Shown here piece by piece: positions 1 to 64,000 of a stretch of 64,000 nucleotides of DNA. The DNA lies in NCBI GenBank assembly GCA_963169345.1, contig CAUJCT010000058.1:23889-87888 (forward strand), written 5' to 3'. The position numbers and the translations under genes were made by a program. Each line of letters begins with the position of its first letter. The first letter of the stretch is position 1. The stretch comes from Bacteroidota bacterium. GTDB lineage: Bacteria; Bacteroidota; Bacteroidia; NS11-12g; UBA955. The notes beneath the pieces were generated by a model. That model made no database searches. It was given only the letters and a program-made list of their open reading frames with translations, and was not told the origin of the DNA.

Positions 1-284
1 TGAAATTTCAGCAATCTTTCCCAATAACCGGCGCTATCCAGATTGAAAAAACCGAGTTGAAATAATTTTTGCTTCAGCTTATCTTGCATAGCAGCATCCT
101 TCATGCCTTCTAAGTAATGAACATTGAAGCTGATCTCTTCATACATATTCAGGCTGCTTATATGCTTTTCCTTATAGGAGCTTTCAATTATGTACTTGTT
201 GCCATTGACAAAATCGATTAACTTATTGTTAGCCTTAAGGGCGTAACAAGAAAACAGAAGTCCGATGAGTATAAAGTGTTTCAT
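1..284 (-). CDS. Partial secreted hypothetical protein, runs off the left edge of the window
   Basis: Hand translation from ATG at 284: MKHFILIGLLFSCYALKANNKLIDFVNGNKYIIESS..., open to position 1. It has a signal-peptide-like N-terminus and starts 3 nt after the stop of the 288..3851 gene. Not in the ORF track because it is truncated. Confidence 0.75.
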   Translation of the reverse strand, partial: MKHFILIGLLFSCYALKANNKLIDFVNGNKYIIESSYKEKHISSLNMYEEISFNVHYLEGMKDAAMQDKLKQKLFQLGFFNLDSAGYWERLLKF

Positions 285-287
285 AAT

Positions 288-3200
288 TTAGTTAACAGAA
301 TAATTAAAGTAAACAATCAATTGAGAAGTTTCAGGCAAATACTTGGTCGTGATTTCTTTGAATCCCAATGCCTTCATATTGGATTCAATCAAGGAAGGAG
401 AAAATTTTACTTTGTTGTCATTTGCCAGTTCGTATTGCAAGCCAACACCCAATTTAACATTCAAAGCAAATGAACCAATCACACGGTACTCTCCTATCAT
501 TAGATTTTTACCGACCAGAAATAAATCTTTATTAGTGCTCAGTACCGATCTGGGTAAAACCAAATTGAAACTATCAGCAGTTAAACCTACAAACTCATCC
601 ATGAAACCTTTATATCTGAAGTTGTCGCTGCCTTTACTTTGACGCTCTTCGTAATAATATCTGTAACTGTAGATGTAATCATAAGGATTTTTTTCAGGGT
701 TTAAATCTATATTAAAAAGATCTGTTTTAATTTTCATGCCTGTATTACCCAACACTGACCATGGAAAGCACATAGCCTGATAACCACTGCTCACGTCGAT
801 TAAGTCCTGGCTATTGTATGAAAGTTGCTTGGATTTAAAGTAGACAATAGTGGGTGCAATAAGTCCCGAAAGTGAGTCCTGACCAGTTAACGCTTCCCTT
901 ATTAAAGAAGAATTGAATTCAAGTGCCATAACATCCGTTTCCAATTCGAGTCTGGTTTTAGATTTATCCTGATTATGGATATTTAAAGTACAGTTTATTG
1001 GTTTATAAGTGTTACCCAGCCTTCTGCATGGATTAATAATGAGGTTTAATCTATTGGAAGTAGTCACCCCTATTTTCATGATATTGTAAGTGACGATGTC
1101 GAAATTATAGTACTGAGAATTTTGATTACCGGAGGATTGAAAATTCTTGTAGAATAGATGATCGTAAAACTCAGGCAAAGGCTGGTGAAATCTGAAACTC
1201 CACTCTCTCACTCTTTCAAGTGTCGCGTGTTGATTCAACATATTCAGAAACGAAAATTCCTTTTTAAACGTATCGTTACAAAAACAGGCTGAGATGCCTT
1301 GAGTCATCACCAGTCTGCCATTAACATATTCACGAATGCGCAACTCATTCCCTAATGAATCAAACTCAACCCAGGTACTGTCATATTTGTTGTTTTTAAA
1401 ATATCCTTTATGCTCAATTTTTCCATTTGGCCAGAATGTTTGAGATAGACCTTCTGCTTTCCCTTTTTTATAATGTCGGATCATTTTAATGTTTCCAAAC
1501 GAATCCCATTTGGTTTCGAGGCTGTCCTGATTGCCTTTTATAAAATAGCTTTGAGATTCCATTCGTCCATTAGGATAATAGATATAAGCCCAACCATAAG
1601 TTTTACCTGAATCTGTATAATAAACATTTCTCAATTGCCCGTTGGGATGAAAAGACTCCTGTTTGCCATGTTGCAAAAAATTAGAGTAATTGGGCCCTTT
1701 ATAATTTAAGTATCTGTGGTGGTATTGAAGTCGTCCATATTCGTAATATTTATTTTCAATTAATATACCCGAATCGCTGTACAGTTGCCAACCTGAAGGC
1801 ACATAGGTTATGGGATTCCATGTGGCATACACTCCAACTTTTACACCATTTCTGGAGGTTTCAGTTCTTATCAGTTTGCCATTAGCAGCATAATACCTGA
1901 GCGTATCCATACCATCCGCTTTAGCCTTGATGAGCTGCACCGCTAATCTGCCATTGTAATGAAACACCTCAACATTGCCCAACAAGATATTGCCACGATA
2001 ATCTGCTTTCATCAATACTTTCCCTTTTTCAAGTTGATATATTTTGTACCAACTGCCATTGTCCATAATAGTATCGCAAAGTCCCACCAACTTTGAGTTC
2101 TTATAGGTTTCATAAATGGATTTGACTTCAGACAAAGGTATAGTATCGGATAAACTCTGAATCCATGTGCCATCAGAAGCCCAATAGAGTTCGAGTGCTG
2201 ATTTATAACTTTGCAATTCGAAATCCTTGACACTTTTCAAATGTCCATTGATGTAATAATCTATTTTTCTTCCAACATAACCATTATCGGTTTGAACAAA
2301 GAAAGTCTCCGGATTGCCGTTGGGATAATAATGGTACTCTATTCTGAAATTATCTGTAGACAGGTTGTATGAATTTTTATTGACCAGGGGAACATACATT
2401 TTCTCATCTCTAATCTGTCCGTCTTGCCAATAAGTTTTTGCGTACAAAACTTTATTATTTTCATCTGAAATTGTGGTACTGATTAACTGGCCCGATTCGG
2501 CATAATTATTCTGCAAATAATAGTTATCGGTAGCGCCTGGTAATGGATTCAGTTTATAAGCATCGTATTTTAATACGCCATTGTAATACCATTCTTTACG
2601 TATACCGCAATATTTACCTCTGCAATATTCTATTATAGAAGTTAGCTGACCATTTTCAAGTCGACTGACCCATAAGCCATCACGCACTCCCATATAATAA
2701 CTTCCACTGTCTCTTAATATGCCATTTTCATTGTAATTTAAACTCAAGCCATGTAATACACTGCGCCCTGATTTAGGATCTATTTCAAAGTAATACTGAC
2801 TTAAAAGCTGACCCGTTTTGTAATTATAATAGGTGGTTGACAGTTCCATTCCATTTTTATAAAGATTCTTGGATTTCAGCTTGCCATCGTTGTAGTATTC
2901 TTCAAACCATCCTTCTTTTTTATCATTGAGGAAACTCCCTTTTAATTTAAGCACACCTTCTTTGTAATATTCAATGTATGGTCCGTTCAAGACCGCCCTG
3001 TAATACCCATTTTTCATTTCAGGCTTTCCATAGTGTTTTTCAAATTCCATCAAACCATTCTCAAACCACCTTTTAGAAACCCCGCTTAGGACATCCATAC
3101 TGTACTCGGCCTTTTCATGCAACTTACCACTTTCAAACCAGGTGGTGTACGAGCCATTCATTTTGCCATTCTTATAGTTGATTTCGCTCTTCTTATTACC

Positions 3201-3851
3201 GTTGACATAATAATAAACAATCTTACCATGGGGTTTACTGACTAATTCGCGCGTTTTCTTATAACCTCTGTTATCAGCGGAATCAATGATATAATTGCCG
3301 GTACTTTTTAATATACCGCTTTCATACCACTCTTTGCATTTACCAAACATCAGGTTGTTTTTATAATTTTTAATATAACTTTTCTGTTTGTTTTGATAAT
3401 AGCCTACCCATTCTCCGGTTTTTTTGCCCTTCTCATATTGACCCTGATATTCTACAGTTCCGTCCACATAATATCGAGTGGTTGGTCCATGCAAATAACT
3501 AATTGGTGGTTCATCAAACGACTTATAATTTTCGATGAGTTTAAGTTGTCCGCTTCTATGCCATTCTTTCGAATACAAGAGTTGACCTTCTTTATATAAT
3601 TTTTCAGAATTGACCTGATCGTTTTCAAAATAGGTACGTTGAAAACCATCTTTTATTCTGTTTTTAAAATTGTATTCCATGGAACGGTTACCATTGTAAT
3701 TATAGAAAGTAACCTGACTGTCCACGCCATTGTAAACAGAGATAGAATAAATCCGGCGATTTTGCCAGAACGTATCGCGTTTTGTCACTTGCGAAAAGAG
3801 CTCAGCACAAAACAGCAGCGACAGTGATATAAAGAAAGCGCTTAGTTTCAT
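288..3851 (-). CDS. Large exported MORN-variant repeat protein (YwqK-like repeats) with a non-repetitive C-terminal domain
   Basis: 1187 aa ORF with a signal peptide and many G-x-W-x-x-Y-Y-x-N-G-x-L-K repeats. TATTTTTG box lies 7 nt upstream of the ATG. Confidence 0.8.
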   Translation of the reverse strand: MKLSAFFISLSLLFCAELFSQVTKRDTFWQNRRIYSISVYNGVDSQVTFYNYNGNRSMEYNFKNRIKDGFQRTYFENDQVNSEKLYKEGQLLYSKEWHRSGQLKLIENYKSFDEPPISYLHGPTTRYYVDGTVEYQGQYEKGKKTGEWVGYYQNKQKSYIKNYKNNLMFGKCKEWYESGILKSTGNYIIDSADNRGYKKTRELVSKPHGKIVYYYVNGNKKSEINYKNGKMNGSYTTWFESGKLHEKAEYSMDVLSGVSKRWFENGLMEFEKHYGKPEMKNGYYRAVLNGPYIEYYKEGVLKLKGSFLNDKKEGWFEEYYNDGKLKSKNLYKNGMELSTTYYNYKTGQLLSQYYFEIDPKSGRSVLHGLSLNYNENGILRDSGSYYMGVRDGLWVSRLENGQLTSIIEYCRGKYCGIRKEWYYNGVLKYDAYKLNPLPGATDNYYLQNNYAESGQLISTTISDENNKVLYAKTYWQDGQIRDEKMYVPLVNKNSYNLSTDNFRIEYHYYPNGNPETFFVQTDNGYVGRKIDYYINGHLKSVKDFELQSYKSALELYWASDGTWIQSLSDTIPLSEVKSIYETYKNSKLVGLCDTIMDNGSWYKIYQLEKGKVLMKADYRGNILLGNVEVFHYNGRLAVQLIKAKADGMDTLRYYAANGKLIRTETSRNGVKVGVYATWNPITYVPSGWQLYSDSGILIENKYYEYGRLQYHHRYLNYKGPNYSNFLQHGKQESFHPNGQLRNVYYTDSGKTYGWAYIYYPNGRMESQSYFIKGNQDSLETKWDSFGNIKMIRHYKKGKAEGLSQTFWPNGKIEHKGYFKNNKYDSTWVEFDSLGNELRIREYVNGRLVMTQGISACFCNDTFKKEFSFLNMLNQHATLERVREWSFRFHQPLPEFYDHLFYKNFQSSGNQNSQYYNFDIVTYNIMKIGVTTSNRLNLIINPCRRLGNTYKPINCTLNIHNQDKSKTRLELETDVMALEFNSSLIREALTGQDSLSGLIAPTIVYFKSKQLSYNSQDLIDVSSGYQAMCFPWSVLGNTGMKIKTDLFNIDLNPEKNPYDYIYSYRYYYEERQSKGSDNFRYKGFMDEFVGLTADSFNLVLPRSVLSTNKDLFLVGKNLMIGEYRVIGSFALNVKLGVGLQYELANDNKVKFSPSLIESNMKALGFKEITTKYLPETSQLIVYFNYSVN

Positions 3852-3877
3852 TTAGAGACAAAAATAGGGAAAGAAAA

Positions 3878-4306
3878 GTTAAGTCGTTAAGTTGTTAAGT
3901 CGTTAAGTCGTAGTGCTTCGCTGTTAAGTCGTAAAGTTGTTAAGTCGTTAAGTCGTATTGCTTATCGTTAGATTTTATACTTTCAACAATCATTCTGTGC
4001 TTTCTTTCTGCGCCTTCCAGTTTGGGCAAGCAAACCAAAAGCCGTGACAAGGGAAAAAATCTTTTCTGTGTGTTTTGCGTGTTCCGCCCCAATTCTGCGA
4101 TCTACCTCACGTTAGCATCCGCGTATTCCAGTTTGCGCAAGCAAACCAATTGCCGTGTCAAGGGAAAAAATCTTTTCTGTGTGATTCGCGTGTTCTCTCC
4201 TTGTTCTGCGATCTACATGCCTTCAACTCCCCATTCCACTATCCTCAATCCTACCAATCACCCCACGACTTAACGACTCAACGACTTAACGACTTAACAG
4301 CGCAGC
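3878..4306. repeat. Composite intergenic repeat, copy A: (GTTAAGTC)n array, two ~111 bp units, inverted (GACTTAAC)n array
   Basis: Octamer arrays at 3878-3956 and, inverted, 4265-4306. Cores TTCCAGTTTG(C/G)GCAAGCAAACC-N4-GCCGTG(T/A)CAA at 4015-4050 and 4126-4161. Homologous to copies B, C and D. Confidence 0.92.
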
Positions 4307-4711
4307 TTCATTTTTCATCCTCCTGTAAAACCACAAAGGCAAAAATCCAAAATTGAGAATTGCAATGCCCAATACCAACAGTATTGAAGCGCCTTGCCAG
4401 TGTTGAATTTTAAACAGCAAACCTGTGCTGCATAAAGTAGCGGCTAAATAGCCTAAAATGAACATTGATTTTTTCATAATGATGTTATTTTTATTAATGA
4501 TGTAATTGGTTGCTTGTTGTACTTGTCTCAGTCCGGATATACCGAAACTGTCCAGTGCTTTCTGTAATGCTTGATCAAAATCTTTGCTGTCACTCAGCTC
4601 GAGCTGACAGCAGATATGATCGAGCAGACTCTCCTGTAAATCGGGCATAGTAACACCCCTCTCTATAATGTTGAGTCGGATAATTTCTATATTGTGCGCT
4701 TGTAATTCCAT
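4286..4711 (-). CDS. PadR-associated membrane protein with a GldL-N-like TM hairpin at the C-terminus
   Basis: 141 aa. Soluble N-terminal part (LLDHICCQLE) followed by two TM helices around GLLFKIQHWQGA. Start overlaps the padR stop (TAATG). The last residues AALLSR* are encoded by repeat copy A. Confidence 0.75.
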   Translation of the reverse strand: MELQAHNIEIIRLNIIERGVTMPDLQESLLDHICCQLELSDSKDFDQALQKALDSFGISGLRQVQQATNYIINKNNIIMKKSMFILGYLAATLCSTGLLFKIQHWQGASILLVLGIAILNFGFLPLWFYRRMKNEAALLSR

Positions 4712-5043
4712 TAACTGATTTTTGGGTTTAGTATAAGATTCATAGCGTGCACAAACTCGTTGAAGTCCTGCATCTTTTGCGCAATTACTGAATGACCTTT
4801 CTTTGTAAGTGAATAGTATTTCCTGACTCTTTTACCAATGAATTCCTTCTCAGTACTGAGGATTCCATCCGCCTCCAGCTTATGCAATGTTGGATACAAG
4901 GCGCCTTCGGTTAACTCTATGCGACCATTGGTAATATCTTTCACCCGCTGCGTAATTTCATAGCCGTACATGCGTTTGTTCTCATGAAGCAGCTTTAATA
5001 CTATGGGTTGAAGGGTTCCTTTTATCAGTTCTTTCGAATACAT
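4711..5043 (-). CDS. PadR family transcriptional regulator
   Basis: MYSKELIKGTLQPIVLKLL..MYGYEI..LTEGALYPTLHKLE..RKYYSLT is a typical PadR wHTH. Start moved from the track's 5130 to the ATG at 5043, which follows a TATATTTG box. Confidence 0.92.
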   Translation of the reverse strand: MYSKELIKGTLQPIVLKLLHENKRMYGYEITQRVKDITNGRIELTEGALYPTLHKLEADGILSTEKEFIGKRVRKYYSLTKKGHSVIAQKMQDFNEFVHAMNLILNPKIS

Positions 5044-5051
5044 AAGGCAAA

Positions 5052-5074
5052 TATACATAATATTCTTAGGTATA
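5052..5074. promoter_or_regulatory. Candidate PadR autoregulatory operator overlapping the padR -7 box (5048-5055)
   Basis: Imperfect palindrome TATACATAATATTCTTAGGTATA directly over the promoter. Confidence 0.5.
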
Positions 5075-5149
5075 ACATTTAATTTTAATATTTTATTGTG
5101 TGAGATTCTAAAATAATCTGAGTTTACCAACTTTTATTGTTGCCTGCTC

Positions 5150-5352
5150 ATGCCGCAGGCGTGGCATTTACTTTTTTTTATGGCAAAAAAAAGTAAACAA
5201 AAAAAGGCCACCACGAACCAAAATTTCAATCATGGCTTTGTCGCTGCAAGCCTCTCCTGCTCGTGGCTGCCATGATTTAAATTCTACGCGTTAGTTACTC
5301 CCTCCGGTCGTGAGATCGCTCCGCTAAGTTCGTGGACTCAACCCGCACATCC
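5150..5352. repeat. Multi-hairpin structured element (REP/MITE-like or ncRNA)
   Basis: Stems: ATGCCGC/GTGGCAT (5150-5167), 13 bp TTTACTTTTTTTT/AAAAAAAAGTAAA (5167-5197), CCACGAAC/GTTCGTGG (5211-5218/5328-5335), and a 15 bp stem with one mismatch (5222-5236/5269-5283). Confidence 0.55.
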
Positions 5353-5475
5353 GTTTCCAATTAAGATTTTACTTTAAAGCCAGACAAGTTTATGGTAACA
5401 ATTGCCAAATGTTCCGAACTTTCAATTTTTATCTGTTTTGTTAACCTGGCATATCTAAACCAAAAATATAGAAAT

Positions 5476-5510
5476 AAAAAAAGCCCAACTTCTAAAGGTC
5501 GGGCTTTTTT
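5476..5510 (-). terminator. Rho-independent terminator downstream of icd (bidirectional form)
   Basis: AAAAAAAGCCCAAC-TTCTAAAG-GTCGGGCTTTTTT. Confidence 0.85.
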
Positions 5511-5531
5511 AATATTTGATCAGTTTACAAA

Positions 5532-6767
5532 CTAAGCTGTTTGGCCTAGTTTGGCCTTTAAGCCTTTGTCTAATTCTTCGAGGAACTCTTCGGTGTAAAG
5601 ATAGTGTTCGCCGTGGTTCACTTTGTTACCGTGAATACAAACAGCCAAATCCTTGGTCATTTTACCACTCTCTACTGTCTCTACACATACTTTCTCCAAT
5701 GTCTGGCAGAAGTTGATGAGGTCTTGATTGCCATCCAGCTTACCTCTGAACTCCAAACCTCTGGTCCAGGCAAAAATAGAAGCAATTGGATTGGTTGAAG
5801 TTGGCTTTCCAGCCTGGTGGTCGCGGTAGTGACGGGTAACTGTTCCGTGTGCTGCTTCAGCTTCCATGGTTTTGCCATCCGGAGTTACCAATGTAGAGGT
5901 CATTAAACCTAATGAACCAAAACCTTGAGCTACTGTATCAGATTGCACGTCGCCATCGTAGTTTTTGCAAGCCCAAACGAAATTACCGTTCCACTTCAAA
6001 GCCGAAGCCACCATATCATCGATCAGTCTGTGTTCGTAAGTGATACCGGCTGCTTCGAATTTAGCTTTGTAATCGCTCTGATAAATTTCTTCGAAAATAT
6101 CTTTAAAGCGACCATCGTATTTTTTCAGAATGGTATTTTTAGTTGAAAGGTACAATGGCCAGCCCTTTTGCAATGCAGTATTGAAGCAAGAGTGAGCAAA
6201 TCCACGGATAGATTCATCGGTATTGTACATGGTTAGAGCAACACCATCTCCTTTGAAATTATACACTTCAAATTCCTGAGTGGTGCCATCTTCACCTTCA
6301 AACTTCACAGTGAGTTTACCTTTACCTTTGGTAACGAAATCTGTAGCGCGGTATTGATCGCCAAAAGCGTGACGACCTATGCAAATTGGTGCAGTCCAGT
6401 TAGGAACTAAACGCGGCACATTGCTGCAAACAATCGGCTCACGGAAAACAGTGCCATCCAAAATATTACGAATGGTACCATTAGGTGATTTCCACATTTG
6501 TTTCAGATTGAATTCTTTCACACGAGCTTCATCCGGAGTGATGGTAGCACATTTGATACCTACACTGTATTTTTTAATTGCTTCAGCAGCATCGACGGTT
6601 ACCTGATCGTTGGTGGCATCGCGGTGTTCCATACCCAGGTCGTAGTATTTAATATCTACATCGAGGTAAGGCAGAATGAGTTTGTCTTTAATGAATTTCC
6701 AGATAATTCTGGTCATTTCGTCACCGTCGAGTTCAACGACCGGATTTGCTACTTTGATTTTGTTCAT
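5532..6767 (-). CDS. icd: NADP-dependent isocitrate dehydrogenase (eukaryote-like homodimeric type)
   Basis: Motifs [72 protein letters not shown] box at 6799-6806. Confidence 0.97.
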
Positions 6768-6910
6768 GTCTTTAGGTAATTAGTATCTTTTATTTGTGCA
6801 AATGTAAAATTTAAAGTTTGTATTGTAAAGTGCAGCCGACCTAAACAAAGTAGTTTTTACGTTATTTTTTTACACTTATCAGGTTTTTAAAATTTTACTT
6901 AAGCAGATGT

Positions 6911-6945
6911 AAAACAAAAACACCCGCTCAATCATGAACGGGTGT
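6911..6945 (-). terminator. Rho-independent terminator after the small basic ORF
   Basis: Minus strand ACACCCGTTCA-TGAT-TGAGCGGGTGT followed by TTTTGTTTT. Confidence 0.8.
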
Positions 6946-6971
6946 CTTGAATATTTTGATTATGACTGCTA

Positions 6972-7121
6972 TTAAGCCTGGTCTTCTAATACAATACCAG
7001 ATACTTCTTTATGAGGTGACTGTATGTAAACCATTTTGTTCACATTCTTAAGATTAGTTTTTCTAACCCTTGTCTTCTCTTTATTTCTTCTGTCTTTTCT
7101 TTTTAATCTGGTAACAGCCAT
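6972..7121 (-). CDS. Small basic protein, 49 aa (below the ORF-track cutoff)
   Basis: MAVTRLKRKDRRNKEKTRVRKTNLKNVNKMVYIQSPHKEVSGIVLEDQA*. It has its own TATATTTG box (7144-7151) and terminator. Confidence 0.8.
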   Translation of the reverse strand: MAVTRLKRKDRRNKEKTRVRKTNLKNVNKMVYIQSPHKEVSGIVLEDQA

Positions 7122-7214
7122 GATATTTCTGATTTTGAGGGTGCAAATATAGAATTTTCAAATATTAAATACAAGCAAATTCGAAAAATAATGAAAATAC
7201 CTGTAAATACTTGA

Positions 7215-8774
7215 TTATCTTGACTCCATAACGATAAACGGCACCATCATTTCTTCCAGCGAAATCCCTCCGTGCTGAAAGGTATTGGTGTAATAATTAA
7301 CGTAATGGTTGTAATTGTTAGGATAAGCGAAAAAGTCATCTTCCTTGCAAATTACGTATGTCTGACTGACATTGACCTTTGGAAGGAAGGCCAGTTCAGG
7401 TTTGCGTATTTCGAACACTTCCTTCGCCTCATAACTCAAATTTTTACCTTGCTTGTATCGAAGATTCGAATTGGTATTCTTATCTCCTACTATCTTAACC
7501 GGTTTATTGACGCGTACACTGCCGTGATCGGTTGTAATAATGACCTTACAGTTCTTTTCTGCAATCATTTGCAAGGCTTCCCATAAAGGCGAATGTTTAA
7601 ACCAACTTTCGGTAACCGAACGATAAGCCGCTTCATCTTCTGCCAGTTCTCTTATAATGCTGACATCGGTTCGGGCATGTGAAAATGCATCAACAAAATT
7701 GTAGACTATGGCATTGATGCTGTTCTGGAACATATTTGGAATTTTGTCTACCAAAGCTTTACCTCCATCCAGATTGGTTATTTTGACATAACTGCTCTTA
7801 CCGGTCACTCTGAGTCGCGATAACAAATCCTTAAAGAAATCTTCTTCGAAATTGTTCTTGCCTCCTTCATCTTCATCATTGCTCCATTTATCCGGAAATC
7901 TCTTTTCAATTTCACTTGGCAGCAATCCACTGAATATCGCATTTCTACAATACTGTGTTGTGGTTGGCAAAATGGTTAAGTATTGATCTTCCTCTTCAAT
8001 TTTAAACTTCTCTTTTATAATTGGCGCAATCGTTCTCCATTGGTCGAGTCGAAGATTGTCTATCAATACAAAAAAAGTAGGCGTCTTGTCATTGATAAAA
8101 GGCTTGACTTTTCTTCTGAACAGGTTATAACTCATCACAGGGCCATTGTCGCCGGTAGGCTGAAGGTAACCCAAATAATTCTTGGTTATAAATTTACTGA
8201 ATCCGTGATTGGCTTCTCTCTTCTGGTTCTCATAAACTTCATTCATACTCTTGTCGCTGCTCTTGCCCAACTCAAGTTCCCAGAAAATAAGTTTATTGTA
8301 TACCTCTTTCCATTCATCCAGACTCAGATTATCCATCAACATATTGCTGATGTTTCTGAAATCTATCTGATAATTCTGATTGGTCTTTTCGGTAACCAAA
8401 CGACTTTTATCCATCAATTTTTTAATGGAGTGTAAAATCTGATTGGGATTAACAGGCTTAATCAAATAATCGGAAATCTGCGATCCAATTGCATCATCCA
8501 TGATATATTCCTCTTCGCTCTTGGTAATCATCACCACTTTGACATCCGGTTCAATGGCTTTGATTTGCTTCAGTGTTTCCAGTCCACTGATGCCGGGCAT
8601 GTTTTCATCGAGAAACACCAAATCCGGTTTCTCACTGATGGCTTTTGCTATGGCTGCATTACCGTTGTTAACAGTTATGAGATCATAACCTTTCTGTTCA
8701 AGGAAGAGTATATGAGGTTTGAGCATATCGATTTCATCATCTGCCCAAAGAATTTTGATTTTGTCTCCGTTCAT
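7215..8774 (-). CDS. porX: T9SS response regulator PorX (receiver domain plus PglZ/alkaline-phosphatase-like domain)
   Basis: N-terminal receiver (ILWADDE, FLDENMPG) and C-terminal PglZ-like motifs LPTTTQYCRNAIFSG, IITTDHG, FQHGGISLEEM. 519 aa. Confidence 0.88.
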   Translation of the reverse strand: MNGDKIKILWADDEIDMLKPHILFLEQKGYDLITVNNGNAAIAKAISEKPDLVFLDENMPGISGLETLKQIKAIEPDVKVVMITKSEEEYIMDDAIGSQISDYLIKPVNPNQILHSIKKLMDKSRLVTEKTNQNYQIDFRNISNMLMDNLSLDEWKEVYNKLIFWELELGKSSDKSMNEVYENQKREANHGFSKFITKNYLGYLQPTGDNGPVMSYNLFRRKVKPFINDKTPTFFVLIDNLRLDQWRTIAPIIKEKFKIEEEDQYLTILPTTTQYCRNAIFSGLLPSEIEKRFPDKWSNDEDEGGKNNFEEDFFKDLLSRLRVTGKSSYVKITNLDGGKALVDKIPNMFQNSINAIVYNFVDAFSHARTDVSIIRELAEDEAAYRSVTESWFKHSPLWEALQMIAEKNCKVIITTDHGSVRVNKPVKIVGDKNTNSNLRYKQGKNLSYEAKEVFEIRKPELAFLPKVNVSQTYVICKEDDFFAYPNNYNHYVNYYTNTFQHGGISLEEMMVPFIVMESR

Positions 8775-8775
8775 T

Positions 8776-10077
8776 TTATTTTTTCATTGAGTTACAACTG
8801 ATGGTCGCCAGCAATTCATCATACTGCATGAACTGATTCTTATTGTAAACCATAATGTGATAGTCGTTTTCAGTATTGCTGTGATTGCCTTCAGTGTATT
8901 GCAGGTCGGCTGCTTTCTTGGCATCTGCAGTCACATAAAAGTAGTTGTAATACGCTTGTTTTAACATCACCATTTTCTCGTACTCCTGACTTTTTTCATT
9001 CCACTCCATTTTAAATTCGTCTTTCAACTGCCAGTCAGTTAGCTCTCCAAAAATGTAAATATCTTTATCCAGTTTATCGGAAGTAAAAGTGAAGTGAACT
9101 GCAGCATAATCACTTTCAATTTCACCTTTAATAGCATTGTCTCTGTTGTCTACAACCATCTTTCCGTTGAAGTCGATTGTTTGCAAATAAGTTTGACTCA
9201 CTCTGGTTGCATCTCTGTAAAGTACCGCGTGTTTTAAACGTCCTTCAAGGTATTTGTTTCTGACATTAAAACTCAGGAATCTCAAATTTCTGATATCAAA
9301 ATATCTGAACTCATTGCCTCCCAAAAACACATTGCCGGATTCGTAGTTGTAGTCGAGTATTTTACCATTGACAAAACGCGGTTTCAAGTCGAAAATAGCG
9401 TTGTCCCATCTCAGATTCTGCATAATGGTCGCCTTCACATCAATCAATGGATTGGCTACGACATTATCTCCTGTGTTAACACTAAAATCAATTTCCTGTG
9501 AAGTGAACCTCTCGCTGGGATTTGTTGCAATTTTAGGTGAAGGGGTGATGATGTACTTATCATCTACCACCATAAATCTTCTGGTTAATACAATATCACT
9601 CTCATCAAAATTTCTGTAAATCTTTATGATGTAATTGCCCGATAATTTAGGTTTCATGTCTGTAGTTGGAAATACGACATTGTAATGGGTATAAACCTGA
9701 AATGTATTGGTAGAAAACGAGTAATCGGTAATGTTTTCAAACATGTTACCGGTGATAAATTCGTTAGGTTTTAAATTGGAAGGCTTCCAGTCAGAAGAAC
9801 AATGAATGAAAGTGTACTGGTAATTGTCACTTTCGGGCATCATATCATCAAAAATCAATTGTAGCCTTTGATTGCTGTTGAGGTCGATAGCCGGAAAACG
9901 CTCGTAACTGCCTGCCTGACTTAGTAAAACCGTTTTAATATTCGATTCATAAGACATGTTGGTATATTGTATTGGCAGGTAAGCGGCATTGGCAGAATGG
10001 CAAAACCACAGGCTGATGGTCGTTAAAATCAAATGATTTAAATATCTGCCTGTTTGACTTCTTAGGGTGTTCTTCAT
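8776..10077 (-). CDS. DUF5103 family protein / T9SS plug protein
   Basis: 433 aa with a signal peptide. Motifs YTFIHCSSDW, FSTNTFQVYTHY, SGNYIIK, LGGNEFRYFD, LKQAYYNYFY, EGNHSNTENDY. Confidence 0.78.
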   Translation of the reverse strand: MKNTLRSQTGRYLNHLILTTISLWFCHSANAAYLPIQYTNMSYESNIKTVLLSQAGSYERFPAIDLNSNQRLQLIFDDMMPESDNYQYTFIHCSSDWKPSNLKPNEFITGNMFENITDYSFSTNTFQVYTHYNVVFPTTDMKPKLSGNYIIKIYRNFDESDIVLTRRFMVVDDKYIITPSPKIATNPSERFTSQEIDFSVNTGDNVVANPLIDVKATIMQNLRWDNAIFDLKPRFVNGKILDYNYESGNVFLGGNEFRYFDIRNLRFLSFNVRNKYLEGRLKHAVLYRDATRVSQTYLQTIDFNGKMVVDNRDNAIKGEIESDYAAVHFTFTSDKLDKDIYIFGELTDWQLKDEFKMEWNEKSQEYEKMVMLKQAYYNYFYVTADAKKAADLQYTEGNHSNTENDYHIMVYNKNQFMQYDELLATISCNSMKK

Positions 10078-10086
10078 TTCTTGGTG

Positions 10087-11985
10087 TTATAAACTTAACA
10101 GCTGTTCGAATATTGTCTCGAACTCCTGATTTTTACTTTCTATAGACTTTTCGAGTACAGAATACTGTTCAGAAAGTGTGCCAATTCTGTCCTGGTTGTC
10201 TTTATCCGAAATCTGCAACTCCAAAGTTTGCTTCTGGGATTTCAAATTTTCGATGTTAGCTTCTATCTCATCCAATTGCTTTTGCAACTGTTTCTTTATT
10301 TTATCATTGTCGGCATTCACTGTTTTAACAGGCTCTGCAACTTCTTTCTTCACTTGCTTAACTACCGGTGCTGCTTTCTGAATCTCTTTAGCTCTTTGCG
10401 ACATAAAGTACTTCCACTCTTCGTATGAACCTAAGTACTCTTTAATTTCATCATCCTCTATCCACCAGATTTTATTGGCTATTTGTGAAATGAAATAACG
10501 GTCGTGGGAGACTGTAATGAATGTACCTTCAAACTGCTGCAATGCCTGAATCAGAATATTCATACTCTGTATATCCAGGTGATTGGTAGGCTCGTCCAAC
10601 AACAGGAAATTAGCCTCATTGACCAATGCTTTAGCTAATGCGACACGCGCTTTTTCTCCTCCACTCAGTACTTTGATTTTTTTGTAAACATCATCACCGC
10701 TGAAAAGAAAACAACCCAGTATGGTACGCAACTCATTCTCCAATTTCTGAGAACCCATGTGAACCAGTTCTTCCAGAATCTCATGGTTGATATTCAGAGA
10801 TTCGAGCTGGTGCTGGGCGTAAAATGTTTTTTCTACATTGTACCCATATTCAACCATTCCTTCAATAGGCTCGCTCTTGTCGATGATTCTCAATAATGTC
10901 GATTTACCTTTACCATTAGCACCAATCAGGGCAATTTTATCCCCTCTTAATATTTGTGCATTGGCATGCTTGAAAATGACTTGTTCGCCATAAGCTTTGG
11001 TAACATCTTTCATAGTGACCAACACTTTACCCGGTTGCTGTCTTACCTTAAATCGAAGGTTCATGACAGATTCATCGTTCTGAACTTCTTCAATACGTTC
11101 AATTTTATCCAGCATCTTCATACGGCTTTGTGCCATAGTCGCTTTACTGGCCTTTGCTTTGAAACGTTCAATTAAACGCTCCTGCTGTTTGATGAATTGC
11201 TGTTGATTGTCGAAAGCACGCTGTTGCAGTTCATCTCTTTCAACTTTCAGTTCAAGAAACTTGCTGTAATTACCTGCCCATTGATACACTTTTTTATTGG
11301 CTACTTCTACAATTTTAGTGACCATACGGTCTAAAAACTGTCTGTCGTGTGATACGATGATTACCGTGCCGGGATAGGTTTGCAAATATTCTTCAATCCA
11401 CTCAATGGATGGTAAATCCAAGTGGTTGGTAGGCTCGTCGAGCAACAACAATTTAGGATTCTGAAGCAATAGTTTGGCCAGCATTACACGCATACGCCAA
11501 CCTCCGCTGAACTCGCATAATGGTCTTTGCAAATCGGCAGTTTTAAAACCCAGTCCTTCTAAAATTTCCTCTGTTTTAAACTGAATGTTATATCCATCCA
11601 GTGCTTCAAATTGCTCTTGCTTTTCACCGAGTAAATTGAGTATCTCTTCCGAATGGTCGGTTTCCATTCTCTGTATGATGTCGTCAATTTCTGTTTGTAG
11701 TTTTAAAGCTTTATCAAAAGCCTGAAGCGCCACATGGTAAATACTTTCATTGCTCTCGTAGCTGAGCAAGTCCTGATTAAGAAATCCTATAGTACAATCT
11801 TTGGCTTTGGATAAAGCCCCTTCTGTAGGTTGATATTCACCGGTAATTATTCGAAGTAAAGTTGATTTACCTGTACCATTCTGACCGACAAGACCAATGC
11901 GTTCACCCGGCTTTATCTGCCAGTTGACATCCTTATACAGGTAACGACCACCAAAGTCGAAAGACAAATCATTTAACGTAAGCAT
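10087..11985 (-). CDS. ABC-F family ATPase (translation-factor type)
   Basis: Two ABC domains (GQNGTGKST, GANGKGKST, FSGGWRMR, LSGGEKAR, LLDEPTNHLD twice), no TM segments, C-terminal coiled coil. Start moved to the ATG at 11985, which follows a TACCTTTG box (11994-12001). Confidence 0.93.
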   Translation of the reverse strand: MLTLNDLSFDFGGRYLYKDVNWQIKPGERIGLVGQNGTGKSTLLRIITGEYQPTEGALSKAKDCTIGFLNQDLLSYESNESIYHVALQAFDKALKLQTEIDDIIQRMETDHSEEILNLLGEKQEQFEALDGYNIQFKTEEILEGLGFKTADLQRPLCEFSGGWRMRVMLAKLLLQNPKLLLLDEPTNHLDLPSIEWIEEYLQTYPGTVIIVSHDRQFLDRMVTKIVEVANKKVYQWAGNYSKFLELKVERDELQQRAFDNQQQFIKQQERLIERFKAKASKATMAQSRMKMLDKIERIEEVQNDESVMNLRFKVRQQPGKVLVTMKDVTKAYGEQVIFKHANAQILRGDKIALIGANGKGKSTLLRIIDKSEPIEGMVEYGYNVEKTFYAQHQLESLNINHEILEELVHMGSQKLENELRTILGCFLFSGDDVYKKIKVLSGGEKARVALAKALVNEANFLLLDEPTNHLDIQSMNILIQALQQFEGTFITVSHDRYFISQIANKIWWIEDDEIKEYLGSYEEWKYFMSQRAKEIQKAAPVVKQVKKEVAEPVKTVNADNDKIKKQLQKQLDEIEANIENLKSQKQTLELQISDKDNQDRIGTLSEQYSVLEKSIESKNQEFETIFEQLLSL

Positions 11986-12096
11986 GAAACGTGCAAAGGT
12001 AATGAAAATACGCCGAAAGAGAAAGCCATATCCGTTATAAGATTTCTCTATAAACCGCAAGCGTATTTGTTGCAACAAATTTCCTAATTTTGCGAC

Positions 12097-12729
12097 ATGA
12101 AAATTGAAATCTGGAGTGATGTTGCTTGTCCTTTTTGCTATATCGGCAAAAGACGATTGGAACAGGCATTGGAGCAGTTTGAACACAAGGACGAGGTAGA
12201 AATAGAATGGAAAAGTTATTTATTGAATCCGGATTTGAAACCTGAATCGGGTCAATCATTATATGAATATCTTTCTAAAGCTAAAGGATGGTCTATGGAC
12301 TATACCATAAAAGCCAATCAACAGGTATTGGAAATGGCTAAAGAAGTGGGTCTTGAATACCAGCTGGACAAAGTGCGCATAGCCAATACGACCGATGCTC
12401 ACCGAATCATTCAGCTTGCCAAACAAAAGGGTTTGGGTGCGCAAATTGAAGAGGCTTTTTTTGATGCTTACTTCACTAAAGGTGCGGATCTCGGCGACCA
12501 CGATGTATTGGTGGATATAGCAGTACGTGTCGGATTAAACGAGACTGAAGCAAGACAAGTTTTGGAAAACCAATTGCTGAACGACAAAATCAGTCAGGAC
12601 ATCTATGAATCGACTCAAATCGGCGTTCGTGGAGTGCCCTTTTTTGTTTTCGACAACAAGTATGGCATTTCAGGGGCACAGCCTTTGGAAGTCTTTACAA
12701 GGACGCTTGAACAAACATATGGGAAATAG
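12097..12729 (+). CDS. DsbA family oxidoreductase (FrnE-like)
   Basis: MKIEIWSDVACPFCYIGKRR and GVRGVPFF motifs. Confidence 0.92.
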   Translation: MKIEIWSDVACPFCYIGKRRLEQALEQFEHKDEVEIEWKSYLLNPDLKPESGQSLYEYLSKAKGWSMDYTIKANQQVLEMAKEVGLEYQLDKVRIANTTDAHRIIQLAKQKGLGAQIEEAFFDAYFTKGADLGDHDVLVDIAVRVGLNETEARQVLENQLLNDKISQDIYESTQIGVRGVPFFVFDNKYGISGAQPLEVFTRTLEQTYGK

Positions 12730-12735
12730 CAAAAA

Positions 12736-13699
12736 GCTGAACGCTGCGCTGCTGAAAGGCTGAAAAGCTGAATCGCGTCGCCGTTGAGTTGTTAAGTTGT
12801 TAAGTGCTGCGCTGTTAAGTCGTTGAGTTGTTAAGTCGTTGAGTTGTAGAGTTTGTCGATATGCTTTAAGATTCTCTTAATGTATATCTCGTAGCATTCT
12901 TGTCGCTTTCGTAGGCGTCGTCGATTTATCGCGACGCTCCTGAAGTTTGAATTCTTATGATTGTCGATAAACTAGAAGTTTATCCTCAATCCGGCTTCTG
13001 TGTCTTCCAGTTTGCGTAAGCAAACCTTGGCCGTGTCAATCCCGTACCTACGGGATAAAATTTCTGCGTATTCTGTGTTTTCTTTCCTTATTCTGTGATC
13101 TACCTCTTCATATACCCACCGTTCTTTTTAACGCAGAACTCGCAGATAAAAGATATTATAATAAATTATACTTGGTAAAATTTCTAGATTTGTCTTTAAT
13201 CATTTTCGAACTATCCGCATTAAGCGGAGGGATTAACGCTGATAGATTTCGGAAAGTTCTAAGTTATCAAGACCAGTGAGCTTCTTCTTTATAGTTATCC
13301 AACAGAATGTATCCCGTATCATAAGGGACGGGACTGGACATTCCATAATCTCTTCTACCGCGACACAATTCAGCTTTTAAGCCTTTCAGCAATTCAGCAG
13401 TTTTCCCTTCTGTGTCTTCCTGTTTGCGCAAGCAAACCAATTGCCGTGTCAAATGAAAAAAAATTTCTGCGTTTTTTGCGTTTTCCGCTCCAATTCTGCG
13501 ATCTACCTCACGTTGGCATCCGTGTGTTCCAGTTTGCGCCAGCAAACCAATTGCCGTGTCAAAGGAAAAAATCTTTTCTGTGTGCTCTGTGTGTTCTTTC
13601 CTCGTTCTGCGACCTACCTCCCCTCAACTCCCCATTCCACAATCATCATCCCAACAACTCACCCCACGACTTAACGACATTTCGACTTAACGACTTAAC
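12736..13699. repeat. Composite intergenic repeat, copy B (nested, with a unique ~260 bp insert)
   Basis: GCTGAA-type octamers 12736-12773, GTTAAGTC array 12783-12853, hairpin 12915-12938, core 13005-13039, insert 13110-13368, inverted TTCAGC array 13369-13398, cores 13417-13452 and 13527-13562, inverted GACTTAAC array 13666-13699. Confidence 0.92.
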
Positions 13700-13705
13700 T
13701 GCCCC

Positions 13706-14413
13706 CTATCCTTTACACCCCTTCTTGCACTTCTTACCTTTCATACAATCCTGACAAACGACAAAGATATTGTCCGCGAATTTTCGACTCACACTCGAAA
13801 CTTTGCCTTCCACTTCTATTTGCAATAGCTCATCATAAGCATTGCGCGATATAACTTTTATGACGTTGTTAATGCCCAATCCAACACTGATGACATACTG
13901 TAAAAATGGAGCCGAATTGTCTTTAACCGCTACCATCATACATCTCTCTCCGGGTGTCATATCCGATAAGCAGACTTTATACTTGATTTTCATCTCGCCC
14001 TTGGCATTCGGTATCACATCACCATGTGGATCAAATTCAGGATAATCAAGAAATTTATCCAGTTTTTCTATGAGCTTCGAACTTTGAATATGCTCTAATT
14101 GCTCCGCTACTTCATGCACTTCGTCCCAGGCAAATCCCAATTTCACACATAAAAATGTCTCCCATAAACGGTGCTTGCGCAAGACTTCTACACCCGATTT
14201 CTCCCCCGCTTTGGTTAATTTTATTTTGCCGTATTTCTCGTAATCAATCAGCTTTTTATCCTTGAGCTTCTTCAGCATATCGTTCACTGTTGCCGGTTTT
14301 ACACCTAAATGTGCCGCCAGTTCATTAGTGCCGGCTTCCTTCTTTTCCAGCGTCTCACGTGTCAACTGAAACAAGGCTTTCAGATAATTTTCTTCGGTAT
14401 ACGAAAGTACCAT
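13706..14413 (-). CDS. mntR: DtxR/MntR family metal-dependent regulator with FeoA domain and Cys-rich tail
   Basis: Motifs TEENYLKALF, VKPATVNDMLKKL, LRKHRLWETFL, VHEVAEQLEH, FDPHGDVIP. Start placed at MVLSY (14413), 4 nt after TATTTTTG. Confidence 0.88.
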   Translation of the reverse strand: MVLSYTEENYLKALFQLTRETLEKKEAGTNELAAHLGVKPATVNDMLKKLKDKKLIDYEKYGKIKLTKAGEKSGVEVLRKHRLWETFLCVKLGFAWDEVHEVAEQLEHIQSSKLIEKLDKFLDYPEFDPHGDVIPNAKGEMKIKYKVCLSDMTPGERCMMVAVKDNSAPFLQYVISVGLGINNVIKVISRNAYDELLQIEVEGKVSSVSRKFADNIFVVCQDCMKGKKCKKGCKG

Positions 14414-14437
14414 TTTGCAAAAATACAAAAAAATATC

Positions 14438-14475
14438 AAACTATATTTGTTAGACTCATCTAACTTTTGTAGTTT
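14438..14475. promoter_or_regulatory. Candidate MntR/DtxR operator in the divergent mntR / TonB receptor promoter
   Basis: AAACTA-TATTT-GTTAGA-CTCA-TCTAAC-TTTTG-TAGTTT. Core GTTAGAnnnnTCTAAC at 14449-14464, abutting the TAGTTTTG -7 box (14470-14477). Confidence 0.65.
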
Positions 14476-14499
14476 TGAACCCGAAACAGAAAGTCTTAT

Positions 14500-16791
14500 A
14501 TGCGCCTATTTTTAAAAATTATACTATATTTATTGTTCTATTTTATCTCCAGTAATCAGTCGGTGAGCCAAACTGTTACAGGGAAAGTCCTTTTTAGAAA
14601 TAAACCGCTCAACCATATTGAAATCTCGATTAGCGGTAAAATTGACACCTCAGTTTTTACAAATCCTTCAGGTAATTTTGCCTTACATATTCAAGATACC
14701 GGTGAATATATACTGGAATTGCATTCAGAGTTATACGCAGCCAATAAGCAAAAAATTAAAGTATCATCCGACTCAACCTATCATGTGGTATTTATCACAG
14801 AATACATTTCCGACTACGTTGGAGCAACAGTCAAGACAGGTACCATGCGCTCAGTGAACCGATTGAGAAGTCCGATATTGGTAGAACTCTACAGTCCGGC
14901 TTTTTTCAAGCGCAATCCCAGTTCCAATATATTCGAGGCCTTACAAAACATCAATGGTATACGACCACAAGTCAATTGCAATGTCTGTAACACCGGAGAT
15001 ATACATATTAATGGTTTGGAAGGACCATATACCATGGTACTTATTGATGGCATGCCTATAGTCAGTAGCTTATCGACCGTATACGGATTGTTTGGCATCC
15101 CTAACGCTATAATTTCAAGGGTGGAAGTAGTGCGTGGACCTTCTTCTTCCCTCTATGGAAGCGAAGCAGTTGGAGGTCTCATCAATATCATTACCAAATC
15201 ACCTTCTAACTCTCCTAAATTTTCAATTGACTTTCTCGCTAATTCATGGGGTGAAATAAATGTAGATATCGCCTTTAAAAAGAGCTTCTCCAAACGCCTG
15301 CACGTTCTAAACGGTATTAATTACTTCAACTATTCTCTGCCAACTGATAAGAATGGAGATGGATTTACAGACATCGCTCTTCAGAACAGAATTTCAATAT
15401 TTCAAAAATGGACTTTAAACCGCAAAAATGCGGAAAAACAATTCAATCTGGCCGCGCGGTATTTGTACGAAGACCGATGGGGTGGTCAAATGAAGTGGAA
15501 CCGCGAATTCAGAGGAGGAGACAGTTTATATGGAGAGAGCATCTACACTTCAAGAGTGGAACTTTTAGGTGAATACGATTTACCAACCTGCTTGCCATTA
15601 AAATTCAGTTTCAGCATGAACCGTCATCATCAAAACAGTTTTTACGGAACTACTTCTTTCAATGCTGTGCAGGCTATAGGATTTGGACAACTGGTTATGG
15701 ATACTCAGATTAACAATCACGCTATCTTGGCGGGCATCACTTACAGAAAAACATATTACGATGACAATACTGTTGCAACTCAGTTCAGCGATTCGACAAG
15801 AACTGAAAACAGAGCTCAAAACATTGATTTACCCGGTGTATTCCTTCAGGATGAAATTGAATTAAAGAACAAACAAAGTCTGCTGTTTGGATTGCGCTAC
15901 GACCATCACAAAGTTCATGGTTCCATATTTTCACCTCGAATAGCATATATCAAAAATTTCAGTCTGGGTAGCTCTGTCAGAGTCAATCTCGGTAAAGGAT
16001 TCAGAGTAGTCAACTTATTTACCGAAGACCATGCAGCTTTAACAGGCGCAAGAACAGTTGTAATAAAAAACGAATTGAAACCTGAGAATTCATACAATGC
16101 ATCTGTCAGTTTGATGCATAAAATTTCGGGATCAAACAGAAATCTGTTAACCATTGAACTCAATAATTTCTATACCTATTTCGACAATAGAATCATTGCA
16201 GATTACAGCGACCCTAATAAAATTCAATACGATAATTTAAGTGGTTATTCAATCAGCCGAGGGGCAAACTTAAACCTCGAATACACCCATCAAAGAAACT
16301 GGCTGGCTACATTAGGCGTCACTGTCATGGATGTGTATGCAATCAATAATCAAAATAAAATCAGACCACTGCTCACTGAAAGATTTTCAGGCACCTGGTC
16401 ACTGACCCGCAAAATTAAAAAGATACTTGTCATAGACTATACCGGTAATTTGTATTCACCAATGTTGTTGCCGACCTTAGGAAGTCTCGACCCAAGACCA
16501 AAAGAATCGCCCTGGTGGAGTATTCAAAATCTGAAATTCACTTATGACAGAAACAAGCAAACCAAACTGTTCTTTGGTGTTAAAAACATATTGAACTGGA
16601 CGCCATGGAAAAGTGCACCTTTTATCATTGCAAGAGCCAACGATCCATTTGACAAACAGATAACAACTGATGCTAACGGACAAATTCTTGCAACGCCTAA
16701 CAATCCTTATGCACTAAGCTTTGATCCAAGTTATGTCTATGCACCCAACCAGGGAAGAAGATTATTTATTGGTTTCAATTATACTTTCTGA
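14500..16791 (+). CDS. TonB-dependent outer membrane receptor, probably for metal uptake
   Basis: 763 aa. CarboxypepD-like N-domain, plug motifs GPYTMVLIDGMPI and RVEVVRGPSSSLYGSEAVGGLINIIT, CNVCNTG motif, terminal aromatic barrel strand (IGFNYTF). Divergent from mntR. Confidence 0.92.
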   Translation: MRLFLKIILYLLFYFISSNQSVSQTVTGKVLFRNKPLNHIEISISGKIDTSVFTNPSGNFALHIQDTGEYILELHSELYAANKQKIKVSSDSTYHVVFITEYISDYVGATVKTGTMRSVNRLRSPILVELYSPAFFKRNPSSNIFEALQNINGIRPQVNCNVCNTGDIHINGLEGPYTMVLIDGMPIVSSLSTVYGLFGIPNAIISRVEVVRGPSSSLYGSEAVGGLINIITKSPSNSPKFSIDFLANSWGEINVDIAFKKSFSKRLHVLNGINYFNYSLPTDKNGDGFTDIALQNRISIFQKWTLNRKNAEKQFNLAARYLYEDRWGGQMKWNREFRGGDSLYGESIYTSRVELLGEYDLPTCLPLKFSFSMNRHHQNSFYGTTSFNAVQAIGFGQLVMDTQINNHAILAGITYRKTYYDDNTVATQFSDSTRTENRAQNIDLPGVFLQDEIELKNKQSLLFGLRYDHHKVHGSIFSPRIAYIKNFSLGSSVRVNLGKGFRVVNLFTEDHAALTGARTVVIKNELKPENSYNASVSLMHKISGSNRNLLTIELNNFYTYFDNRIIADYSDPNKIQYDNLSGYSISRGANLNLEYTHQRNWLATLGVTVMDVYAINNQNKIRPLLTERFSGTWSLTRKIKKILVIDYTGNLYSPMLLPTLGSLDPRPKESPWWSIQNLKFTYDRNKQTKLFFGVKNILNWTPWKSAPFIIARANDPFDKQITTDANGQILATPNNPYALSFDPSYVYAPNQGRRLFIGFNYTF

Positions 16792-16935
16792 TGGCCTAAG
16801 TTGAATACTCATTGCTAAGTAAATTAAATCAATGTCAATTTTCAATCTGTCTGAAAACTAGACATATAGTCATTTCTACCACATTAAGACAATTTCACTC
16901 AATCTTAAAATTCAGTAATTCAGCTTAATATTGCA

Positions 16936-16960
16936 CTTAAGTAGAATCATTCTAATTAAG
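16936..16960. promoter_or_regulatory. 25 bp palindrome immediately before the ATG of 16962..17825
   Basis: CTTAAGTAGAAT-C-ATTCTAATTAAG, with one mismatched pair. Confidence 0.5.
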
Positions 16961-16961
16961 C

Positions 16962-17825
16962 ATGTCGAAATTAATTCAGGTTAAATGGTACAAAGGTGTA
17001 TTGGCTTTTTTAATAGTCTTATTTGTTATTCCACTAGGTCATGCCTTAATGGTACTTACGGAACATCTTATACCGGGATACAAATTTGAGTCAGCCGCCG
17101 TATTAGGTTTTGCCGGACTTATCTGTGTGTTAATTGGTGTATATAAAAACAAGCGCGCCTTAGCAGCTACTCTGTTTGGATTCATAGGTGGTATTTTAAT
17201 ATGGACGGGGTGGGTAGAATTTTCATTTGTATGGATTGCCGAGAAGCTAAAGGTTCAACCCTTGGTAGAGAACAATGAAGTCACCACCAAAGGCGAATAT
17301 CTGGTGATGATGTCATCTTTGGGTTTGCTTTCGGTAGTATTGGTATTGTTAGTCTTTTCTAGTTCGCGTTGCCAATTGTTCAGATGGATTCAGAAGCACA
17401 TGCGATTGAATGAGATTCTCAACAGGGATTCGAAGCGCCCTTTGGCAGTTGTTACCTTTTTTGAAACCATCATGATCATCTGGACCTTCTACATCGTACT
17501 CTTGCTGGTTTACGATGAAGACATAGCAGGTTCAAAGCACTGGATGACCTATATGGTGGCCTTTGGTTCCCTTTTCTGGTCGATTTATTTATGCAGAAAC
17601 CTATTTAAGATTCAGCAATTGGATTATTCAATCAGATATGCCATTCCGGTTGTAGTTATATTTTGGAATTTTATAGAAATATTAGGCCGCTGGAATTATT
17701 TAACCGAGATTTGGATTGACCCCTTCGGACACTGGATGGAGAATACTTTGATCCTCCTCATCTTTACATTCTTTGTGGTTCAGGCAGTTTTGAATAGAAA
17801 TAAAGCTGCGCTGTTGAGTCGTTGA
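16962..17825 (+). CDS. Polytopic membrane protein of unknown function
   Basis: 287 aa with about 8 hydrophobic segments. C-terminal AALLSR* is encoded by repeat copy C. Confidence 0.8.
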   Translation: MSKLIQVKWYKGVLAFLIVLFVIPLGHALMVLTEHLIPGYKFESAAVLGFAGLICVLIGVYKNKRALAATLFGFIGGILIWTGWVEFSFVWIAEKLKVQPLVENNEVTTKGEYLVMMSSLGLLSVVLVLLVFSSSRCQLFRWIQKHMRLNEILNRDSKRPLAVVTFFETIMIIWTFYIVLLLVYDEDIAGSKHWMTYMVAFGSLFWSIYLCRNLFKIQQLDYSIRYAIPVVVIFWNFIEILGRWNYLTEIWIDPFGHWMENTLILLIFTFFVVQAVLNRNKAALLSR

Positions 17826-18247
17826 GTGCTGCGCTGTTAAGTCGTTAAGTCGTAGAGTTTATCGAAAAGCTTTAAGATTCTCTTAATTTATGTCTCGTAA
17901 CATTATTGTCGCTTCCGTAGGCGTCGTCGTTACCTGTCAGCCTCAGGCTGATCGCGACGCTCTACAAAGGTTAAGTCGTTAAGTCGAAGAGATTATCGAT
18001 AAACTTTAAAGTTAATCCGCATTCCAGTTTCCGCGTCTTCCGTTTGCACAAGCAAACCAATGCCGTGTCAATCCCGTACCTACGGGATAAAATTTCTGCG
18101 TTTTTTGTGTTTTCCGCTCCAATTCTGCGATCTACCTCACGTTGGCATCCGCGCCTTCCCAGTTTGCGCAAGCAAACCCCTGCCGTGTCAAAGGCCTCTT
18201 CTCTTTCTGTGTTTTCTGCGTGTTCTTTCCTTGTTCTGCGATCTACC
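17805..18247. repeat. Composite intergenic repeat, copy C
   Basis: Octamer array 17805-17860, hairpin module 17911-17962, short octamer array, ATCGATAAACTTTAAAGTT module, cores 18038-18071 and 18156-18191. Confidence 0.92.
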
Positions 18248-18276
18248 ACCCTATATTCATAATACCAAACGGGTTC

Positions 18277-18310
18277 AAAAAAAAAGACCATCAAAACTGA
18301 TGGTCTTTTT
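18277..18310 (-). terminator. Rho-independent terminator after pckA
   Basis: AAAAAAAAAGACCATCA-AAAC-TGATGGTCTTTTT. Confidence 0.88.
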
Positions 18311-18330
18311 ATGCTTGTATTTGATATTTC

Positions 18331-19923
18331 TTATTGAGCCTGCACTGCTTTAGGAGCAGCATTTTTGATGTCTTCGCTGGTGCCTTCTTCAAACTTCTTG
18401 AAGTTCTCATTGAATTTCTCAGCTAAAGCATTAGATGTTGTATCATAAGCTGCTTTATCAGACCAGGTATTGCGAGGATGTAAAATTTCCTGTGGTACGT
18501 TTGGACATTCATTTGGCATTAAAACACCAAATACAGGATGTGCAGTATATTCAATATTGTCCAGTTCACCGTTTAATGCTGCAGTTAACATAGCTCTGGT
18601 GAAAGACAATTTCATTCTGTTTCCAACACCATAACCTCCACCGCTCCAGCCGGTATTTACCAGCCATACGTTTACATCTGGATTAGATTTCAATTTCTTA
18701 CCCAACAATTCCGCATATTTAGCCGGATGCAAAGGCAGGAAAGCCTGACCAAAACATGCAGAGAAAGTGGATTGAGGCTCAGTGATACCAGCTTCAGTTC
18801 CGGCAACTTTTGAAGTATAACCTGAAATGAAATGGTACATCGCCTGTTCAACGGTCAGTTTGCTGATTGGAGGCAATACGCCATAAGCATCGCAAGTGAG
18901 GAAGAAAATATTCTTAGGTGCTTTGCCCATTGAAGGAACAGCGATGTTGCTGATATGTTCAATTGGATAGGCAACTCTTGTGTTTTCAGTAACACTAACG
19001 TCTTCGTAGTTAACTTTATTTGTTCCAGGGAAGAATCTTACATTCTCCTCCAAAGCACCGTGTTTAATGGCATGCCAGATTTGTGGTTCTTTTTCTTCAG
19101 TTAAGTCGATACATTTAGCATAGCAACCACCTTCGAAGTTAAACACTGAATCTTCATCCCAACCGTGTTCGTCATCACCAATCAGTTTTCTGTTAGGGTC
19201 AGCAGACAAAGTTGTTTTTCCGGTACCACTCAATCCGAAGAAAATAGCAGTATCCCCTTTTTCGCCGATATTGGCAGAACAGTGCATAGACAATACACCG
19301 CGTTCCTGAGGAAGGATGTAGTTAAGTACTGTGAATATACCTTTTTTGATTTCACCGGTATAACCAGAGCCACCAATTAGGATGATTTTTTTAGTGAAGT
19401 TAATGATAGAGAAATTGTGTTGTCTGGTACCATCAATTGCAGCATCCGCTTTAAATGATGGAGCAGCAAGTATTAACCATTCAGCTTCTGCAGGTCTGTC
19501 GTTTTCTGCAGGACGCAGGAATAGATTGTTGGCAAACAAATTCTGGTAAGCAGACTCAGTAACAACTTTAATGTTAAGTCTGTATTTTGGATTTGCGCAG
19601 GCATAAGCATCTCTGACGAAAATATCTTTGCCATTGAAGTGCTTGACAACTTTATCTAAAAGTGCATCAAATTTAGCTGAGTCGAATTTTGTGTTAACCG
19701 GACCCCACCATACTGTGTTTTCAGTCTTTTCATCACTCACTGTGAATTTGTCTTTTGGCGACCTTCCGGTGAATTCGCCAGTATCTGCTGCTAAAGCGCC
19801 ACGACTGGTGATTACACCTTCTTTTCTTTCCAAAGCCTTGTTGACCAACTCATCCACTGTGAGATTGACAAAGGCATTACCGGCATTTGATACTATACCG
19901 CTAAGAATGTCTTGATTCGTCAT
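18331..19923 (-). CDS. pckA: Phosphoenolpyruvate carboxykinase (ATP)
   Basis: Motifs TGRSPKDKF, YTGEIKKGIF, MHCSAN, FFGLSGTGKTTLS, LIGDDEHGW, NFEGGCYAK, WLVNTGW. TAACTTTG box at 19949-19956. Confidence 0.97.
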   Translation of the reverse strand: MTNQDILSGIVSNAGNAFVNLTVDELVNKALERKEGVITSRGALAADTGEFTGRSPKDKFTVSDEKTENTVWWGPVNTKFDSAKFDALLDKVVKHFNGKDIFVRDAYACANPKYRLNIKVVTESAYQNLFANNLFLRPAENDRPAEAEWLILAAPSFKADAAIDGTRQHNFSIINFTKKIILIGGSGYTGEIKKGIFTVLNYILPQERGVLSMHCSANIGEKGDTAIFFGLSGTGKTTLSADPNRKLIGDDEHGWDEDSVFNFEGGCYAKCIDLTEEKEPQIWHAIKHGALEENVRFFPGTNKVNYEDVSVTENTRVAYPIEHISNIAVPSMGKAPKNIFFLTCDAYGVLPPISKLTVEQAMYHFISGYTSKVAGTEAGITEPQSTFSACFGQAFLPLHPAKYAELLGKKLKSNPDVNVWLVNTGWSGGGYGVGNRMKLSFTRAMLTAALNGELDNIEYTAHPVFGVLMPNECPNVPQEILHPRNTWSDKAAYDTTSNALAEKFNENFKKFEEGTSEDIKNAAPKAVQAQ

Positions 19924-20040
19924 TGTATTTTGTAATAAAATAGGGGTGCAAAGTTACCAAAAAATCTCAATATTCCATAATATTGCCGTCTTATTGAGTT
20001 AAGATGAGGAAAATCATCTTTTGTCTTTTAAATTTGTGTT

Positions 20041-21000
20041 TTGAACAAAATAAATATCATACTGCTTGTTTCTCTGCTCGTTATAGCAACGACAGGTTTG
20101 TTTTTTGTTCCAAATTTAATTTCGCCTTTTAGCAACGATTCAAATGCCGCTAATATTTTTTACAGCATCCGCTTACCGGGTATGCTCACCGCCATCTTTT
20201 GTGGTGCCGCCCTCTCCGTTTCGGGTTTTGTGCTGCAGCAGTTATTTAAAAACAATCTGGCAGGACCTTATATTTTAGGTGTCAGTTCAGGCGCCTCTCT
20301 GGCTGTGGCCATCCTCATCATTAGTGCCGGATTCTTCAATGTTGAAGCTTATGGAGTCAGTATCCCATTGGCTGGTTTTACAGGTGCCTTTGCCATACTC
20401 CTGCTCATTATGCTTGTTTCTGCACGGTTCGGCTATGGGGCCATTATCCTGTTATTCGGTGTGATTATCGGTCAGCTATCAGGGGCTCTCCAAAGTTTGC
20501 TGTCTTATATCGCCAACCCCGGCGACCTGAAACTGTTTACTCTATGGAGCATGGGGTCTTTTGGCAATGTGATTGAAACTGACCTCATCATTTTAATCAT
20601 CACCAGTCTCATTGGTATAATCTGGTGCTTTCTACTTATGCCCTCTCTCTCTGTCATGGTGCTGGGCGATGATGTCGCACGCAGTTTGGGGGTTCATACT
20701 TCCAGATTATCCTTACAATTGCTGATTAGCACTGGCTTGCTAACTGGTATGGCAACGGCTTATTGCGGTCCGATTGCTTTCATTGGTATGGCTGTCCCTA
20801 ATGTTTCTAGGATACTTGTAAAAACAGCCAATTTTAAAGTCTTGCTGATTAGCAATGCTTTATTAGGCGCATTAATGGCCGTTATTAGTCAGATTGTTTC
20901 CAATATCGGTATCTTCTCTATCAATATTCCGGTCAATGTAACTACTGCCTTAATCGGTGGACCAATTATTCTGCATATTTTATTAAGAAACAGACATTGA
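20041..21000 (+). CDS. FecCD/BtuC family ABC transporter permease
   Basis: Motifs IRLPGMLTAIFCGAALSVSG, FKNNLAGPYILGVSSGA, CGPIAFIGMAVP. TTG start 4 nt after TAAATTTG. Confidence 0.9.
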   Translation: MNKINIILLVSLLVIATTGLFFVPNLISPFSNDSNAANIFYSIRLPGMLTAIFCGAALSVSGFVLQQLFKNNLAGPYILGVSSGASLAVAILIISAGFFNVEAYGVSIPLAGFTGAFAILLLIMLVSARFGYGAIILLFGVIIGQLSGALQSLLSYIANPGDLKLFTLWSMGSFGNVIETDLIILIITSLIGIIWCFLLMPSLSVMVLGDDVARSLGVHTSRLSLQLLISTGLLTGMATAYCGPIAFIGMAVPNVSRILVKTANFKVLLISNALLGALMAVISQIVSNIGIFSINIPVNVTTALIGGPIILHILLRNRH

Positions 21001-21680
21001 GCCATTCCATATTACATATTGATGATTTGAGTATAGGCAGACAATTTGCGCTTTTTGACCATATTAACGCCGACGTTCAGTCACCCGGATTAATATTGCT
21101 CAGTGGGCCAAATGGAATTGGCAAAAGTACCCTTTTGAAAACCATTACGGGTTTGGTACCTGCCCTGGCTGGGAAAGTACTTATTCAATCAGAACAAGTT
21201 AAAACGGACAACCGAAAAAAACTCGCTCAGTTGGTGGCTTATGTCAATACAGACAGAGCCAGAGACGAATTCATCACAGTTATGGATTTAGTCAGGTATG
21301 GTCAATTCCCATTTTTAAATAATCAAAATCAGGGACTATCTGAACACATTCTGGATGAAGCCATGGACATGCTCAATCTGAATTTAATCAGTGGCAAATA
21401 CCTGAATACAATCAGTGATGGTGAATGGCAAAAGGCGAATATAGCCAGAGCACTAGCGCAAAATACACCTGTAATCATCATGGATGAACCCAGCGCTTTT
21501 CTAGATTATCCCTCTAAATTAAAACTGTTTAAAGACTTGCGCAACATTGCTGAGGCGAAATCAAAGTTAGTAATTTGCTCAACCCACGACATTGAAATTG
21601 CCAACCGTTTTGCTCATGGTTACTGGCACCTCGATATCCATGGATTTTCTATCAGTCAGACACCTCCTGAATGGCTGTAA
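20997..21680 (+). CDS. ABC transporter ATP-binding subunit (FecE/BtuD-like)
   Basis: Motifs GPNGIGKST, ISDGEWQK (SDGE signature variant), MDEPSAFLD, STHD. Confidence 0.9.
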   Translation: MSHSILHIDDLSIGRQFALFDHINADVQSPGLILLSGPNGIGKSTLLKTITGLVPALAGKVLIQSEQVKTDNRKKLAQLVAYVNTDRARDEFITVMDLVRYGQFPFLNNQNQGLSEHILDEAMDMLNLNLISGKYLNTISDGEWQKANIARALAQNTPVIIMDEPSAFLDYPSKLKLFKDLRNIAEAKSKLVICSTHDIEIANRFAHGYWHLDIHGFSISQTPPEWL

Positions 21681-21740
21681 AAGGGCAGTTTATTGTTCTT
21701 TTGGGCAACTTATAAAAATCTTGGGCAAATTATAAAACAG
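21681..21740 (+). promoter_or_regulatory. Three direct repeats with 20 bp period upstream of the small ORF
   Basis: AAGGGCAGTTTATTGTTCTT / TTGGGCAACTTATAAAAATC / TTGGGCAAATTATAAAACAG. Confidence 0.55.
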
Positions 21741-21788
21741 CTCCAGAATGACAATTTAAATACGCCATTTTTGCAGTGTATTTAAACG

Positions 21789-22004
21789 ATGAGAAGCATG
21801 TGGAAGAAGATAAAATACAAACAAACAACAGAGGAAAACAATAAGGTCTTTGAAGAACAAAAGGGTTACAACGACCAATTAACAAAAATCAATCAAGCTA
21901 ACAGAGCAAATATCCATACGGATTTACAGGCTAATTCATTGCGCGAGTGGAACAGAATTCGGGAACAATTTGATGATGAACAGTGGGCTCAGGTGCCTGA
22001 TTAA
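21789..22004 (+). CDS. Small hydrophilic hypothetical protein, 71 aa
   Basis: ATG ORF filling an otherwise empty intergenic gap, with AT-rich upstream sequence. No family recognised. Confidence 0.5.
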   Translation: MRSMWKKIKYKQTTEENNKVFEEQKGYNDQLTKINQANRANIHTDLQANSLREWNRIREQFDDEQWAQVPD

Positions 22005-22019
22005 GATATGACATGGAGC

Positions 22020-22084
22020 TCGTTGCGACTGAATAGTTAATCTTTAATTCGGTAATGAACACGCAACGACTTCGTGTTGTTTTT
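22020..22084 (+). other. Structured RNA candidate or terminator with two mutually exclusive stems
   Basis: TCGTTGCG (22020-27) pairs with CGCAACGA (22062-69), enclosing ACTGAAT/ATTCGGT. The alternative is AACACG (22058-63)/CGTGTT (22073-78) followed by GTTTTT. Confidence 0.4.
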
Positions 22085-22287
22085 AGAATAAGTTACATTC
22101 TACCTTTCATACTACTCAATGATTGGTAATTTGGGAACTGTTTATTCCTTCGATTTTAAATAAAATGAGCAATAACGACACTTAGGGAAGCATATCAATT
22201 TTTATAAAGCAAATCTATTTGGAGATAAGTGGACATTCTATTGAAAATCCTTTGAATTGCATTAATTTTGCAGCAACATTCAATCAC

Positions 22288-23496
22288 ATGCAATCATCTT
22301 TTCAACTCGATACAATTGAATCTGCTATCGAGGATATAAAAAACGGCAAACTTATTATTGTAGTTGACGACGAAGACCGCGAAAATGAAGGCGATTTCTT
22401 AACAGCCGCGGCTAATGTTACGCCTGAAATGATCAATTTTATGGCTAAGGAAGGAAGAGGTTTAATTTGTGTCCCTCTCCTGCCCGACCGTTGTCTCGAC
22501 CTGGAATTGGATATGATGGTAAGTTCAAATGATTCTCTTTATGAAACCCCATTTACCGTGTCTGTAGATTTAAAGGGGCATGGCACGACTACTGGTATTT
22601 CCGCTTCAGACAGGTCTAAAACCATACAGGCGCTCATCAATCCAAACACTAAAGTCAGTGATTTAGCCCGCCCCGGACATATATTTCCCTTGAAAGCACA
22701 AAAAGAAGGTGTGCTCAAAAGAGCCGGTCATACCGAAGCAGCTATAGATTTTGCCAGATTGGCCGGATTTGAACCTGCTGGATGTATAGTCGAAATTCTA
22801 AAGGAAGACGGAGAGATGGCGCGTTTACCGGAGCTGCTTGAAATAGCCAAAAAATTTGACCTGAAAATTGTATCCATTGAAGATTTAATCAAATACAGAA
22901 TAAAGAATGAATCGCATGTTAAACGCGAAATTGCAGTTGACATGCCTACTTCTTATGGCAATTTTGAATTGATCGCCTATTCTCAAACAACGGATGGCAC
23001 CCAGCATTTAGCCATTACCAAAGGCAACTGGGATAAAGATGAACCTATCATGGTAAGAGTGCACAGCAGTTGCATGACCGGCGATATTTTTGGTTCATGC
23101 CGCTGCGATTGCGGAGAACAACTTCATGCAGCATTGCAGATGATAGAAGAAGCCGGCAAAGGTGTCGTGTTGTATATGAATCAGGAAGGCAGAGGGATTG
23201 GTTTGCTCAATAAATTAAAAGCCTACAAATTGCAGGAACAAGGTATGGATACGGTTGATGCCAATCTTGAACTCGGATTTAAAATGGATGAAAGAGACTA
23301 TGGAATTGGTGCCCAGATTCTAAGAGATTTAGGTGTTTCTAAAATGAAACTCATCAGCAATAATCCTAAGAAAAGAACAGGATTAATTGGATACGGACTT
23401 GAAGTGGTTGATAATGTGCCCATCATCACAAAACCTAACAAACACAACGAACATTATCTCCATACCAAGAAGGAGAAAATGGGGCATGAGCTTTAA
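22288..23496 (+). CDS. ribBA: Bifunctional DHBP synthase / GTP cyclohydrolase II
   Basis: Motifs [59 protein letters not shown]. Start moved from 22219 to the ATG at 22288, which follows TAATTTTG (22263-70). Confidence 0.96.
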
Positions 23497-23503
23497 TTAA
23501 GAT

Positions 23504-24148
23504 TTAGGGAAATAAGCGGATGATATCCCAGACGCCATTGATAAGACGATATTGAAGTCTGTCGTGTAAACGGCTGGTTCTTCCTTGCCAGAATTCCATT
23601 TCATTTGGTTGGACTATATAACCACCCCAATGTTTTGGTCTGACCGGCTTTTCATTCTGATATTTTTCCAAAGCCGATTTCATCGCTTCTTCAAGTTCCT
23701 CTCTCGAATTTAATCTTTCACTTTGAGTGCTTACTATGGCGCCAACCTGAGATTCGAATGGTCTGGAATAAAAATAACGATCACTTTCTTCTTCGCTGAT
23801 TTTATAAGCAGTTCCTGAAATTCTAACTTGCCTTTCAAGTTCGAGCCAGACAATGTTTATGGCAACATTTGGATTGGCTTCAATTTGCAAACCTTTACTG
23901 CTGTGGTAATTGGTGAAGAATACGAATCCATCGTCCTTAATGGCTTTTAACAAAACAATTCTGCTATCAGGCTGATTACCGTGAACCGTACTCAGGCACA
24001 TTGCGTTAGGTTCAGCAATTTCGGCGTTCATGGCATTATCAAACCAGATTCGAAACTGATGAATTGGATTCGGATCAACATCTTTTTCCAGCAATTCCGA
24101 TTTTCGGTAATCACTGCGCAAGGCTGCTATTTCCTCGTTATGCGTCAT
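23504..24148 (-). CDS. pdxH: Pyridoxamine 5'-phosphate oxidase
   Basis: Motifs EPNAMCLST, SRIVLLK, FFTNYHSSKG, ERQVRISG, RPKHWGGY, EFWQGRTSRLHDR. Confidence 0.95.
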   Translation of the reverse strand: MTHNEEIAALRSDYRKSELLEKDVDPNPIHQFRIWFDNAMNAEIAEPNAMCLSTVHGNQPDSRIVLLKAIKDDGFVFFTNYHSSKGLQIEANPNVAINIVWLELERQVRISGTAYKISEEESDRYFYSRPFESQVGAIVSTQSERLNSREELEEAMKSALEKYQNEKPVRPKHWGGYIVQPNEMEFWQGRTSRLHDRLQYRLINGVWDIIRLFP

Positions 24149-24899
24149 TTTTTGAAAACAGACTCTTAAGTTTTAATTCTATAACACCAAAGAAAGCTTC
24201 TCTGAAGATTTTCTTACTCATTTTAGAAGTTCCCAATGTGCGGTCAGTAAAGATAATTGGCACTTCAACGATTTTAATTTTTTTGAGAAAGGCCTTAAAT
24301 TTCATTTCAATCTGAAATGCATAACCTTTAAATTTAATTTTATCCAGGTTAATAGCCTCCAGCGTTTGGCGGGTATAACAAACAAATCCTGCTGTAGCAT
24401 CTCTGATTGTCATTCCGGTAATAAATCGAACATAAACACTGGCGTAATAACTCATTATCACTCTGCTCATTGGCCAGTTAACGACATTGACACCGGTGAT
24501 GTATCTGGAACCTACTGCCAGTCCTGCACCTTGCTTTTCACAAGCTTCAAGCAAACGCGGCAAATCCTCAGGGTTATGAGAAAAATCGGCGTCCATTTCA
24601 AAGATAAATTTATATTCATGCTGCAGGCACCATTTGAAACCAGCGATATATGCAGTACCTAATCCGTTTTTTTCTTTACGTGACAACAGATGCAGTCTGT
24701 CTGTAAAAGTTTCCTGAAGTTTCCTGACTATATCAGCAGTGCCATCCGGAGAATTATCATCAACAATCAGCACATCAAACTGAGGTTGCAGGCCCATGAC
24801 TTTGCGAATGATATTTTCGGCATTCTCTTTTTCGTTGTAGGTCGGAATAATGACAATGTTGTTAGACAAATCAATAAAATTTATATAAAATCGGTGCAA
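24138..24899 (-). CDS. Polyprenol monophosphomannose synthase (GT2, Ppm1/Dpm1-like)
   Basis: Motifs IIPTYNE, IVDDNSPDGT, EMDADFSH, FTDRTLGTSKMS. True start is probably the TTG at 24869. Confidence 0.9.
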   Translation of the reverse strand: MHRFYINFIDLSNNIVIIPTYNEKENAENIIRKVMGLQPQFDVLIVDDNSPDGTADIVRKLQETFTDRLHLLSRKEKNGLGTAYIAGFKWCLQHEYKFIFEMDADFSHNPEDLPRLLEACEKQGAGLAVGSRYITGVNVVNWPMSRVIMSYYASVYVRFITGMTIRDATAGFVCYTRQTLEAINLDKIKFKGYAFQIEMKFKAFLKKIKIVEVPIIFTDRTLGTSKMSKKIFREAFFGVIELKLKSLFSKNDA

Positions 24900-24936
24900 A
24901 TTAGCATTTTATTTGTAGGTTTAAAAATAGGCTTAG

Positions 24937-25455
24937 ATGCAAAAGGCAATTTTTTTCGACAGAGATGGTGTATTAAATCGTGAAATAGGTGATTATGTCT
25001 GTAAGATAGAAGATTTCGAAATTTTACCCGACAGTGCAGACTGCGTTAAACTGGCTAAAGAAAATGGTTTCATGGCGATAGTCATTACCAATCAGGGCGG
25101 GATTGACAAAGACTTATACAGTATTGAGGAACTGGGCACTTTTCATCAAAAACTTCAAAACGCCTGTAAGGAAATAGGCACCCAGATTGACGATTTTTAT
25201 TTTTGTCCGCACCATCCGATTAAAGGCAAATGTCTTTGCAGAAAACCTGATTCGCTGATGATAGAAAAAGCCATTGCAAAATATCAACTTAATCCAGAAT
25301 TATGTCTGATTATTGGCGATACGGAACGCGACATGAAAGCTGGTGAAAAAGCAGGTATTCAAACATTGCTGATACAACCAAACAGCGAAAAAAAACGTCT
25401 ATTGGAAGAAGCTATCCGAAATTTAGCTCAAAAGGAAAAGTTGATAAGCATCTGA
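24937..25455 (+). CDS. gmhB: HAD-IIIA phosphatase, GmhB-like
   Basis: Motifs FFDRDGVLN, ITNQGG, CPHHP...CLCRKP, IGDTERD. Confidence 0.8.
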   Translation: MQKAIFFDRDGVLNREIGDYVCKIEDFEILPDSADCVKLAKENGFMAIVITNQGGIDKDLYSIEELGTFHQKLQNACKEIGTQIDDFYFCPHHPIKGKCLCRKPDSLMIEKAIAKYQLNPELCLIIGDTERDMKAGEKAGIQTLLIQPNSEKKRLLEEAIRNLAQKEKLISI

Positions 25456-25551
25456 GATAATTCAGATAAACTGCCAAACTGACCAGATGAAAGATGAAAT
25501 TTGGTTTGGACTGGATTTTGAGATAGTAGTTAAAATAAGTAAATTTGCGTA

Positions 25552-26745
25552 ATGATAAAAACTATTTCATTTAGTTTAATGGCTGCCTGTCTTTTGTTGG
25601 TGAATGCACAAACAAAGCCAGGGGCTAAAAAGCCAGCTACTAGTACCAGTAAACCTGCAGCTAAAACTGCACCAGCAAATAAAAGTACTGCTGCTAAACC
25701 AACAGCAGGTACTGTCACTTTTACAATTAAAGGAAAGCTTGAGAACTATGCCAATCATCTGATCGTTCTCAATTTATACCACTACAATAAAATTGATTTG
25801 CTGGATTCTGTACGCACCAATGATACCGGAGGTTTTGTATTGAAATCAACAATAAAAGAAAACAGTGTGGTGTTTGTGCAATATTCATCTAACAATGCTG
25901 TGCCTTTGATTGTTGAAAATGGTGCAATCATTAACTTAACCATACACACCAATATTTCTGTACTGAACTATGATATCAATGGTAAAAAAGCTGAGAAATC
26001 AGTAGCTCTCTATCATTTCCTTAAGGAATTTTCAAGATTAAAAGGCGAACTGGATAATCTAGGTGCTCAACTCAACAACCAAACAGATCCGGTTCAATTT
26101 TATCAGATTCAGGAAATAGGCACACTTAAGCAAAAAGAAATGGATGTATTAATGGATTCCATGATACGTTTTAAAGACCCTCTGTCTGCCTATTTTGTTT
26201 TGTTTAATTTAATGGAAGAACAAACGCCAAACAACTTTAAAGATATTTTCACTCGTATGGAGCCTAAAATGGTCAAAAGCACCTACTATACAGACCTAAA
26301 AACTTTATACGAAAAAAACAAAGGTGTTGAGATTGGAGATATAGCACCGGATATTGATTTACTTCAGCCAGATGGCACTAAACTAAAATTGTCGTCCCTG
26401 AGAGGTAAAATAGTATTGATAGATTTTTGGGCATCCTGGTGCGGACCATGCAGAGCTGAATTCCCAAATGTTAAAATTGCATACGAAAAATACAAAAGCA
26501 AAGGATTTGAAATATATGGTGTCTCTTTAGACGATAATAACGTTAAATGGACAACTGCAATTCAAAGTATGGGACTGAACTGGAAACACGTCTGTGACTT
26601 TAAAGGCTGGGGTACTGCACCTGCTAAAGTTTACAAGGTTTCAGGCATTCCGGCTACATTCCTGATTGACAAAAATGGTAAAGTGATTGCCAAAAATTTA
26701 AGAGGCCCTGCATTGGAGGCAAAGTTAAAAGAACTCCTCCCATAA
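25552..26745 (+). CDS. Exported TlpA-family thiol-disulfide oxidoreductase with N-terminal extension
   Basis: Signal peptide, K/P/A/T-rich linker, IDFWASWCGPCR and VSGIPATFLID motifs. Confidence 0.9.
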   Translation: MIKTISFSLMAACLLLVNAQTKPGAKKPATSTSKPAAKTAPANKSTAAKPTAGTVTFTIKGKLENYANHLIVLNLYHYNKIDLLDSVRTNDTGGFVLKSTIKENSVVFVQYSSNNAVPLIVENGAIINLTIHTNISVLNYDINGKKAEKSVALYHFLKEFSRLKGELDNLGAQLNNQTDPVQFYQIQEIGTLKQKEMDVLMDSMIRFKDPLSAYFVLFNLMEEQTPNNFKDIFTRMEPKMVKSTYYTDLKTLYEKNKGVEIGDIAPDIDLLQPDGTKLKLSSLRGKIVLIDFWASWCGPCRAEFPNVKIAYEKYKSKGFEIYGVSLDDNNVKWTTAIQSMGLNWKHVCDFKGWGTAPAKVYKVSGIPATFLIDKNGKVIAKNLRGPALEAKLKELLP

Positions 26746-26811
26746 TGATTATTTAATATAAGGTTAATCATTAGTTCAGTTTAAATGGTCAATTTTGAAC
26801 CGCATTACAAT

Positions 26812-27498
26812 ATGAGTTCACAATCATCTTACAAAATCTTAATCGTTGATGATGAAATCGATATCATTGAGCTTTTAAGCTACAATCTGAAAAAAGAAAA
26901 TTTCACTGTGGTGGCTGCTATGAATGGTAAAGAAGCCATCAATATTGCTTCAAAAATTAAACCTGACATCATTTTAATGGATGTTATGATGCCTGAAATG
27001 GATGGCATTGAAGCTTGCAGACAAATTAAAGAAATCCCACAGTTAAAAAATATCCCTCTCATTTTCCTAACAGCCAGAGGCGAAGAATTTAGCGAACTGG
27101 CAGGTTTTGAAGCCGGAGCTGATGACTATATCATCAAACCGATTAAACCAAGAGTCCTGATTTCGCGTTTAAAAGCTATTCTGAGAAGAAATAATACCGA
27201 ATCTGCTGCATCTGAGAAAATGGAATTCCCTGATTTAAAAATTGACAGAGAAAGTTTCTCAGTAACCTATATGGGCAAAGTCCTTCAGTTTCCTAAAAAG
27301 GAATTCGAATTGCTATCCTTATTGGCAAGCAAACCAGGCAAAGTATTCACGCGTGAACAAATTCTGGAATCTATCTGGGGTGATGATGTGCTGGTAGTGG
27401 ACAGAACCATTGATGTCCACATCCGTAAAATTCGCGAAAAACTGGACGATAATTTTATTCAAACAATTAAAGGCGTAGGTTATAAATTTGAAGTGTGA
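26812..27498 (+). CDS. OmpR/PhoB family response regulator (PhoP-like)
   Basis: Motifs KILIVDDE, MDVMMPEMDG, LTAR, ADDYIIKP, DRTIDVHIRKIREK, TIKGVGYK. ATG at 26812 preferred over 26785. Confidence 0.92.
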   Translation: MSSQSSYKILIVDDEIDIIELLSYNLKKENFTVVAAMNGKEAINIASKIKPDIILMDVMMPEMDGIEACRQIKEIPQLKNIPLIFLTARGEEFSELAGFEAGADDYIIKPIKPRVLISRLKAILRRNNTESAASEKMEFPDLKIDRESFSVTYMGKVLQFPKKEFELLSLLASKPGKVFTREQILESIWGDDVLVVDRTIDVHIRKIREKLDDNFIQTIKGVGYKFEV

Positions 27499-28538
27499 TT
27501 AAAAACCCCACTCCGGAGAGAATAACGCTTCTGACCACCCTGGTCCTGTCGCTGGTTGTAACTGTTATTTTACTTTACTTCCGAATTCCATTCCTTCAAT
27601 TTTTAATTGCTCTATTTACCTTTGGAACCATCACTTATATTGTCATCTTATTTGGACTGGAGGTCTTTATTTACAGGAAAATTAAACTCATCTATAAAAC
27701 CATCAACCATTTTAAGACGAGTAAAATTAAAAACACCAAATACATTGACAACTATAATCTCGACCCCATTAAACGTGTCAATGAAGAGGTGATTGAATGG
27801 GCCAATGATCAGAAACAGGAAATATCTCAATTAAAAGCTACAGAGCAATACAGAAAAGAATTTCTGGGCAATGTTTCGCATGAGTTAAAAACTCCTATTT
27901 TCAATATTCAGGGTTATATAGAAACTCTACTGGATGGCGCTATCAACGATGAAGAAGTAAGGATTAAATTCCTTAACAAAGCAGCTAATAGCGCTGAAAG
28001 ACTGAATACCCTAGTCAATGACCTTTTAGAAATCAGCAAACTGGAAAGTGGAAGCCTTAGATTGCGTCCATCTGATTTTGATATCTGCGACTTAAGCAAA
28101 GATGTTTTCGAATCTTATGCCATGCATGCAGAGGTCAAGCATATAAAACTCCGCATCAAGGAAGGTTGTGATGAACCTTTAAAAGTGCATGCCGACAAAG
28201 ACAGAATCAGACAAGTTCTGAATAATCTGATTGGTAATTCGATTGCTTATGGCAGGGAAAATGGTACCACCCAGGTTGGTATCTATGATATGGACGATTA
28301 TGCCCTGATTGAAATTTCGGATGATGGTGAAGGCATTGAGGCCGAACATTTGCCTCGTCTTTTTGAGCGCTTTTACAGAACAGATAAAAGCAGATCAAGA
28401 AACAGCGGAGGAACCGGATTGGGCTTATCCATCGTTAAACACATATTAGAGGCCCATCATCAGAGTATTACTGTTCGAAGTACTGTTGGCAGTGGAACTA
28501 CTTTTGGCTTCACGCTTAAGAAGGCTGAAAAACAATAA
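27495..28538 (+). CDS. Sensor histidine kinase (PhoR-like)
   Basis: Two N-terminal TM helices, VSHELKTP H-box, NLIGNS, DDGEGI, LFERFYR, GGTGLGLSIVKHI. Confidence 0.92.
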   Translation: MIKNPTPERITLLTTLVLSLVVTVILLYFRIPFLQFLIALFTFGTITYIVILFGLEVFIYRKIKLIYKTINHFKTSKIKNTKYIDNYNLDPIKRVNEEVIEWANDQKQEISQLKATEQYRKEFLGNVSHELKTPIFNIQGYIETLLDGAINDEEVRIKFLNKAANSAERLNTLVNDLLEISKLESGSLRLRPSDFDICDLSKDVFESYAMHAEVKHIKLRIKEGCDEPLKVHADKDRIRQVLNNLIGNSIAYGRENGTTQVGIYDMDDYALIEISDDGEGIEAEHLPRLFERFYRTDKSRSRNSGGTGLGLSIVKHILEAHHQSITVRSTVGSGTTFGFTLKKAEKQ

Positions 28539-28568
28539 AAAAAAACCGGCTGTTACACCGGTCTTTTC
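28538..28568. terminator. Bidirectional terminator between convergent genes
   Basis: A-run, ACCGG-CTGTTACA-CCGGT, then CTTTT. Confidence 0.7.
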
Positions 28569-28585
28569 TGTAAATCGATTTATTC

Positions 28586-31500
28586 TTATTGTTTAATAAT
28601 GCATGCACTGAGTGATATACCCTCTCCTTCTATTCTGACAATGTAAACCCCACTGGTTTGATTGCTCAAATTAACCTGAGCTTCATTGCCATTCAAATCA
28701 GATTCATAAACCATTTCCCCAAGTACATTGTATACTCTGACTTTAGCCTGAGTATTTCCAATATTTGAACTTAGTTTAACTTTAAATATATCCTGCACTG
28801 GATTAGGATAAATATTCAATTGATAAACCGCCTTAAAGTCTGGAATATTTGAATTGGATTCTACAAATTCATTTACTGTTGTATTAGTTACTATTGGCGC
28901 GTTATAATCAAAATAGATATATGCAGTATTGTTGATTTTCGTTCCTTTAGGCATTCCAGGCAGTGGTTTAATTCTGTATTGCACAAAACCCTGAGAGCCT
29001 TTGCTGTCTGTAAAACTATCCGGCAACATGATATTTGGGAATCGGAAAGTCACTGCATTTTCAACAACTGATGTAACCATTTTATGGCTGTAGTTGATAA
29101 CCTGGAAACTTGAAATATCCAGTTGAGAAGCCAGCGTATCTGCAATTCTGATATTCTCAGCTTCAGCATTTCCGGTATTTTGGAAATGTATGGTATAAGT
29201 CAGCCAGTCATTGTACAACGGAGGCACATCAACAGGATACACTTCTTTGATATTTGGGTCGTATGAATTGCGCACCAGATAACGGAAGACCTTTTTGTTG
29301 TTGCTTGAATCGTTGTCTCCACTGGTTGGGGTTACTTCTACACTGATAACAATGGTATCATTCATATTGGCAGAAGTATCTGTTCTTAAGAATACCGCAA
29401 ATGCCTTGTTATTATTTATAGTTCCAAAATTAGAAATGGAATATGTTAAAGTTGAACCGGAAACAGAAGGTGTTAATGCATCATTATGTGCGCCTGTATA
29501 TGTAACCGGACCGGCAATTGACACTTTAACGGTGCCTGAAACACCATTGGCACAACTAAGTCCATACCACTGAGACAAATCTCCGGCTAACACTCTTAAA
29601 GTATGAATGGCACCAGGGAATACCCTACCTTGAGGAACTACTGATTTTGCCCCGATATCGAAACCATTTTTACACTGAACATTGAAATCTATTTGTGCTA
29701 CGGGATTGCCGTTTGAAATTGAAAAACCTGAATCTATGCCCGGATAAGGACAAGACACCTGGAACGGAATACTGTTGGTATCAATGGCGACAGTATAAGT
29801 ACCATTGGATATATTGAAATTATAAATTCCATCAGAAGTACTGCTCTTACCAATCAATGAATTACTGTTGTCGAGCAATTCGAACATGATATTATCTAAA
29901 AGCTTATCACCATTATCTCTTACACAGTTTGAATTCACATCAAATGCGGCATAACCCATTAAACCTTTTTGGAAAGAAATATACTTGCATACCTTAACAG
30001 AAGAATCGCAGCTGAGTAGCTCAAGACAGAACTTATGTGTAACTGTATCTGTAAATTGATATCTCAATGTATCTGTTCCGTTGAATTTAGGTTGTAACAC
30101 ATCGTCAATACTCCATTTCTGATATGAACTTCTGTACTTTTTGTCTCTGTATTTATTAAATACTTTTAATTCAGAAAGAGCGGTAATATGTTCAAGTGTC
30201 GGTGCATTGTAACTGCTGTTATACCCCGCTGCGTAATATGAAGCTGCATAACCACTGTCCACTCCTGTAGCACTCGATTTAAAAATCAGATACATGCTAT
30301 TGGAAGTTGAAGTATAACTCGGTTTAGTTCCGTTGTTAGATACCGAAAGTTTGGCAATCACTTTAGCAGAATTAACTGTATCATCATCATAAATCATGAT
30401 ATAGTCGTTGGTATCTGCAAATCTCAATTGGTGAAACTGAACGGTAACTGGTTTCTTAGCGTCAGGCACAATGGATAAATATGATTTGGTAGCAAAACCT
30501 TGATTGTTCCCGTAATTTAAATTTGGACCACCATCGTCGTATATAGTGCCATAATTGGAGTGCACCTGATTGTTGAGTTTAGGTCCATACATGCCATATC
30601 CCAGGTTATACATAGTTGGTGCAGATACAAAAATGGTCATTTTTCTGACAACTTTTTTAGATGATCCAACATCATTTTTACTGACTAATTCAACAGTGTA
30701 TACGCCTGGTACATCAAATTCGAACTGAGGACTTGAACTAAATTCATCATTACCATTACCCCACGGGTCAGCTATAACTTCTCCCGTGTTTAGTGAACCC
30801 CAGTTACCGCTTGTTGAATCATATACATTCCATTTCCATTCATAAGGGCCATTGGTGGATTTATCAAATAGCTGAACTACTTCATACTGTTCTATATTTC
30901 TGTAACAAGATGTAAAATCTGCAACCGGAATAGCTGTTGGAGATTTAATGTACATACATTTAATGGTATCGTATGTGCCAAAACAATTGGTGCTTCTAAG
31001 CTTGATACATTTACCGCCGGTTGTTGTAAATGTATAAGTAAAATCGAGGCTGTTCTGAGATTCAAAACTACCATCATTATTGGCATCCCAGGCATGACTG
31101 ATATAGCCGCTTCGGTTTTTGTTTTTAAACAATACTTTAGTTTTCACAAAAGCCGTATCCGGCAAATCAAATGCTGCAATAACGCTTGATGGCTGGGTAA
31201 TTGTTATTTGAAAATCCCATGCTTCACCATAATAATAACCTGTATTACCACAGGCATGATTGCCATTCAACTGATACATCCCCTGAGATCTGACACGCAT
31301 TCGTGTACTGCCTGCCTTTGCATTACAAGGCACAGCAAAAGTAAAAGTGTGCTTTACTCCTCCGGCAACATTGTTATTGGACATTTTGGAACCAACCAGT
31401 TCAACTGAATCAAATGTACTGTCCTGATCGAAATCAATCCAAAAACCAGAAGCGGTTCCGAAATTGTAAGTAGATCTTTCAGTGGTAATTTCCATGGTGT

Positions 31501-31822
31501 AAGTAGCACCAGCGGTCAATGTGGTAGAAGAGTTCCAGAACCTGTACACATCACTGTCTGCACTTCCGTAACAGCCACTGGTTTGATTCAGTGTGTTGAG
31601 TTTAACGGATAAAATGTTAAATCCATAAGAGTAAGTACAGGTCCCTTGCACCATGCCTCCAGTAGTGGGATAACAATATGGAGCAGGATTTCTGGTTTGC
31701 GCACCTAAATGAGTTGCTAATAAAAAAAAGCAACTAATTAAGAGGTGCCTGAAGAGTTTTGAATAGTAGGTATTTTCCATAATTATCTTTTTGATATTCG
31801 AAATTACCTTTAAATTATTCAA
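28586..31822 (-). CDS. T9SS type A cargo with GEVED-like, PKD, CUB-like and C-terminal Ig-like domains
   Basis: GEVED-like FWIDFDQDSTF...STRMRVR...GEAWD, PKD-like PVADF..LFDKSTNGPYEWKW, CUB-like TIYDDGG, SYDPNIKEV..YTIHFQNTG, CTD IYPNPV...GVYIVRI. Likely start is the ATG at 31780. Confidence 0.85.
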   Translation of the reverse strand: MNNLKVISNIKKIIMENTYYSKLFRHLLISCFFLLATHLGAQTRNPAPYCYPTTGGMVQGTCTYSYGFNILSVKLNTLNQTSGCYGSADSDVYRFWNSSTTLTAGATYTMEITTERSTYNFGTASGFWIDFDQDSTFDSVELVGSKMSNNNVAGGVKHTFTFAVPCNAKAGSTRMRVRSQGMYQLNGNHACGNTGYYYGEAWDFQITITQPSSVIAAFDLPDTAFVKTKVLFKNKNRSGYISHAWDANNDGSFESQNSLDFTYTFTTTGGKCIKLRSTNCFGTYDTIKCMYIKSPTAIPVADFTSCYRNIEQYEVVQLFDKSTNGPYEWKWNVYDSTSGNWGSLNTGEVIADPWGNGNDEFSSSPQFEFDVPGVYTVELVSKNDVGSSKKVVRKMTIFVSAPTMYNLGYGMYGPKLNNQVHSNYGTIYDDGGPNLNYGNNQGFATKSYLSIVPDAKKPVTVQFHQLRFADTNDYIMIYDDDTVNSAKVIAKLSVSNNGTKPSYTSTSNSMYLIFKSSATGVDSGYAASYYAAGYNSSYNAPTLEHITALSELKVFNKYRDKKYRSSYQKWSIDDVLQPKFNGTDTLRYQFTDTVTHKFCLELLSCDSSVKVCKYISFQKGLMGYAAFDVNSNCVRDNGDKLLDNIMFELLDNSNSLIGKSSTSDGIYNFNISNGTYTVAIDTNSIPFQVSCPYPGIDSGFSISNGNPVAQIDFNVQCKNGFDIGAKSVVPQGRVFPGAIHTLRVLAGDLSQWYGLSCANGVSGTVKVSIAGPVTYTGAHNDALTPSVSGSTLTYSISNFGTINNNKAFAVFLRTDTSANMNDTIVISVEVTPTSGDNDSSNNKKVFRYLVRNSYDPNIKEVYPVDVPPLYNDWLTYTIHFQNTGNAEAENIRIADTLASQLDISSFQVINYSHKMVTSVVENAVTFRFPNIMLPDSFTDSKGSQGFVQYRIKPLPGMPKGTKINNTAYIYFDYNAPIVTNTTVNEFVESNSNIPDFKAVYQLNIYPNPVQDIFKVKLSSNIGNTQAKVRVYNVLGEMVYESDLNGNEAQVNLSNQTSGVYIVRIEGEGISLSACIIKQ

Positions 31823-32034
31823 TACTTTACATACTTAATTGATAATGACTTAACAATGACATTTTATTGACTTGCCACTGACAAATTCATTTTAATTTTA
31901 TCAATAAATTCTACTGGTCTTTTAAAAGATATGACTGAAATAATAAAGTGATGTACAAAGAGACAGGTGAGCTTTAATTCATCTTTCGCTGAAACAAATC
32001 AGAAAGCAACTGCAAGTTAAAAGAAACTAACGGA

Positions 32035-32400
32035 TTATTCAATAATCACACCGGTAGGTTCGAAGCTGATTTCACCGGCATCGTCTTTTACAAATTTACC
32101 TTTAGCAATAGCGTGTTTGCCTTTGCTTTCTTTAGGCATTGTGAATTTTTCGTTTGTATTGACATAAAAGTCAGATTCGCCATTTTTAAACGAAATCCAG
32201 CAACCAGAATGAGAGCAAACATTGTCAATTTTACCTTCAATGACGTAAGTGGTATCAACTCCTGACTGAAATTCGGATAATGCTGACGTAAATGCTTTAG
32301 CACCTGTTTTGTCAAATTTTTCGCCAAAAGTTCCTGTTACTGGTTGTTGATTGCAGGCAAATAAAACTGCAAGCAGGATAAAATTCAAAAATTTATTCAT
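32035..32400 (-). CDS. Small lipoprotein (DUF4920-like)
   Basis: Lipobox LFAC, VCSHSGCW motif. Start MNKFL at 32400, TATTTTTG box at 32422-29. Confidence 0.7.
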   Translation of the reverse strand: MNKFLNFILLAVLFACNQQPVTGTFGEKFDKTGAKAFTSALSEFQSGVDTTYVIEGKIDNVCSHSGCWISFKNGESDFYVNTNEKFTMPKESKGKHAIAKGKFVKDDAGEISFEPTGVIIE

Positions 32401-32485
32401 GACTTTTCTGATTGTGTGAGGCAAAAATACAACTTATTGACAGCAAAATTCAAATATATTGAATTATCTTTGAGGCTCAATCATT

Positions 32486-32809
32486 ATGAGTAATAACAAC
32501 GAAATCATCGAACAACCTCTAGATATAGAGCTTAGTGAAGAAGTGGCTGAAGGCACTTATAGCAATCTCGCCATTATCACACACAGTCAGGCCGAATTCA
32601 TTATCGATTTTGTCCGTATACTTCCCGGTATTCCTAAAGGAAAAGTAAAAAGCCGCATCATTATGACACCTCAGCATGCCAAACGTTTATTGTTTGCTTT
32701 GGGTGACAATATGAGCAAATTCGAAAATAACTTCGGTGAAGTCGATATTGACAATGGTGGCAATCCGGGCTTCCCTATCAATTTTGGCGGTATGACCGGT
32801 CAGGCTTAA
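32486..32809 (+). CDS. DUF3467 family protein
   Basis: Motifs LDIELSEEVAEGTYSNLAIITHS.AEFIIDF and SRIIMTPQHAKRL. Confidence 0.88.
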   Translation: MSNNNEIIEQPLDIELSEEVAEGTYSNLAIITHSQAEFIIDFVRILPGIPKGKVKSRIIMTPQHAKRLLFALGDNMSKFENNFGEVDIDNGGNPGFPINFGGMTGQA

Positions 32810-32820
32810 TTTAGCCTCGA

Positions 32821-34215
32821 CTAGTATCCCAATGTTTTCAGCATACTTTTGTATGTCTGTTCTTTTGAAAACAGCTTAGTGCTGTAATCTCCATTTTCAT
32901 CAACCGATATAATGATGTGTTTTGGCGCTGGTGTCAAACAGTGTTGTATTCCACCATATCCACCAATACTCTCCTGATATGCTCCAGTGTGGAAATATCC
33001 TATATACAAAGGTTCATTTGTATCAAACACCGGCAGGTAAATAGCGTTGGCATGTTGCTCACTGTTGTAATAATCATCGCTATCGCAAGTAATTCCTCCC
33101 AACAAAACACGCTCGTAATTTTTATCCCAGCGGTTTAATGGAAACATGATAAACTTTTTATTAATTGCCCAGGAATCAGGTAAAGTGGTCATAAAACTAC
33201 TGTCAATCATATTCCACTTTTCTCTGTCGTTTTGCACCTTCTGATATTCAACTTTAAAGATGGCACCACCACTTTCACCTACGGTAAATGAACCAAATTC
33301 AGTGAAGATATCAGGCTCAGGTACACCATTTGAATCGCAAACTGCCTTCACTTGTGCTACTATCTCTGATGCCATGTACTCATAGTCGAAGTTAAATTTG
33401 AGTGAATTCTTAATTGGGAAACCACCACCGATATTCAAACTATCCAGAGATGGACATATCTTCTTTAACTCTATATATACACTCAGACATTTGTGCAATT
33501 CATTCCAGTAATAGGCGTCGTCTTCAATACCTGTATTTATAAAGAAGTGAAGCATTTTCAGTTTCATGTGCTTGTTTTTACTGATTTTTTCCTTGTAAAC
33601 AGGCACTATATCTTTATAACCTATACCTAGTCTTGATGTATAAAAAGGAAACTTAGGTTCTTCCTCCGCAGCAATTCGCATTCCTACGTGAAAGTCTTGT
33701 GTGATGGCAGTAGATAGCAAATCTATTTCGCGAATATTGTCTATAACCGGTATGACATTTTTGAAACCCATCTCAACCAGCATGGCTATATTGTCTATAT
33801 ACGGCTGCAGTTTGAAACCATTACAAACGATGTATTTGTCTTTGTTGATAAGCCCCTGTTCGAGCAAAGACAATATAAGATTGATATCGAATGCTGAAGA
33901 GGTTTCCAGGTGTACTTCATTCCTAAGAACCTCCTCCAGTACATGACTGAAATGAGAACTCTTGGTACAATAACAGTAGTGGTACTTGGCTTTGTAATCT
34001 ACTTTCGCCATTGCTACATTGAACCAGGTACGTGCTTTTTTGATGTTTTCAGATATCCTGGGCAGATAAGTAAACTTGAGAGGTGTGCCATACTGTTCTA
34101 CAATATCCATTAAAGGAATGTTGTGAAAAGTTAGCTCATTGTCGTCATTGAGAGAGAACTCATCAACTGGAAAATCAAAGGTCTGATCAATCAGATCGAT
34201 ATATTTATCTTTCAT
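32821..34215 (-). CDS. speA: Arginine decarboxylase (Bacteroidota type, PLP fold III)
   Basis: Motifs YCYCTKSSH, LETSSAFD, FYTSRLGI, LNIGGGFP, EFGSFTVGESG, ITCDSDDYY, FHTGAYQE. TACATTTG box at 34254-61. Confidence 0.88.
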   Translation of the reverse strand: MKDKYIDLIDQTFDFPVDEFSLNDDNELTFHNIPLMDIVEQYGTPLKFTYLPRISENIKKARTWFNVAMAKVDYKAKYHYCYCTKSSHFSHVLEEVLRNEVHLETSSAFDINLILSLLEQGLINKDKYIVCNGFKLQPYIDNIAMLVEMGFKNVIPVIDNIREIDLLSTAITQDFHVGMRIAAEEEPKFPFYTSRLGIGYKDIVPVYKEKISKNKHMKLKMLHFFINTGIEDDAYYWNELHKCLSVYIELKKICPSLDSLNIGGGFPIKNSLKFNFDYEYMASEIVAQVKAVCDSNGVPEPDIFTEFGSFTVGESGGAIFKVEYQKVQNDREKWNMIDSSFMTTLPDSWAINKKFIMFPLNRWDKNYERVLLGGITCDSDDYYNSEQHANAIYLPVFDTNEPLYIGYFHTGAYQESIGGYGGIQHCLTPAPKHIIISVDENGDYSTKLFSKEQTYKSMLKTLGY

Positions 34216-34456
34216 TTATTAAAACTCAAGTAAGTTACTTTACAAAAGTCGTGCAAATGTAACTAAGTTGGATTTGATAAAAAAGAGGAATTTTTGGAGT
34301 TTAAGTAGAGTTAAATTTATCCTATTTTCAAATTAAACAACTCATTTCACACAATATGAGGCAATTACAAATAACAGCTAATTCAATGTTCAAAAATTTT
34401 AAGTAAATTACACAGGACAAATGAAGGTATAAAATCGACAACCAGGACGTTCAGGT

Positions 34457-35887
34457 CTAACGCAATAAAGTAAACGTACCTTCAAATAAATAAGTTGAAT
34501 TGCTCTGCTGGGTGTCGAAACTGAGTATGAAAACATACACCGATTCCTGACATAACTCACCCTTATATTTGCCATCCCAACCCAGCTTTGGATCATTCGA
34601 CTCATATAAAAGTTCACCCCAGCGGTTGAAAATCTTAAGAGAATAGGATTTCACATAAGCTAAATAAGGCGGAAAATAATCATTGCTTCCGTCTCCGTTG
34701 GGTGTAAAAGCGTTAGGAATAAAGCAGTCGGGTAAGCAATTTTCACCAATGTAAAATACCATAGAATCAGGACAATTACCTGAATCTTTCATCAATACAA
34801 CACTTACAATACCAGGATTCCATACTTTTAAAGTCCTTGAAGTAGCTCCTGAAGGCGACCATAAATAAGATTTGTACCCTGAACCCGGATCTAATACCAC
34901 TGTATCAGTTGTCTTTGGACAGATATAATTGGTCCGGTTTTTATATACGTTGTTTGGACCACCACTGAGCTTAACCGTACTTTCAATTATTTTACTGCAC
35001 TTGTCTGTATAATGCACCGTATCATAAAAAAGTCCGGAATTTTTCACATACTTTTTATTGACATAAACACTGTCTCCTTTGCATATAGAATAGCTCCTTT
35101 TCTCTATCGTCACTGTATCGACCAGAACAGTTGTTTCAAACTGAGTACAATTGATATTGACTTTTAATGTATAAACACCACTACTCTGAGGCGTTATAAT
35201 AGAGTCGGAACTTAATAACTGATTATTGAACCACCATTCACAGGATTGAGGAAAGGGTTTACCTAAAATAGAGTATGTTAACTTATCACCTTTAAACAGA
35301 CATACTTTTTCAGGCAGAGAGACTTCAAATGAATCCAGTTCAACATTATCAACAGCAATAACACCGGGAGCCGGGCTGGCGCATTTGGCAGGCGGACTGG
35401 TTGGAGTGCATCGCGAATGCCCGGTAAGTCGCACTGTCACTTGAGTTGTAACTGGAATAAAGCAACAACTGACTATTTTCTTTTTCCAAAATAATCTCCA
35501 GCCTGGCACTTTAGAAAACTCATCATTAAACAGACGATTGCCCAGTTGAACACCATTGATGAATACATCTACGCCGGCATCTTCATCATCCCATTCCGAC
35601 CAGGTGCCCAAATCAACCCGGATGTAATATATTTTACCTGGAGTGACACGAATATCCTGTTCTATCCAATTGCCATTGCCATAAGTACATCCTGTGATAT
35701 CAACCCAAAAATCATTGGCCTGAAATAAATCAGAAACCTGCGAATTATTTGTACGCCAACCAGTCGGTCCAACACAGTTATTGGAACCAATATTAAAATC
35801 ACCGTTGTAAAATTGAGTGAAACACAAATTCTGAGACAATACATTTAAAATGTACAATCCAAGAGCTATTATTTTGTGTATCTCCAT
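34457..35887 (-). CDS. T9SS type B (gliding-motility-associated CTD) surface protein
   Basis: C-terminal FIPNAFTPNGDGSNDYF...IFNRWGELLY...GWDG...TLLR. Cys-rich Ig-like repeats and a jelly-roll-like N-domain. Confidence 0.88.
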   Translation of the reverse strand: MEIHKIIALGLYILNVLSQNLCFTQFYNGDFNIGSNNCVGPTGWRTNNSQVSDLFQANDFWVDITGCTYGNGNWIEQDIRVTPGKIYYIRVDLGTWSEWDDEDAGVDVFINGVQLGNRLFNDEFSKVPGWRLFWKKKIVSCCFIPVTTQVTVRLTGHSRCTPTSPPAKCASPAPGVIAVDNVELDSFEVSLPEKVCLFKGDKLTYSILGKPFPQSCEWWFNNQLLSSDSIITPQSSGVYTLKVNINCTQFETTVLVDTVTIEKRSYSICKGDSVYVNKKYVKNSGLFYDTVHYTDKCSKIIESTVKLSGGPNNVYKNRTNYICPKTTDTVVLDPGSGYKSYLWSPSGATSRTLKVWNPGIVSVVLMKDSGNCPDSMVFYIGENCLPDCFIPNAFTPNGDGSNDYFPPYLAYVKSYSLKIFNRWGELLYESNDPKLGWDGKYKGELCQESVYVFILSFDTQQSNSTYLFEGTFTLLR

Positions 35888-36000
35888 TTTAATTTATAAT
35901 CAAATTTAGGAGATATTTTGCAATAAACGTTATTGAAAATTAAATTATTAGCTCATTTGACATAAAAATGATAAACTGAACTATATAAGGTAAAAGAGCA

Positions 36001-36711
36001 TTAATAGAAGTACTCTTCTTCTCTTTTAAAGTTCTTCATATCGAACAAATAGCTGATACCAATGCCAACATAGCTGCCTCTGTATCCTAATGCAAATAAT
36101 CTTTGCTGACTTAAATCGCTGGAATTATAGATAGATAATTCGCTCATCTGGGTAAATGATTGTTTGTAATACACGCCAAATACAAACATATTGCCGCTTT
36201 TACCTTCACTACCAATCTCAACACCTAAGTTGAGCATTGGATATAGTGTGTTGATGCTTTTCTCGGAAATAACAAAGGTATTGTTGTTGTTTTTTAAAAC
36301 TTTTTCAGTGCTGCCAATTTGATAATTTAGCGTCAGTCCGGCAAGAGCTCTCATTTTAGATGTTGCCCCGATGCGCATTTTGAAAATGGCATTTACCGGA
36401 ATTTCGAGGTTCCCAAAATTGTGTTTCAATAAATTGCCGTTGTCATTGCTGTCATTAAAAACCCTGTAACCTTTGTTGGTATAACCTATGCCAGTTCCTA
36501 ATGTAAACCTGTCTGTGAAACCATATTGCAAAGAAATAGCTGCATTAAAACCAGACTTAAACCTGAAATTAAAATTATCCGGCAATGAATCCAATACATA
36601 CGAACGAGACGAAACTAAACTGATGCTCGGCCCAATTCTAAAGCCTTTCTGTGAAAATAATGCCTGTTGAAAATATAGACACAAAACAAAGAGTACTACT
36701 TTCTTAATCAT
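36001..36711 (-). CDS. Outer-membrane beta-barrel protein (porin family)
   Basis: Signal peptide, alternating beta-strand pattern, LEIPV and GIGISYLF motifs. Confidence 0.75.
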   Translation of the reverse strand: MIKKVVLFVLCLYFQQALFSQKGFRIGPSISLVSSRSYVLDSLPDNFNFRFKSGFNAAISLQYGFTDRFTLGTGIGYTNKGYRVFNDSNDNGNLLKHNFGNLEIPVNAIFKMRIGATSKMRALAGLTLNYQIGSTEKVLKNNNNTFVISEKSINTLYPMLNLGVEIGSEGKSGNMFVFGVYYKQSFTQMSELSIYNSSDLSQQRLFALGYRGSYVGIGISYLFDMKNFKREEEYFY

Positions 36712-36857
36712 CGTTACAAACCTATGATAAATTTTCTAAAACCGATTCGATTTTTTCCTAACATTGAATTCCTTTCTGAACTAATGACGACTATCACCTC
36801 GTATAAGTTACATTTTCTCGCGATTTGTCAGATTATACTTAATTTTGTCGCTCACTC

Positions 36858-37850
36858 ATGAATAAATCTCAAATAGCCGAAGCATATATACACCTGGGAA
36901 GATTGATTCAAATTATTCCGGAGCATATATTGGAAACAGCTTATCTGCAAAACAACTGGTTTACGGTTGCCAATATTCGCAAAGCCGCCGATGGTTGGGC
37001 CTATGCCCTAAGACCCGAAGCTGTTGAAAAATGGCTGAGTCATTGTACTTTTAAAGCCGATGACAAAAAAGTTGGTATCATCATGGCCGGCAATATTCCT
37101 TTTGTGGGTCTGCACGATTTATTGTGTGCTATTGCCTCGGGTCATCAGGTTCAGGTTAAATTATCATCACAGGATGAAGTTCTGATGGGGCATTTGATAG
37201 TGCTTCTTAAAGCTGAATTACCTGCCCTTGAGACACGTTTGCAGGTTGGTGAAAAACTGAATGGCATCGACTACCTTATTGCAACAGGTAGTAATAACTC
37301 CTCAAGGTACTTTGAATATTATTTCAGAAATATCCCTTCTTTAATCAGAAAAAACCGCACTTCACTGGCTGTGTTGAATGGCAGTGAGACCGATGATGAA
37401 CTGTTTGGACTAGCTGATGATATCTATACCTATTTTGGGTTAGGCTGCCGAAATATCACTCATTTGATGCTTCCAAAGTCTTTTGAGCTGAAACGCCTGT
37501 ACGAAGCTTATGATAAATACATAGACATTGTCAATCACCACAAGTACTACAACAATTATATGTATCACAAGTCGATTCTGCTGATGAACCTCACCAAACA
37601 TTACGATAACGGGTTTATGTTGTTTCAGGAAAAGGCAGATTTACATGCGCCAATTGCTACATTGAATTATCATTTCTACTCTGAGCCCTCAGAAGTGCAA
37701 TCCTATATAGAGGACAACAAAAATCAATTGCAATGTGTCGTATCTAAAATGGAGAGTATTGCAGGAGCAGTGCCATTCGGAAAAGCTCAACAACCGGAAT
37801 TATGGGACTACGCCGACGGTATTGATGTGATGGAGTTTTTGAAGAGTTAA
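36858..37850 (+). CDS. Acyl-CoA reductase (LuxC-like)
   Basis: Motifs GIIMAGNIPFVGLHD, IATGSNNSSRYFEYYF, YFGLGCRN, LWDYADGID. Confidence 0.88.
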   Translation: MNKSQIAEAYIHLGRLIQIIPEHILETAYLQNNWFTVANIRKAADGWAYALRPEAVEKWLSHCTFKADDKKVGIIMAGNIPFVGLHDLLCAIASGHQVQVKLSSQDEVLMGHLIVLLKAELPALETRLQVGEKLNGIDYLIATGSNNSSRYFEYYFRNIPSLIRKNRTSLAVLNGSETDDELFGLADDIYTYFGLGCRNITHLMLPKSFELKRLYEAYDKYIDIVNHHKYYNNYMYHKSILLMNLTKHYDNGFMLFQEKADLHAPIATLNYHFYSEPSEVQSYIEDNKNQLQCVVSKMESIAGAVPFGKAQQPELWDYADGIDVMEFLKS

Positions 37851-37982
37851 GTATAAATAGGGATTGCCTTTTTTAAGTCTTTCTATTTTTCAATAGTGAT
37901 ATTCTCACTGTTATACTCTGGCAATATCCGCTGAATGCTTGCGTTATTTAATAACTGTTTTTGCATTTAACTACTTGTTTTT

Positions 37983-38624
37983 ATGAAATCCTATTTCCCT
38001 TACATCTTTTTAATTGTTTTTTGGGCATGCAGCAATCCCAATTTTTATCATGTGAAGTCTGAACAAAATGATAAAAAACCACTAACTGAAGATGAAAAAT
38101 ACGAACGTTACTATGACAGTGTATATCCTTCATTATTAATATATGGAGGATTACCCGAACCTAAAGACAGGCAAAGGCAAATTGTAGATGAGTGGTATAA
38201 ATTCAGATTCATTGTCATGAGTTACCAATGTAACAATCCAGCGCCAAATTCTACTTATGAACACAATTTAAAAACAGACCATGTCATGTCAGAAAGATTT
38301 GGTTATAACTGGTATCAGAAATTTGAAAATTCAGTTGACAGTTTATATGCCATCGATTCATTCGCAGAAAAAATTGCTATTTCTGACTCCAGAATTCAAC
38401 GTTGGCTCCAAATACATGATTCATATAATCCGCAATATCAATTCTATCCAAATATTGAATTCCATTCACATTCAACTTTACACGATGATATTAAAATGGT
38501 CATATTTTCGGGCTATGCATTCATCTCTAAATCGGTTCAGCGAATTAATATGCTAAGAGCGACTGTCAACCTAAGAAAATCAAAGGTTGTTAATATTGAT
38601 AGCACTGCTTTTGCTTTCTTTTAA
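37983..38624 (+). CDS. Hypothetical lipoprotein
   Basis: 213 aa, lipobox-like FWAC at residue 16. Confidence 0.7.
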   Translation: MKSYFPYIFLIVFWACSNPNFYHVKSEQNDKKPLTEDEKYERYYDSVYPSLLIYGGLPEPKDRQRQIVDEWYKFRFIVMSYQCNNPAPNSTYEHNLKTDHVMSERFGYNWYQKFENSVDSLYAIDSFAEKIAISDSRIQRWLQIHDSYNPQYQFYPNIEFHSHSTLHDDIKMVIFSGYAFISKSVQRINMLRATVNLRKSKVVNIDSTAFAFF

Positions 38625-38774
38625 ATTGCAGCAGAATCTGAAGTCGTTTAAATCATGAAGCTTAAAGATTAATTACATTAATCACTTCTCAATTTTATAA
38701 TCCTCTCCTATTTGCCTTCCATTTGACTTTCGTCGAAAATGAATAAAAAAAGTTGTTTACAAAAAATCTATTAC

Positions 38775-38799
38775 TAACTTTGCATTACAAAGTACTTTG
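38775..38799. promoter_or_regulatory. -7 box (TAACTTTG) overlapped by an ACTTTG-N5-CAAAGT-ACTTTG operator-like array
   Basis: ACTTTG 38777-82, CAAAGT 38788-93, ACTTTG 38794-99. Confidence 0.6.
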
Positions 38800-38811
38800 A
38801 TGTAAGTCAAT

Positions 38812-39003
38812 ATGAAACATAAAATAAGCACCCCTATGATATTGTCGATGTCAATCGCAATTATTGGATTGATACTTCTGATTTTTATGATTATCTATGA
38901 AAGTGAACCGGGGCTATTGCCTTTAGTCTTAGTAGCCCTTGGTACTATATCCTTTTTGTATTTACGCAACTCTGATAAATCCAAATCAAATGAAATTAAA
39001 TAG
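38812..39003 (+). CDS. Small two-TM membrane protein
   Basis: 63 aa, two hydrophobic helices around a ESEPGLLPL turn. Confidence 0.7.
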   Translation: MKHKISTPMILSMSIAIIGLILLIFMIIYESEPGLLPLVLVALGTISFLYLRNSDKSKSNEIK

Positions 39004-39274
39004 AACAAAAATTCTCATCATCATCCCTTTAATCTTTCTCTCTATTCCTGCAATAGCCATGCTGTTTACTGATGAAGTCAACTGGACAATTTATGATTTC
39101 GTAATAATGGGTATCCTTCTTTACGGAACTGCTTTTACTTGTGAACTCATTTTGCGAATGAGTAAAAGCATGGCAGTGAAAATTGTGCTTTGTTCAATCA
39201 CAGTAATACTTCTTTTGTTGGTATGGGCTGAGCTGGCTGTTGGTATATTCAACACCAAATTTGCAGGCTCCTGA
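38990..39274 (+). CDS. Small three-TM membrane protein
   Basis: MKLNRTK...AMLFTDEVNWTIYDF...LLVWAELAVGIF. ATG at 38990 overlaps the previous gene's end. Confidence 0.78.
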   Translation: MKLNRTKILIIIPLIFLSIPAIAMLFTDEVNWTIYDFVIMGILLYGTAFTCELILRMSKSMAVKIVLCSITVILLLLVWAELAVGIFNTKFAGS

Positions 39275-39292
39275 TTAAATTTTAAATACACT

Positions 39293-39325
39293 AAAAAACA
39301 AAGACCCGAAATTTCTTCCGGGTCT
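39293..39325 (-). terminator. Rho-independent terminator after 39355..41913
   Basis: Minus strand AGACCCGGAAGAAATTTCGGGTCT followed by TTGTTTTTT. Confidence 0.75.
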
Positions 39326-39354
39326 CTGCAATTTATATTGAAAGTAGTATGTGT

Positions 39355-41913
39355 CTATTGTTTGATATAAGTACCGCCATAGTACTCGTTATTTTCAGTT
39401 ACTATTCTGACATGATATATACCGGCCGCCAAGTCTTTGGCATTTATCAGTAAGCCCGATTTATCGCCGTTTATTCTGTAAACTTCACGACCATTGTGAT
39501 CAAGTATGATGACTGTATAACTATCAACTGTAGCCTCAATACTCAGCTGATCGACGATTGGGTTAGGATAAACTTTCAATGCTCCGCTTAACACGTCATT
39601 AATGCTGGTTAAATTTGGTACTATGACCGTTTGAGTAGTTGAATCTTCACAACCTCTTGAGTTTTTAACATACAATTTCAGCGTGATATTGCTGTTATTG
39701 TAATCGCTCATATCTCTTTTAAAAGTATTGGTACTTCCGATTTGAGTTGTGTTAACAGTCCACTTGTAAACACTCATGGTATCGTTGTCTGCGTTGAAAG
39801 TATATTCTTTCCAGTTACGGGTATATCCAAATCCGGCATCTGCAGCCGGGTATAGAGTATAGCTAACAGGGCCATAAGATTTAGAACAACTGTTAAACTT
39901 ACCGATGGCTGTTAATTGATCACCTGAAACCAGACTTTGGAAGGTATAGAAAGAGTCAGGTGTGGTTTGCACCAACACATTGTTTTTGTAAAACTCGTAG
40001 CTGATATAACCTGAAGGCAATGTCATTTTATATGAATTTGAACAAGAGCCTATAGATTTAGCCGTAGAAGCTGTGGAATTATCAACCGGTTCATCAATGG
40101 TATATGGAATTTTTTCTACTATTGGCGGGCAAGTTGGACTTAAGCTGTCAACAATAGTTATAATCAAAGTATCCGACGCATTAGGTGTGAATTGGTAGGT
40201 TGTATCCTGACTAAACTGACCATTGTTGAAGGATACACTGTATTTGGATTTATATAATTCAAGTAAGCGTACGTTCATTTGATTGCCTTTACAGGTTCTG
40301 TCGTTGAAATCGACTATATAAGCCAGATTTGAACAAGCATTGGTGGTGACAGAAACAGTGGTGTCAGTGTAACCACATGGTCCGGGTTGGAAAGACCGAA
40401 TAGTAATATCGTATTTGGTTGCAGGATTTAAACCGGTAATATTTAAAGTACTATCGGAATCAGGCGACTGGAAATTAATCTTATTCAATGAATACTGGAC
40501 AAATACAATCTCCTTTTCATTGTCCCATGCCAGGTGAATACTGCTGGTAGTTTTGCTGATGCTGATTGCTTTTGGCATCAGTTTTTTAAAGTACTTTAAA
40601 GATATTGAATTCGATTGTGCAGTGACGCATTTATTGATACTCTTACCAATTGCATAAATATTTACATCGGTATTGGTCGTATGGTCATAGGTTAAACTTT
40701 TCGACCTTTGAACAACAACACCATTCCTGTACCAGATGACACTATCCAGATTGGCTCCGGAAGCTGTAAAAGTAACCGTACCAGGCGAACAAATACTATC
40801 AGAATTACCAGATCTGCTAATGCTGATGCTTGGTTTAGGATACCAGCTGAGCTTAAATGGCCCTGAAGTATTGGAGCATCCTGAAGTAGATGAAGTCACT
40901 TTCACTCTGTATTGAATAGAAGTATCTTTCACATAAACACTTCTTGTAGTTGCATTGTTATGTTGCCATTGGTAGGTGATGCTGGCTCCGGTATTGGCGG
41001 TTAACAAGAGTGAATCACCCTGACATACCGAACCTGTGGAACCATTGACTATACTGGCAGAAGGTTGAGCCAATACGGTAAATGTAACTGTATCAGGTTC
41101 ACTGGTTCCTTTGGCATTTTTAACAGTTAAAATCGCTTGTTTAACACCCGGTGAAAGATAGGAAACAGTTGGATTCTGACTGGAACTGCTGGAAGGATTG
41201 CCCCCTGTGAGTTTCCATGTATAAGTTGTTGGCGAATTAGTCCCTGATCCATTTAACTGTATGGAGGTATTGGTGCAATATGGAGCAGAACCTATACTGG
41301 CTGTAGCAACCGGCAATAGAGTTGAAGGAGATATTTCGAATGTTTTAGCATGAATTTGATCTCCTGCATCACTTGAACCATTGTCATTGGTAGACATTAC
41401 AATGACATAAAATTTCACTTTTCCAACATTATTGGATGGTGCTTTCCACTGAAATGTCCAATTGGTACTGTCTGTTGCAACAGTTGATGTTCCGGCATTG
41501 GTATGTTGTATATACTGCCTGGTTTGACCGCTTATAGTAGCTGTGAATTTGCTGTTTCTGGAACCAACTGCTGTCAATGTCCCAACAGGATTATTATTCA
41601 AATCAAGCACTGTGGTTAAAAATCCAAATTTTTTAATACCAGTTTGTTTGTGGCTGATAGTAATGTTGTATGTAGAATCAGGAATATATCCGTTTCCTGT
41701 AAAATCTCCTTTTAATAAAACTCTGTTCCAGTTTGTGCCGGAAGTAATCAATGAACCTCCGTGACAAGATGTGCAAGTACTGGGCTCACCGGGAGCATTG
41801 GCATAGGGGCCGCTTGGACCAAAAGCACTGTTAACAGCGCTGGTTAAAATAACAATAAAGGATAGTCCAACTAATAAATTTCGAATGTAAAGTTTACTCA
41901 TAATCGCTGACAA
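39355..41913 (-). CDS. T9SS type A cargo with N-terminal Reeler-like (choice-of-anchor V-like) domain, PKD and FN3-like domains
   Basis: APGEPSTCTSCHGG, WTFQWKAP, PKD WKLTGGNPSSS, FN3 LNPATKYDITIRS, CTD VYPNPI...AAGIYHVRI. Confidence 0.82.
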   Translation of the reverse strand: MSAIMSKLYIRNLLVGLSFIVILTSAVNSAFGPSGPYANAPGEPSTCTSCHGGSLITSGTNWNRVLLKGDFTGNGYIPDSTYNITISHKQTGIKKFGFLTTVLDLNNNPVGTLTAVGSRNSKFTATISGQTRQYIQHTNAGTSTVATDSTNWTFQWKAPSNNVGKVKFYVIVMSTNDNGSSDAGDQIHAKTFEISPSTLLPVATASIGSAPYCTNTSIQLNGSGTNSPTTYTWKLTGGNPSSSSSQNPTVSYLSPGVKQAILTVKNAKGTSEPDTVTFTVLAQPSASIVNGSTGSVCQGDSLLLTANTGASITYQWQHNNATTRSVYVKDTSIQYRVKVTSSTSGCSNTSGPFKLSWYPKPSISISRSGNSDSICSPGTVTFTASGANLDSVIWYRNGVVVQRSKSLTYDHTTNTDVNIYAIGKSINKCVTAQSNSISLKYFKKLMPKAISISKTTSSIHLAWDNEKEIVFVQYSLNKINFQSPDSDSTLNITGLNPATKYDITIRSFQPGPCGYTDTTVSVTTNACSNLAYIVDFNDRTCKGNQMNVRLLELYKSKYSVSFNNGQFSQDTTYQFTPNASDTLIITIVDSLSPTCPPIVEKIPYTIDEPVDNSTASTAKSIGSCSNSYKMTLPSGYISYEFYKNNVLVQTTPDSFYTFQSLVSGDQLTAIGKFNSCSKSYGPVSYTLYPAADAGFGYTRNWKEYTFNADNDTMSVYKWTVNTTQIGSTNTFKRDMSDYNNSNITLKLYVKNSRGCEDSTTQTVIVPNLTSINDVLSGALKVYPNPIVDQLSIEATVDSYTVIILDHNGREVYRINGDKSGLLINAKDLAAGIYHVRIVTENNEYYGGTYIKQ

Positions 41914-41995
41914 ATTTCATCATACTTTGGTAAAATTTGTTGCAACAATTTAAAATTTGACCCATCAATGACAAACAAGGTCGAAAATAACAATT

Positions 41996-42565
41996 CTATG
42001 ACAAACGATGTGAAATAATTTCTTCAACTTTTTGAAATAGTTGAACAGGACTGTTTTTGCGCCATTGAAATACATCCAGTTCTCCACCAAAATTCAGATA
42101 GTAATCGGCTTTACAGTGTTTAAATTCTTCAATAACATGTTCTCTGAAGTTGACCAATGCGATCCAGCCTTCATCTTCAATTTCTGAATACCATTCTTCG
42201 TAATAACTATCATCAGAACTGTGAAAATTCAACACGTTTTCACCTATTAGTATAAATTTAGAAATACCTTGATCTTCCAGAATTTCGATGACCTCTCTTT
42301 TTAAGGTCATAATATCATTATGAATGACATCGTTCCATTCGCCAATGAATTCGATGATGCAATAACCCTGTTCATAGTCGGCAAAGAGAATTTTTAAATA
42401 CAAGGTACCGGAACCAAAATTATCCCACTGAGGGTGTATCAGGTAATTATAAACTGTATTTTCAAAAACAAATTCGCTGTGCACTCTTTCATAAAATGGA
42501 GAGTACTCATCTTCTTCGGAGTTATAAAGATGCAACCAGTTATAATATGGCTCTATATCGTGCAT
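41996..42565 (-). CDS. Acidic, aromatic-rich hypothetical protein
   Basis: 189 aa clean ORF (MHDIEPYYNW...HPQWDNFGS.TLYLK...GEWND). TATTTTTG box 6 nt upstream. Confidence 0.8.
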   Translation of the reverse strand: MHDIEPYYNWLHLYNSEEDEYSPFYERVHSEFVFENTVYNYLIHPQWDNFGSGTLYLKILFADYEQGYCIIEFIGEWNDVIHNDIMTLKREVIEILEDQGISKFILIGENVLNFHSSDDSYYEEWYSEIEDEGWIALVNFREHVIEEFKHCKADYYLNFGGELDVFQWRKNSPVQLFQKVEEIISHRLS

Positions 42566-42713
42566 TCACTGCAAAAATAAGAAATATAAGTAAGACAAAT
42601 ATGAGCTGAATGAAAAGTTATTCTTTATTAATTGGATTAAGATTAATAGTTTAGAATTTCTAAATTGGAAACGTTCGACTTTTTAGAATTATTATTTAAT
42701 AATTACGAGGAGG

Positions 42714-43258
42714 GAGATCGCAGAACAAGGGCAGAACACGCAGAAACCGCAGAAATGTATTTTTTTCTTTGACACGGCCAGGGTTTGCTTGCGCAAACTG
42801 GAAGGCGCTGATGCCAACGTGAGGTAGATCGCAGAATTGGGGCGGAAAACGCAGAAAACACAGAAAGAGAAGAGGCCTTTGATACGGCAAGGGTTTGCTT
42901 GCGCATACGGAAGGCGCGGAAACTGGATTGCAGATTAACTTTAAAGCTTATCGATAAACTCTACGACTTAACGACTTAACAACTCAACGACTTTACAGCG
43001 CAGCATTACGACTTAACCTTTCTTGAGCGTCGCGATCAGCCTGAGGCTGACAGGTAACGACGACGCCTACGGAAGCTACAAAAATGATTCAGGACTTTAA
43101 TTGCAGATTGTTTAAAGTCTATCGACAAGCTAAACGTCTTAACAGCGTAGCTTTACGACTTAACGACTTAACGACTTAACGACTTAACAGCAAAAGGCTT
43201 TAGCTTTTCAGCTATTCAGCTTTTCAGCTATTCAGCCCTTCAGCTATCCAGCTATTCA
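42714..43258. repeat. Composite intergenic repeat, copy D (inverted relative to A-C)
   Basis: Cores 42769-42803 and 42879-42912, GACTTAAC arrays 42963-43017 and 43138-43190, 52 nt hairpin module 43025-43076 identical to copy C, TTCAGC octamer array 43197-43258. Confidence 0.92.
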
Positions 43259-43327
43259 TCTTTTTTTCCCCCAAGTTTGATTTTTAGGTACGAAAAGCAT
43301 TATTTTGCAAATCTTTTTAAAAATTTT

Positions 43328-45421
43328 ATGGCAGTATTAAATAAGTTAAGAAATTCTACTTGGGTACTCATCGTTGTTCTGGTGTCTTTGGGTCTATTTG
43401 TTGCCAGCGACTACTTCAGTTCAAGAAAGTATAGCTTTGGTGGCGATCAGAATGTAGGTGAGATCAATGGTGAAGCAATTTCCTATCTTGATTACGAAGC
43501 AAAGTACAAGCAAATCCTGAATCAGATTACAGATGGTGGTCCTGAAACTGAAGAAAAAAAGGATCAAGCCGCGATGTATGCCTGGAATCAAATCATCCAG
43601 GAATTTATCATTGACAAAGAATACGATAAATTAGGTATTGACATTTCTGATGCTGAAGCAGGTTCTCTCTTATACTCTGAAAATGCTCACCCTACCATCA
43701 AACAATATTTCAGTCAAAATGGTCAATTTTCACCAAGTAATGTGACCAATTTTGTTAAAGCTGCCAAAAAAGACCCTCGTTTGATGAGCCAGTTTGAATT
43801 AATCGTTGGCCAAATTATTACTGAGGTTAAATACAGAAAGTACAACTCCCTGATTTCAAAATCTCTTTATGCTACTTCTTTGGACGCTGAAGATGATATC
43901 ATTTCTTCTCAAAGTCAGTTGAATGGTAAATCCATTACGTTGAACTTTGCAACTATTGATGACAAAACCATCAAGTACACTGATGAAGACCTGAAAACTT
44001 ACATCAGCAAACACAAAGAAGACTTTAAACAAAAAGCTTCCAGAGATATAGAGTACATCCTTGTGGATGTTTCTCCAACATCAAAAGACACTATGGCTTT
44101 GGTTGAAAAACTTAAAGGCGAAATTGCTGCCTTCAATGCTGCTGAAAATGATTCTGACTTCGTTACTTTAAACAACAGTTTAACTGCTTACGACACCAAT
44201 TATCAGTCACATGGCCGTTACAGCAAAGAAATTGAAGCTAAACTATTCAGCGCTAAGAAAGACAGTGCTTTTGGACCTGTATTTTATGATGGTGCCTATA
44301 GCCTATTTAAAGTACTGGATGCCAAGAGAGATACCATTTTCTATTACCATGCTATTAAAGCCGAAGTTTCAATTCCGGGTACAACCAAAGCAGATACGCT
44401 TGAAGCATTGGAAAAAGGAAGACGTTTATTAGCTGAAGCTTCTGCATCTGCTAATCCTTTAGATTATCTGAATTCAAAAAGCAATACCGGTGAAATTATT
44501 TACGCTCAGGACCTTGGTTGGTTAAGAGACGGCAGTCAGATGGATGAAGTTAACAAAGCCGTAAGAGGCTTATCAGGCACCAGTGGTACTGTAGTTAAAA
44601 ATCCTTTTGGCATATCAATCGTTAAATTGGTAGAACCAAAATCATACGACCTGGTGAAGGTGGCTGAATTGAGATGGAAAGTGGAAGCTTTAAAAGAAAC
44701 GGATGAAGCTGCTCTTCAGAAAGCCAGTGATTTCAAAGCTGCTTTAACCGGTAAGTCTAAAGATGAATTCGATCAGATCACCAAAAAAATGGGTCTCAAC
44801 AAGAGTGTTGCCAACAACTTGAAAGAGTCTGATAAAACAGTTACTGCCATCCCTGGTACCAGAGATGTCATCCGTTGGGTATTCAATAATGACAGAGAAG
44901 AAGGTGATGTATCTGAAGTTATTTCATGTGAAAACCTTTATATCGTAGCTAAACTTTCTAAAATAAAAGAAGAAGGTACAGCTTCAGTTGATGACGTCAG
45001 AGAGAAAGTAACCAGATTGGTTATCAATGAAAAGAAAGCTGAAATACTGAAAGCTAAATTTGAAAAAGCAATGAAATCTTCAACTTCTATGGAGCAAATT
45101 GCTATTGGTGTAGAATCAATTGTACAGCCATTCAATAACATCAATTTCTATTCTACAAGTATTCCATTTGCAGGTAACGATCAAAAACTGATTGGATTTG
45201 TATGTGGTTTAAAAGTTAAGCAAATCAGTCGCCCTTACACCAGTAATGAAGGCGTTCACGTTATATTGGTTGAATCTTCTACTACTCCGCAAATTCCTGC
45301 TGACTTAAGCATTCAAAAACAAATGCTATTTGGACAGAAAAAACAACAGATATACAACTCTGTCACTGAATCTCTGAAAAGATATTTCAAAGTGAAAGAT
45401 GAGAGATATAAGTTCTTCTAA
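43328..45421 (+). CDS. ppiD: PpiD/SurA-N-domain periplasmic chaperone, peptidyl-prolyl isomerase
   Basis: N-terminal TM anchor (MAVLNKLRN...LFVASD), VGEINGEAISY, rotamase-like GEIIYAQDLGW. About 700 aa. Confidence 0.78.
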   Translation: MAVLNKLRNSTWVLIVVLVSLGLFVASDYFSSRKYSFGGDQNVGEINGEAISYLDYEAKYKQILNQITDGGPETEEKKDQAAMYAWNQIIQEFIIDKEYDKLGIDISDAEAGSLLYSENAHPTIKQYFSQNGQFSPSNVTNFVKAAKKDPRLMSQFELIVGQIITEVKYRKYNSLISKSLYATSLDAEDDIISSQSQLNGKSITLNFATIDDKTIKYTDEDLKTYISKHKEDFKQKASRDIEYILVDVSPTSKDTMALVEKLKGEIAAFNAAENDSDFVTLNNSLTAYDTNYQSHGRYSKEIEAKLFSAKKDSAFGPVFYDGAYSLFKVLDAKRDTIFYYHAIKAEVSIPGTTKADTLEALEKGRRLLAEASASANPLDYLNSKSNTGEIIYAQDLGWLRDGSQMDEVNKAVRGLSGTSGTVVKNPFGISIVKLVEPKSYDLVKVAELRWKVEALKETDEAALQKASDFKAALTGKSKDEFDQITKKMGLNKSVANNLKESDKTVTAIPGTRDVIRWVFNNDREEGDVSEVISCENLYIVAKLSKIKEEGTASVDDVREKVTRLVINEKKAEILKAKFEKAMKSSTSMEQIAIGVESIVQPFNNINFYSTSIPFAGNDQKLIGFVCGLKVKQISRPYTSNEGVHVILVESSTTPQIPADLSIQKQMLFGQKKQQIYNSVTESLKRYFKVKDERYKFF

Positions 45422-45435
45422 ACATTCATACCGTT

Positions 45436-46563
45436 ATGGAAACCTTAACTCACACCACCAACAGTTCTGAAACAAAGGATTTTTTACCTTTACACGGAAC
45501 TGATTACATAGAATTGTATGTGGGCAATGCCAAACAGGCTGCTCACTTTTATAAAACTGCATTTGGTTTTCAAAGTTTAGCCTATGCCGGCCCTGAAACT
45601 GGTATTAAAGACAGAGCCAGTTACGTTTTGGTTCAAAACAAAATGAGACTGGTATTGACAACTCCAATGCATTCTGACTCCGAAATAGCGCGTCATCACT
45701 GTAAACACGGCGACGGAGTTAAAACACTTGCCCTTATGGTGGACGATGCTTATGATGCCTTTGAACAAACCGTGAAAAGGGGTGGTAAGCCATACATGGA
45801 GCCTGTTACCTTAAAGGATGAACATGGTGAGCTTAAAATGAGTGGTATCCATACCTATGGCGAAGTCGTCCATTTATTTATAGAACGCAAAAACTATAAG
45901 GGTGTGTTTATGCCAGGTTACAAAGAATGGAAATCAACTTACAATCCTGAACCTACAGGCTTATTATACGTTGACCATTGTGTGGGAAATGTTGGCTGGA
46001 ACCAGATGAATCCATGGGTGAAGTTTTATGAAGATGTCATGGGATTCAAAAACATCCTTTCATTTGATGATAAGGATATTTCTACTGAATACTCTGCATT
46101 AATGAGTAAAGTGATGAGCAACGGCAATGGTTATGTTAAATTTCCTATTAATGAACCGGCCGAAGGTAAAAAGAAATCTCAGGTTGAAGAATACCTCGAA
46201 TTTTATGAAGGTGAAGGTACTCAGCATATTGCCATTGCTACTCAGGATATAGTCTCTACAGTTCGTCAGTTAATGGCCAGAGGTGTAGAGTTTTTAAAAG
46301 TTCCTTCCTCATATTACGATGATTTACTCGACAGAGTCGGTCCAATTGAAGAAGATCTGGAGCCTTTAAAAGAACTGGGCATACTGGTAGACAGGGATGA
46401 TGAAGGTTACCTTTTGCAGTTGTTTACCAAACCTGTTGAAGACCGCCCGACCATGTTTTACGAAATCATTCAGAGAAAAGGCGCCAAGTCATTTGGTAAA
46501 GGAAATTTCAAAGCTCTTTTTGAAGCAATCGAAAGAGAGCAGGAAGTTCGTGGTAACCTGTGA
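45436..46563 (+). CDS. hppD: 4-hydroxyphenylpyruvate dioxygenase
   Basis: Motifs HGDGVK, VDHCVGN, FPINEPA, GTQHIA, LLQLFT, FYEIIQRKG..FGKGNFKALFEAIEREQ. Confidence 0.97.
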   Translation: METLTHTTNSSETKDFLPLHGTDYIELYVGNAKQAAHFYKTAFGFQSLAYAGPETGIKDRASYVLVQNKMRLVLTTPMHSDSEIARHHCKHGDGVKTLALMVDDAYDAFEQTVKRGGKPYMEPVTLKDEHGELKMSGIHTYGEVVHLFIERKNYKGVFMPGYKEWKSTYNPEPTGLLYVDHCVGNVGWNQMNPWVKFYEDVMGFKNILSFDDKDISTEYSALMSKVMSNGNGYVKFPINEPAEGKKKSQVEEYLEFYEGEGTQHIAIATQDIVSTVRQLMARGVEFLKVPSSYYDDLLDRVGPIEEDLEPLKELGILVDRDDEGYLLQLFTKPVEDRPTMFYEIIQRKGAKSFGKGNFKALFEAIEREQEVRGNL

Positions 46564-46569
46564 TCTTCG

Positions 46570-47370
46570 GTGTCTGAACTCATAATAGATATGACCGGAA
46601 GACAGCTTGAAATTTCAAAGCCTGTCCAAAGAATCGTGTCACTGGTTCCTTCTCAAACTGAATTATTATATTATCTGGGGCTGGACGATAAAATAGTCGG
46701 ACAGACTGTCTTTTGTATTCATCCAGCTGATAAACATAAAACTTCTACAAAAGTCGGTGGAACTAAAAAAGTTCGTATTGAACAAATCAGGACTCTAAAG
46801 CCCGATCTTATTATTTGCAATAAAGAAGAAAACACACCCGAAATTGTAGAAAATCTGTCCAGGGAATTTCCGGTTTGGGTAAGCGATATACAAACAACTG
46901 ATGATGCTTTCAAAATGATAAAAAGCATTGGAAGCATGATGGATGTTGAGGCTAAAGCTAATGAGTTGCTGGAAAGCATCAAAAAGAGTTTTAGTCAGGT
47001 TAAAATTTATAAAAAACTAACTTGTCTGTACCTCATTTGGAGAAAGCCCTATATGAGTATTGGTGGTGATACCTTTATCAGCCACATGATGGAAAAAGGA
47101 GGATTTATCAATATTTTAAGGGATTCGGAAAGGTACCCTGAACTGGATGAAGAAACCATCATGGCATTGCGTCCAGAATTGGTTTTTTTATCTTCGGAGC
47201 CCTACCCTTTTGGTGAAAAACACATCAGAGAAATTAAAGAAATGCTCCCTTACTCGAAAGTTATTACAGTTGATGGAGAAATGTTTAGTTGGTATGGCAA
47301 TCGTTTAGTAAATTCGCAGCCTTATCTCAACGAGCTGCAAAGGCGCATACACAAAGGGATTAATTCATAG
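46570..47370 (+). CDS. Helical-backbone metal/cobalamin-binding protein (BtuF-like)
   Basis: Motifs RIVSLVPSQTELL, VGGTK, KEEN, SSEPYPF, DGEMFSWYG. No obvious signal peptide. Confidence 0.85.
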   Translation: MSELIIDMTGRQLEISKPVQRIVSLVPSQTELLYYLGLDDKIVGQTVFCIHPADKHKTSTKVGGTKKVRIEQIRTLKPDLIICNKEENTPEIVENLSREFPVWVSDIQTTDDAFKMIKSIGSMMDVEAKANELLESIKKSFSQVKIYKKLTCLYLIWRKPYMSIGGDTFISHMMEKGGFINILRDSERYPELDEETIMALRPELVFLSSEPYPFGEKHIREIKEMLPYSKVITVDGEMFSWYGNRLVNSQPYLNELQRRIHKGINS

Positions 47371-47372
47371 AA

Positions 47373-48137
47373 ATGGCAATTATTATTAAAACAGCAGAGC
47401 AAATTGAAGGCATCAGAAAAAGTAGCCGGCTTGCTGCTGAAACATTAAAATATCTCGAACAATTTGTAAAACCAGGTATCACTACTCTTGAACTGGATAC
47501 TTTGGCTGAGGAGTTTGTACATAAACACGGGGCTAAAGCTGCGACTAAAGGATACAAAGGTTATAAGCACTCAACCTGCATCTCTCCCAATGATGTGGTT
47601 TGTCATGGTGTCCCTAATGATTACGTGGTTAAAGACGGCGATATCATCAACATAGATGTTACATGCATTTTGGATGGGTATTATGGGGATACCTGCAGGA
47701 TGTATGAGGTTGGTAATGTCAGTCCTTATGCTCATAAACTGGTTGAAGTCACAAAGGAATGTCTTCATCTTGGCATGGCTCAGTGCAAACCGGGCAATCA
47801 TCTTGGCAATATCGGGTATGTTATAAATGAACATGCTGTAAAAAACGGATACAGCGTGGTATTTGAATTTTGTGGTCATGGTGTCGGCATTCGATTTCAC
47901 GAGGACCCTCAGGTTGACCATGTGGCAAAAAAAGATTCAGGTCCAATTCTCCGTCCAGGCATGACCTTCACTATCGAACCTATGATCAATGCAGGTAAAG
48001 CCCGCTGCAAAGTCGACAGAAAAGATGGATGGACTGCCCGTACTATTGACGGCAAGTTGTCTGCTCAGTTCGAACATACCATTCTTATTACCGAAACAGG
48101 GTATGAAGCCCTGACGGATGTCTTTCACGATTTCTAA
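47373..48137 (+). CDS. map: Methionine aminopeptidase type I
   Basis: Motifs CISPNDVVCHGVP, GDIINIDV, GYYGDT, GHGVG..FHEDP, TIEPMIN, AQFEHT. Confidence 0.96.
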   Translation: MAIIIKTAEQIEGIRKSSRLAAETLKYLEQFVKPGITTLELDTLAEEFVHKHGAKAATKGYKGYKHSTCISPNDVVCHGVPNDYVVKDGDIINIDVTCILDGYYGDTCRMYEVGNVSPYAHKLVEVTKECLHLGMAQCKPGNHLGNIGYVINEHAVKNGYSVVFEFCGHGVGIRFHEDPQVDHVAKKDSGPILRPGMTFTIEPMINAGKARCKVDRKDGWTARTIDGKLSAQFEHTILITETGYEALTDVFHDF

Positions 48138-48152
48138 AAACTGATTACCTAA

Positions 48153-48334
48153 GCTGGTCTCAAAAATAACCTATAGGCCAAGTAGGTAATGGAAGATATT
48201 TATTCGAACGCGTCTTTTTATTCATACGTTGTTGTATTTCTTACTCAGTCCAAGTTAAGTATGTGCTTCGAAATACGCCTGGTCTGAATAAAAAATACTC
48301 GTTTTTGGCTCTAAATACTATTTCAGAGACCAGC
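48153..48334. mobile_element. MITE-like 182 bp non-coding element with 16 bp terminal inverted repeats
   Basis: Left end GCTGGTCTCAAAAATA (48153-68). Right end TATTTCAGAGACCAGC (48319-34), whose reverse complement is GCTGGTCTCTGAAATA (14/16 match). Internally palindromic. No target-site duplication seen. Confidence 0.62.
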
Positions 48335-48423
48335 ACCCGAAAATCTCAGGTTCATCCGATTGTCTGAAAATTGGCACATCTTGTGCAATAATTCACCTAA
48401 TTACAAGTTAATTTAGCAACCTT

Positions 48424-51400
48424 ATGAAATTATTCCTACTCAGCCTTTCTCTCTTATTTATTGTCACCACGGGGAATGCCCAGAATAGCTTCAGCACTGA
48501 ACCGGCAGTGTTTGTTGATGAATTTGTAAAGTATATGTCTCAGTCTAAAAAAACTGAGATTGTCAAAATGGCTGAAAATTTCTCAAAAAACTGGAAAGCC
48601 GGAAAAATCTTACCTGAGCAACAAAAGTTTATCATCAAAATTTGCAATACGATGATATATAAGCAACTTGCAAGAGACCCTTACTTCGAGTTGTTACTTT
48701 CCAATCTGGATTTATATTATCAGAAAAAATTCAGCCCAAATTTATTAAAACAATGGCAGGAAATAACCACTGCCCTTCTTGAGAAAAACCCTAAAGACTA
48801 TATTTTCTTCCTTGAAACTGCCAACTCTTTGTTCAAGGACAATACGTTTACCAGAAATGAAGCTCGTCGCTGGTATGCTTCAAACTCTAATTTTGAATTT
48901 GCTTTTGTTAAAAACAGAGTGGTTATCAAATTTAAGAGTCTCGACTTAATGTGCGATGCGGAATTAGATAAAATAAGAATTTTCAATTGCGCAGGTGATT
49001 ATTATCCGGATAAAAAAACCTGGGTAGGAACTCAAGGAAGAATCAACTGGAACAGAGTTGATAAACCTGAAACTGAAATCTATTGCACCTTTACCAAACA
49101 CAAAATAGATCTTAATTCGGGCACTTTTATTGTCGATTCAGCTCTCTTAACTTATCCTAAAGTTTCGAGCAGTAAAATTTTGGGCCGATTGACTGAACGC
49201 ATCTCTCAATCATCCTCTATTGAGCAAATAAAGACGTCTCCTTTCCCGCAGTTTATCAGTTATGAACCTACCATAGAAATTAAAGGCATTGTTGGCGACC
49301 AGGCCATATACAAAGGCGGTTTTTCCATTAAAGGTTCCAAAACCAATTCGCAAAGCTTTGGTGATGGTCAGGCGACAATTATTCTCCTGTACAAAGGAAA
49401 ACCATTTGTTGAAGTAAGTTCAAGTGCCTTTCGTCTCGACTCAGGAAAGGTTATGAGTCAGAATGCCTCTATCAAAATAAAAATCGATACAGGTTACATC
49501 ACCCATCCGGGTATTATTTTCAATTACAACATTACGAACAAAAAAATGATTGTAACGAAAGGTACAGATGGTTTGATGCGTATGCCTTTCTCTGACAATT
49601 ATCACGGTGTTGAAATAGACGTAGAACAAGTCATCTGGGATCAGTCGAAACCTTATATTGATTTTGACATGATCAATAACGACAAGGCAGCCTATGTCGA
49701 AACCAATACTTTCTTCAAAAAGTTTCTGTTTGAGAAACAACAGGGAGCGCTTAACCACAACCCTCTGGAGAAAATGTTTTACTTTGTAAAAAGCAATGGC
49801 AGAGCTTTCAACCTCAACGATTACGCGGCTTCCATCAACACAACTAAAGAATTTCTAAGACAGCAAATCATGGATTTGGCGGACGATGGTTTCATTTACT
49901 ATTATCCGGAAAATGATTCTATTTATGTCAGAGACAAACTGTATATGTGGAACTCTAATGCTTATGGCGGAAGAGATTACGACGTATTAAGATTTGGAAG
50001 TGTGATTGCGGCTAAACCAAATATCACTTATTACTTTAACAACCATGATTTGGTTATGCAAGGTGTGAGAAAATTCACCTTTAGTGATTCTCAGAATGTG
50101 GTAAGTATTCCAAAAGATCAGATACTGACTATTAAGAAAAATAAGAATCTGCAATTCGCTGGTCTAATCAGAGCAGGTAGGATTGATTTCTATTCCAAAG
50201 ATTTTCACTTTAATTATACGAATTTCCAGATGGATAATACCACGATTGACAGCATGGTCATTTATTATCCCGATGTCAACACCAACACATTGAGGAAAGT
50301 TGAGAGCGTATTGTCTAATACTTATGGGCGTATTTTAATTGACAAGCCCAATAATAAGTCGGGGTTAAAAGACTATCCTGAATATCCGATATTTATAGCA
50401 GAAAGAGGTTCTGAAATTAACTATGACCGTGCGGCAACCCACAATCACGCCTATAAAGCTGATAAATTTAAATTTGAAATTGATCCGTTTACAATTGACT
50501 CACTGGATAACTTCACAATTGCCGGTTTTGGTTTTGGAGGTACATTAAAATCGGATGGCATATTCCCGGATATTCAAAATGTAGCAAGGATTCAACCGGA
50601 TTATTCACTGGGCTTTGTTGACCATGTGAACTTGCCAATGTACGGAGGCAAAGGGACCGGAGATCTTACAATCAATTTAAGCAACAGAGGATTTTATGGT
50701 GTCGGTGACTTATTATATGAAACTTCCGTTAGCAAATCGACCGAATATCTTCTATTGCCTGATGCCACAATAGGTAACAGTTTTAGTTTTGTTTTACCTG
50801 AAAGTGCAAAATATCCGAAAGTGGATGGACACAATGTCAAAACTGAATGGTTCCCTAAGCAAGACAGAATGTTTCAGACCAAGCTGGACAGTAATTTCAA
50901 GGTATTTCAGATGGGCTATGATTTCGATGGTAAACTGACTTTATCACCTCAGGACCTTAGAGGAAATGGTCAGTTGATTTGGAGCGAAGCCATATTTGCA
51001 AGTGATGAAATGGTATTCGGAAGAAATAAATCATCTGCCAAACAGTCGAGTATCAAAATATTTGCAGTTGACCCAAGCAAGTTTGCATTTGAGTGTAATA
51101 ACGTCAACGGAGTTGTTGATTTCGATAAAAAGGAAGGTAAATTCCTGACTAATGTTGTTGGGGCATATACACATTTCCCATTCAACCATTATTCATCCAA
51201 TATGAATGATTACCGTTGGGATATGCTAAAGAAAACCATGGAAATAAAACCTGGTGCTGCTATGGGCAGTTTGAAACCCATTTTTGTAGGATTGCCTCAA
51301 AATACTCAGGACAGCGTTAAGTTTGAATGTCACTTTGCAAAATTTGATTTAGTGACCAACGTATTATACATGGAAAAAATTCCATATATTGATGTTGCAG

Positions 51401-52791
51401 ACAGCAGAGTATATCCTTTTGAAGGAAAAGCAATAGTAAGAGAAAATGCCAACATGGACCAGTTGGATAGTTCAAGAATTGAGGCTAACAGAATTGATAA
51501 ATTCCATGAAATTAAAAATTGTCGTACAAAAATTCTGAGCGGAAATTCACTGGCAGCTACAGGCTATTACAGATACATAGATAAATACAAACAAGAACAA
51601 CCACTCTTTGTAGATAGTATACGTATAGACAGAGAAAAGCATCTTGTAGGTTTTGGCAGAATCAAGGAAGACAATATTCTTTACCTCGATAAAAAAATTG
51701 GCTTTAAAGGATTGTTCGAAATCATCAGTACTAGACGCCCAATCGAATTCATAGGATATGTCAAGCCATTGCATTCATTTGTGAAAATGGAGACATTGTG
51801 GATTCGTTACAAAAATGTAGTAGATCCTCAGAATGTTGTAATAGACATTAGAGACCCAAGAGATAAAGATGACAAAAAACTAAGTGTTGGATTATACTTT
51901 GCCAATGACAGTAACCACGTCTACCCTATTTTATTCGACTTAAAGAGAAGATACAGTGATCCGGAATTACAGGCAGATACAGGCATACTCTTTTATGATG
52001 CTACTAAAAATGCCTTCTTTGTAGGTGATGAAGCCAAATTGAAAGGCACAGGATTGAAAGGTAATTTTATGCAGTTCAATGACGCCGACCAAAGTGTATA
52101 TGCCGAAGGTCTGTTTGATTTTGGGATTAAATCGCCAAGGGTCAATTTAATGACCTCGGGAACAGCAGAACACTCCGCAACAGACAGTACATTCAGATTT
52201 AATCTGATGATGTGGCTGGATATACAACTGCCAGCCGAAATACGGTCGAAATTGGCCAAGATGCTTATGAATGAAGGCGCGGGCTCATCAATCGGATCTT
52301 TGAAAAACGGGGATAATAAAATGGGAATTGCCAATTTAATCAGCGATGAAAAACTTGCTGCTAAAATGGTCAAAACACTTGAAAGTACCGGCAATATTCC
52401 TAGTGATGGTGAATTTAAAACTGGTTTCGTATTCACTGAGGTTGATCTGGCATTTAACAGAATCAGAAGAAAATTCATTGCAACCGGGTCGTTTAATATG
52501 CCAATCTTCAATGGGGCAGTTATTAACAAGAAGTTTTCGACCACCATTGCTATTGAAAAGAAAAGAAGCGGAGACAAAATTTACTTGTACATTGCCTGTG
52601 ATAATGGGGATTGGGTGTATTTTGAATATACCAGAAACAGCATCATCATAGCTACAAACAATGAAGAACTGGCAACAGCGGTTAGTACCGAATCCAATAA
52701 GGCTGCAGATGAACAACTGATTATACGAATTGGTACTGAGAAGCAAAAAGATAATTTCCTAAAACGCAACGATGCTGACCCTGACGAATAA
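48424..52791 (+). CDS. Very large exported beta-rich protein of unknown function
   Basis: 1455 aa clean ORF with a signal peptide, helical N-terminal ~130 aa, then a long beta-strand-like pattern. No T9SS CTD recognised. Confidence 0.85.
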   Translation: MKLFLLSLSLLFIVTTGNAQNSFSTEPAVFVDEFVKYMSQSKKTEIVKMAENFSKNWKAGKILPEQQKFIIKICNTMIYKQLARDPYFELLLSNLDLYYQKKFSPNLLKQWQEITTALLEKNPKDYIFFLETANSLFKDNTFTRNEARRWYASNSNFEFAFVKNRVVIKFKSLDLMCDAELDKIRIFNCAGDYYPDKKTWVGTQGRINWNRVDKPETEIYCTFTKHKIDLNSGTFIVDSALLTYPKVSSSKILGRLTERISQSSSIEQIKTSPFPQFISYEPTIEIKGIVGDQAIYKGGFSIKGSKTNSQSFGDGQATIILLYKGKPFVEVSSSAFRLDSGKVMSQNASIKIKIDTGYITHPGIIFNYNITNKKMIVTKGTDGLMRMPFSDNYHGVEIDVEQVIWDQSKPYIDFDMINNDKAAYVETNTFFKKFLFEKQQGALNHNPLEKMFYFVKSNGRAFNLNDYAASINTTKEFLRQQIMDLADDGFIYYYPENDSIYVRDKLYMWNSNAYGGRDYDVLRFGSVIAAKPNITYYFNNHDLVMQGVRKFTFSDSQNVVSIPKDQILTIKKNKNLQFAGLIRAGRIDFYSKDFHFNYTNFQMDNTTIDSMVIYYPDVNTNTLRKVESVLSNTYGRILIDKPNNKSGLKDYPEYPIFIAERGSEINYDRAATHNHAYKADKFKFEIDPFTIDSLDNFTIAGFGFGGTLKSDGIFPDIQNVARIQPDYSLGFVDHVNLPMYGGKGTGDLTINLSNRGFYGVGDLLYETSVSKSTEYLLLPDATIGNSFSFVLPESAKYPKVDGHNVKTEWFPKQDRMFQTKLDSNFKVFQMGYDFDGKLTLSPQDLRGNGQLIWSEAIFASDEMVFGRNKSSAKQSSIKIFAVDPSKFAFECNNVNGVVDFDKKEGKFLTNVVGAYTHFPFNHYSSNMNDYRWDMLKKTMEIKPGAAMGSLKPIFVGLPQNTQDSVKFECHFAKFDLVTNVLYMEKIPYIDVADSRVYPFEGKAIVRENANMDQLDSSRIEANRIDKFHEIKNCRTKILSGNSLAATGYYRYIDKYKQEQPLFVDSIRIDREKHLVGFGRIKEDNILYLDKKIGFKGLFEIISTRRPIEFIGYVKPLHSFVKMETLWIRYKNVVDPQNVVIDIRDPRDKDDKKLSVGLYFANDSNHVYPILFDLKRRYSDPELQADTGILFYDATKNAFFVGDEAKLKGTGLKGNFMQFNDADQSVYAEGLFDFGIKSPRVNLMTSGTAEHSATDSTFRFNLMMWLDIQLPAEIRSKLAKMLMNEGAGSSIGSLKNGDNKMGIANLISDEKLAAKMVKTLESTGNIPSDGEFKTGFVFTEVDLAFNRIRRKFIATGSFNMPIFNGAVINKKFSTTIAIEKKRSGDKIYLYIACDNGDWVYFEYTRNSIIIATNNEELATAVSTESNKAADEQLIIRIGTEKQKDNFLKRNDADPDE

Positions 52792-52888
52792 GCCATATTT
52801 ATCTGATTATCATGTTTTTATAAATAGGCGATTGAAATTACTCAATTTTACATTATCTTTGTATTTAATTAAAGTTTAAGCGACGTTA

Positions 52889-53530
52889 TTGATGGAATTC
52901 GTTTGGATTATTTCGGGCATTATCATCTCTTATTTGATTGGTTCGATGCCTACAGCACTCTGGGTCGGCAAAGCTTTCTACGGAGTGGATATCAGAGAAC
53001 ACGGAAGTGGCAACTCAGGCGCAACAAATACGTTTAGAGTGCTTGGCAAAAAAGCCGGTATTGCAGTCCTCTTAATTGATGTAATCAAAGGTTTAACAGC
53101 GGCCAGTTTGGTCAGATACCTCGATTTCGTTGAATTAGGTTCTGTTCGTTTTGTCAACCTTCAATTGTTATTCGGTTTATCATCTGTCCTTGGCCACATT
53201 TTCCCAATTTATTGCGGATTCAAAGGTGGAAAAGGTATCGCAACCTTGCTTGGTATGGTAATCGGCATACACTATTTATCTGCTTTAGCTTGTATTGCCT
53301 TGTTTGTAACTATCCTGTTTTCTACTCGATACGTTTCTCTCAGTAGCATACTGGCTGCAGTGGCTTTCCCTTTGATTGCAACTGTTATTTACAAAAACGA
53401 AGAACCTTTCTTCATTGCGTTTGGAATTGCAGCTGCTATAATGGTTGTACTTACCCACCAGAAAAACATAGTTCGATTGGTGGCAGGTAACGAAAACAAA
53501 GCAAAACTTCTGAAAAGACATAGAAGATGA
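52889..53530 (+). CDS. plsY: Glycerol-3-phosphate acyltransferase
   Basis: Motifs YLIGS, DIREHGSGNSGATN, GHIFPI..GFKGGKGIAT, THQKNIVRL. Confidence 0.95.
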   Translation: MMEFVWIISGIIISYLIGSMPTALWVGKAFYGVDIREHGSGNSGATNTFRVLGKKAGIAVLLIDVIKGLTAASLVRYLDFVELGSVRFVNLQLLFGLSSVLGHIFPIYCGFKGGKGIATLLGMVIGIHYLSALACIALFVTILFSTRYVSLSSILAAVAFPLIATVIYKNEEPFFIAFGIAAAIMVVLTHQKNIVRLVAGNENKAKLLKRHRR

Positions 53531-53832
53531 TTGACATTTTTAAACATCAGACAAAAACACACGAAGAAACCGAAAGTGATATTCTGACCAGTATAACTGG
53601 CTTTGAAGAATATGAGCTGGTACTTTATAATGATGATGTAAATACTTTCGAACATGTCATCAATTGTCTGGTTAAATACTGTCAGCACGATGTCTGTCAG
53701 GCAGAACAATGCGCCTGGATTGTTCACACCAAAGGTAAATGTATCATCAAATCCGGTGAATACAGTTTACTCGAACCGATTTGCACAGCACTCAGCGACC
53801 AAGGTTTAAGCGCCCAGATTGAACTGGTTTAG
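53527..53832 (+). CDS. clpS: ATP-dependent Clp protease adaptor
   Basis: Motifs LYNDDVNTFEHVI, AEQCAWIVHTKGKC. Confidence 0.92.
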   Translation: MIDIFKHQTKTHEETESDILTSITGFEEYELVLYNDDVNTFEHVINCLVKYCQHDVCQAEQCAWIVHTKGKCIIKSGEYSLLEPICTALSDQGLSAQIELV

Positions 53833-53867
53833 GCATTGGTTTTGCTTTATTTTTTTCATCAAACGTT

Positions 53868-54674
53868 ATGAATAGATACATTTTTATTATTGTACTTGCG
53901 GCTTTTACTTATTCTTGCTCAAGAGTACCCATTACCAACAGAAGACAAAGTGCATGGGAAAGTGAAGCTTACCTCGAAAAAATGAGTGATTCCCTCTACC
54001 GCGACTTTCTTTCTAAAAACAAACTGACCAATAACAAATCTCAAAGTGATCTTGTAAAGAAAGTTGGTACCAATATTTCAACTGCTATTACTGAGTTTTT
54101 CAAGACTTATGATAATGGCAAATACTACAAGACCATCTCCCAGTATAAATGGGAATTCAATACCATTGAAGACCCAACTGCAAATGCCTGGTGCATGCCG
54201 GGTGGAAAAGTGGTGGTGTACACTGGATTGATGCCTATCACTTTGGATGAAGCCGGACTGGCAGTTGTTATGGGGCACGAAATTGCACATGCTGTTGCCA
54301 AACACGGCAACGAACGTATGACACAGCAGATGAAGGCTCAGGGATTGGGCTCTGTTCTTTCTGTAGCAGTTTCAGGTAGTCCTGCCAGTACTCAAAACGT
54401 ATTTGCAACTGCTTTTGGCATTGCAGGTAATTTAACTTTATTAAAATATTCCAGAAAACACGAAACTGAAGCAGATAAAATCGGTTTGGTATTCATGGCT
54501 TTAGCTGGTTATGACCCAAATACTGCAATTGCTTTCTGGGAAAGAATGAGTAAACTGAGCGGAGGAGCACAAGTACCTGAATTCTTAAGTACTCACCCTA
54601 GTGATGTTAAGCGTATTTCAGATCTTAAAGAATGGATGCCTGAGGCTTCTAAATACTACAAGAAAAAATCATAG
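53868..54674 (+). CDS. M48 family metallopeptidase lipoprotein
   Basis: Lipobox TYSC, NAWCMPGGKV, GHEIAH zinc motif, ETEAD, FLSTHP. Confidence 0.92.
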   Translation: MNRYIFIIVLAAFTYSCSRVPITNRRQSAWESEAYLEKMSDSLYRDFLSKNKLTNNKSQSDLVKKVGTNISTAITEFFKTYDNGKYYKTISQYKWEFNTIEDPTANAWCMPGGKVVVYTGLMPITLDEAGLAVVMGHEIAHAVAKHGNERMTQQMKAQGLGSVLSVAVSGSPASTQNVFATAFGIAGNLTLLKYSRKHETEADKIGLVFMALAGYDPNTAIAFWERMSKLSGGAQVPEFLSTHPSDVKRISDLKEWMPEASKYYKKKS

Positions 54675-55112
54675 TTGGAACGTCTGTTATTGGATATCAA
54701 CGGGGATGAGTCCATTCTGTCTGAATTGGTCAACTCTATTGTTGAAAGACTAAAAACCACACCAATACTTTTAATTTCAGGGGATCTTGGAGCCGGTAAA
54801 ACTACGTTGGCTCAATCGCTGTTTAAACAACTGGGTGTCGCAGACGCTGTAACCAGTCCTACTTTCAATCTGGTGAATGTTTATCACGATGCAAATGGGA
54901 ATGAGTGTTATCATTTCGATTTATACAGAATTAAACATCCTGCAGAGCTCTCAGATATCGGATTTGAAGATTACCTTGACTCGGGCAGAATTTGTGTCGT
55001 AGAGTGGCCTGAAATCATTGGACAAAATTTTGATGTTTACCCGCATCTTCAATTGGAAATTGAACATCAAACCAAAGGACGCCGATACAGCCTAAAAACG
55101 ACAAGTAATTAA
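54675..55112 (+). CDS. tsaE: tRNA t6A biosynthesis ATPase
   Basis: Motifs GDLGAGKTT, VTSPTFNLVNVY, YHFDLYRI, VVEWPE. Confidence 0.95.
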   Translation: MERLLLDINGDESILSELVNSIVERLKTTPILLISGDLGAGKTTLAQSLFKQLGVADAVTSPTFNLVNVYHDANGNECYHFDLYRIKHPAELSDIGFEDYLDSGRICVVEWPEIIGQNFDVYPHLQLEIEHQTKGRRYSLKTTSN

Positions 55113-55134
55113 TTATTAATAGCTTAATTGAAAC

Positions 55135-55167
55135 AGCACTTTTTCTTTGTGAAAGGGTGCTTTTTTT
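55135..55167 (+). terminator. Rho-independent terminator after tsaE
   Basis: AGCACTTTT...AAAGGGTGCT followed by TTTTTT. Confidence 0.8.
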
Positions 55168-55187
55168 GTTTAAGTTGATTTTTAAAA

Positions 55188-55299
55188 CAACCTGTCAGGT
55201 TGCCTGATTTTCACAAAGACATTTTTTAATTATCTATAAAATAAGCTGTTAACGGTGTTATAATTGAACTACTAAGCCAAATCGCCAACCTGTCAGGTT
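55188..55299. repeat. Two copies of the REP-like palindrome CAACCTGTCAGGTT
   Basis: 55188-55202 (CAACCTG-T-CAGGTTG) and 55286-55299, 98 bp apart. Confidence 0.6.
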
Positions 55300-55307
55300 A
55301 ATTTTTT

Positions 55308-57953
55308 TTACAAAAACCAAATCTCAGAACCGTGCTCACTATCATCGATTACAAAATACAATTTATCATTCCAAATTATCATGTAACCAGGTCCGGATTT
55401 GTTGCTGGATGAAAATGTTGCTTCCACTATTTCTGTGCCCGATGATTTGCCATTGCTGCGCCATAACTCCGGTTCATTCTCTCCCTCTGAGGCTGTAAAA
55501 TACAATGATTCTTTAAAAACTGTTATACCTCTTACATCCGAACCATAAAAACCTTTTTTGATATCTTTCACCAAATCCGTTCCCTTACTGCTGCCATCGG
55601 TACGCCATAGCTCTACACCGGATTTACCATTTGTGGCAGAAAAATATACCTTTCCATCCAACAGCGCAAAACCGGTAGGATGTGAGTCTTCATTCCCCTG
55701 AAAAATATCTGACAGCAATTCTGTCCCTTTATCTGTACCGTCGCTGCTCCATAGTTCTACTCCTTGCTTACCATTATCAGCCGAAAACAACAATTGATTT
55801 CCAAACGCAAATAATTCATCCGGATTTGAACCATCTTCTCCTTTATTTATATCCATCACCATGTAAGTCCCGCTTTTACTGCCGTCACTCCTCCACAGTT
55901 CATCACCATGCTTCATATCATTTGCAGAAAAATACAATATGCCATTCATCTGAGAAAATGTACCGGGGTCAGAGCTGTGTCCGCCATCTGCAATATCTTT
56001 CACTATAACAGTGCCTTTTTCTGTGCCGTCAGTTTTCCATAATTCGTTTCCTTCATTAAAGTTATCGGCAGCAAAATACAAATTGGTTCCTACCAGATAA
56101 AATCCCTGAGGGACTGAGGAAGCCTGTCCTCTTTGTATGTCTTTAAGCAATATGGTTCCTTTAACAGTACCATCACTTTTCCAAATCTCGTTTCCTGTAA
56201 TTCCATCATTCGCATTGAAAATAGCTGTGCCATTCAAATCCCTGATAAAATAAATGATGGATTTGTCTTTCTCTGCATTAAATGTTTTCAGTAAACTCGT
56301 TCCTTTTTCCAATCCGTCCGTTACCCATAAATCAATTTTTCCTGAGCCATTGTCCGTCAATAAAAACCATTTGCCACTGACCACTTTCGTGGCTTCAATT
56401 TCAATATTGTTTTCTCCTTTATACAACTGTATGATCTCGCTTGTTCCTTTTTCAGTGCCATCTGTTTTCCATAATCTCAAACCATCTATATCCGACTCAA
56501 TAGCAAAATACATCTGTTTGCCTGCAGGACTTAAATGCGTAGGAGAACTCGAAACACCTTTCCTGTTTATATTGCATAAAAGCTGAGCCGATTTATCTTT
56601 CTCTAGCAGCCACAGCTCCGGACCGTCGATACCGTTATCTGCAACAAACAAGAGTTTGTCACTATACAATCTGAGATTCTTTGGCATCGAACCGCCTTTA
56701 CCATCCAAAATATCTTTTACTAATTTTGTCCCTTTTTCTGACCCGTCGGTCATCCATAATTCACTACCGTGTTCGGCATCATTCATAACAAAATAAGCTG
56801 TGTTACTCATCGAAACAGCTTCCATCATTTCATCCATTTTTGACTCTTTGAAAGTATGAAGCTTAAGAGTTCCGCTAGCCGTACCATCTGTTCTGTAAAA
56901 CTGATAAGCTGTAGCTTTTTTATCCTGATTAAAAAAGAAACAAAAATTTCCGGAAGCAAACAATCCTATTGGGCCTTCGGCATTTTTATCACTGTTGATG
57001 TCCAAAATTAGTTTAGTCCCATTAAGAGTACCATCGCTTACATACAATTCTCGTCCTTCTGTTTTAGACTCATTAACAAAAAACAATTTGTCCTTTACTG
57101 CTACAAAAGCATTGCCTGCTATAGTTTGATGTACTGAATTCATGGTTTTAAGTATGGCGGTTCCGTTTGCAGTTCCATCGCTCTTCCATAACTCAAGACC
57201 TTTTTCTTTATTAGAAGTTAAAAAATAAACACTATTAGATGTTGATACTATCTTACGAGGATACACAGAGCCAACAGGCAGCTTGCTTAATTGAATGGTG
57301 CCTTCATTAGTACCATTCGTTTTGTACAAGGAAATTCCATCCTTAACATTCCCCGTAAAAAAATAAAGTTCGTTTTTCCATACATGAAATGAAGTTGGAT
57401 ACGAACCTGCAGATCCTGTTTGAATATCCTTAATCATAGAAGTTCCAGCAGTACTTCCATCTGTTTGCCATAATTCTACCCCATTCTTTCCATCAGTTGC
57501 TGAAAAAAGAATTTTATTGCCAAGTAAGGTTAAATCTCTCGGACTGTAATTGATACTGCCGTTGTTAATGTCTTTTATTCTTATAGTTCCATCTTCTGTG
57601 CCGTCTGTTTTCCAAATCTCTGTTCCTTTATCACTTTCGTATGCTGTAAATAGGATGTTGTTGCCTAAAACAACCAATTGCTTAGGGTTCGAACCACAAT
57701 TACCGGAGCAGATGTCTTTGATGATGTTGTATTTTTGGGTACCCAGATCATATTTCCACAATTCTCTTCCATTGATTCCATCATCGGCAACAAAAACAAT
57801 ACTGTTACCAAATAGCACCATATCAGAGGGATGACTGCCCTGTGTCCCGGTTTGAATATCTTTTAAAAGTTTAGGACCTGAAGCAAAAAGACAATTGGTA
57901 GTAGAAAAAATCAGAACTGTGGTTATAGAGAGATAAATATGTTTAAGGCTCAT
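55308..57953 (-). CDS. ELWxxDGT repeat protein (beta-propeller-like), exported
   Basis: About 18 E(L/I)Wx(S/T)DG(T/S) units. Signal peptide from MSLKHIY (57953). No recognisable T9SS CTD. Confidence 0.88.
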   Translation of the reverse strand: MSLKHIYLSITTVLIFSTTNCLFASGPKLLKDIQTGTQGSHPSDMVLFGNSIVFVADDGINGRELWKYDLGTQKYNIIKDICSGNCGSNPKQLVVLGNNILFTAYESDKGTEIWKTDGTEDGTIRIKDINNGSINYSPRDLTLLGNKILFSATDGKNGVELWQTDGSTAGTSMIKDIQTGSAGSYPTSFHVWKNELYFFTGNVKDGISLYKTNGTNEGTIQLSKLPVGSVYPRKIVSTSNSVYFLTSNKEKGLELWKSDGTANGTAILKTMNSVHQTIAGNAFVAVKDKLFFVNESKTEGRELYVSDGTLNGTKLILDINSDKNAEGPIGLFASGNFCFFFNQDKKATAYQFYRTDGTASGTLKLHTFKESKMDEMMEAVSMSNTAYFVMNDAEHGSELWMTDGSEKGTKLVKDILDGKGGSMPKNLRLYSDKLLFVADNGIDGPELWLLEKDKSAQLLCNINRKGVSSSPTHLSPAGKQMYFAIESDIDGLRLWKTDGTEKGTSEIIQLYKGENNIEIEATKVVSGKWFLLTDNGSGKIDLWVTDGLEKGTSLLKTFNAEKDKSIIYFIRDLNGTAIFNANDGITGNEIWKSDGTVKGTILLKDIQRGQASSVPQGFYLVGTNLYFAADNFNEGNELWKTDGTEKGTVIVKDIADGGHSSDPGTFSQMNGILYFSANDMKHGDELWRSDGSKSGTYMVMDINKGEDGSNPDELFAFGNQLLFSADNGKQGVELWSSDGTDKGTELLSDIFQGNEDSHPTGFALLDGKVYFSATNGKSGVELWRTDGSSKGTDLVKDIKKGFYGSDVRGITVFKESLYFTASEGENEPELWRSNGKSSGTEIVEATFSSSNKSGPGYMIIWNDKLYFVIDDSEHGSEIWFL

Positions 57954-58099
57954 TCTGTAAATATGGAATAATGATTTAACTTCAAATATAATTCCACAAA
58001 AGGCAATACTCCATAGCAAACTATTTCACAACGAGAAGAAAATTTTGATTTAATGGTCAATAGCAGGTTCAAGACAATCAAAAAAGCTAAATTTGCAGG

Positions 58100-58882
58100 G
58101 TGAATATTCAACTTAAAGGAAAAATCGCTTTGGTTTGCGGCAGCACACAAGGAATTGGCAAAGCAATAGCCATGCAGTTTGCCGAATGCGGAGCCAATGT
58201 CATATTAATGGCTCGCAATGAGCAAAAACTTGCCGATACCCTGAAGGAATTGCCTGTAAATGAAAATCAGATTCACGGAATAGTCTCTGCAGATTTTTCA
58301 AATCCTCAAAATGTACTGGATACTCTGACTTTACTCAAAGATAAGCAAATCGACATATTGGTTAACAACACCGGTGGTCCTGCAGCCGGAAAAGCTATTG
58401 ATGCCGATCCTCAGGCATTTCTGGACGCATTTAACGCACACCTCATTAATAACCAGAATTTGGTTCGCTTTTGTACCAAAGGAATGATGGAAAGACAATT
58501 CGGACGAATCATCAATATTATATCTACCTCAGTTAAAGTGCCATTGCACAATCTGGGTGTCAGCAATACCATTAGAGGAGCAGTTGGCAACTGGTCTAAA
58601 ACCATTGCAAATGAACTCGCCCCGTTTAATATTACTGTCAACAATATTTTACCCGGCGCTACTGAAACCGAAAGACTGGGCAGCATCATCAACAATAAAT
58701 CAGGTAAAATGAATGTTGACAGATCAGTGGTAGAAAAAGAAATGCTCAACGAAATTCCAATGGGTCGATTTGGTCGCCCTGAGGAACCTGCTTATGCTGC
58801 AGCCTTTCTGGCTTCCGACTATGCTGCCTACATAACAGGAACTAATATCGTCGTCGATGGAGGTCGCACACCTTGCCTGTAA
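58100..58882 (+). CDS. SDR family oxidoreductase
   Basis: Motifs GSTQGIG, DILVNNTGGP, GRIINIIST, NNILPG, GRFGRPEE, VVDGG. GTG start 4 nt after TAAATTTG. Confidence 0.92.
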   Translation: MNIQLKGKIALVCGSTQGIGKAIAMQFAECGANVILMARNEQKLADTLKELPVNENQIHGIVSADFSNPQNVLDTLTLLKDKQIDILVNNTGGPAAGKAIDADPQAFLDAFNAHLINNQNLVRFCTKGMMERQFGRIINIISTSVKVPLHNLGVSNTIRGAVGNWSKTIANELAPFNITVNNILPGATETERLGSIINNKSGKMNVDRSVVEKEMLNEIPMGRFGRPEEPAYAAAFLASDYAAYITGTNIVVDGGRTPCL

Positions 58883-59784
58883 ATATATACATACAAGCAG
58901 CCCGACTGAGGACATTACCTCTGGCTATTGCAGGTACTATAACCGGTAATCTCCTCGCCTATTCTGAGTCTGGTTCTCTGAATGGACTTGTCTTTTTATT
59001 CAGTGTTCTGACAGCAGTATTTCTGCAAATCCTGAGCAATTACGCCAACGATTATGGCGATTTTAAAAATGGTGCAGATACATCCGAAAGAACTGACCGG
59101 GTAATGGCTTCCGGCTTAATGACTGAGAAAAAAATGAAAGGTGCCATTACTTTATTAATCATATCGACTTTGTTCTCTGGTATCGCTTTATTATGGTTAG
59201 GTGTTCAGACTTTTAACACTTCTTTCTTCGTATTGCTTGGCCTCGGAATTTTAGGAATCATGGCTGCCTATTTTTATACCGCTGGTAAAAGACCTTATGG
59301 TTACATTGGTTTGGGCGATTTATCCGTATTTTTATTCTTCGGATTATTAGCTGTTGTGGGTACATTTTACTTACAAACACAAAGTGTAGAATCTCATATA
59401 TGGTGGGTTGGAGCAGCCATCGGTCTGCTAAGTGTGGGTGTACTCAATGTCAATAATATCAGAGATATTGAATCCGATAAAAGCAAAAATAAAATCACCA
59501 TTCCGGTTATCATAGGCTACTCAAGTGCTTTGAAATACCATTTAGTTCTTTTATTTGGAGCTGTCATATTGCTAACTATTTATAGTATTTTTACAATTAA
59601 GTTAGGCGTAATATTGGTTTCAAACTATCTGATTTTTTCTTTGCTGATTTATCTCCATTATGAAGCATTAAAACACTGCATCAATCGAACGGATTACAAT
59701 AAACAGCTGAAATTTTTATCTTTGCTTACATTAGGAATGATGCTGTATTTTTGTCTTTCAGAAATTCTGTTTAACTCAATTTAG
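58873..59784 (+). CDS. menA: 1,4-dihydroxy-2-naphthoate octaprenyltransferase
   Basis: Motifs ARLRTLPL, SNYANDYGDF, YTAGKRPYGYIGLGD, NVNNIRDIESD...KITIPV. Confidence 0.93.
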   Translation: MPVNIYIQAARLRTLPLAIAGTITGNLLAYSESGSLNGLVFLFSVLTAVFLQILSNYANDYGDFKNGADTSERTDRVMASGLMTEKKMKGAITLLIISTLFSGIALLWLGVQTFNTSFFVLLGLGILGIMAAYFYTAGKRPYGYIGLGDLSVFLFFGLLAVVGTFYLQTQSVESHIWWVGAAIGLLSVGVLNVNNIRDIESDKSKNKITIPVIIGYSSALKYHLVLLFGAVILLTIYSIFTIKLGVILVSNYLIFSLLIYLHYEALKHCINRTDYNKQLKFLSLLTLGMMLYFCLSEILFNSI

Positions 59785-59819
59785 TACTGGGATTAATTGC
59801 CAATATATCGAAACATGTT

Positions 59820-60851
59820 TTGTCGTTTAAACGACCTGCCACTACAAGCAGGGGTGTTTATACAGACAGACATATTTACCTGCTCAGCATTCACAATGCC
59901 GTCAATCCAAATGTGGTTGGTGTAGGTGAATGTGCACCTCTTGCCGGATTGAGCATTGATGACCGACCAGACTATGAACATGAATTGCGAAAGCTGGTAA
60001 AACAAATTAACAATAACAAAGCTGACGATTTCAATTTTTCTGAATTTCCATCTATCAAATTTGGATTGGAAACTGCTTTGTTAGATTTAAAAAACGGAGG
60101 CAGAAAAATCATTTTTCAGAATCTGTATGCCATAGGAAGAATGGGCATTCCCATCAATGGTTTGATATGGATGGACAATATTGAAGCTATGAAAGAAGAG
60201 GCGATTGAAAAAATCAAACGCGGATTCGAATGCATTAAGCTTAAGATTGGCGCATTAGATTTTGAAAAAGAACTTCAATTGCTTGCATTTATTAGAGAGC
60301 AAAAAGGGGGTGAAAAACTTATATTGAGAGTGGACGCCAATGGTGCTTTCAAAAATTCGGAGGCTAAAGATAAACTAAATGAGTTGAAGCCTTTCAACTT
60401 GCATAGTATAGAACAACCTATTAAACGCGGACAATGGGAAAACATGCGTGAACTTTGTGCACTTTCACCTGTTCCTATTGCTTTGGACGAAGATTTAATT
60501 GGCATACATGAAGAAGACGAAATTGAGCGTATTCTCAACAGCATCCGACCTCAATATCTGGTCTTGAAACCCAATCTGCTGGGTGGTTTTGTTCAATCTG
60601 ATATCTGGATTAAACATGCTGAAAAAAACAAAATTGGCTGGTGGTTAACCTCGGCACTTGAAAGTAATATTGGCTTAAATGCCATCGCGCAATACGCTGC
60701 CAACCATGGCGTTAAAACACATTCAGGTTTAGGAACAGGTCAACTTTATACAGCTAATTTTACACCATATACGCATATCAGAGATGGTTATCTCTGGAGG
60801 GATATGGGTTCGGTTGTGACCGATAATGTCTCCGCTCAGGAAGGCATCTAA
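59820..60851 (+). CDS. menC: o-succinylbenzoate synthase
   Basis: Motifs GECAPLAGLS, KLKIG, RVDANGAF, SIEQPI, ALDEDL, LKPNLLGG, SALESNIG, GLGTG. Adjacent to menA. Confidence 0.9.
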   Translation: MSFKRPATTSRGVYTDRHIYLLSIHNAVNPNVVGVGECAPLAGLSIDDRPDYEHELRKLVKQINNNKADDFNFSEFPSIKFGLETALLDLKNGGRKIIFQNLYAIGRMGIPINGLIWMDNIEAMKEEAIEKIKRGFECIKLKIGALDFEKELQLLAFIREQKGGEKLILRVDANGAFKNSEAKDKLNELKPFNLHSIEQPIKRGQWENMRELCALSPVPIALDEDLIGIHEEDEIERILNSIRPQYLVLKPNLLGGFVQSDIWIKHAEKNKIGWWLTSALESNIGLNAIAQYAANHGVKTHSGLGTGQLYTANFTPYTHIRDGYLWRDMGSVVTDNVSAQEGI

Positions 60852-60856
60852 GCTAT

Positions 60857-62593
60857 CTATCGGCTTATGATTATTGTTTCAGAGAAATTACCTTGACTGG
60901 TTTCTATCTGAAGTGTATAAGTTCCCGAAGGCAATACACTTAAATCAAGCTTTCTGTTATTTCCGCTCAGCATACTCACAACTTTTCCGTCAACTGAGTA
61001 GACTATAATACGATGAATGCTGATTGAGCTCTCTGATGTCAACTCAAATATACCGGAACCCGGATTGGGTGAAATCACAAAAGGTGACCTTGTCAACTGC
61101 TTTATGTCTGTTAATCGTTCAGGTGTAACAACGATCGTATCTATATATAAGGATGGGCAATTGACGCCAGTTTCGTTAAGAGTATGTTCTATATAATATG
61201 TGCCTGCAGTAACAAATCTGAAAGTATCATTCATTGTTGTCGAATAATTCAGTGTAGTACCTGAAGTATCCCTGATTAGCCTTGAATAGTTGTAAGTACC
61301 TTTAGGATCTGAAGGTGTAATTAAAGTCTTTAACAGTGCTCTGAATTGCCATTGATTGCTGTGTGTAAATTTCGCTTTTCTTTTGACTGTTATAGAAATT
61401 GGTTTGTAAGACAAGCGTGGGTCTCCGCAATGGTTATCTCTTGCTATAAGTGTTGAGGTATAAGGCAAACTGCGTCCCTGACCAATTAAAGTTTGCCAGC
61501 AAATAAGAGCTGACTTTTCACGGGCGCTCGAATCTACAATTGTAAAGGTTGAACCTGGAATCGGATTAATCTGACTGAGTTCAACTGTATCCCCAATTGT
61601 TTGGTTGGGTAAAAATGGATCATCCAATGTATTTATTGTGAAACAAATTTTATTGCCTTCACAAATTGCATAATTTCCATTTCCTGTGAAGTAAGGTGAA
61701 TTATTGTTGTTGCCACAATTGCTCATAATCAGTTCCATCTCTCTTCTGATATAGCCCATCCGATGCATAACACCGGTACTGTCCTTTTTCCATTCATTTA
61801 CCTGTATAACCATAACACCAATTTCCGATGAATTGACAGGAGTCATAATCAAATAACCTGTTTTCTTATCAAAGTTAAAACCAGTTGGTCCATTGGCTAC
61901 TGTAATTGGTTTTATCGGACTAAAATTTGAAGTATAGGTTTCGTTGTTATTGTTATCATTGAGAGGTGCCACAAGTTCATAACTGACACTATCATCATCA
62001 TCTACATTCATTACACCCGGATCATAACTGGTAATAGTATTGACACATAAATATTGAATGGGAATTGAATTAAAGACAGGAGAACTGTTTTTATTGGCAT
62101 TTGAAATGCAGATGTTAATCATTGCCTCTGTATAAAAATTGCCTGGAATAATAGTTGTAATTGCGCCATTTCTGCAACATTGCTCAGCACTTATCTTCAG
62201 TTCACAGCAACCTGCGTTAATAAATTTATTCAATGGTGCAAAATTGAAATTGAGCATAGAAATGTAAACATGTTCTTCTACCCCACTTGCTGAGACAGTA
62301 TTGGCAGGTTGGCATGGCAGTGCTGAATCCTTACATCTGAGCGAAATATCATTGATGGCTATGCGCGTAAAATTAAGAGAGGATTCAATGGCAGAATCAG
62401 CACACCTGATTTTAAATGAGGGACTGTTCAGGGGAATTCCTTTGCACTCTCTGTAAAATTTAACCGTTACTTTATAAATTAAGTTACCCTCATAACTGTA
62501 TGAGATATCCGCTCCCATTATATGAGAAGCTTTAAGCGGATTTTGAAGCAATACTAAGATTGCAACTGCGAATAATTTTAGCTTTGAATTCAT
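60857..62593 (-). CDS. T9SS type A cargo protein
   Basis: Signal peptide then ASHIMGADISY, QCCRN, CTD ISPNPGSGIF...LPSGTYTLQI. Start MNSKL at 62593 preferred over 62716. Confidence 0.85.
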   Translation of the reverse strand: MNSKLKLFAVAILVLLQNPLKASHIMGADISYSYEGNLIYKVTVKFYRECKGIPLNSPSFKIRCADSAIESSLNFTRIAINDISLRCKDSALPCQPANTVSASGVEEHVYISMLNFNFAPLNKFINAGCCELKISAEQCCRNGAITTIIPGNFYTEAMINICISNANKNSSPVFNSIPIQYLCVNTITSYDPGVMNVDDDDSVSYELVAPLNDNNNNETYTSNFSPIKPITVANGPTGFNFDKKTGYLIMTPVNSSEIGVMVIQVNEWKKDSTGVMHRMGYIRREMELIMSNCGNNNNSPYFTGNGNYAICEGNKICFTINTLDDPFLPNQTIGDTVELSQINPIPGSTFTIVDSSAREKSALICWQTLIGQGRSLPYTSTLIARDNHCGDPRLSYKPISITVKRKAKFTHSNQWQFRALLKTLITPSDPKGTYNYSRLIRDTSGTTLNYSTTMNDTFRFVTAGTYYIEHTLNETGVNCPSLYIDTIVVTPERLTDIKQLTRSPFVISPNPGSGIFELTSESSISIHRIIVYSVDGKVVSMLSGNNRKLDLSVLPSGTYTLQIETSQGNFSETIIISR

Positions 62594-62688
62594 AATTACT
62601 TTATACAAAAATAATGACTTAATTTTTAGTATAGACATCAATTTTACCCAAATAGTGTATTTTTGATTTAAAATAACACAAATTTTTA

Positions 62689-63903
62689 ATGAATAGAATT
62701 TTACTGGCTGTTTCATTGTTGTTTTCCGGTATGACTATGGCTCAAACCAAAGGCTGTATGGATCCTCAGGCTACCAATTACAATAAGAATGCAACAGAAA
62801 ATGATGGTTCCTGTCTGTATAAAAACACTTTCTTTTCTCCTGTAAAACTTTGCCCTGTTTTGTCAGACACAGTGCAGGAGACCAGTGGCCTCTGTTATTT
62901 TAACGGCATGTTCTGGACGCACAACGACAGCGACAATCCTCCCCTTTTATATGCATTTGACAGTCTTTCCGGACGGATCTTGCATCAGATATATATTAAA
63001 AATGCGACTAATATAGATTGGGAAGATATTACACACGATAAGGATTATGTTTATATAGGCGATTTTGGCAACAACAGTGGTACCCGAAAAAACCTGCGTA
63101 TTCTAAAAATCAAAAAATCGGATATTCACCTTCAGCAAATGACGGATTCTGTCAACGCAGAATTCATAAATTTCAGCATGAGTGATCAAACTGACTTCAG
63201 CGACAGGTTTATAAATAACGATCATGATATTGAAGCTTTAATCTCGTTCAACGACAGTTTACATATCTTTACTAAAAACTGGGTGGATAAAAAGACCAGA
63301 CATTATGTTTGTCCGAAAGATTCAGGAACTTATTCATTAACACATGTAGAAACTATTGATGTTGGTGGTCAGATTAGCGGAGCAACTGTAAATGCCTCAG
63401 GAATTGTCATGTTACTGGGTTATACAAAACCGACATACCCTTGTTTTGCCTGGATTTTTTGGGATTACAGTGGTTCGAAATTTAATACGGGTAATAAACG
63501 TAAAATTGATATGGGTAACACCCTGTATCCTGGCCAGACTGAAGGCATTGCGCTTATTGGGAATAGAGCTTATATCACCAATGAATACAAAATCATTCAA
63601 CCTCAACTTTTGAAAATGGATATCGGTAAATGGTTAGACAGCACTAATACCAACTCTATACAAGATACATTTACAGAACGCACTAAAGTATCCTACAACA
63701 ATCATCAGTTAAAAATCTGGTCGCTCGACTTACAAAACGGACTTACAATAGACATATATGACAACACCGGGAAAAAAGTGCATTCCTATAAAGTTAATGT
63801 TGATGCGAATGGCAATTGCGAACCAGTAGAGATAGAATTACCGGATGGAATTTATTTTGTCAAATGCCAGAAAGTTGTTTTGGGAAAAATAATTTCGTAC
63901 TAA
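62689..63903 (+). CDS. Exported beta-propeller-like protein with GCMDP...DGSC motif and probable degenerate T9SS CTD
   Basis: GCMDPQATNYNKNATENDGSCLY, ETSGL, THNDS, DWEDI, YIGDFGNN, QTEGI. C-terminus IYDNTGKKV...LPDGIYFVK. Confidence 0.78.
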   Translation: MNRILLAVSLLFSGMTMAQTKGCMDPQATNYNKNATENDGSCLYKNTFFSPVKLCPVLSDTVQETSGLCYFNGMFWTHNDSDNPPLLYAFDSLSGRILHQIYIKNATNIDWEDITHDKDYVYIGDFGNNSGTRKNLRILKIKKSDIHLQQMTDSVNAEFINFSMSDQTDFSDRFINNDHDIEALISFNDSLHIFTKNWVDKKTRHYVCPKDSGTYSLTHVETIDVGGQISGATVNASGIVMLLGYTKPTYPCFAWIFWDYSGSKFNTGNKRKIDMGNTLYPGQTEGIALIGNRAYITNEYKIIQPQLLKMDIGKWLDSTNTNSIQDTFTERTKVSYNNHQLKIWSLDLQNGLTIDIYDNTGKKVHSYKVNVDANGNCEPVEIELPDGIYFVKCQKVVLGKIISY

Positions 63904-64000
63904 AAACGCAGTCAGATTGATGGAACTATTGAGCAAATGCAATTGCAAATTTCAAACTAATTTAATCTTTCCATTTAGTAGTTTCAATCATTTTGATGAT

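Follow-up and report, generated by a model that had tools for sequence, protein, structure and literature searches.

How do two unrelated genes come to end in the same six codons and a stop? Both lie in the window analysed here, a stretch of 64,000 nucleotides (C58:23889-87888) from a Bacteroidota genome of 3.63 Mb in 59 contigs (37% G+C). Read directly from the window, the gene at 4286-4711 on the minus strand has the 3' terminus GAA GCT GCG CTG TTA AGT CGT TAA, and the gene at 16962-17825 on the plus strand has the 3' terminus AAA GCT GCG CTG TTG AGT CGT TGA. The shared codons run from GCT at 4306-4304 to TAA at 4288-4286 (minus) in the first gene and from GCT at 17805-17807 to TGA at 17823-17825 (plus) in the second, and the two 21-nt tails are identical but for two synonymous A/G differences (Leu TTA/TTG, stop TAA/TGA). 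A sequence-only reading of this DNA had held that a repeat gives the two proteins the same C-terminus, AALLSR, in the same frame. The sequence bears this out: both tails consist of the outer end, GCTGCGCT-(GTTAAGTC)n, of an intergenic repeat of mosaic build, entered in identical frame, with the repeat end GCTGCGCT-GTTAAGTC-GTTAA at 4286..4306 (minus) and GCTGCGCT-GTTGAGTC-GTTGA at 17805..17825 (plus). A proteome count agrees: among the 3,940 genome ORFs of 90 aa or more, these two genes are the only ones with AALLSR at the terminus.

The first gene encodes a 141-aa, GldL-related, two-helix membrane protein (PF22827) that is translationally coupled to padR (4711-5130) and is a conserved padR partner, with 76 homologues of 137-142 aa; we refer to it as the PadR-partner gene. 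The second encodes a 287-aa multi-pass membrane protein of an unnamed, widespread Bacteroidota family (768 homologues), for which a Pfam search returned no match. Entry of the same arm end in the same frame accounts for AALLSR and the stop in both. Direct reading of the three frames of GCTGCGCT(GTTAAGTC)n gives AALLSR, LRC and CAVKSLSR, with the stop at codon 7, 4 and 9, respectively; since 8, the octamer period, and 3 have no common factor and every unit contains TAA or TGA, all frames close within 4-9 codons. Such closure is unremarkable alone, since by a rough estimate about 40% of random 8-mers of this base composition would stop all frames on a given strand. Likewise, the frame shared by the two genes had a 1 in 3 chance and is uninformative on mechanism. 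In the membrane-protein gene the tail is also the first copy of a 23-nt tandem duplication, GCTGCGCTGTTRAGTCGTTRAGT (17805..17850, plus; period 23, 2.0 copies, 91% matches), which spans the stop codon and whose second copy lies directly downstream.

The repeat to which these tails belong is abundant. Repeat DNA makes up 60.5 kb of the genome in 314 blocks (~1.7%), of which 4.7 kb falls within called ORFs, at least some of these being short ORFs wholly inside repeat DNA. The outer arms of the mosaic are tandem octamers, (GCTGAAWW)n and (GTTAAGTY)n, connected by GCTNCGCT linkers, with four octamers and a 13-nt linker forming a 45-nt higher-order unit; the inner parts consist of hairpin modules and 111-nt core units. 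Copies range from ~46 to 986 bp, and module order varies among them. Within the window, the 18-mer GCTGCGCTGTTRAGTCGT has 7 matches when up to two mismatches are allowed, where shuffles predict 0.00 (9 exact copies genome-wide), and the 16-mer (GTTAAGTC)2 has 21, against 0.02 expected. A strict arm pattern, which gave 137 real and 24 control matches, defines 111 arms genome-wide. Their heads come after a purine-rich run and are directed outward, at a median of 52-88 nt from the neighbouring genes, and their tails are directed inward (median 334-410 nt). A search of the window against Rfam at gathering thresholds found nothing. The mosaic family in its present form is private to the species: the 111-nt core unit, present in 43 genome copies, is missing from each of the 32 congeneric species searched, as are (GTTAAGTC)2 (0/32) and (GCTGAAWD)3 (0/32).

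Four long spacers of the window (3852-4306, 12730-13705, 17800-18260 and 42690-43262) consist almost wholly of recurrent modules with tens of genome copies. Copy A (3852..4306) fills the whole spacer from the start of a MORN-repeat gene (3851) to the end of the PadR-partner gene, and each of its 20-nt bins has 14-126 genomic matches. Its left outer arm (3878..3963, plus) comprises (GTTAAGTY)4, the 13-nt linker GCTTCGCT and a second (GTTAAGTY)4, and is the predicted pairing partner of the right arm; two 111-nt core units (4015..4216, plus) follow, with a GTTTGC-GCAA-GCAAAC hairpin, GCCGTGTCAA and TTCTGCG tracts; and the right outer arm, (GTTRAGTC)4 (4265..4298, minus), includes the gene's stop codon. 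Copy B (12730..13699) lies between dsbA (stop 12727-12729) and mntR (stop 13706-13708), beginning 3-6 nt past the one stop and terminating 6 nt short of the other, in agreement with the earlier observation that the element starts about 6 nt from both. Copy C (17805..18260), built of an arm, a hairpin module and two core units, halts before the PEPCK terminator hairpin at ~18282-18312. This hairpin, AAAAAAAAGACCATCA-AAACTG-ATGGTCTTTTTA (18282-18312), stands between copy C and the PEPCK stop, resembles a two-way terminator and has not been overrun. Copy D (42690..43262) is flanked by two gene starts (42565, 43277). Copies A and B have inverted ends, one boundary being formed by (GTTAAGTC)n and the opposite one by its reverse complement, while copies C and D bear arms on a single side. 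No coding partner (parent IS) with arm-type ends was seen.

Comparison with relatives establishes the direction of change. Same-genus orthologues (44-49% identity) and same-order orthologues (54-55%) already have other tails and are too distant to place a junction, for which closer relatives were drawn from a protein collection; the nearest are only 80-85% identical. C-termini are written here up to the last residue before the stop. The PadR partner ends ...LWFYRRMKNEAALLSR (FYRRMKNEAALLSR) in our genome and ...LWFYRKMKVESN (FYRKMKVESN) in its nearest relatives (83-85% identity, 137 aa), with ...YKQAVN, ...YKRAISQ and ...YKQAIS in distant ones. At the DNA level, homology to two metagenome contigs that carry the 83-85% PadR partner, L053 and L061, stops at GAG/GAA, after which the relatives read AGT AAT TAG. 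The membrane protein ends ...AVLNRNKAALLSR here, ...AIWSKRSLKAS in an 85% relative, which has a 44-nt spacer past its stop without the repeat, ...AISLRNNLKVAR (RNNLKVAR) in an 80% relative (L055), and ...AITMRNSVKLSK (VKLSK) in distant ones. The L055 locus is syntenic (mntR, TonB receptor, membrane protein, PEPCK), and homology stops after AAT AAA/AAT. In both genes the homology break coincides exactly with the first base of GCTGCGCT, and lengths are kept (141 versus 137-142 aa, and 287 versus 281-295 aa, among aligned relatives), which indicates that the repeat replaced 2-5 native codons plus the stop and did not merely add a tail. The AALLSR tail is absent from more than 70 PadR-partner homologues and from the aligned membrane-protein homologues; relatives lacking the repeat there end in VESN, in AVN, AIS or the like, or in LKAS, LKVAR or VKLSK, never in AALLSR. 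The AALLSR tails are thus repeat DNA and derived, and the earlier proposal that the element overwrites gene 3' ends and donates the stop codon is upheld by the junction break at GCTGCGCT and the different tails in relatives. Two metagenome scans with unique pre-junction sequence, made for an empty site in a close strain, returned no contig.

Relatives carry repeats of their own. In the sister lineage (L053:969-1100 and L061:3415-3547), an array of GCTGAATG/GCTGCGCC/GCGAAATG, whose units are related to but different from those described here, begins 2 nt past the purA stop; the array type predates the species, and its units turn over fast. The spacer between the membrane-protein gene and PEPCK in L055 (3990-4120) holds a different, 62-nt tandem duplication, GCTTGTCCACCG.AGTCTAACTTTGTCAATTG.AGCATTTATGCGTA..., and this spacer therefore carries unrelated repeats in different lineages. 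Exact (GTTAAGTC)3 arrays also occur on 24 contigs of unrelated bacteria (for example, L024:6787-6810, L029:6657-6680 and L040:4150-4173), including Paraglaciecola, Algibacter, Citrobacter freundii, Geomonas, Rivularia, Gemmatimonadales, Planctomycetota and others; at the four loci that were read, they are short stand-alone arrays outside nearby reading frames, and inspection of the translated ORFs at three loci revealed no small 'intervening-sequence protein' gene. By our own estimate a 24-mer would be expected ~0.004 times by chance in 596 Gb, so the octamer array has arisen or spread many times.

We considered whether the shared tail could be an artefact, through an assembly chimera at the repeat, or else ancestral, with AALLSR being the original terminus and the source of the repeat. 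The assembly is in 59 contigs that break at these repeats, and one Logan contig departs from the window past the fourth octamer; the gene-to-repeat junctions nonetheless recur, identically, in independent Logan assemblies of four runs, which read on into the repeat for 39-57 nt or more; this rules out an error of the present assembly as the source of the tails. As to an ancestral tail, the 18-mer GCTGCGCTGTTRAGTCGT also occurs at the non-coding positions 12806, 17828 and 3915, and the homologues of both genes lack the tail, making an artefact or an ancestral origin extremely improbable. The departing contig (L059; ERR10643336), whose positions 917-1069 correspond to window 4264-4112 (minus), follows the window through the gene and four octamers and then enters another module, continuing with a hairpin module and a further arm; this divergence reflects strain variation in copy A or else a jump in the de Bruijn graph within the repeat.

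Inspection of the whole genome shows that other genes stop inside repeat units as well. Repeat-covered bases were marked, and genes of at least 110 aa with a covered 3' end were listed, gene calls being crude longest ORFs. In about 11 genes genome-wide the stop codon lies inside an in-phase repeat unit, only two of them ending in AALLSR. Examples are the genes at C19:183725-185506 (end GGCTGAATAG/CTGAAAGG), C13:49868-50563 (AAAAGCTAA/AAAGCTAAAAAGCTGAAT), C27:253-996 (GAAGGGCTGA/ATAGCTGAA) and C20:56714-58039 (GAAAAGCTGA/CGCTGCGCT), and a dinB-like gene at C42:35073-36227 (GATCGTTAA/GTCGTTAAGTC). Most of these overlaps span 1-9 nt, and all are at the extreme 3' end; the AALLSR genes are the clearest long overlaps that can be confirmed against relatives. 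The gene at C19:183725-185506 has an array-like tail of ~29 nt, and its relatives are 39-52% identical over the C-terminal 129 residues, with ends that are not conserved. For annotation, gene ends beside these arrays are real but lineage-specific, and homology is no ground for shortening or lengthening the ~11 genes that stop in repeat units.

Why, then, does the repeat meet stop codons at all? One explanation, offered by the sequence-only reading, is targeted insertion, in which an element or enzyme recognises stops, terminators or the DNA just past genes, and overlap with the gene follows from the target. Many copies do have element-like sequence 0-3 nt past a stop, such as TAA followed by GGGGAAGCTGAA or TAG followed by AGAGCTTCGCTGTTAAG, and the sister-species array beside purA sits similarly close. 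The orientation of the arms argues otherwise: under the strict pattern, 67 heads point toward 5' gene ends and 40 toward 3' ends. Among the 65 arm-bearing spacers (34 tandem, 18 divergent, 13 convergent), arms are no less frequent in divergent spacers, which are free of stop codons, than in convergent ones, and occupancy by any repeat family is likewise similar in the two classes (13.1% of divergent and 12.3% of convergent spacers, versus 5.3% of tandem spacers). Repeat placement thus shows no preference for 3' ends. Nor is there a fixed register, as the GCTNCGCT end lies anywhere between -21 and more than +30 nt relative to the stop, and at copy A the flanks (...GGGAAAGAAAA on one side and TTCATTTTTC on the other) have no direct repeat in common by eye that would suggest a target-site duplication.

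Head distances were compared with random insertion points within repeat-free spacer DNA. Near stops, 10 heads fall within 10 nt (7.2 expected, p = 0.25) and 16 within 20 nt (12.6 expected, p = 0.30), neither being significant. Near starts, heads are depleted, with 0 within 10 nt (7.8 expected, p = 6e-4) and 1 within 20 nt (14.1 expected, p = 1e-5). Penetration into genes is in keeping with this picture. A rough neutral model, in which insertions are tolerated in spacers (~305,000 points) and in the seven 3'-terminal codons of genes (2,810 genes x 21 nt), predicts ~16% of heads in gene tails, and 4-11 of 107 are seen there; overlap of heads with gene tails appears not to be in excess.

The edges of the repeat blocks, defined by BLAST coverage, point the other way. 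Of 60 3'-facing sides, 16 have a block edge flush with the stop, where free positioning of the block anywhere in the leftover spacer predicts 5.5 (P<1e-4). This excess counts in favour of targeting, and it may reflect some pull toward stops or a process of outward growth. Edges are flush on 5' sides too (8 of 70 versus 3.5 expected, a figure partly inflated by over-long start calls), where the arm and its purine-rich leader reach a TAnnTTTG -7 box a few bases ahead of the start codon. Since edges are found at the first base that matters on both sides, we read them as spread or overwriting halted by selection, and a true stop preference is not needed to explain them. With more heads toward starts than ends (67 versus 40), stop distances near random and starts avoided, stop-codon aiming is not supported, and targeted insertion is in our judgement an unlikely account of the shared tail.

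The arms beside starts themselves offer a further observation. At window 3852-3878, C27:31784 and C34:67123 they halt at the TAnnTTTG box, 4-7 nt before the start codon; with the arm abutting the -7 box, the usual -33 element would fall inside repeat DNA, and promoters beside arms may work without a -33 element or borrow one from the repeat.

We consider it likely, from these placement statistics and junctions, that a species-private mosaic repeat has been spreading through spacers, its edges limited by selection, and has in doing so overwritten two gene tails. On this proposal, a non-coding mosaic repeat would spread through the intergenic DNA of the genome by transposition, gene conversion or slippage, and its edges would settle where selection tolerates them: at the -7 promoter box on the 5' side, and at the stop or a few codons into the gene on the 3' side. 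The asymmetry between starts and stops would arise because a gene depends on a promoter ahead of its start but on nothing directly behind its stop. One arm end, GCTGCGCT with GTTRAGTC units behind it, replaced the last 2-5 native codons together with the stop in both genes. What was lost each time was a short cytoplasmic tail, not conserved, beyond the last membrane helix, so the tail change is probably neutral, and its effect on both proteins is probably nil. The result is a clean, dated case of repeat DNA rewriting C-termini: 32 species of the genus lack the repeat, and relatives of 80-85% identity keep other tails. By favouring selection-limited spread at promoter boxes and stops, the placement statistics also narrow the search for the mobility route.

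The inverted ends of copy A suggest another reason for an arm to be kept at a gene's end. If transcription crosses copy A, the tail and arm at 4306-4262 are predicted to pair with 3878-3932 in a ~40-bp stem around the core units; we found no consensus terminator between the paired arms. A selected 3' RNA structure would mean that the arm is retained for pairing with the inverted arm ~330 nt downstream, placing the stop inside a stem that tunes termination, ribosome rescue or mRNA decay, in the manner of REP and Correia elements, with the shared tail as a by-product. The predicted fold of 3860-4330 (minus), in which GCUGCGCU(GUURAGUC)4 pairs with the inverted array at 3878-3932, is stable (MFE -131.6 kcal/mol; z -3.6 versus shuffles). 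There is precedent for such effects: RNase III cleaves Correia inverted repeats in mRNAs, and an ERIC element at the 3' end changes mRNA decay (PMC10969869). Yet the membrane-protein gene has the same tail without an inverted downstream arm, and the arm is missing from all relatives, leaving selection for RNA structure very improbable as the reason why the arm is kept. In a related reading, the outward arms would be adapted bumpers, in which a stop in every frame lets a selfish element overwrite gene ends at almost no cost, the 40-bp RNA stem of the paired arm tunes termination or mRNA decay, and RAYT-like genes are possibly the movers. Taken jointly, these propositions are improbable; if true, they would make the family a Bacteroidota counterpart of REP-mediated control. 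REPs within ~15 nt of a stop reportedly lower translation (Liang, Rudd and Deutscher 2015).

In its build the family comes closer to BIME-like mosaics, the REP/BIME sequences of Enterobacteria with their RAYT transposases. Like these, the present repeat is an extragenic mosaic that varies in the number and order of its modules and often lies right after stops; unlike them, the arms that enter genes are tandem 8-mers with GCTNCGCT linkers and not imperfect palindromes of 20-40 nt. The genome does hold a REP-like palindrome, CAACCTnnnAGGTTG, in 71 copies, 9 of which lie within 60 nt of an octamer arm (111 arms), and PF01797 has matches in four places. Against NF047646, for which the cut-off is 80 bits, two RAYT-like genes for Y1 transposases, C34:26166-26846 and C48:22545-23177, score 47 and 64 bits; the palindrome TTCAACCTGCCAGGTTGAA, rather than octamer arms, flanks the C34 gene. 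A second palindrome family, ACCCTGCTAGGGT (~60 copies), flanks the C48 gene. Because the arms are tandem 8-mers and the RAYT matches fall below threshold, we rejected filing the family as REP/BIME.

Other small repeats match in part. Terminal inverted repeats, as carried by copies A and B, are a feature of MITEs in general, but no defined unit length and no parent IS are seen here. With the Correia elements of Neisseria and ERIC of Yersinia, whose inverted ends form RNA stems in co-transcribed mRNAs and influence their processing, the family shares the predicted pairing of the copy A arms, while those elements are unit-length MITEs with defined target duplications. Cyanobacterial STRR sequences are short, tandemly repeated heptamers scattered in the intergenic DNA of one lineage; they have a period of 7 as opposed to 8 and are not generally described as the outward arms of a larger mosaic. 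The analogy to Rickettsia palindromic elements, drawn by the sequence-only reading, proves loose. It stands insofar as repeat DNA has become coding sequence in unrelated genes, but those elements are inserted in frame inside ORFs and contribute an internal peptide without a stop (PMC10969869), whereas the arm here stops all frames within 4-9 codons and replaces a C-terminal tail only.

The closest parallel is found in Coxiella burnetii, where QMITE1 and QMITE2 extend 1-50 bp into the 3' ends of functional genes, which take residues and/or their stop from them (PMC5896051). There, pntAA and CBU_2058 (a proline/betaine transporter) have a common QMITE-derived tail, AQTHRRQLKGAR, followed by the stop, with protein mass unchanged (PMC5896051), and the authors explain the 3' bias of QMITEs by the tolerance of C-termini together with the need for upstream promoters (PMC5896051; Wachter et al. 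2018, BMC Genomics 19:247). The two cases have in common repeat-derived tails on conserved genes, one tail on two unrelated proteins, and a length that is about unchanged. They differ in that QMITEs are discrete units with terminal inverted repeats and direct repeats, whereas the family described here is a variable mosaic ending in tandem octamers, and they differ in host phylum; the likeness is one of effect on genes, not of sequence family. That effect is already known for small repeats elsewhere, and the tails described here are a new instance of it in a species-private Bacteroidota repeat.

What the first reader, a model, noticed from the sequence alone, without database searches (positions are those of the whole stretch)
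12736..13699. A modular composite repeat family with no transposase, at four intergenic loci (copy B is the most complete)
Seen: copies at 3878-4306, 12736-13699, 17805-18247 and, inverted, 42714-43258 use the same modules in the same order. These are a GCTGAA-octamer array, a GTTAAGTC-octamer array, an ATCGAT-centred palindrome, a GCGTCG..CGACGC hairpin, then 2-3 units of ~110 nt. Each unit carries a 34-36 nt core (TTCCAGTTTGCGCAAGCAAACC-N3-5-GCCGTGTCAA) and TTCTGCG-type short repeats. There are nine cores in 64 kb, in convergent, divergent and tandem gene contexts, and no transposase or other mobility gene in the window. Established: REP/BIME/REPIN elements are mosaic intergenic palindromes spread by a remote RAYT (HUH Y1) enzyme. 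Inference: this is a BIME/REPIN-like non-autonomous element family I cannot assign to a named type. The mix of short tandem arrays and hairpins resembles what I recall flanking GxxExxY (PDDEXK_3) and four-helix-bundle (23S rRNA IVP/Avd-like) genes, so these may be the cargo-less forms of such a system. That link is recollection, not shown here.
Basis: partly seen in the sequence, partly recalled or inferred. Interest (0 to 1): 0.8.

Follow-up and report, generated by a model that had tools for sequence, protein, structure and literature searches.

The report
Composite intergenic repeat on octamer-array hairpins
Four gene-free intergenic stretches in this Chitinophagales-like genome are copies of one species-private mosaic repeat, built on the same inverted arrays of 8-base repeats that in many other bacteria bracket small "23S rRNA intervening-sequence protein" genes; this suggests, but does not prove, a widespread RNA-hairpin cassette that has not been described.

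Summary
Four intergenic loci share ordered modules and nine about 110-nt units, and no mobility gene lies in the 64 kb.

- **Not an artefact.** Independent short-read assemblies of the same species reproduce the element edges and all break inside them.
- **The unit core is private.** It has no exact match in 185,579 species genomes or in JGI metagenomes. Two orthologous sites in the sister species (about 81% nt identity) lack the units.
- **The units travelled as a dimer.** Same-position units from different loci are 79-87% alike; neighbours within a locus are 72-79% alike.
- **The units are not a structured RNA.** They fold no better than shuffles, show no covariation and have no Rfam match.
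- **The octamer arrays are widespread.** There are more than 111 hits across phyla, usually as a G/T-rich arm followed by an A/C-rich arm.
- **One gene family recurs beside the arrays.** It is 23S_rRNA_IVP, the four-helix-bundle protein: 8 of 74 neighbouring small ORFs. PDDEXK_3 was not among the recurring families.

My reading: this is a non-autonomous BOX/BIME-like repeat on an IVS-like hairpin scaffold. It was probably spread by recombination between arrays, and its stems are probably cut by RNase III when transcribed. Both of those steps are inferred, not shown. I rate it a new variant of a known kind, of moderate interest.

The parts
3878..3956 (+). Copy A, left arm: two blocks of GTTAAGTY octamers
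   Evidence: It pairs with 4265-4306 (I16 and I21: 34 nt at 94% and 42 nt at 90%).
4001..4222 (+). Copy A cargo: unit dimer A1 (4001-4111, type I) and A2 (4112-4222, type II)
   Evidence: (period 111)
4223..4264 (+). Copy A tail: 50% C and no G
4265..4306 (+). Copy A, right arm: inverted octamer array ending in AGCGCAGC. It supplies the TAA stop of ORF 4286-4711(-).
12736..12772 (+). Copy B: GCTGAANN octamer array, starting 7 nt after the DsbA stop
   Evidence: Its inverted partner is 13354-13399 (I18).
12783..12852 (+). Copy B, left arm: GTTRAGTY arrays punctuated by GCTGCGCT
12853..12975 (+). Copy B: GTCGAT/ATCGAT palindromes on either side of the hairpin GTAGGCGTCGTCG-ATTTAT-CGCGACGCT (12911-12939)
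   Evidence: It is 88% identical to 17830-17929 (D10).
12991..13108 (+). Copy B: solitary unit B1, type II-like, with an inserted CCCGTACCTACGGG hairpin
13109..13353 (+). Copy B: unique AT-rich insert with an inverted CGCAGAA pair (13132-13147) and small hairpins. It has no ORF and no match elsewhere.
13354..13399 (+). Copy B: inverted GCTGAA array
   Evidence: (I18)
13403..13624 (+). Copy B cargo: unit dimer B2 (type I) and B3 (type II)
   Evidence: The stretch 13456-13702 is 86% identical to 4055-4301 (D3).
13625..13699 (+). Copy B: G-free tail (13625-13665) and right inverted octamer arm (13666-13699), ending 7 nt before the DtxR stop
   Evidence: The array position is conserved in the sister species.
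17805..18030 (+). Copy C, left half: arrays, palindrome, hairpin (17917-17962), second array (17970-17986) and TTATCGATAAAC. The first array encodes the last codons and the TGA stop of ORF 16962-17825.
18031..18253 (+). Copy C cargo: unit dimer C1 and C2, with no tail and no right arm
42923..43258 (-). Copy D, left half (read on the minus strand): GCTGAANN array (43202-43258), octamer arrays, palindrome, hairpin (43025-43070), second array and TTATCGATAAGC
42703..42922 (-). Copy D cargo: unit dimer D1 (42813-42922) and D2 (42703-42812), with no right arm
   Evidence: Same-species contigs end inside it.

Best explanation
The four loci are copies of a non-coding, non-autonomous composite repeat that is private to this species. 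Its frame is a type of hairpin found in many bacteria. The 5' arm is made of G/T-rich tandem octamers (GTTRAGTY, GCTGAANN) and the 3' arm is made of the complementary A/C-rich octamers. In other genomes the same frame is either nearly empty (spacers of 35-250 nt) or encloses a 23S_rRNA_IVP (four-helix-bundle) gene.

In this window the cargo is a pre-assembled block. It consists of ATCGAT-type palindromes, a hairpin that starts with GTAG, a dimer of two 110-nt unit subtypes, and a G-free C-rich tail.

Shown:
- The modules were copied between loci as blocks; they did not arise locally.
- Sister-species sites lack them.
- The arms of A and B can form stems of 34-42 bp on either strand.
- G/T-first arrays put stop codons in all three frames in front of a ribosome arriving from either flanking gene. 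Two flanking ORFs do end inside an array.

Inferred:
- Blocks spread by homologous recombination or gene conversion between arrays that already sit at many gene ends, or by an unknown enzyme acting in trans.
- When co-transcribed with neighbouring genes, the arms pair into a long imperfect duplex. RNase III would cut it, as it cuts the stems of 23S rRNA intervening sequences. This would uncouple the flanking messages and release the unstructured interior.
- C and D, which lack a right arm, are truncated copies.
For: **The repeat is real and non-coding.** Indels between units are not multiples of three.

**It spread as a block.** Units at the same position in different loci are 79-87% alike; neighbours within a locus are 72-79% alike. 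Whole dimers are 79-85.5% alike.

**It is private and recent.**
- The core pattern has 0 hits in genome contigs and 0 in metagenome contigs.
- The sister species is 80-83% nt identical in the flanking genes.
- At site B the sister species has only an octamer array plus small hairpins. At site C it has a broken dinD-like gene.
- A relative whose DtxR is 80% identical in protein sequence has no octamer array or unit at either site (a 167-bp spacer at B, an unrelated tandem repeat at C).

**It is multi-copy in the genome.** Every same-species short-read contig ends inside an element.

**The frame is shared widely.**
- GTTRAGTY x3 gives more than 111 stretches across phyla, 84% of them intergenic.
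- Many arrays have an inverted partner 35-250 nt downstream.
- Period 8 dominates among the arrays.

**The link to IVP genes.**
- 8 of 74 small ORFs within 400 nt of an array are 23S_rRNA_IVP, and no other family occurs more than twice.
- About 8 IVP genes lie within 200 nt of an array, against about 6 in the other 688 kb.
- Five of six further IVP genes show G/T-rich arrays upstream and A/C-rich arrays downstream; the sixth has only the downstream arm.
- The same is true of three cultured Flavobacteriaceae.
- The arms pair with z scores of -2.7 to -6.2 in five of six cassettes tested (-1.1 in the sixth).

**Stem potential.** Element A folds with an array-to-array stem on both strands, z -4.7 and -4.6.

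**IVS precedent.** The Coxiella IVS has a 28-bp terminal stem cut by RNase III and carries the same gene family (PMC4990558).

**Stop codons.** See; ORF ends inside arrays are.
Against: - No transcription, cleavage or mobility data exist.
- C and D have no right arm, so the hairpin model covers only A and B.
- In B the GCTGAA pair and the GTTAAGTC pair interleave and cannot both pair in a simple fold.
- No target-site duplication or clean empty site could be defined, because the relatives are too diverged.
- The array after the DtxR stop is conserved in position across two species. That fits vertical inheritance of the frame as well as it fits mobility.
- The wobble-pair test for an RNA-level constraint was uninformative, because arm composition alone predicts the bias seen.
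- Cross-pairing of arms between orthologous IVP cassettes is as good as self-pairing, so there is no covariation evidence.
- About 90% of arrays have no IVP gene beside them.
Confidence: 0.5

Rival explanations
1. The elements are host-selected cis-acting modules (insulators or terminators) rather than selfish repeats. The arrays stop translation in all frames. The G-free, C-rich, unstructured interior acts as a Rho loading (rut) site. Together they end transcription and translation between closely packed genes. On this view the copies are inherited vertically and kept alike by concerted evolution.
For: - The tails have 0 G and 50% C, and GC skew reaches -0.72.
- The unit dimer is less structured than shuffles, z +1.0 and +1.9.
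- B and C lie between convergent genes, in the sense orientation for the upstream gene.
- The array after the DtxR stop is conserved in two species.
- Arrays tend to read G/T-rich going outward from the adjacent gene end, 42 against 21.
Against: - A is antisense to both neighbouring genes and D sits between divergent starts, so orientation relative to genes is not consistent.
- The units are absent from both orthologous sites in the sister species.
- Units group by position across loci, which indicates copying between loci.
- No intrinsic terminator signal exceeds chance.
Confidence: 0.2
2. It is a true REP/BIME system. The hairpin that starts with GTAG is the REP, recognised by a RAYT (HUH Y1) enzyme encoded elsewhere in the genome. 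The other modules are BIME-type filler.
For: The hairpin module reads GTAG followed by an imperfect GC-rich palindrome in B, C and D. This is the REP signature as I know it from the literature; I did not test it here. The architecture is mosaic and the window holds no mobility gene.
Against: - There are only three hairpins, all single and never in the inverted doublets that define REPINs.
- A has none, yet it carries the unit dimer.
- The most repeated parts, the units and the arrays, are not palindromes.
- No RAYT could be searched for, because the genome is not available.
- The metagenome scan with the hairpin pattern returned only chance hits in DNA of 59-76% GC.
Confidence: 0.1
3. The units are decayed remains of former cassette cargo or of its untranslated regions (an IVP gene or another small gene), duplicated after the gene was lost.
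For: The same frame holds IVP genes elsewhere. The sister species has a decaying dinD-like gene at site C.
Against: An IVP profile finds nothing in any window ORF of 40 aa or more. The units are a conserved two-subtype dimer shared by four loci, which is not what random decay would leave. No reading frame is preserved.
Confidence: 0.1
4. Each unit, or each dimer, is a small RNA gene, with tandem sRNA copies as in other bacteria.
For: A conserved 6-bp hairpin GTTTGC-GCAA-GCAAAC has a GNRA-type loop in most copies. An outer 4-bp helix tolerates C/U changes opposite G on the plus strand.
Against: - There are 0 compensatory pairs.
- The fold is no better than shuffles on either strand.
- No Rfam match appears even at E up to 5.
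- No promoter or terminator signal exceeds chance.
- Orientation relative to genes is not consistent.
Confidence: 0.05

Closest known systems
23S rRNA intervening sequences (IVS) that carry the S23p/IVP ORF (Leptospira, Coxiella)
   Same: Both are bounded by terminal inverted repeats that form a stem of 28 bp or more. The family of elements with this frame carries the same gene family (PF05635/TIGR02436). Both are sporadically distributed and of unknown origin, and both are thought to be selfish (PMC4990558).
   Different: The window elements lie between protein-coding genes, not in 23S rRNA helices 9, 25 or 45. Their arms are tandem octamer arrays. The window copies have no ORF. RNase III processing has not been tested.
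Pneumococcal BOX elements (boxA-boxBn-boxC); cited from my own knowledge, not read here
   Same: Both are modular, intergenic and gene-free. Both have a variable number of tandem internal units between end modules that can pair. Neither has an associated transposase.
   Different: There is no sequence relationship and the phylum differs. Here the ends are short-period arrays and the internal units are 110 nt long in two alternating subtypes.
REP/BIME/REPIN-RAYT systems
   Same: Both are mosaic intergenic repeats. One module is a palindrome that starts with GTAG.
   Different: The window has no inverted REP doublets and no RAYT evidence. Most of the repeat is not palindromic.
Long simple-sequence repeats of 7-8 nt: cyanobacterial STRR, and TAACTGA repeats of Beggiatoaceae, Cyanobacteria and Bacteroidetes (PMC4679880; Mrazek 2007 as cited there)
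   Same: Both are intergenic tandem arrays of short motifs that abut start or stop codons. Both are patchily distributed across phyla and have no known function.
   Different: Here the arrays come as inverted G/T-rich and A/C-rich pairs that enclose cargo. I did not find that arrangement, or the link to IVP genes, in the papers I read.
MITEs with an internal minisatellite (BrickBuilt of Porphyromonas gingivalis, PMC4596501; title and abstract only)
   Same: Both are non-autonomous elements with terminal inverted repeats and tandem repeats inside, and both occur in Bacteroidota.
   Different: No target-site duplication and no parent IS were identified here. Two of the four copies lack one end.

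Membership tests
REP/BIME/REPIN | Short imperfect palindrome preceded by GTAG | tested here: inconclusive
   The GTAGGCGTCGTCG..CGCGACGCT hairpin is present in B, C and D and absent from A. Three copies are too few to judge.
REP/BIME/REPIN | REPs arranged as inverted doublets (REPINs) | tested here: not met
   Each hairpin is single and has the same orientation relative to its element.
REP/BIME/REPIN | A cognate RAYT (Y1_Tnp) gene in the genome, flanked by the REP | not testable with these tools
   There is none in the 64 kb. The rest of the genome is not available.
MITE | Terminal inverted repeats | tested here: inconclusive
   Met in A and B (I16, I21, I24, I25). C and D lack a right end.
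MITE | Target-site duplication, and a parent IS with matching ends | tested here: inconclusive
   No direct repeat is evident at the ends. The empty sites in relatives are too diverged to align. A parent IS cannot be searched for.
23S rRNA IVS | Inserted in a 23S rRNA helix | tested here: not met
   The window holds no rRNA. The elements lie between protein-coding genes.
23S rRNA IVS | Terminal complementary sequences that form a long stem | tested here: met
   A has stems of 34 nt at 94% and 42 nt at 90%, and folds at z -4.7. This applies to A and B only.
23S rRNA IVS | Encodes an IVP/S23p ORF | tested here: not met
   No IVP is present in the window. IVP is present in the same frame in other genomes.
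23S rRNA IVS | Excised by RNase III | not testable with these tools
   This needs RNA data.
Long simple-sequence repeats (LSSR/STRR) | Tandem arrays of a 5-11 nt motif, mostly intergenic | tested here: met
   Periods of 8 and 9 are found. 27 doublets occur against 0.03 expected.
Any Rfam RNA family | Match to a curated covariance model | tested here: not met
   There are 0 matches at gathering score in the window. Only chance-level hits appear at E up to 5. Eighteen array loci yield only tRNAs.
CRISPR array | Identical repeats separated by unique spacers of similar length | tested here: not met
   The arrays are head-to-tail octamers with no spacers.

The most novel reading that the evidence does not exclude
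The octamer-array hairpin (a G/T-rich arm followed by an A/C-rich arm) is the scaffold of an undescribed class of intergenic cassettes found across phyla: in effect, intervening sequences outside rRNA. Its cargo can be an IVP gene, nothing, or a lineage-specific non-coding block such as the one here. The arrays would serve three purposes: all-frame translation stops, RNase III processing sites, and portable homology that lets cargo move between loci. The IVP protein might bind these arrays.
Probability: 0.25. Interest if true: 0.8.

Novelty: new variant of a known kind. Interest (0 to 1): 0.55.

Why it matters
Two things have had no explanation for decades. One is the function and origin of the very common four-helix-bundle 23S rRNA IVS proteins. 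The other is the short tandem heptamer and octamer arrays of Bacteroidota, Cyanobacteria and others.

If both are parts of one hairpin cassette, the question becomes testable in cultured Flavobacteriaceae that carry the moaE-IVP-moaC cassette. The tests are RNase III dependence, binding of IVP to the arrays, and cassette exchange.

For genome annotation, these elements explain recurrent contig breaks. They also explain gene ends that run into repeats. On its own, the window family is an ordinary species-private repeat.

Tried and rejected
- **Core pattern scans.** Scans of the 185,579-species genome set and of JGI metagenomes found nothing. This is informative: the core is private.
- **Hairpin-module scan of metagenomes.** It gave 69 hits, all in coding DNA of 59-76% GC and none with arrays, so they are chance matches to a GC-rich pattern. 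That scan was wasted.
- **G·U against A·C mismatch counts in array stems** (49 against 22). I rejected this as evidence for an RNA-level constraint. Defining the reference arm as the G/T-rich one predicts an even stronger bias under neutrality.
- **Polarity of IVP genes relative to the arms.** I first read this as 7 of 8 consistent, then recognised it as trivial, because an inverted repeat reads the same on both strands.
- **Cross-pairing of arms between orthologous IVP cassettes.** It shows no specificity, so it gives no covariation signal.
- **Sigma-70 promoter and intrinsic terminator scans.** Both were at chance level, and the promoter model does not suit Bacteroidota.
- **Search for strain-level empty sites.** Exact-protein look-ups found that all same-species contigs stop in the repeats.
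- **Plasmid and phage BLAST** gave no match.
- **Array hits in viral contigs.** Twelve hits, none with an IVP gene beside it.
- **Coding potential of the 111-nt period.** Rejected because of frame-breaking indels between units.
Full report

Yes. The 22-nt core occurs 7 times at up to 3 mismatches against 0.00 expected. Two more cores each lack one base. All nine units of about 110 nt align at 75% mean column identity.

GTTRAGTY doublets occur 27 times against 0.03 expected, and only at the four loci. TTCTGYG repeats spaced 9 nt apart occur 10 times against 0.25 expected.

- a GCTGAANN array (B and D only);
- GTTRAGTY arrays punctuated by GCTGCGCT (all four);
- a GTCGAT/ATCGAT palindrome;
- an AT-rich stretch;
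- the hairpin GTAGGCGTCGTCG..CGCGACGCT (B, C and D);
- a second octamer array (C and D);
- TTATCGATAAAC;
- the units.

First, A and B end in an inverted octamer array, so the arrays act as terminal inverted repeats (I16, I21, I24, I25). Second, a 41-42-nt tail with no G and 50% C precedes the right arm.

The roughly 35 ORFs scanned directly against Pfam encode ordinary housekeeping, T9SS-cargo and regulatory proteins or proteins with no Pfam match, and precomputed Pfam labels on orthologues cover about a dozen more. None is a transposase, integrase, RAYT, IVP or PDDEXK_3. The elements contain no credible ORF, and the indels between units break any reading frame.

**2. It is not an artefact, and it is multi-copy.**

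I looked up exact matches to four flanking proteins. This returned short-read contigs of the same species from at least 8 runs. They are 98.4-100% identical to the window, enter elements B, C and D by 27-126 nt, and all stop there. That is the behaviour expected of a repeat longer than the assembler's k-mer.

**3. Host and relatives.**

The flanking genes place the window in Bacteroidota near Chitinophagaceae. They include GldL-like, T9SS and MORN_2 genes, and the closest named DtxR homologue is from Ferruginibacter at 68%.

The closest available genome is GCA_016786985.1, together with a Logan contig. It is only 80-83% nt identical in coding DNA, so it is a sister species.

- **Site B in the sister species.** The spacer is 291 bp against 976 bp in the window. 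It holds a right-hand octamer array of the GTTAAGTT type just after the DtxR stop, plus two small CCCTACGGG hairpins, and no units.
- **Site C in the sister species.** It holds a broken dinD-like gene.
- **A more distant relative (DtxR 80% identical in protein sequence).** It has a 167-bp spacer at B and an unrelated 62-nt tandem repeat at C.

So the array frame at the DtxR end is older than the species split. The interior is not.

**4. The units are private and were copied as a dimer.**

The core pattern has no exact match in one genome from each of 185,579 species, or in 241 million JGI metagenome records. Nothing similar exists in the plasmid or phage collections.

The units fall into two subtypes that alternate: A1, B2, C1 and D1 against A2, B3, C2 and D2. 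Same-position units from different loci are 79-87% alike. Neighbours within a locus are 72-79% alike. Whole dimers are 79-85.5% alike.

The dimer therefore existed before it was dispersed. Local tandem duplication at each site is excluded.

**5. The interior is not a structured RNA.**

- There is no Rfam match at gathering score, and none at E up to 5.
- The consensus fold keeps only a 6-bp hairpin (GTTTGC-GCAA-GCAAAC) and four outer pairs, with no compensatory change.
- The dimer plus tail folds worse than shuffles on both strands, z +1.0 and +1.9.
- Whole element A folds well on either strand (z -4.7 and -4.6), but only through the array-to-array stem.

**6. The octamer arrays are a widespread frame.**

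My estimate from pattern degeneracy and database size is about 0.3 expected by chance.

Most hits are in Bacteroidota. Others are in Desulfobacterota, Chloroflexota, Gemmatimonadota, Planctomycetota, Proteobacteria and further phyla. Twelve are in viral contigs.

- 84% are intergenic, and they occur in all gene contexts.
- Period 8 dominates the short-period arrays in these loci.
- Many arrays have an imperfect inverted partner 35-250 nt downstream. This gives hairpins with a G/T-rich 5' arm and an A/C-rich 3' arm.
- None of these loci matches an Rfam family other than tRNA.
- Two loci show the same kind of mosaic as the window, with octamer arrays next to CGCAGAG/TTCTGTG-type arrays of 8-9 nt and an ATCGAT loop: L054 (Chitinophagaceae) and L032 (Anaerolineales).

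**7. The link to four-helix-bundle genes.**

- Of 74 small ORFs within 400 nt of an array, 8 are 23S_rRNA_IVP. Every other Pfam family occurs once or twice (individual matches).
- A profile built offline finds about 8 IVP genes within 200 nt of an array, against about 6 in the remaining 688 kb. That is roughly a 20-fold enrichment. No control pattern was run, so the figure is rough.
- Six IVP genes in these loci were examined for flanking arrays, four of them not next to a query-type array. Five show G/T-rich arrays upstream and A/C-rich arrays downstream; one (L072) has only the downstream arm.
- Starting from the protein side, three cultured Flavobacteriaceae carry an orthologous IVP cassette between moaE and moaC with the same bracket.
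- The arms pair better than shuffles in five of six cassettes tested, z -2.7 to -6.2 (-1.1 in the sixth).
- PDDEXK_3/GxxExxY was not among the recurring families. One GIY-YIG gene was seen.

I found no paper that describes this association. The short arrays themselves are known as LSSR/STRR and TAACTGA repeats, and their function is still open (PMC4679880; bioRxiv 10.1101/2022.06.06.494920). IVP genes have been noted wedged inside cas operons (PMC3936711).

**8. How it most likely works.**

The closest mechanistic precedent is the 23S rRNA IVS. The Coxiella IVS is a 428-nt element with a 28-bp terminal stem. RNase III cuts it within the stem. It carries the same ORF family and is regarded as selfish, with an unknown mode of spread (PMC4990558).

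By analogy, A and B would form duplexes of 34-42 bp when transcribed from either strand, and these would be processed. I infer this; it has not been shown.

What the sequence does show is that arrays read in the G/T-rich direction carry stops in all three frames, and GTTAAGTY carries them in all six. Two flanking ORFs end inside an array: 4286-4711 on the minus strand and 16962-17825, whose last six residues are array-encoded. Arrays also tend to face outward from the adjacent gene end in that direction, 42 against 21.

For dispersal I favour recombination or gene conversion between arrays already sitting at gene ends. Three observations fit that:
- a conserved array with variable interiors at the DtxR site;
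- block-wise sharing of modules;
- one-armed copies at C and D.

An unknown trans-acting enzyme is not excluded.

**9. Rivals.**

- **Host-selected insulator or Rho-loading module.** The G-free unstructured interior and the convergent contexts of B and C fit. The inconsistent orientation of A and D, and the absence from sister-species sites, argue against.
- **REP/RAYT membership.** This rests only on the GTAG start of the hairpin. The doublet criterion fails and a RAYT cannot be searched for.
- **Decayed cargo, and sRNA genes.** Both are poorly supported.

**10. Verdict.**

I class it as a new variant of a known kind, namely BOX/BIME-like mosaic repeats, LSSR arrays and IVS-like hairpins. On its own the window family is an ordinary species-private repeat. 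The wider array-hairpin and IVP cassette it points to is the interesting part, and it can be tested in cultured strains.

Noticed in passing
L005:5847-6551 (sister species, orthologous to window 17826-18330): A broken dinD-like (DNA damage-inducible protein D, NF008573) gene with in-frame stops occupies the spacer that holds copy C in the window. The site downstream of PEPCK looks like an insertion hotspot.
   Followed up: partly
L008:6274-6398: An unrelated 62-nt tandem repeat (2 copies, 92% alike) sits at the same spacer between PEPCK and the membrane-protein gene in a more distant relative.
   Followed up: no
L067:1694-2200; L216, L217 and L218:660-1095: A 23S_rRNA_IVP gene sits between moaE and moaC of the molybdopterin operon in several Flavobacteriaceae genera. 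It is bracketed by G/T-rich and A/C-rich octamers, and the last codons of the gene form part of the 3' arm.
   Followed up: partly
L092:2188-2958: An IVP cassette with (GTTGAGTT)n and (GATGATTT)n arms lies between two tRNA genes.
   Followed up: no
L032:1960-2400 (Anaerolineales MAG): A dense mosaic of different 8-9-nt arrays (CGCAGAGG, CACAGATTA, GGACGCCAA, TTTCTGTGT, CAACGACY) lies next to a tRNA gene. It is the same kind of mosaic as the window, in another phylum.
   Followed up: no
L054:440-1200 (Chitinophagaceae MAG): A (GTTGAGTT)3 array is followed by tandem units of 220-240 nt. Each unit is a long hairpin of CGCAGAGG and CCTCTGCG words around a TATCGATA loop.
   Followed up: no
L011:186-1623 (Desulfatiglandales MAG): A cluster of one intact IVP gene and two IVP fragments, plus an 84-aa GIY-YIG nuclease gene, lies beside an octamer array. 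The intact IVP gene is flanked by GCTGAAGG-type arrays like the GCTGAA arrays in the window.
   Followed up: partly
L065:574-621 and 3620-3667: Two six-unit octamer arrays in direct orientation lie 3 kb apart in a Pseudomonadales MAG. One abuts an ORF whose sequence looks like an IS3-family (rve-type) transposase; no family search was run on it.
   Followed up: no
window 55308-58019 (-): A 903-aa protein (weak DUF5050/PQQ_2 matches) is built of 144-nt (48-aa) coding repeats (D4 and D5).
   Followed up: no
window 48424-52791 (+): A 1455-aa ORF has no Pfam match at E 1e-4.
   Followed up: no
window 41931-41969: A 20-nt tandem duplication (TAAAATTTGACCCAACAATT x2) lies in the short spacer between two minus-strand genes.
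   Followed up: no
window 4286-5130 (-): A PadR-family regulator gene is followed by a small gene with a weak GldL_N match. The stop codon of the small gene lies inside the right arm of copy A.
   Followed up: partly
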